20,000 nucleotides of DNA from an uncultured virus (IMG/VR IMGVR_UViG_3300020469_000029) (lineage: Duplodnaviria; Heunggongvirae; Uroviricota; Caudoviricetes; Kyanoviridae), in the IMG/VR virus record IMGVR_UViG_3300020469_000029; one strand, given 5' to 3'. Positions 1 to 20,000 of this stretch are shown here, piece after piece. How positions within the stretch are numbered: position 1 is the stretch's first letter; the number at the start of each line of letters is the position of its first letter. The notes under the pieces are model-generated. The model did not search any database. It was not told where the DNA came from and saw nothing but the letters and a program-made list of their open reading frames with translations. Both the position numbers and the translations under genes were made by a program.

Positions 1-2220
1 GCTGACGTTAGCACATTAAATCTTACATCTAACGCTAACATCTCTGGATCTATTATCGTTAACACCAGCAAGTTTATTGTTGCAGGTGCTTCTGGTAATA
101 CTACTATCGATGGTACATTGGATGTTGCTGGTGCAACTACTATAGATGACACTCTTAATGTCACACAAAATGTAGACCTTGATTCTAATCTTAATGTAGA
201 TGGTAATGCTCAGATAGATGGCACACTTACTGTTGATACAACCTCACTATTAAAAGACAGTGTTGTATTACGTGGTGGATCTAAGACTCTGAAACTACAG
301 AATGGTAGCAGCACTGATAAGATCACACTGCACTCCACATCTGGTAACGCAGAGATCACTGGTACTTCAACTCTTGGTACTCTTGACGTAACAAATAACA
401 CTACTATAGGTGGCACACTTGGTGTAACAGGTCAGATCACTGGTAATGTAACTGGTGAGTTAACTGGTAATGCTGCCACTGCATCTCTAATTGACGTTAC
501 TGAGACTGCTTCTTCTAACCTAACTTACTATCCTACTTTCGTTTCTACCACATCTGGTAACACTGAAATAAGGACAGACTCTTCAAACTTACAATACAAT
601 CCATTCTCCAATACTCTTACAGTAACTAACTTTAAGTCAACTACTGACTTTGAGATTCAGGGTAACTTAAACGTTACTGGAGCATTAACATTCTTCCAGT
701 CACAGGTTGGTAGTATTGCTAACCATACTACTGATGCTCTTGCTGAAGGATCAACTAACTTATACTATACAGCAGAGCGTGTAGATGATAGAGTTTCTAA
801 CTTAATCAATGGTGGCACAGGTATTACTGCTACCTATGATGATGCTGGTAATATGCTGACCTTGAGTGCTACTCAGTCAGATCTTAATACTGACAACTTT
901 ACTGAAGGATCAACTAATCTATTTACTACTGCTGTAAGGACAAGGACTCACTTCTCTTATGGCACAGGTATTGAATTATCTGGTGCTGGTGCTCTATCAG
1001 TCACACAGGCAGACATTAATACTGATAACGTAACTGAAGGATCTACAAATCTATTCATAACTGCTGCTAGGACTCGTGGACATTTAAGTGCTAGTGGATC
1101 ATTGGCATACAATGCTTCTACTGGTGACTTCTCATACACAACTCCAACTACTATTGCATCTCTATCCAACCATGATACAGATGATGTAGCAGAAGGATCA
1201 AGCAATAAGTATTATACAGATGAGAGAGTAGATGATAGAGTTAATGCTTTAATCATTGCAGGTACTGGTGTTACTAAGGCATACGATGATGGTGCTAATA
1301 CATATACATTATCTGTTACTCAGGCAGACGTTAATACTGACACAGTAACTGAAGGATCAACAAATCTCTTTACTACTGCTGCTAGAACAAGGACACACTT
1401 TACATATGGCACAGGTATTACACATTCGGGTGGCACACTTTCTGTTACTCAATCTGATATTGACACCGATAACGTCACAGAAGGATCCACAAATCTATTT
1501 ACAACTGCTGCTCGCACTAGAGGACATATAAGTGTCAGTGGATCGTTAGCATACAACAGTGGCACTGGTGTTATTTCATTCACACAACGCACTGATGCTG
1601 AGGTAAATACTCTTGCAGACGCAAGAATTACTGCTGCTGATACTGATGCTTTATCAGAAGGATCATCTAACCTTTACTACACAGATGCTAGAGCAGACGC
1701 ACGTATCGCTGCTGCTGACACAGATAATCTATCTGAAGGATCAACTAACCTTTACTATACTAATGCTAGAGCAGACGCAAGAATTGCTGCTGCTGATACC
1801 GATGATCTATCAGAAGGATCAAGCAATCTTTATCATACAACCGCTAGAGCACGTGCTTCCATAAGTGCTGGTGGAGATCTTGCTTATAACTCCTCTACAG
1901 GTGTGATGAGTGTTACTCTCCCAACTGTATTCTCTGGAGCATATGCTGACCTATCTGGCAAACCTACATTATTCTCTGGTGCATATGCAGATCTGACTGG
2001 CAAACCTACATTATTCTCTGGTGATTATGATGACCTATCTAACAAACCTACATTAGGTAGTGCTGCTGCAACTGCTACAACTGCATACGCTACTGCTGCA
2101 CAAGGTGCAACTGCTGACTCTGCATTACAGGCAGAGACAATTACATTAGCAACCCTTAAGTCTGTTACAGCAGCGTCTGCTGACTTTGCTGACTTCCAGA
2201 CTAGAATCGCTGCTCTATAA
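1..2220 (+). CDS. Repeat-rich fibre/virion structural protein (5' truncated; frame open from base 1)
   Basis: Frame 1 has no stop from 1 to TAA 2218-2220. T/S/G/N-rich; 9x TDxxxEGS[TS]N repeats and 3x FSGxYxDLxxKPT repeats; occupies the wac/fibritin position just upstream of g13. Confidence 0.8.
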   Translation, partial: ADVSTLNLTSNANISGSIIVNTSKFIVAGASGNTTIDGTLDVAGATTIDDTLNVTQNVDLDSNLNVDGNAQIDGTLTVDTTSLLKDSVVLRGGSKTLKLQNGSSTDKITLHSTSGNAEITGTSTLGTLDVTNNTTIGGTLGVTGQITGNVTGELTGNAATASLIDVTETASSNLTYYPTFVSTTSGNTEIRTDSSNLQYNPFSNTLTVTNFKSTTDFEIQGNLNVTGALTFFQSQVGSIANHTTDALAEGSTNLYYTAERVDDRVSNLINGGTGITATYDDAGNMLTLSATQSDLNTDNFTEGSTNLFTTAVRTRTHFSYGTGIELSGAGALSVTQADINTDNVTEGSTNLFITAARTRGHLSASGSLAYNASTGDFSYTTPTTIASLSNHDTDDVAEGSSNKYYTDERVDDRVNALIIAGTGVTKAYDDGANTYTLSVTQADVNTDTVTEGSTNLFTTAARTRTHFTYGTGITHSGGTLSVTQSDIDTDNVTEGSTNLFTTAARTRGHISVSGSLAYNSGTGVISFTQRTDAEVNTLADARITAADTDALSEGSSNLYYTDARADARIAAADTDNLSEGSTNLYYTNARADARIAAADTDDLSEGSSNLYHTTARARASISAGGDLAYNSSTGVMSVTLPTVFSGAYADLSGKPTLFSGAYADLTGKPTLFSGDYDDLSNKPTLGSAAATATTAYATAAQGATADSALQAETITLATLKSVTAASADFADFQTRIAAL
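727..1860 (+). repeat. Nine coding repeats TDxxxEGS(T/S)N(L/K)(Y/F)xTxxR
   Basis: GAAGGATC cores at 745, 904, 1036, 1192, 1351, 1480, 1657, 1735 and 1813. Confidence 0.9.
1930..2055 (+). repeat. 3x 42-bp tandem coding repeat (FSGAYADLSGKPTL)
   Basis: Units start at 1930, 1972 and 2014; the SGxYxDLxNKP motif is typical of phage fibres. Confidence 0.9.
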
Positions 2221-2224
2221 GTAA

Positions 2225-3031
2225 ATGGCAAAACCTAATTCCAAAGCTACTCTAAAAGAATATGCTCTACGCAGGTTAGGTAAACCTGTACTGGAGATCA
2301 ACGTCTCTGATGATCAATGCGATGATGCAATTGATTATACATTACAGAAATTTCAACAGTTTCATTACGATGGTGCTGAGAGAGTCTATTTAAAACACAA
2401 GATAACCCAAGCAGATCTTGATAGGAATCTTGCTGCCAATGATGATACAACTACTTCTACTGCTGGTAACTCTGAGTGGTCAGAGAGGAAGAGTTATATA
2501 GAGATACCACAGCATATACTTTCTGTTGAAGGACTATTCTCCTTTACTGATAAAGGTACCGCAAACATGTTTGATATTAGATATCAAATGCGTTTGAATG
2601 ACTTGTATGACTTTACGTCTACACAGTTTTATCATTACTACATGATACAGCAACATTTGGGATCAATTGATTTCTTATTAGAAGGTTTAAAACCTACTCG
2701 TTATGTTGCTACTCAGGATAGATTATATCTTGATATGGATTGGTCAACAGATGTCCAACTTGATACCTATATTGTTATTAAAGCATGGAGAGCACTAGAT
2801 CCTCTCACATGGACAGAGATATATGATTGTATGTGGGTCAAAGATTATACTGCTGCTAAGATTAAGAAGCAGTGGGGTAGTAATATGACTAAATTCCAAA
2901 ACGTCCAGATGCCAGGTGGTGTCACGTTAAATGGAGAAATGATTTACAACGATGCGGTGCAAGAGATTAAAGATCTTGAAGAGCAACTGCGTACAGAATG
3001 GGAAACTCCACCTCTAGACATGATAGGATAA
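2225..3031 (+). CDS. g13: Neck protein gp13
   Basis: YALRRLGKPVLEINV, FQQFHYDG and QWGSNMTKFQNVQMPGGVTLNG motifs; synteny. Confidence 0.95.
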   Translation: MAKPNSKATLKEYALRRLGKPVLEINVSDDQCDDAIDYTLQKFQQFHYDGAERVYLKHKITQADLDRNLAANDDTTTSTAGNSEWSERKSYIEIPQHILSVEGLFSFTDKGTANMFDIRYQMRLNDLYDFTSTQFYHYYMIQQHLGSIDFLLEGLKPTRYVATQDRLYLDMDWSTDVQLDTYIVIKAWRALDPLTWTEIYDCMWVKDYTAAKIKKQWGSNMTKFQNVQMPGGVTLNGEMIYNDAVQEIKDLEEQLRTEWETPPLDMIG

Positions 3032-3032
3032 C

Positions 3033-3908
3033 ATGGCTACTAACACTTATTTCTCTCAAGGTACTACAGGTGAGCAAGACTTAACACAGAGTCTTGTTAA
3101 CGAGCAGATTAAGATGTTCGGTAAAGATGTATACTATATCCCTAGGACTTTAGTAAAACAAGATACGGTCTTCGGTGAAGATACGATGTCAAAGTTTGAG
3201 GGTGCATATTTAATCGAAGCTTTTATCGAAGACAACTCAGGATTCAGAGGAGATGGTGACATGTTCTCCAAGTTTGGTGTACAAATTGCTGACCAAGCAA
3301 CCTTTGTTATATCAAGGACTCGTTTCACTGAGGCAGTTGACGATAATGCAACACTAATTGTAGAGGGTAGACCAAATGAAGGCGATCTCGTATACTTCCC
3401 TATGGCAAATAAGATCTTTGAGATCCAGTTTGTCGAATATGAAGTACCATTTTTCACGTTGGGTAAAATCTATACATGGGGATTACGATGTGAACTCTTC
3501 CAGTACAGCGACGAAGACATCGACACTGGAATCACAGAGGTTGATGCAATTGAGGTCAACTATGCCAATGCAATAAGTGTTAACGTTGCTGAAGGTGGCA
3601 GTGGAGACTTTGTTGCTGAGGAGATTATTACAGGTGGTAACACTAATGTAACTGCTACAGTTAAATCTTGGAATAGTGCCACACGTCAGTTGGTTTTATA
3701 TAATAGATCTGGTATCTTTGCTATACCTGAGACACTTACAGGTAATACATCTAGTGCTGCGTGGACAAGTGCTACATATAATACCCTAAATAATACGAAT
3801 GATGACTCTCAGTCCAACTTCGTTATCGAAACGCAGTCGGATGCTATCATTGATTTCACTGAAGGTAATCCTTTTGGTGAGTTTGGAAATAAAGGAAGTA
3901 GTATCTAA
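3033..3908 (+). CDS. g14: Neck protein gp14
   Basis: EQIKMFGKDVYYIPR, FSKFG, RPNEGDLVYFP and DFTEGNPFG motifs; follows g13. Confidence 0.95.
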   Translation: MATNTYFSQGTTGEQDLTQSLVNEQIKMFGKDVYYIPRTLVKQDTVFGEDTMSKFEGAYLIEAFIEDNSGFRGDGDMFSKFGVQIADQATFVISRTRFTEAVDDNATLIVEGRPNEGDLVYFPMANKIFEIQFVEYEVPFFTLGKIYTWGLRCELFQYSDEDIDTGITEVDAIEVNYANAISVNVAEGGSGDFVAEEIITGGNTNVTATVKSWNSATRQLVLYNRSGIFAIPETLTGNTSSAAWTSATYNTLNNTNDDSQSNFVIETQSDAIIDFTEGNPFGEFGNKGSSI

Positions 3909-4711
3909 TGTTAGGAACGTATTCATACCACGAAATTATTAAGAAGACAGTTGTTGCTTTTGGTACATTGTTCAATAATATTGAACTAAAACGTGTAGCA
4001 TCAGGAAAAACAGAGGTCATGAAAGTGCCTTTAGCATATGGTCCTCGTCAGAAATTCTTGCAGAGATTAAATCAGGTAGGTCTTAATAAGACTAGTGTCC
4101 AGATTACTCTTCCTAGAATCTCTTTTGAGATACAAGGGTTTGCATATGATGCAACTAGAAAGGTATCTCCTACTCAATACATTAGAAACACACAAGCTGA
4201 TGGTAAAGAGTTTAAATCTTTCATGCCAATACCATATAATTTGAATTTTGAATTGTCAATCATGGCAAAGAATCAAGACGATGGTCTTCAGATTCTTGAG
4301 CAGATACTCCCAGTCTTCCAACCTAGTTTTAATATTACATTAAATTTAGTATCAACTTTAGCTGAGAAGAGGGACTATCCAGTCACTTTAACTTCTATTG
4401 ATTATGAGGATGTGTATGAAGGTGACTACGATACTCGTAGGACATTGGTATATACATTACAATTTGTTGCTAAGACTTACCTATACGGTCCTGTCCAAGA
4501 CAAGTCTGGTGAGGTTATTAAGAAGGCAATTATTGACTACTCTACTAAGACTGAGTTAGCACCTAATGCACCACGTGAAGTTAGATATCAGGTCACACCA
4601 GATCCAGTCACTGCTGATGCAGATGACAATTTTGGATTTAATGAATTGACAAGTGAGTTTGTTGATTCTCAGCAATGGAACCCAACCACAGGACAAGATG
4701 AAACAGTTTGA
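3908..4711 (+). CDS. g15: Tail sheath stabiliser/terminator gp15
   Basis: FGTLFNNI, KVPLAYGP, LPRISFEI, QILEQILPVFQP and YLYGP motifs; TAATG coupling to g14. Confidence 0.95.
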   Translation: MLGTYSYHEIIKKTVVAFGTLFNNIELKRVASGKTEVMKVPLAYGPRQKFLQRLNQVGLNKTSVQITLPRISFEIQGFAYDATRKVSPTQYIRNTQADGKEFKSFMPIPYNLNFELSIMAKNQDDGLQILEQILPVFQPSFNITLNLVSTLAEKRDYPVTLTSIDYEDVYEGDYDTRRTLVYTLQFVAKTYLYGPVQDKSGEVIKKAIIDYSTKTELAPNAPREVRYQVTPDPVTADADDNFGFNELTSEFVDSQQWNPTTGQDETV

Positions 4712-5108
4712 TGGGATCGAAGAAGCTCTGGACGTTGAAACATCTATTGTTCCTAAAAAGGAGCCTAAGATGGAAATTGTACCAACGACGACTACGGAGC
4801 AACTCAAGAAAGACTATGACTACACGAGGGGCAACCTCTACTCGCTTATTGAAAAAGGTCAGGAAGCGGTGGACGGTATCCTCGAAGTGGCTCAGAGCTC
4901 TGATCAACCAAGGGCGTATGAAGTAGCAGCAACTACAATTAAAGCAGTTGCTGATGTTGCTGATAAACTTGCTGATCTTCATAAAAAAGTTGGTGAGATA
5001 GAAAATCCAAAAGGAACTATCGCAGATAAACAAGTTACTAACAACACCATGTTTGTTGGTAGCACAGCAGAACTTGCTAAATTTCTAAAACAAAAGCAAG
5101 ATAAATAA
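4698..5108 (+). CDS. g16: Terminase small subunit gp16 (probable start ATG 4698, MKQFDGIEEAL)
   Basis: DYDYTRGNLYSLIEKG, PRAYEVA and NNTMFVGSTAELAKFL motifs; AGGA upstream of 4698. Confidence 0.92.
   Translation: MKQFDGIEEALDVETSIVPKKEPKMEIVPTTTTEQLKKDYDYTRGNLYSLIEKGQEAVDGILEVAQSSDQPRAYEVAATTIKAVADVADKLADLHKKVGEIENPKGTIADKQVTNNTMFVGSTAELAKFLKQKQDK
5101..5107 (+). promoter_or_regulatory. T4-type late promoter (ATAAATA)
   Basis: gATAAATAa overlapping the g16 stop, 23 nt before the next ATG. Confidence 0.75.
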
Positions 5109-5130
5109 CATAGTAAAGGTAACTTAAACC

Positions 5131-5667
5131 ATGTCGGTATTAAATGTAATTGACACACAGACAATCAGTGCATCTGGTACTGGCTATATTGTAGTCAAGT
5201 CTGGTGTAATAAGAGTCTATAGTGCAAGTGCATCTACCATCAAGATTGATGCTGGACCTGCAATCACACTTGCAGCAGCAACACCTGAGTTGATCTCAGT
5301 TGGCAAACCAAAATCATCAAGAATTAAAGCAGCAACTGATGCTGCTGCTATGGTAGTAACCGTTGATCACGGTGGCACACCAGCACACACTTTTGCAGTA
5401 GGAGATTATGTCGCTACTGTTGATGGTGGTGATACTGATGGATTTGTTGCAGCGTTTGAAACTGCTGCCTCTGCTGGAAAAAAAGTAACTGCAATCTCAG
5501 ATACTACTATCACAACTGACTACGATTCATCTTCTGCCTCTGCTGACTATGCAGTGTCTTCTGCTGATGTCATTGCTGGTACACTCCCACAAATACAGAA
5601 AGCAGTCTTGCTTACTGCTGGTGGTGCTGATGTAGTAGTAGAGCAAGTCCAAATTGTAGGTGGCTAA
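5131..5667 (+). CDS. Hypothetical beta-rich protein, probable virion structural component
   Basis: 178 aa, A/S/T/V/G-rich, directly behind a late promoter. Confidence 0.75.
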   Translation: MSVLNVIDTQTISASGTGYIVVKSGVIRVYSASASTIKIDAGPAITLAAATPELISVGKPKSSRIKAATDAAAMVVTVDHGGTPAHTFAVGDYVATVDGGDTDGFVAAFETAASAGKKVTAISDTTITTDYDSSSASADYAVSSADVIAGTLPQIQKAVLLTAGGADVVVEQVQIVGG

Positions 5668-5668
5668 C

Positions 5669-7411
5669 GTGTCAAACCCTAAAGGTAAATCTGCAGCTCA
5701 TCGATCCTTCTCTAAGAAGAAGAATCCTGCTATTGATAGACTTAATACTAGACAACATACTAGTGTTGGTTTAGCAGCAGAAGCAAGAGTTGCTAATTCT
5801 GATAGAGGTCTTACAGCAGTTGCTAGTGTAGGTCGCCAAGCGAAAGCAGGTAACGTAAACCGTAAAGGTAAATCAGTTACTGGTGGTGCAGCTATGGGTG
5901 GTATGAATATCCGTGGTGCTGGCGGTATTGGAAAGTCTAAACCAAAAAACGTTGAGACTATTAATAAAAAGTATAAGAAACAAGTTTCTTCTGACAGAAA
6001 AGCAGCTGCTAAGGAGAGAGCATCCATGAGGTCTAAAGGTATGAAGTATGAAACCGTACAGTCTTTCGGACAATTCTTAGAAAAGACTTGTTGGAAAGGT
6101 TACAAGCGTAAACCTGGTACCAAGAAGTTTGCACCTGGCTCTTGTGTAAAAGAGGAAGGGTATGATAGAATGAGGGATGACCGTTTAGTGAAGTATGGTG
6201 CTGGTGGTAACAGTAAACCTTCAGTTAGTCGTGCACCTAAGACAAACGCAAAAGGTAAAACCAATTTCCAAAAACAAGCTGAGAAAGAGCATGGTAAGGG
6301 TGTAACCGCACTTGATATTGTTAAAAAAAACATTGAAAAGAAACACGGTAAAGGAGCTATTATGAAAAATGAAGAAGTAATCAGTGAGTTATCATCTGAT
6401 ACCTTACAAAAAGCATCTAAGGCTGCTGACATAGACCGTGGTAAGAAAGCGGTTGCTGGCGATAAGGAAGGTGCTAAGAAGAGAGTTAAGCAAGCATCTC
6501 GTTTCTTTAAAGCTGCATCTTCAAAGCGTAAGGAAGAAGCAAAAGAAGGTACTGCATATGGTATTACCAAAGGAGATGGTAAGGCAAAAGGTGTGATGAA
6601 AGATTATCTTGATAAGAAAGCAAAGAAATTATCAGACGAAAAGAAAAAACAAAAACCTGAATATAAAAATAATCCTGCATTTGGTGATGCATCACATCAT
6701 TCAAATGCTAAGAGCAAGAATGAAGAGTATACAGTTACCAATGCTGACAAGAAAGGTAACACACCTGCATACCAAGGTTACAAAGCTGGTAAGAAAAATG
6801 CTAAGACGGGCAAACCTCTATACAAAGCTGCTGATCATATGAAAGAGGATGGGACAAGACCTCACCCAGATGGACAGTGGGAGTATCATGAGAAGGAAGG
6901 TCTAAGGACATTCAAGGATTTCGTGCAAGAAGGTAACCCTACTACTCGTATGTTGAGTAAGTCTAAGTCACAACAAACTGGAAACATTAGTGCTGATAGG
7001 GGTACAGACGCAAAAAAGAATAAAGAGTCCCGTAAGGGGCTCGAAAAAGACCTAAAGAAGAAAGGTATCGGATACAAGAAAGGTACTGGTGAATATAAAT
7101 ATGATGATGGATCAAAGGGACGTGAAGTTTCGTATCAAACATCACCTGCAAAGGGTATGAGTAAGAGACGTTTTGGTAAAACAATGCGTCGTCTAGGTAG
7201 GAAGCATGGACAAGAGTCTGTTATTACTAAGGACAAAAACAAACCAGCACGTTTACATGACACTGAGTCTAAGAAACCAGGTAAGTCAGTAAACATAGGT
7301 AAGTCTAAACCTGGTAAGCATCCTTCTGGTCAGGGAGAAACTTCTGGCACTAAGGTCAGAGGTAAGAAATTATCTAAGACAACCAATAAACCAAGTTATC
7401 ACTATGGCTGA
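5669..7411 (+). CDS. Lys-rich modular protein, putative capsid-internal polyprotein with C-terminal SAM-lyase-like domain (start GTG 5660 or 5669)
   Basis: ~580-aa open frame, very K-rich. Internal VQSFGQFLE and LRTFKDFVQE motifs; CWKGY..CVKEE module; C-terminal ISADR..N..R..GxY..E..GQESVI pattern. Confidence 0.7.
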   Translation: MSNPKGKSAAHRSFSKKKNPAIDRLNTRQHTSVGLAAEARVANSDRGLTAVASVGRQAKAGNVNRKGKSVTGGAAMGGMNIRGAGGIGKSKPKNVETINKKYKKQVSSDRKAAAKERASMRSKGMKYETVQSFGQFLEKTCWKGYKRKPGTKKFAPGSCVKEEGYDRMRDDRLVKYGAGGNSKPSVSRAPKTNAKGKTNFQKQAEKEHGKGVTALDIVKKNIEKKHGKGAIMKNEEVISELSSDTLQKASKAADIDRGKKAVAGDKEGAKKRVKQASRFFKAASSKRKEEAKEGTAYGITKGDGKAKGVMKDYLDKKAKKLSDEKKKQKPEYKNNPAFGDASHHSNAKSKNEEYTVTNADKKGNTPAYQGYKAGKKNAKTGKPLYKAADHMKEDGTRPHPDGQWEYHEKEGLRTFKDFVQEGNPTTRMLSKSKSQQTGNISADRGTDAKKNKESRKGLEKDLKKKGIGYKKGTGEYKYDDGSKGREVSYQTSPAKGMSKRRFGKTMRRLGRKHGQESVITKDKNKPARLHDTESKKPGKSVNIGKSKPGKHPSGQGETSGTKVRGKKLSKTTNKPSYHYG

Positions 7412-7520
7412 AGAAAGAAGAAAGAAGTGTAAGTACTGCGGACTTACAGCACCATTAGGTCATCCAAGACCATACACATGGATTGAGAAGCACGAAAAAA
7501 ACTGTGCTGCAAGGAGTTAA
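7404..7520 (+). CDS. 38-aa putative C2HC zinc-finger mini-protein
   Basis: Manual translation MAEERRKKCKYCGLTAPLGHPRPYTWIEKHEKNCAARS; overlaps the upstream stop and ends 3 nt before the next ATG. Confidence 0.7.
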   Translation: MAEERRKKCKYCGLTAPLGHPRPYTWIEKHEKNCAARS

Positions 7521-7523
7521 ATT

Positions 7524-7763
7524 ATGCCACCATTACATATGAGAGAACAATTATTACGTGCTGTATTAGCACATGCACAGGGTGAAATTGAAAAGCATAA
7601 GGTAAATGTTAATGTTTATCTTGAGCATCCTGTAGGTATCGGAGAGCACTCTGATATTACTGAAGCAATTCAAGGTGAGTTGGACAAGATTGCTAGATAC
7701 CAAGATCAAGTGGAAGTTATTAATAAATATTTCAGAGGACCATCGCAGAATCTTAACGGGTGA
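7524..7763 (+). CDS. Hypothetical helical protein (start 7524 or 7539)
   Basis: 79-aa ORF with a PVGIGEHSDI loop between two predicted helices; tight gene packing. Confidence 0.8.
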   Translation: MPPLHMREQLLRAVLAHAQGEIEKHKVNVNVYLEHPVGIGEHSDITEAIQGELDKIARYQDQVEVINKYFRGPSQNLNG

Positions 7764-7900
7764 ATGATAAGAAGGCAGCAAAGAAGTTAATCAAGGCAGC
7801 AAAGAAGCATCCTGACTGGTATTCCAAGAGGGAAATTTACTATGCAAAGCAGGTTAGGAAAGCAATACGAGAAGAGGAAAAAGAAGACAAAAAAGTATAA
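7760..7900 (+). CDS. 46-aa basic hypothetical protein
   Basis: Manual translation MNDKKAAKKLIKAAKKHPDWYSKREIYYAKQVRKAIREEEKEDKKV; GTGA overlap with the upstream gene. Confidence 0.7.
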   Translation: MNDKKAAKKLIKAAKKHPDWYSKREIYYAKQVRKAIREEEKEDKKV

Positions 7901-7903
7901 ATA
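7896..7903 (+). promoter_or_regulatory. T4 late promoter, perfect TATAAATA
   Basis: Exact T4 gp55 consensus overlapping a stop codon, 32 nt before ATG 7936. Confidence 0.8.
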
Positions 7904-7935
7904 CTTAGACTTCGACGATTGGGATTGAAATAATC

Positions 7936-8103
7936 ATGCCCCAGACTAAGTATACCGTGGGATACCACGATGCAGCATTAAATCATTATGAGATATGTGA
8001 GTATGCGATAGACGCATATGAAGCAATTCAACACAGCAAGGAGGATGTCCCTGAATTAGGGGAGCATCCTCATTTTATTGACTATGCGACGGTGGAAAGA
8101 TGA
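7936..8103 (+). CDS. 55-aa His/Tyr/acidic hypothetical protein
   Basis: Manual translation MPQTKYTVGYHDAALNHYEICEYAIDAYEAIQHSKEDVPELGEHPHFIDYATVER; ATGA overlap with the next ORF. Confidence 0.75.
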   Translation: MPQTKYTVGYHDAALNHYEICEYAIDAYEAIQHSKEDVPELGEHPHFIDYATVER

Positions 8104-8213
8104 GCACTATAACTAAAAATAAACATGAGATAATGTGGTGGATGAGTAGACTCACCATCATGGGTGTCTCTCTATCAATGGCAGTAGCACTTGCTGCAAC
8201 TGCTTGGGTCTAA
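8100..8213 (+). CDS. 37-aa small membrane protein
   Basis: Manual translation MSTITKNKHEIMWWMSRLTIMGVSLSMAVALAATAWV; coupled by ATGA upstream and TAATG downstream. Confidence 0.7.
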   Translation: MSTITKNKHEIMWWMSRLTIMGVSLSMAVALAATAWV

Positions 8214-8386
8214 TGGTTGTTTGGGGTGTGATCTGGATGGTCGCAATTCTTCTCGTAATCGTGAGTTGGTATATCTACTATATACTAAAGATGGCTTATG
8301 CGGAGATGAATGATGGGAAAGATGACCCCACCAAGCAGGAAGAGTTGTTACAACTTCCGAGTAACAGAGATAACGAAAGTAGTTGA
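8213..8386 (+). CDS. 57-aa single-TM membrane protein
   Basis: Hydrophobic helix MVVWGVIWMVAILLVIVSWYIYYIL; ATG 8213 overlaps the previous TAA; 3' end overlaps the nuclease gene. Confidence 0.65.
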   Translation: MVVWGVIWMVAILLVIVSWYIYYILKMAYAEMNDGKDDPTKQEELLQLPSNRDNESS

Positions 8387-8882
8387 TGGAGATACCATTG
8401 ACGTAGTAATAGATTTAGGATTTGATATCTATAAGCACGAACGTGTACGTATAGCTGGTATCGATACTCCTGAGAAGAGGACAAGAGATTTAGAAGAGAA
8501 GGCATTGGGTATAGACGCAACTAACTGGATGAAGTATACTCTTGAGGATACTATTAATGGAGAGCATGAACTCACTATTAGAACAGAACTTAAGGGTGGC
8601 ATGGGGAAGTATGGTAGGCTTCTTGGTTGGCTCTATGTTGGCGACTCTACTGTTTCATTAAATGAGCAGATGATAGAAGAGGGATATGCATGGGAGTATG
8701 ATGGTGGCACTAAGAATAAAAACTTTGAAGAGTTAAGAGAGATTCGTATTGCACAAGGTACTCTTGAACCTGAAGAGGGTGATCCATTACCTGAGAATGG
8801 TACAGGAATTGAGGCAGCAGCAGATGCTCCTGAATATAATACACCTCTGAATAGTACCAGTAACATGGCGGGGTTATACTAA
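8310..8882 (+). CDS. Thermonuclease (staphylococcal nuclease-like) family protein
   Basis: KVVDGDTIDV, RVRIAGIDTPE, GKYGRLLG and LNEQMIEEGYA motifs; GGAG RBS at 8302-8305. Confidence 0.92.
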   Translation: MMGKMTPPSRKSCYNFRVTEITKVVDGDTIDVVIDLGFDIYKHERVRIAGIDTPEKRTRDLEEKALGIDATNWMKYTLEDTINGEHELTIRTELKGGMGKYGRLLGWLYVGDSTVSLNEQMIEEGYAWEYDGGTKNKNFEELREIRIAQGTLEPEEGDPLPENGTGIEAAADAPEYNTPLNSTSNMAGLY

Positions 8883-9091
8883 TGGTAGGACCTGGAGAAT
8901 ACATAGCAATGTTAAATGTCGTAGAGGCATGGAATGAAATCAGTTGGGCTGATGCTATTCCATTTACTCTAGTATTAATAGGTCTTTACTGGGTTAAGGT
9001 AAAGATAGATGCATCTGTTGGTATCAGTAAGAAACAGCAGAAGCAGTTGAAGAGAACTATTGTAGAGGCAATTAAAGAAGCCAATGCCTGA
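8882..9091 (+). CDS. Small single-TM protein (start 8882 or 8909)
   Basis: AIPFTLVLIGLYWV hydrophobic segment followed by a basic tail; coupled to both neighbours. Confidence 0.7.
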   Translation: MVGPGEYIAMLNVVEAWNEISWADAIPFTLVLIGLYWVKVKIDASVGISKKQQKQLKRTIVEAIKEANA

Positions 9092-10742
9092 GAAGCAGGA
9101 GATATATCTAGGTAACCCCAATCTCAAACGGGCTAACGTTAACACTAGTTTCTCACCTGAAGAGGTGCAGGAGTTTATAAAGTGTAGTCAAGATCCCGTT
9201 TATTTTATTCGTAATTATATTAAGATTGTTAACCTAGATGAAGGTATAGTTAACTTTGACCTCTATGATTTTCAAGAGGACATGGTTAATCGTTTTCATG
9301 AACACAGATTTAATATAGCAAAGTTACCACGTCAGTCTGGTAAGTCCACAGTAGTTACTGCATACCTTTTGTGGTATGCAATCTTTAATGATAATGTCAA
9401 CATCGCAATCCTCGCAAACAAAGCAGCCACTGCAAGAGAAATGTTGGGAAGGTTACAACTTTCTTACGAAAATCTCCCTAAATGGCTTCAACAAGGTGTG
9501 GTCAACTGGAACAGGGGCTCCTTGGAGTTGGAGAATGGAAGTAAGATCTTGGCTGCTTCTACTTCTGCAAGTGCTGTACGGGGTATGTCCTTTAACATTA
9601 TATTTCTGGACGAATTCGCCTTTATTCCGACGCATATTGCTGATGAGTTCTTTAGTAGTGTCTACCCTACTATATCTTCTGGTAAGAAAACTAAGGTTAT
9701 AATCATATCTACCCCCAAGGGTATGAATATGTTCTATAAACTGTGGCATGATGCGGAGAAAGGACAGAATGAATACACTACAACGGAGGTGCATTGGCAA
9801 CAGGTACCAGGTAGAGATCAGGTATGGAAAGAGCAGACGATTAAAAACACGTCCGAGGAGCAATTCAACCAAGAGTTTGAGTGTGAATTCCTAGGATCTG
9901 TTAATACTCTTATCAGTAGTACTAAATTAAAGACATTAGTATATGAAGAACCTAAGAGGAAGGAAGCAGGACTGTCTATATACGATGATCCAGAGGAAGG
10001 ACACTCATATCACATCTGTGTTGACGTTGCCAGAGGTCTAACTAAGGATTATTCTGCATTTACAGTGATAGATACTACAGAAATACCCTATCAGGTGGTA
10101 GGAAAGTATAGAAACAATACAATTAAACCTCTTTTATTCCCAGATATCATTCATAAGGTTGCTACGGCATACAATCAGGCGTATATAATGATAGAAGTTA
10201 ATGATATTGGTGGACAGGTAGCAGATATCATACAATTTGATCTAGAATATGAGAATTTACTCATGTGTGCCATGAGAGGTAGAGCTGGTCAGGTAGTAGG
10301 ACAAGGATTTAGTGGCACTAAGGTGCAACTTGGAGTCAAAATGAGCACAACAGTTAAGAAAACTGGTTGCTCTAACCTTAAACAGTTAATTGAAGATGAT
10401 AAACTAATCTTTAGAGACTATGACATCATGGCAGAGTTAACTACCTTCATTCAGAAAGGTCCAGCATGGCAAGGAGAGGAAGGATGTAACGATGACCTTG
10501 CTATGTGTCTGGTTATCTTTGCATGGTTAGCAACTACTGACTATTTCCGTGAGTTACATGACGATGATGTACGTGCAAAGATGTATGAAGAGCAGAAAGA
10601 GGGAATAGAAGCGGACATGGCTCCATTTGGTTTCATAGATAACCACGTGGACTATGAGCAGACTATAGTGGATGATGAAGGCACTCAGTGGAATGTAGAT
10701 GAGTATGGAGATAACTCACACATGTGGGAATATCTGTCGTGA
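9084..10742 (+). CDS. g17: Terminase large subunit gp17
   Basis: YLGNPNLK; Walker A PRQSGKST; Walker B IIFLDEFAF; ISTPKG; nuclease motifs VDVARG and NDDLAM. Confidence 0.97.
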   Translation: MPEKQEIYLGNPNLKRANVNTSFSPEEVQEFIKCSQDPVYFIRNYIKIVNLDEGIVNFDLYDFQEDMVNRFHEHRFNIAKLPRQSGKSTVVTAYLLWYAIFNDNVNIAILANKAATAREMLGRLQLSYENLPKWLQQGVVNWNRGSLELENGSKILAASTSASAVRGMSFNIIFLDEFAFIPTHIADEFFSSVYPTISSGKKTKVIIISTPKGMNMFYKLWHDAEKGQNEYTTTEVHWQQVPGRDQVWKEQTIKNTSEEQFNQEFECEFLGSVNTLISSTKLKTLVYEEPKRKEAGLSIYDDPEEGHSYHICVDVARGLTKDYSAFTVIDTTEIPYQVVGKYRNNTIKPLLFPDIIHKVATAYNQAYIMIEVNDIGGQVADIIQFDLEYENLLMCAMRGRAGQVVGQGFSGTKVQLGVKMSTTVKKTGCSNLKQLIEDDKLIFRDYDIMAELTTFIQKGPAWQGEEGCNDDLAMCLVIFAWLATTDYFRELHDDDVRAKMYEEQKEGIEADMAPFGFIDNHVDYEQTIVDDEGTQWNVDEYGDNSHMWEYLS

Positions 10743-10975
10743 GTATAGAGTCAGACCTAGAACTTGAGCATTTATTATTTGTTGAAAGGAAGTGTAGGTT
10801 TTGTGGTAAGATAAAGAATTTATTAGAAGATTTTTATTTAACTAGAAAGGATAGAGGTGCAACTCCATCAGCATATGCATATGAGTGTAAGTCCTGTACC
10901 ATCTGGAGAGTCAACAGAAAGAGAAATAGAAAGAGACCTTTGCCTCCATACCTAGCAGACTATCCAGACTGGTAA
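10739..10975 (+). CDS. Zn-ribbon protein (CxxC...CxxC); probable start GTG 10739
   Basis: RKCRFCGKIKNLLEDFY...YECKSC; GTGA overlap with the g17 stop. Confidence 0.75.
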   Translation: MSIESDLELEHLLFVERKCRFCGKIKNLLEDFYLTRKDRGATPSAYAYECKSCTIWRVNRKRNRKRPLPPYLADYPDW

Positions 10976-11011
10976 TCACGGCTTGATTCCCCAGTGAAAA
11001 AACACCTTTGA

Positions 11012-11018
11012 ATAAATA
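11012..11018 (+). promoter_or_regulatory. Late promoter (ATAAATA) for g18
   Basis: Intergenic aATAAATAa; AGGAG RBS before ATG 11061. Confidence 0.75.
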
Positions 11019-11060
11019 ATTTCAGCATCCAAATTGGAATTCACCTAGGAGATATCACAA

Positions 11061-13832
11061 ATGGCATCCACACAACTTTCACCAGGAGTTGTCGTACTTG
11101 AAAGAGATCTGACCAACGTAGTCAATGCAACAGTAGATAATATTGCTGCTATCGTTGGATCATTTGAAAAAGGACCTGTAGAGCAGGTAACTAGTATAAC
11201 TAGTGAAAAAGAATTACTTTCAATCTTCGGCAAACCTACCAATTACAATTACGAGTATTGGTTTAGCGCAGCACAATTCTTACTTTACGGAGGAACCGTT
11301 AAAGTAGTTCGTGCGATGAATGATTCGTTAAAGAATGCTATCGACACTGCACAGTTCACTGTTTCTACATTCAGTGCTTCTGATACAACTCTGACAGTTT
11401 CTTCATCTACTGATTTTGATGTTAACGATGTCCTATTAATTGATGCTGAATTAGTTACCATCTCTGCTGTTTCTGGTAACGACGTTACTGTTTCACGTGG
11501 ACAGTTAGCAACTTCTTCTGTATCTCACGCTGCTGCAACTTCAATCACATTGATTGAACCTGCTGGCACATCATCTACCATCGCTGAAGGTGGTACCTAT
11601 AGTGATTCTGATGTTACTCTAACAGTTACATCTGCTGCTGCACTTGGTGCAGGTACTAACTCATACATCAGGATTGATGATGAGATTCTTCAAGTATCTT
11701 CTATTGCTGGTAACGATCTAACCGTTGTCCGTGGACAGTTGGGCACAACTGCTGCATCTCACGCTGATGGATCTTCTGTTTCACTACAGACAGTTACAAC
11801 AAACAAGACTGAGATTAATGAGCAAACTGCAACTGGTGTTTCTGCTCCTTTAATTAAGAATCTTGACACATATGAAGCAAACGTTGAGACTGCTTCTAAC
11901 AACTGGAAGTGGGGAGCTAAGACTTCTGGTAGTTTCGGTAACTCAATTCGTGTTGTCATAACAGATGCTGGACCTGATCAATTATTATATCTTGCTCAAC
12001 CAACTTCTAGTGAGTGGGAGTTTGTAAACAACGCTGAGATTTCATTTTCTAATGCTAACATCTATGGTCGTGTGTATGACTATACTGTTGTCATTACACT
12101 TAAGGATGATTCAAACTTAGTAGGTAAGTTTGAGAAAGACAATTATATCACTGCTGTTAGTGGTGGTGTTACAGGTCGTGTGGTTGCTTATGATCAAGTA
12201 AATCGTAAGTTGGAAATTGCTGTTGATGACACTGCATCTGATATTCTTGAAATCAATGATACCATTACTGAGTTAGCAAATAACTCTAACACACCTGGCT
12301 CTGCCACTGGTGATTCTGGTGCTGTTGAATCAATTAGTCGTCAGTTGCGTGTTGCTCTTAATCAGGGATCACCTAACTTCCAAGCAAACCAGACAGTTGT
12401 TGATAAAAATGCTGCAACAATCTCTATTGCTAACGTAGAGTCTGACTACGAGTCAAGACTATACGGAGAGAATACAAAGTGGATTAACGTTGCTGCACGT
12501 CCTACTACTTCTGCATGGGTTGCAGAGCGTGGTGGTCACAATGACTTGATGCACATCTTGGTTATTGATGGAGATGGTAAGATCACAGGTACTCCTGGAT
12601 CAGTTCTTGAGAAGCACCTTAATGTTTCTAAAGCAAATGATGCTAAGTCACCTCAAGGTGATAACATCTATTACAAGGATGTAGTCAAGACATACTCTGA
12701 GTACCTATATTGGGGATCTCATGAGACTGCTAATGTCTATGATAAAAACACTTCTGCAAGTGGTGTCTTTGGTGTATCTGGTATTAACAGAGAGTTTGAC
12801 CTTATTAAGTCAGCTGCATCTCTTAACAATCTAGATGATCCAACTGGTACTAACCCACTAGCAATACCTCTACTAGGTACTAAGAATAGAGCAACCTTAC
12901 GTTACTCTTTACAAGGTGGTGTTGATGGTTATACCATTGCACGTCCTGATATTCTTGGTGCATATGATCTCTTTGCAGATGCAGAGACTGTAGACATTGA
13001 TTACCTACTAATGGGTCCATCCATGAGTGGTATTGATGATACAATTGCTAAAGCGCAGCATGTAATTTCTATTGCAGCTTCACGTAAGGATTGTATTGCA
13101 TACGTCTCACCTTATCGTGGTGATGTAATTGGTCAAGCAAAGACTTCTACTATTGTCTCACGCACAGTTAACTACTTCGATCAGTTGAGTAGTACTTCTT
13201 ATGCGGTATTTGACAATAACTACAAATACATATATGATAAGTATAACGACAAGTATCGTTATCTTCCATGTAATGCTGACGTTGCTGGACTAACACTTAG
13301 CACAACACTTCAGCAAGAGCCTTGGTATTCACCTGCTGGTTTCAATAGAGGACAGTTGAGAAATGCAATTAAACTTGCTTACTCACCTCTAAAGGATCAC
13401 AGAGATACCCTTTATGCTTCACGTGTTAACCCAATCGTAGCTTTCCCTGGACAGGGCATTGTCCTCTTCGGTGATAAGACTGCATTGAGTTATGTTTCTG
13501 CCTTTGACAGAATTAACGTTAGACGTTTATTCCTAGTCATGGAAGAAGCAATTTCTGACGCAGCAAAGACCCAACTATTCGAGTTGAATGACGAGTTTAC
13601 TCGCCAACAATTCAAGAACATTGTTGAGCCATACCTACGCAGTGTCCAATCAAGACGTGGTATTGTTGACTTCCTCGTAGTTTGCGACGGAACAAACAAC
13701 CCTGCTGAATCGATTGACCGTGGTGAATTCTATGCAGAGATATTTGTGAAACCCACAAGATCTATCAACTTCATCACATTGACCTTCACTGCAACCAGAA
13801 CAGGCGCAAGCTTCTCTGAGTTAGTTACTTAA
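11061..13832 (+). CDS. g18: Tail sheath protein gp18 (enlarged, 923 aa)
   Basis: LSPGVVVLERDLT, PWYSPAGFNRG, GDKT, FDRINVRRLF and FELNDEFTR motifs. Confidence 0.97.
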   Translation: MASTQLSPGVVVLERDLTNVVNATVDNIAAIVGSFEKGPVEQVTSITSEKELLSIFGKPTNYNYEYWFSAAQFLLYGGTVKVVRAMNDSLKNAIDTAQFTVSTFSASDTTLTVSSSTDFDVNDVLLIDAELVTISAVSGNDVTVSRGQLATSSVSHAAATSITLIEPAGTSSTIAEGGTYSDSDVTLTVTSAAALGAGTNSYIRIDDEILQVSSIAGNDLTVVRGQLGTTAASHADGSSVSLQTVTTNKTEINEQTATGVSAPLIKNLDTYEANVETASNNWKWGAKTSGSFGNSIRVVITDAGPDQLLYLAQPTSSEWEFVNNAEISFSNANIYGRVYDYTVVITLKDDSNLVGKFEKDNYITAVSGGVTGRVVAYDQVNRKLEIAVDDTASDILEINDTITELANNSNTPGSATGDSGAVESISRQLRVALNQGSPNFQANQTVVDKNAATISIANVESDYESRLYGENTKWINVAARPTTSAWVAERGGHNDLMHILVIDGDGKITGTPGSVLEKHLNVSKANDAKSPQGDNIYYKDVVKTYSEYLYWGSHETANVYDKNTSASGVFGVSGINREFDLIKSAASLNNLDDPTGTNPLAIPLLGTKNRATLRYSLQGGVDGYTIARPDILGAYDLFADAETVDIDYLLMGPSMSGIDDTIAKAQHVISIAASRKDCIAYVSPYRGDVIGQAKTSTIVSRTVNYFDQLSSTSYAVFDNNYKYIYDKYNDKYRYLPCNADVAGLTLSTTLQQEPWYSPAGFNRGQLRNAIKLAYSPLKDHRDTLYASRVNPIVAFPGQGIVLFGDKTALSYVSAFDRINVRRLFLVMEEAISDAAKTQLFELNDEFTRQQFKNIVEPYLRSVQSRRGIVDFLVVCDGTNNPAESIDRGEFYAEIFVKPTRSINFITLTFTATRTGASFSELVT

Positions 13833-13865
13833 TGAGTAAACTGTGGCACGTCTTCGTGCTCAACC

Positions 13866-13872
13866 TTAAATA
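13866..13872 (+). promoter_or_regulatory. Possible late promoter (TTAAATA) plus AGGAG RBS for g19
   Basis: cTTAAATAggag lies very close to ATG 13883 and follows a short hairpin. Confidence 0.4.
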
Positions 13873-13882
13873 GGAGAATAAC

Positions 13883-14572
13883 ATGTCAGCATTCGACAGC
13901 CAGACTTATCCTGGTCAGTCTGAAGGAAAGCAAATAAACGCACCAATCCTAGACTTCCGTAATAGGATTGGTGACTTAGCCCGCCCTAACCTGTTTCAGG
14001 TTGAAGTAGGTTTCCCTCAGATCGTAGATAACGGTACACCTCAGTCAGGTGCTACCCCTGGATCACAAGAGCAACGTGGAGAAGAAAGTGCGGGACAATC
14101 CCGTGCTGGATCAGGCGCATCTTCAGGATCACTAGCTACTTTCCTAGTGAAAGCAGCAAACATACCAGCTTCAACAGTTGGAGTAATCGAAGTACCCTAC
14201 AGAGGTAGGTCACTTAAGATTGCTGGAGACAGAACCTTTGAACCATGGACTATTACAGTTCTTAATGATAAAGGATTCGCACTACGCTCCAAGTTTGAAG
14301 AGTGGTCTACTAAGATTCAAGCACTTCATCAAAACCTTCAGTCACCTCGTGTTATTGCTGAGTATCAATCAGATGCTTTGGTAAGACAATATGATAGACA
14401 AGGTGCAGTAGTTAGATCTTACAAGTTTGTAGGTATCTGGCCCTCTACTATTTCCGCAATTGATCTTGCATGGGATAGTAATGATACTCCAGAAGAGTAT
14501 ACTGTTGAGTTCCAAGTTCAGTACTGGACATACGCTAATGACGCTAACTCTGGTAACGCTGTTTCAGTTTAG
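13883..14572 (+). CDS. g19: Tail tube protein gp19
   Basis: ARPNLFQV, KAANIPAS, YRGRSLKIAGDRTFEPWTITVLND and EEYTVEFQVQYW motifs. Confidence 0.96.
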   Translation: MSAFDSQTYPGQSEGKQINAPILDFRNRIGDLARPNLFQVEVGFPQIVDNGTPQSGATPGSQEQRGEESAGQSRAGSGASSGSLATFLVKAANIPASTVGVIEVPYRGRSLKIAGDRTFEPWTITVLNDKGFALRSKFEEWSTKIQALHQNLQSPRVIAEYQSDALVRQYDRQGAVVRSYKFVGIWPSTISAIDLAWDSNDTPEEYTVEFQVQYWTYANDANSGNAVSV

Positions 14573-14579
14573 ATAAATA
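14573..14579 (+). promoter_or_regulatory. Late promoter (ATAAATA) for g20
   Basis: gATAAATAc immediately after the g19 stop. Confidence 0.75.
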
Positions 14580-14606
14580 CTTTATAATGCAAAGGAAGGA
14601 CTAATA

Positions 14607-16217
14607 ATGTCACAACTATTTGGTTATTCAATTGAACGTAAGAAGAAGGGCAAGGCAGGAGTCGGCCCTTCTTTTGTTACGAAAGATTCGGATGATGCAG
14701 CACAACCCATTGTGGCAGGTGGTTACTTTGGTCAATACGTTGATCTAGGTGATGCTGCCAACAAGTCAAGCGATGTAGATCTTATAGGTAGATATCGTGA
14801 GATGTCCTTGCATCCAGAAGTGGATCAAGCGATTGGAGATATAACAGCAGAAGCAATAGCAGGTGACTTAGATGATCATCCTGTAGATGTTGAGCTCTCA
14901 AACCTTAAGGTTTCTGAGCCTGTAAAGAAAAGAATTAGAGAAGAGTTTAATAATGTATTATCATTACTAGACTTTGATCGCAAAGCATATGATATCTTTC
15001 GTAGGTGGTACATCGACGGAAGACTTTTTTATCATAAGATGATTGATCCTGATAATCCTCAAGAGGGATTAACAGAGTTGAGGTATATTGATCCTAGAAA
15101 GATTAGAAAGGTTATCGAATATGATAAGCCCAAGGATAGAATATCACCTGCCGACCCAGAAGTTAATACATTAGTCCCTAAGAGTGTAGAGTATTACATT
15201 TATTCACCCAAGGGGTTACGTGGGTATGAGAATAGAGGAATTAAAATAGCAAATGATGCTATCTGTTTTGCTCACTCAGGGCAATTAGATATGCAACGCA
15301 ACTATGTGTTGTCACATTTACACAAAGCTATTAAGGCAACTAACCAGTTGAGAATGATTGAAGATTCTCTGGTTATATACCGCATGTCACGTGCACCAGA
15401 GCGCAGAATATTCTATATTGATGTAGGTAATTTACCTAAGCAGAAGGCAGAGCAATACCTTAAAGAGGTAATGTCTCGCTATAGAAATAAGTTAGTCTAT
15501 AATGCAGACACGGGAGAAATAAGAGATGACAAGAAATTCATGTCAATGCTCGAAGACTTCTGGTTACCCAGACGAGAAGGTGGACGAGGCACTGAGATCA
15601 CTACGTTGCCAGGTGGACAAAATCTTGGAGAACTTGAAGACATCAAGTACTTCCAGAAGAAACTTTACCGAGCATTAAACGTACCTGAGTCAAGGTTGGA
15701 ATCTGATTCATCATTTAACGTTGGTAGATCCGCAGAGATCACACGTGATGAAGTTAAATTCCAAAAGTTTATCGCTAGATTGCGTAAGAGATTCTCTGAT
15801 CTATTCAATGATCTTCTCAAGACACAATTGGTACTCAAGGGTGTGTTTACTTTAGAAGAGTGGGATGAAGCAAAGGAGCATATTCAATATGATTTCGTTG
15901 CTGATAACTACTTTGCTGAGTTAAAAGAGCAAGAGATCATGAATGAGCGCATGGCTCTCATCGCTCAAATGGATCCTTTCTGTGGTAAATATTTCTCACT
16001 TGAATACATGCGTCGTCAGATATTACGTCAGACAGATGAAGAGTTTAATGAGATAGGAAGTCAGATGGAGACTGAGATTTCAGAGGGTAGACTTGTTGAT
16101 CCTGTAGAGATGCAGAAACTAGAAGTTGCTCAAATGGAAATGTCTTTGATGCCTCCAGAACCTGATCCTGCGGAAGCAGGTATCAGTGATGCGGACTACA
16201 AAAAAGGAAACATCTAA
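14607..16217 (+). CDS. g20: Portal vertex protein gp20
   Basis: FRRWYIDGR, RAPERRIFYIDVGNLPK and EDFWLPRREGGRGTEITTLPGGQNLG motifs. Confidence 0.98.
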   Translation: MSQLFGYSIERKKKGKAGVGPSFVTKDSDDAAQPIVAGGYFGQYVDLGDAANKSSDVDLIGRYREMSLHPEVDQAIGDITAEAIAGDLDDHPVDVELSNLKVSEPVKKRIREEFNNVLSLLDFDRKAYDIFRRWYIDGRLFYHKMIDPDNPQEGLTELRYIDPRKIRKVIEYDKPKDRISPADPEVNTLVPKSVEYYIYSPKGLRGYENRGIKIANDAICFAHSGQLDMQRNYVLSHLHKAIKATNQLRMIEDSLVIYRMSRAPERRIFYIDVGNLPKQKAEQYLKEVMSRYRNKLVYNADTGEIRDDKKFMSMLEDFWLPRREGGRGTEITTLPGGQNLGELEDIKYFQKKLYRALNVPESRLESDSSFNVGRSAEITRDEVKFQKFIARLRKRFSDLFNDLLKTQLVLKGVFTLEEWDEAKEHIQYDFVADNYFAELKEQEIMNERMALIAQMDPFCGKYFSLEYMRRQILRQTDEEFNEIGSQMETEISEGRLVDPVEMQKLEVAQMEMSLMPPEPDPAEAGISDADYKKGNI

Positions 16218-16220
16218 ATA
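16214..16220 (+). promoter_or_regulatory. Late promoter (CTAAATA)
   Basis: Overlaps the g20 stop, 22 nt before ATG 16243. Confidence 0.7.
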
Positions 16221-16242
16221 ATATTATAGTTAATGAATTATT

Positions 16243-16506
16243 ATGCCTACTGATGTCGCAAGAGATATAGTAAATGCTCTTTTTGCAGGACAGAAAGATC
16301 TGTCCGATTATGTTGTTCAGGGTATGAACGCAAAATCAGTCGAAGCAATTGACGCTAAGAAGCAAGAGATGGGGAAGGTTTTATTTAAACCACAGGAAGA
16401 CGGTCCTGAAAACACCGAGCAACCTGCGGATGCTGAACCACCTGAAGCTTCAACTGAAACAGAAACCGAGGAACCTAAAGATGAAACTGATCAGGGAAGA
16501 GATTGA
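16243..16506 (+). CDS. Small acidic protein, probable prohead core protein (gp67/gp68 position)
   Basis: 87 aa with an E/P/T-rich tail, between g20 and g21; function by synteny only. Confidence 0.65.
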   Translation: MPTDVARDIVNALFAGQKDLSDYVVQGMNAKSVEAIDAKKQEMGKVLFKPQEDGPENTEQPADAEPPEASTETETEEPKDETDQGRD

Positions 16507-17128
16507 GACCGCCAAAGTAACTATCACTGAAGGTAAGAATGGTAAGAAAAACCATTTTATTGAAGGTGTATTCTTGCAAGGTGAGATCAAGAACCGTAAT
16601 GGTCGGATGTATCCATTAGCTACCTTACAAAGAGAAGCTGCAAGTTACAATCAAAAGTATATTGAGAAAGGACGTGCACTAGGAGAATTGGGTCATCCCG
16701 ATGGTCCTACTATCAACCTAGATAGAGTGTCACATCTTATCACCTCTCTTAAGCAAGAGGGTACTAATTATGTTGGTAAGGCAAGACTATTGGATACACC
16801 AATGGGTAACATTGCCAAGAATCTCATTGATGAGGGTGTCAAGTTGGGAGTTTCATCCCGTGGACTTGGTACTATAAGAGAAAGAGATGGTGTTAAAGTT
16901 GTCATGGATGACTTTATGCTCGCAACTGCTGCTGATATAGTAGCAGACCCTTCCGCACCAGATGCTTTTGTCAATGGAATCATGGAAGGAAAGGAATGGA
17001 TCTACAATAGTGGGGCAATTCAGGAGCAAACAGTGGAGCAAATCAAGAAAAGAATTGATAATGCTGCGCTAAATCAAATGGAAGAGGTAAAACTTTCCGC
17101 ATTTAATCAGTATTTACAGCAATTGTAA
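16481..17128 (+). CDS. g21: Prohead core protease gp21 (start ATG 16481, MKLIREE)
   Basis: NRNGRMY, ALGELGHP, GVSSRGLG and DIVADPSAPDAF motifs; GAGGA upstream of 16481. Confidence 0.96.
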   Translation: MKLIREEIETAKVTITEGKNGKKNHFIEGVFLQGEIKNRNGRMYPLATLQREAASYNQKYIEKGRALGELGHPDGPTINLDRVSHLITSLKQEGTNYVGKARLLDTPMGNIAKNLIDEGVKLGVSSRGLGTIRERDGVKVVMDDFMLATAADIVADPSAPDAFVNGIMEGKEWIYNSGAIQEQTVEQIKKRIDNAALNQMEEVKLSAFNQYLQQL

Positions 17129-17140
17129 ATGCCTGGTTGT

Positions 17141-17147
17141 CTAAATA
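17141..17147 (+). promoter_or_regulatory. Late promoter (CTAAATA) for g22-g23
   Basis: Intergenic; GGAG RBS before ATG 17185. Confidence 0.75.
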
Positions 17148-17184
17148 ATAAAAGCAATCGCAATTTGTCGCAACGGAGACTACA

Positions 17185-18228
17185 ATGTCAGAAGAGAATA
17201 CTAAAACTCTGGATGAATCAAGTGTAACCGCAGGAGCAAAACCAGCAGAACCCCAAGGTAAACTTGGAGCAGATGGTAGTAGTCTCGGTGGAGTACAAGA
17301 TTTAGGTGGACCTACACCTTTCAATTCTAAACCAGATGACGATAGTAACAAGTATAAAACTATCGCTGGTGGAAATGCCCAAGCACCTACAACTAAACCA
17401 AGTGATGCTTCCGCATCTACTCAAACGTTTAGTGACAAGGGTGATGTCAAAGCAGGACACGAGCCAGAAGGCGACGTGATTGCTGAAACCCCTGCTGAAG
17501 AAAGCGTCATAGAAGTAGATTTATCTGCTGACGTTGCTGCACTTACTGAAGGTGAGAACCTATCAGAAGAATTCAAAGAGAAAGCAAAGACTATCTTTGA
17601 AGCTGCGGTAGTTTCTAAGCTAAACGAAGAACTAGACCGAATGCATGAAGACTATGCAAAGGCACTAGACACAGAAATTGAGACAGTTAAAACTGAACTC
17701 GCTGAGAAAGTTGACGACTATCTTACCTATGCTGTTGAATCTTGGATGAAGAAGAATTCTCTCCAAGTTGAAAGCGGTATTAAGGCAGAGATGGGAGAGC
17801 AAGTTCTTGCTGGTCTCAAACAAGTTTTTGTCGAGAATTACATTGATCTTCCCGACGAAAAAGTTGACCTTGTAGATGGTCTACAAGAGCAACTCAATAC
17901 TATGGAATCGAAACTCAACGAATCAATTGAAGAAAACGTTGGACTGTCTAAGGCAGTTGGCGGCTATATTAAGAATGGGATTGTGACAGAGATTGCAGAG
18001 GGCTTAAGTCTCTCTCAAAAGGAGAAACTTGTTTCTCTCGCAGAAGCTGTTGAGTTTGAAAATGAAGATGCTTTTAAAGCAAAGGTATCTACTTTACGTG
18101 AATCCTACTTTTCTACAAAGCCTGAGAAGACTACGGTCTCTGAGGATGTCCAAGTAGAAAACGCTCCCGAAGCAGGTAGTTCTATGGATGCATATTCACA
18201 GGCTATTGCTAGATGGGCAAACAAATAA
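17185..18228 (+). CDS. g22: Prohead core scaffold protein gp22
   Basis: LSEEFKEKAKTIFEAAV, KVDDYLTYAVESW and TLRESYF motifs; acidic coiled coil between g21 and g23. Confidence 0.95.
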   Translation: MSEENTKTLDESSVTAGAKPAEPQGKLGADGSSLGGVQDLGGPTPFNSKPDDDSNKYKTIAGGNAQAPTTKPSDASASTQTFSDKGDVKAGHEPEGDVIAETPAEESVIEVDLSADVAALTEGENLSEEFKEKAKTIFEAAVVSKLNEELDRMHEDYAKALDTEIETVKTELAEKVDDYLTYAVESWMKKNSLQVESGIKAEMGEQVLAGLKQVFVENYIDLPDEKVDLVDGLQEQLNTMESKLNESIEENVGLSKAVGGYIKNGIVTEIAEGLSLSQKEKLVSLAEAVEFENEDAFKAKVSTLRESYFSTKPEKTTVSEDVQVENAPEAGSSMDAYSQAIARWANK

Positions 18229-18263
18229 TCCACATTCAAAAAAAATTCGGAGTTAGTTAACTA

Positions 18264-19631
18264 ATGTTTAACGCAGAATCACTCCAAGAGAAGTGGAACC
18301 CTATTCTTGAGCATTCAGAGCTCGATCCTATTAAGGATACCTATAGAAAAGCGGTTACCTCAGTCCTCTTGGAAAACCAAGAAAAATTTCTGAAAGAAGA
18401 GCGTGGTCTCGTAACTGAAGCAGCACCTACCAACTCACTTGGTGGTACTGGATATTCAGGCGGTAGCACAGCTACAGGTCCTGTTGCAGGTTTCGACCCA
18501 GTTCTTATTTCACTTATCCGTCGTAGTATGCCTAAGCTTATTGCTTATGACATATGCGGAGTTCAACCAATGACAGGTCCTACTGGACTTATCTTTGCGA
18601 TGAGATCCACGAAGGGTACAAACAGAGACATCAACAACAGTGCAGTTGAGACATTCTTCAACGAAGTTGACTCTGAGCATTCATCTGAGAACAGTGCTAA
18701 TGGTTTAGCATCTAATACTCAGACTGGATCAAACCCAGGTCTACTTGCTGACGGTGCTGGAAACTACACCATCGGTGGTCAGGGTATGACTACTGCTCAG
18801 TCTGAAGCATTAGGCGACGCAGCTAACAACCACTTCAACGAGATGGGATTCTCGATTGAGAAGGTTACTGTTACTGCTAAGTCACGTGCTTTGAAAGCTG
18901 AGTACAGTTTAGAGCTTGCTCAAGACCTTAAGGCTGTGCATGGATTGGACGCTGAGTCTGAGCTTGCAAACATCCTATCAACAGAAGTCCTTGCTGAAAT
19001 CAACAGGGAAGTTGTTAGAACTGTTTACAAGATCGCTAGACCTGGTGCTCAAAACAATACAGCTACTGCTGGTACTTTCGACCTTGACGTTGATAGTAAT
19101 GGTAGATGGTCAGTTGAGAAATTCAAAGGATTACTCTTCCAGATCGAAAGAGATATGAATGCCATCGGGCATGAAACTCGTCGTGGGAAGGGCAACATTC
19201 TCATCTGCTCTGCTGATGTAGCATCTGCTCTCTCAATGGCTGGAGTCCTTGACTATTCATCAGGCATCAACGGTGCTGTAGGTGGACTAGGACAAGTTGA
19301 TGACAACTCATCTACTCTAGTTGGAACTCTTAACGGAAGAATCAAGGTCTATGTTGACCCTTACTCTGCAAACGTAAGTGACAATCACTTCTATGTTTCT
19401 GGATACAAAGGATCATCTGCATACGATGCTGGATTATTCTACTGCCCTTACGTGCCTCTACAAATGGTCAGAGCCGTAGGTCAGGACACCTTCCAACCAA
19501 AAATCGGGTTTAAAACTCGTTACGGAATGGTTGCTAACCCATTTGCTGAAGGTCTTACACAAGGTGTAGGTGCTCTCACAGCTAATGCTAACCGCTACTA
19601 CAGAAGGGTCAAGGTAACAAACCTAATGTAA
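18264..19631 (+). CDS. g23: Major capsid protein gp23
   Basis: LIAYDICGVQPMTGPTGLIFAMR, SRALKAEYSLELAQDLKAVHGLDAE, FYCPYVPL and FQPKIGFKTRYG motifs. Confidence 0.99.
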   Translation: MFNAESLQEKWNPILEHSELDPIKDTYRKAVTSVLLENQEKFLKEERGLVTEAAPTNSLGGTGYSGGSTATGPVAGFDPVLISLIRRSMPKLIAYDICGVQPMTGPTGLIFAMRSTKGTNRDINNSAVETFFNEVDSEHSSENSANGLASNTQTGSNPGLLADGAGNYTIGGQGMTTAQSEALGDAANNHFNEMGFSIEKVTVTAKSRALKAEYSLELAQDLKAVHGLDAESELANILSTEVLAEINREVVRTVYKIARPGAQNNTATAGTFDLDVDSNGRWSVEKFKGLLFQIERDMNAIGHETRRGKGNILICSADVASALSMAGVLDYSSGINGAVGGLGQVDDNSSTLVGTLNGRIKVYVDPYSANVSDNHFYVSGYKGSSAYDAGLFYCPYVPLQMVRAVGQDTFQPKIGFKTRYGMVANPFAEGLTQGVGALTANANRYYRRVKVTNLM

Positions 19632-19653
19632 ATCGTATCACGATATACACACC

Positions 19654-19680
19654 AAGAGACCCTGCGGGGTCTCTTTTTTT
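19654..19680 (+). terminator. Rho-independent terminator after g23
   Basis: AAGAGACCC-tgcg-GGGTCTCTT 9-bp stem ending in a 7-T run. Confidence 0.93.
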
Positions 19681-19692
19681 ATGCTAGTATAC

Positions 19693-19699
19693 CTAAATA
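19693..19699 (+). promoter_or_regulatory. Late promoter (CTAAATA) restarting transcription after the terminator
   Basis: 12 nt after the T-tract and 22 nt before ATG 19722. Confidence 0.7.
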
Positions 19700-19721
19700 T
19701 TCATGTAGAATAGGTATAGCC

Positions 19722-19886
19722 ATGAACGGTAGGCTAAGCAAAGTAGAGATGACTTCAAAACTTATGCAATTAAAACGAGAATTACACTATAAGTGTGAGA
19801 TAGGAGAGAAAGGTAGGTGGGAATGCACTGGTGCTAATGAGTATCTAAATAAGACACTCGACGTACTAGACGAATATTACATGTAA
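19722..19886 (+). CDS. 54-aa hypothetical helical protein
   Basis: Manual translation MNGRLSKVEMTSKLMQLKRELHYKCEIGEKGRWECTGANEYLNKTLDVLDEYYM; AGGT upstream. Confidence 0.75.
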   Translation: MNGRLSKVEMTSKLMQLKRELHYKCEIGEKGRWECTGANEYLNKTLDVLDEYYM

Positions 19887-19895
19887 TGCTACAAT
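19867..19895 (+). promoter_or_regulatory. sigma70-like promoter TAGACG-N17-TACAAT with extended -10 TG
   Basis: -35 at 19867-19872, TGc then TACAAT at 19890-19895, 17-nt spacer. Confidence 0.55.
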
Positions 19896-19901
19896 ATATA
19901 C

Positions 19902-20000
19902 ATGACTGAAGAAACCATCAAGAAATATACCTATACCAAAGAGGAAGTGGATAGGATGATTGCACACGCAGTTGATGTGGCAGTTGCTCAGGCACGTGCT
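19902..20000 (+). CDS. Hypothetical protein, 3' truncated
   Basis: MTEETIKKYTYTKEEVDRMIAHAVDVAVAQARA..., open to the window end. Confidence 0.65.
   Translation, partial: MTEETIKKYTYTKEEVDRMIAHAVDVAVAQARA

Follow-up and report, generated by a model that had tools for sequence, protein, structure and literature searches.

Introduction

To date the capsid-targeting sequence (CTS) of bacteriophage T4 has been described in coliphages, where it tags proteins at their N-terminus. The internal proteins IPII and IPIII open with MKTYQEFIAE↓A and IPI opens with MKTFKEF (here and below the arrow marks an actual or predicted cut), and within this leader positions 4 and 7 act in targeting and positions 8 and 10 in processing (PMC9026906, partial text). 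Several L/I-x-E sites are cut in each of the T4 core proteins gp22, gp67 and gp68, and the packaged enzyme Alt has its propeptides removed by gp21 (PMC9026906, partial text). The cargo behind the leader is basic, as in the protein described here, which has no sequence similarity to the mature internal proteins.

The SAM lyase (SAMase) of phage T3, gp0.3, is produced only once the DNA has entered. It is the product of the first early gene, and structures are available for it (7OCK, 8BB1) as well as for Svi3-3 (6ZM9, 6ZNB). In the T4-like cyanophage S-CREM2 gp6, annotated as ‘SAM hydrolase (virion protein)’, was detected in purified virions by mass spectrometry with 19 peptides and 26.3% coverage, and the authors suggested that a SAM hydrolase entering together with the DNA might offer protection from restriction (PMC10665884, partial text). 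In the part of that paper available to us neither a CTS nor cleavage is mentioned for gp6, and a text search for ‘internal’ came back empty. Here we describe a mosaic cyanophage gene in which a predicted SAM lyase lies directly behind a T4-type leader.

Results

A basic mosaic reading frame in the head gene block

The window, that is the whole stretch of 20,000 nucleotides under analysis, is from an uncultured member of the Kyanoviridae. Positions 5660–7411 of its plus strand form one uninterrupted open frame, which lies in the head/neck gene block of a T4-like cyanomyovirus (Table 1). There are two candidate starts: GTG 5660 gives a protein of 583 aa and aligns with MPAV... of homologues, and GTG 5669, the choice of the initial annotation, gives 580 aa, has AGGTGG upstream at 5656–5661 and is also the start of a near-identical database protein (P0004). 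All residue numbers used here are counted from GTG 5660. The product is 18.9% lysine and 11.3% glycine, with a pI of 10.2 and a net charge of +82. Late expression is likely given the position of the gene and the overlap of its start with the 3' end of the upstream structural-block gene. Where 1.2 matches were expected, a late-promoter scan for TATAAATA gave two, and one of these lies within the mosaic ORF itself.

Table 1. Features of the mosaic ORF and of the head genes in the same window. Nucleotide positions are those of the window; residues are those of the mosaic ORF.
Feature	Position (nt)	Strand	Residues (aa)	Basis or remark
Mosaic Lys-rich ORF	5660..7411	+		T4-GC110 / phrog_26015 family; between gp16 and gp17
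N-terminal leader, ends LAAE↓A	5660..5782	+	1–41	boundary from the other contexts of the next module
Module N (GNVNRKG..., basic)	5783..6055	+	42–132	mostly predicted disordered; single helix 98–125
First CTS-like motif, VQSFGQFLE	6056..6082	+	133–141	F at 4 and 7, L at 8, Glu at 9
Cys mini-module Z (CWKGYKRKPGTKKFAPGSC), ends VKE↓E	6083..6154	+	142–165	18 distinct contexts
Module A (E-GYDRMRDD...KGAIMKNEE)	6155..6376	+	166–239	homology, context counts
VISE↓L junction and module S (LSSDTLQK...)	6377..6547	+	240–296	helical hairpin, pLDDT about 81–85
Module B (G-TAYGITKGDGK...SKNEE)	6548..6727	+	297–356	homology; stand-alone forms P0183, P0185
Module C (YTVTNADKKGNTPAYQGYKAGKK...HMKE)	6728..6847	+	357–396	homology, context counts
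Spacer (DGTRPHPDGQWEYHEKEG)	6848..6901	+	397–414	predicted disordered
Second CTS-like motif, LRTFKDFVQE	6902..6931	+	415–424	predicted cut after E424
Predicted T3-type SAM lyase domain	6932..7408	+	425–583	fold, PF23780, signature G477, Y479, E489, Q518, E519
gp21 prohead protease (Peptidase_S77), presumed processing enzyme	16481..17128	+		profile match
gp22 scaffold (T4_CASP; pI 4.3), presumed core joined by CTS-bearing proteins	17185..18228	+		profile match; binding presumed
gp23 major capsid protein	18264..19631	+		LVTE52↓A homologous to T4 Glu65↓Ala66 cut
Glu motif LAAE↓A	5771..5785	+	38–42	first of eight named
Glu motif VQSFGQFLE↓K	E ends at 6082	+	133–142	named Glu motif
Glu motif CVKEE↓G		+	162–167	named Glu motif
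Glu motif VISE↓L		+	240–244	named Glu motif
Glu motif AKE↓G		+	294–297	named Glu motif
Glu motif KNEE↓Y		+	353–357	named Glu motif
Glu motif MKE↓D		+	394–397	named Glu motif
Glu motif LRTFKDFVQE↓G	6902..6931 plus G	+	415–425	named Glu motif

As Table 1 shows, the head protease, scaffold and major capsid protein are encoded in the same window. The initial annotation saw one cleavage pattern shared by LVTE↓A of gp23, LDE↓S of gp22 and IRE↓E of gp21. All three motifs are present, and FLTE65↓A of T4 gp23 aligns with LVTE52↓A of the window's protein; for gp21, however, it is EIE↓T, one turn past IRE↓E, that aligns with the T4 site LIE↓T.

The C-terminal domain is a predicted SAM lyase

In the AF2 model of aa 424–583 (pLDDT 86.4, pTM 0.79), residues 425–583 are a confidently folded T3-type SAM lyase domain, a predicted enzyme. 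T3 SAMase is described as having nine antiparallel strands in a barrel-like sheet, and two outer helices; the model also has nine strands, with three helices, and shares with T3 gp0.3 and Svi3-3 the fold and the residues G-x-Y, E and Q-[DE]. VIA-align placed it closest to T3 SAM lyase 8bb1_E (Z 13.7, rmsd 2.8, 129 of 147 residues aligned, model residues 10–160), followed by 7ock_A (13.5) and Svi3-3 (8.1 and 7.3), with the next unrelated folds at 6.8 or below. SAM lyases were also all of the top five Foldseek hits.

Family profiles point the same way. PF23780 matches 10 of 10 aligned family members (best E 1.3e-8), and its match to the isolated domain is marginal: the gathering score is 28, the isolated domain reaches 28.2 bits, and the full-length protein stays below it at 25.4. 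A stand-alone relative (L048) matches phrog_2226 at 3e-11; this is the PHROG family of the RefSeq-annotated T3 gene 0.3, assigned by name. When nine sequences, T3 SAMase among them, were aligned, G477, Y479, E489 and Q518 proved invariant and correspond to T3 G55, Y57, E68 and Q94, with E519 aligned to T3 D95, a mapping made from the MAFFT alignment and topology. Across 40 sequences each signature residue reaches a conservation of 90% or more. These positions correspond to residues that Guo et al. list as substrate-binding, G56, Y58, E69, Q104 and E105 of Svi3-3 and E68 of T3 (PMC7877911, partial text).

The domain is small (17.5 kDa) and basic (pI about 10.4), and only about 11–15% identical to the T3 and Svi3-3 enzymes. 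Searching PDB sequences with a profile of one family alignment gave chance-level matches only (E 0.17), hhalign of a second alignment against the T3 SAMase sequence a probability of 0.2, and BLASTP of L048 against T3 SAMase an E value of 5.4. Since these direct searches were null, the link to SAM lyases is made by Pfam, the PHROG family, the fold and the multiple alignment together. The initial annotation had proposed a cassette of peptides whose products are injected or condense DNA. DNA condensation does not describe the largest cargo, for which the fold comparisons and invariant residues indicate an enzyme; with a folded enzyme domain as its constant module, the ORF was not accepted as a pure condensing-peptide cassette.

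A T4-type leader directly precedes the domain

The second CTS-like motif matches MKTYQEFIAE↓A of T4 at positions 4, 7, 8 and 10 (F418, F421, V422 and E424) and is followed by a small residue, in keeping with the pattern [LM]-[KR]-T-[FY]-x-[DE]-F-[IV]-x-E↓[AG]. The first is one residue short (FLE, where homologues have FLDE or FVKE), so that its Glu stands at 9 and not at 10. The earlier proposal of internal, duplicated CTS-like motifs is thus upheld at all four mapped positions for the second copy, but for the first at positions 4, 7 and 8 only, with the Glu shifted. Counterparts of the first motif in homologues read YESFLDFVKE(E)↓ and LKSFSGFLDE↓, and five different modules come after them. 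Among the other ORFs of at least 40 aa on the 49.6-kb contig no CTS-like motif was found.

The second motif stands immediately before GNPTTR in 123 of 123 first-round homologues. Over the distinct contexts of this junction (module D) P1 is Glu in 77 of 77 and P3 is L, I, V, M or F in 76 of 77. T4 carries its CTS at the N-terminus, whereas in the mosaic ORF both copies are internal. The N-terminal arrangement does occur in stand-alone cyanophage homologues, where the motif is at the extreme N-terminus: M[KR][TS][FY]x[EQD]F opens the gene in 14 fetched proteins and at about 28 of 44 viral-contig loci, as in MKTYQEFMQE↓SSLSR, which is identical to the T4 CTS at 8 of 10 residues. These stand-alone loci lie in T4-like cyanophage contexts (gp13–15, psbA, gp44/45). 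A complex prediction of gp22 (aa 100–347) with ORF residues 385–424, made without controls, scored 0.00, which speaks neither for nor against binding.

Shuffled modules meet at conserved glutamates

The region upstream of the enzyme, aa 1–424, is mostly predicted to be disordered: its pLDDT averages 55, and 212 of its 424 residues score under 50. It is built of modules that recur elsewhere, and at least 35 module orders were counted among 150 proteins with the C-terminal domain, which bears out the expectation that modules are shuffled between phages. The module that follows the leader (ARxxxAD...) opens other proteins as M-ARNTKAD (P0014, P0020, P0045, P0046) and is elsewhere preceded by LATE↓ or KIKE↓; module Z sits elsewhere in the homologue from P-RSM6; and module A recurs C-terminally in other proteins and also alone, as MINEE-GYD.... 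Relatives of module C about 80% identical to it include Syn19 gp185 and an S-SCSM1 protein annotated ‘virion protein’, a label that comes from the GenBank record only, since ORF89 is listed in the S-SCSM1 supplement without mass-spectrometry data. A Pfam scan of 30 module-carrying proteins found families in four only: two had DUF6321 (one also DUF192), unrelated to the modules, and the other two PF23780 only. The ESM Atlas returned for aa 163–400 only unnamed viral clusters, with scores of at most 0.80. A split-gene form was sought in S-WAM1, where the gene proved to be a single one of 472 aa.

The initial annotation had drawn the module boundaries at eight Glu-ending motifs. All eight were recovered within the single ORF, whichever start is taken (5660/5669–7411), and the refuting condition set by the initial annotation, module boundaries in homologues that miss the Glu sites, did not hold when checked: all eight lay on boundaries defined independently by homology, with homology segments beginning or stopping at aa 161–165, 242–246, 295, 350–355, 397 and 411. 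For modules A, S and D the junction Glu is retained, exactly at the module boundary, in every distinct upstream context examined (51/51, 11/11 and 77/77), and LAAE↓A also falls on such a boundary. Upstream of module A the residues read [ILVAF]-x-E-E in all 51 distinct contexts, and at the module S junction P1 is Glu and P3 is L, I or V in 11 of 11. Modules B and C conserve the Glu alone, without a hydrophobic P3: E↓G lies four residues ahead of the YG anchor of module B in 41 of 43 contexts, and Glu is at P2 of module C in 40 of 50, with aa 397 the end of 28 homology segments. Three junctions only, VKE↓E, ISE↓L and VQE↓G, show the hydrophobic P3 that the L/I-x-E rule calls for.

The description of these as repeated gp21-type cleavage sites did not survive a count, the number of hydrophobic-x-E sites in the ORF being at chance level in 2000 shuffles: one [LI]xE site was observed against 1.8 expected, three [LIV]xE against 3.2, and eight [LIVMFA]xE against 7.4. 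Unlike the count, position and conservation exceed chance. Among 120 near homologues there are 153 instances of the CTS-like pattern [FYW]xxF[ILVM]x0-3E, whereas 200 shuffles gave 1.3 on average and 4 at most. This excess measures conservation and not independent events, since the homologues are mutually related.

Virion evidence from relatives

S-CREM2 gp6 starts with MKDFDSFLEE and is 35.6% identical across aa 74–169 of the domain. It resembles the present protein in its homologous domain and N-terminal leader, but its enzyme domain is N-terminal and followed by a 250-aa tail, and its gene lies elsewhere in the genome, adjoining a methylase and a restriction-endonuclease gene. In S-SZBM1 the 707-aa homologue S-SZBM1_194, which carries ITYREFIAE↓GNRTAR, is missing from the 30-protein virion proteome (PMC9146016 Table 1, partial text), and its small upstream neighbour S-SZBM1_195 is the third most abundant virion protein (PMC9146016, partial text). 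According to the same source just 24 of the 32 structural proteins predicted were detected, and S-SZBM1_194 may have been hidden by its content of about 25% K+R, which gives short tryptic peptides. A tblastn search with the domain found nothing in S-SM1, S-PM2 or Syn9 (34 records listed). Virion proteomes of these three phages were reportedly described by Sullivan in 2010; given the tblastn result they are uninformative here.

Discussion

The features of the locus that can be observed are an enzyme fold with its signature residues, identity to the T4 CTS, an N-terminal motif in stand-alone homologues, and module shuffling with Glu at the junctions. Because the predicted enzyme lies directly behind a T4-type head-loading leader, it probably travels inside the virion and is injected alongside the DNA. 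As a full account of the mosaic ORF we favour a late head-internal protein that is addressed by its CTS, cut by gp21 and delivers a SAM lyase with the DNA, a reading to which we would give about an even chance. The protein would be made together with the structural genes and would use its CTS helices to enter the scaffolding core, perhaps helped by the attraction of the basic modules to acidic gp22. A gp21 cut after E424 would then free the 17.5-kDa basic enzyme. Further cuts after E165 and E243 are probable, those at the other Glu junctions less certain. On entering the host with the DNA the enzyme would destroy SAM ahead of any phage gene expression, and this loss would, by analogy with T3 gp0.3 and T4 IPI, weaken SAM-dependent restriction along with other defences. 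The basic and largely disordered modules upstream may be exchangeable cargo or filler using the same address. Counting against this account are the missing S-SZBM1_194, the chance number of sites, the internal position of a CTS that is N-terminal in T4, and the short first motif.

It is conceivable, though in our judgement unlikely, that only one cut matters and that the 424-residue upstream region, both CTS-like helices included, is a basic propeptide that aids binding of the enzyme to the acidic scaffold and is then chopped and expelled in the manner of T4 gp22, gp67 and gp68, its modules being filler that is not delivered. The low model confidence and disorder of this region would suit such a role, as would its freely variable content and order beside a cD end that 145 of 150 proteins keep unchanged, the sufficiency of an extension of about 50 aa in many cyanophages, the acidic pI of gp22 (4.3) against 10.1 for aa 1–423, and the departure of T4 core-protein fragments from the head after cutting (PMC9026906, partial text). 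Filler would not, however, be expected to look like modules A, B and C, which are about 60–80% identical across many unrelated proteins and also occur as stand-alone genes, as if each had its own function; the annotation of S-SCSM1 module-C proteins as virion proteins points in the same direction. Intact packaging and delivery, with the Glu-rich junctions as flexible linkers or recombination-tolerant joints, seems to us quite improbable. It would accommodate the chance count of cut sites, the location of junctions at helix ends or in linker-like stretches of low pLDDT, and the misfit of the B and C junctions to L/I-x-E. Yet a hydrophobic P3 accompanies modules A, S and D (51/51, 11/11 and 76/77 contexts); a linker does not need this residue and the T4 protease rule requires it, so its conservation counts against delivery intact, as does the homologous cut site kept in the window's own gp23.

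Nor do we think it likely that the protein stays out of the head altogether, as a cytoplasmic SAM lyase made late or constitutively, with a disordered, basic, nucleic-acid-binding N-terminal region and a motif that is simply a conserved N-terminal helix of this subfamily, resembling the T4 CTS by ancestry or chance. The proteome of S-SZBM1 would fit, T3 SAMase is an early, non-virion protein (PMC8406200, partial text), and in our data set the motif is always joined to this one domain. Similar motifs nevertheless precede GYDRMRDD, GDYHSGQG, ASNPEG, KTCWKG and AKGGSA, the likeness to the T4 leader reaches 8 of 10 residues in stand-alone forms, and S-CREM2 gp6 is found in virions. The gene, moreover, sits inside a head/neck/packaging block with its start overlapping a structural-block gene, and the AF2 fold begins beyond the motif, its first helix being model residues 4–14 (aa 427–437).

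The favoured reading, a head-internal protein that delivers a SAM lyase, sets the ORF apart from each of its known counterparts. The T4 internal proteins lack a recognisable enzyme joined to a chain of shuffled modules, and packaging and cutting are here deduced by comparison with them. T3 gp0.3 is an early protein without a CTS, whereas the present domain, whose activity is predicted, is very basic, follows a CTS and is encoded in a late structural block. None of T4 Alt, gp22, gp67 and gp68 is an independently shuffled module chain, and the junctions of the mosaic ORF fit the cleavage rule only partly. A virion-associated SAM hydrolase is already known from S-CREM2 (PMC10665884, partial text); a literature search combining ‘capsid targeting’ with SAM lyase, SAMase, SAM hydrolase or cyanophages found no paper.

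A broader and more tentative proposal, which we regard as possible but doubtful, is that the head protease of T4-like cyanophages is a true polyprotein processor. One late gene would string together swappable basic cargo and an anti-restriction enzyme, each labelled by Glu and sharing one or two CTS helices as an address, and phages could exchange injected payloads, cassette by cassette, by recombining at the labels. If the favoured reading is true, phages of the most abundant marine phototrophs would possess a pre-loaded version of the T3-type SAM lyase counter-defence, active before any phage gene. The T4 capsid-targeting leader would also be an internal, duplicable and portable address, and the head protease would double as a polyprotein processor. 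This would offer a handle on the long-open role of T4-type internal proteins and a natural tag toolkit for loading proteins into phage heads.

Genomic context of the ORF

The window belongs to a T4-like cyanomyovirus and spans the gene block for its neck, packaging, tail and head. Encoded there, all on the + strand, are gp13, gp14, gp15, gp16, a DUF7243 protein, the ORF, small ORFs, an SNase-like nuclease, gp17, gp18, gp19, gp20, gp21, gp22 and gp23. Among cultured phages, the nearest relatives infect Prochlorococcus and Synechococcus; P-RSM6 and P-TIM40, for example, share approximately 76–77% DNA identity with the window, over 35% of its length in the first case and 11% in the second. The ORF protein (pI 10.2, 18.9% lysine) belongs to a cluster named T4-GC 110 in P-SSM4 and S-SSM5, the genes of which lie invariably 3′ of gp16 and the T4-GC 403 (DUF7243) gene. 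In S-SZBM1 the gene at the position of the DUF7243 gene (_195, 87 aa) encodes the protein with the third-highest emPAI in a published virion proteome table.

Coordinates of the ORF and of other features in the window
Feature	Coordinates	Remarks
ORF	5660 or 5669–7411	start GTG 5660 or GTG 5669; residues numbered from 5660
DUF7243 / phrog_682 / T4-GC403 protein	5131–5667	178 aa, pI 4.5; invariably between gp16 and ORF; stop overlaps ORF start
Giant structural protein, C-terminal part	1–2220	phrog_697; numerous TEGSTNLFTTAARTR-like repeat copies and three tandem ...YADL(S/T)GKPTLFSG units
Small ORF	7524–7763	phrog_1811; between ORF and gp17
Small ORF	7936–8103	phrog_8866; between ORF and gp17
Small ORF	8882–9091	phrog_9048; between ORF and gp17
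Staphylococcal-nuclease-like gene	8310–8882	two genes 5′ of gp17
Endonuclease VII-like small gene	10724–10975	directly 3′ of gp17
Very acidic 87-aa ORF	16243–16506	DUF7216, phrog_683; between portal and protease genes, the position of T4 prohead core genes 67 and 68

A predicted SAM lyase forms the constant C-terminal module

Structural modelling, family profiles and a multiple alignment identify the constant C-terminal module of the ORF as an enzyme, a predicted SAM lyase. The fold of residues 424–583 was predicted with confidence (pLDDT 86.4, pTM 0.79, alignment of 40 sequences), and the best five Foldseek matches of the model in the PDB were T3 SAM lyase and Svi3-3. VIA-align gave Z-scores of 13.7 (rmsd 2.8, 129/147 residues) and 13.5 to T3 SAM lyase across the whole domain, 8.1 and 7.3 to Svi3-3, and at most 6.8 to generic ferredoxin-like folds. 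Sequence-only comparisons of the domain family to T3 SAMase returned no significant match. Pfam PF23780 is matched by 10/10 family members, the isolated domain of the window scoring marginally (28.2 against a cut-off of 28) and the full-length protein below it (25.4), and a stand-alone relative matches phrog_2226 (3e-11), whose name resembles the one that RefSeq gives to T3 gene 0.3. In a nine-sequence alignment that reaches T3 SAMase through the bridging S-CREM2/L048 subfamily (L048 being a stand-alone relative), G477, Y479, E489 and Q518 share invariant columns with T3 G55, Y57, E68 and Q94. In Svi3-3 the corresponding conserved residues, which Guo et al. (PMC7877911) describe as binding the substrate, are G56, Y58, E69, Q104 and E105, and the same authors equate T3 E68 with E69.

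A capsid-targeting-like motif precedes the enzyme

Judged by sequence, the motif preceding the domain has the form of a T4 capsid-targeting sequence (CTS): LRTFKDFVQE|G in the window compares with MKTYQEFIAE|A at the start of T4 IPII and IPIII and with MKTFKEF at the start of IPI. A review of Black's work (PMC9026906, section 2.6) assigns targeting to CTS positions 4 and 7 and processing to positions 8 and 10, and the window motif agrees at all four. The motif precedes the domain in 123/123 first-round homologues; of 77 distinct upstream contexts, all have Glu at P1 and 76 have L/I/V/M/F at P3. The most telling pointer to a CTS comes from stand-alone domain genes in T4-like cyanophage neighbourhoods that begin with the motif (14 fetched proteins and about 28/44 viral-contig loci), for example MKTYQEFMQE|SSLSR and MKTYQEFMLECSQLDE|GG. 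The cut sites of T4 are also kept in the window's gp23 (LVTE|A, homologous to Glu65|Ala66) and gp21 (LIE|T, as EIE|T).

Shuffled modules in the upstream 424 residues

Comparison with homologues shows that the region upstream is a cassette of shuffled modules. A library-wide HMMER search split the ORF into independently occurring pieces (approximately residues 3–125, 163–237, 292–353, 354–398 and 411–583), and anchor motifs revealed 35 module orders among 150 domain-bearing proteins, such as ABCcD vs BACcD and KABcD vs KBACcD (c, CTS-like motif; D, lyase domain), with cD at the protein end in 145. The window order is N-c-Z-A-S-B-C-c-D. The first CTS-like motif, one residue short in the window phage, is followed by five different modules in homologues, and residue 397 is the end point of 28 homology segments.

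The Glu motifs listed in the initial annotation are all present at the positions it reported, and each junction it named coincides with a module boundary in homologues. Module A is directly preceded by [ILVAF]-x-E-E in 51/51 contexts, S by [LIV]-x-E in 11/11 and B by E|G in 41/43; for C, P2 is Glu in 40/50. The sequence after LAAE| starts proteins elsewhere, as M-ARNTKAD. The L/I-x-E rule of T4 holds at the A, S and D junctions only. The sites are notable for their position and conservation and not for their number, which is at chance over 2000 shuffles ([LIV]xE, 3 observed vs 3.2 expected; [LIVMFA]xE, 8 vs 7.4). Some proteins beginning with module B or C (database proteins P0214, P0217, P0183, P0236 and P0255, and contig locus L009:1435-2406) carry a second type of N-terminal leader of approximately 20 residues, such as MGLLKDLQGLNAAYAEVVSKE|A and ...LSEAYSSIYKE|G, in which Glu directly precedes the module; this may be another targeting propeptide.

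Packaging and processing of the ORF product

Virion evidence for the family is mixed. For S-CREM2 gp6, a homologue with N-terminal MKDFDSFLEE, 19 peptides were reported from CsCl-purified virions (PMC10665884, Table 3 and text), and the authors of that study suggested that gp6 could come in together with the phage DNA. An S-SCSM1 protein that its GenBank record labels 'virion protein' contains module C. S-SZBM1_194, a 707-aa homologue with ITYREFIAE|G, is absent from the 30-protein virion table of S-SZBM1 (PMC9146016). Within S-CREM2 2042-7326 the gp6 gene lies near annotated DNA adenine methylase and EcoRI-like restriction endonuclease genes, unusual surroundings for an enzyme that counters restriction.

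Disorder is predicted over most of the upstream region, interrupted by isolated helices (mean pLDDT 55, pTM 0.23). Processing of the upstream modules at several sites is plausible, at odds somewhat below even. There are three rival readings: the upstream modules may be a long propeptide that is expelled, the enzyme may not be packaged, or the product may be delivered intact. Our literature search found no publication joining a CTS to a SAM lyase, or to cyanophages. The most likely reading, to which we give about even chances, is that the ORF encodes a head-internal mosaic precursor, in which the CTS would address the SAM lyase to the head, gp21 would release it by cutting after E424, and the freed enzyme would be injected.
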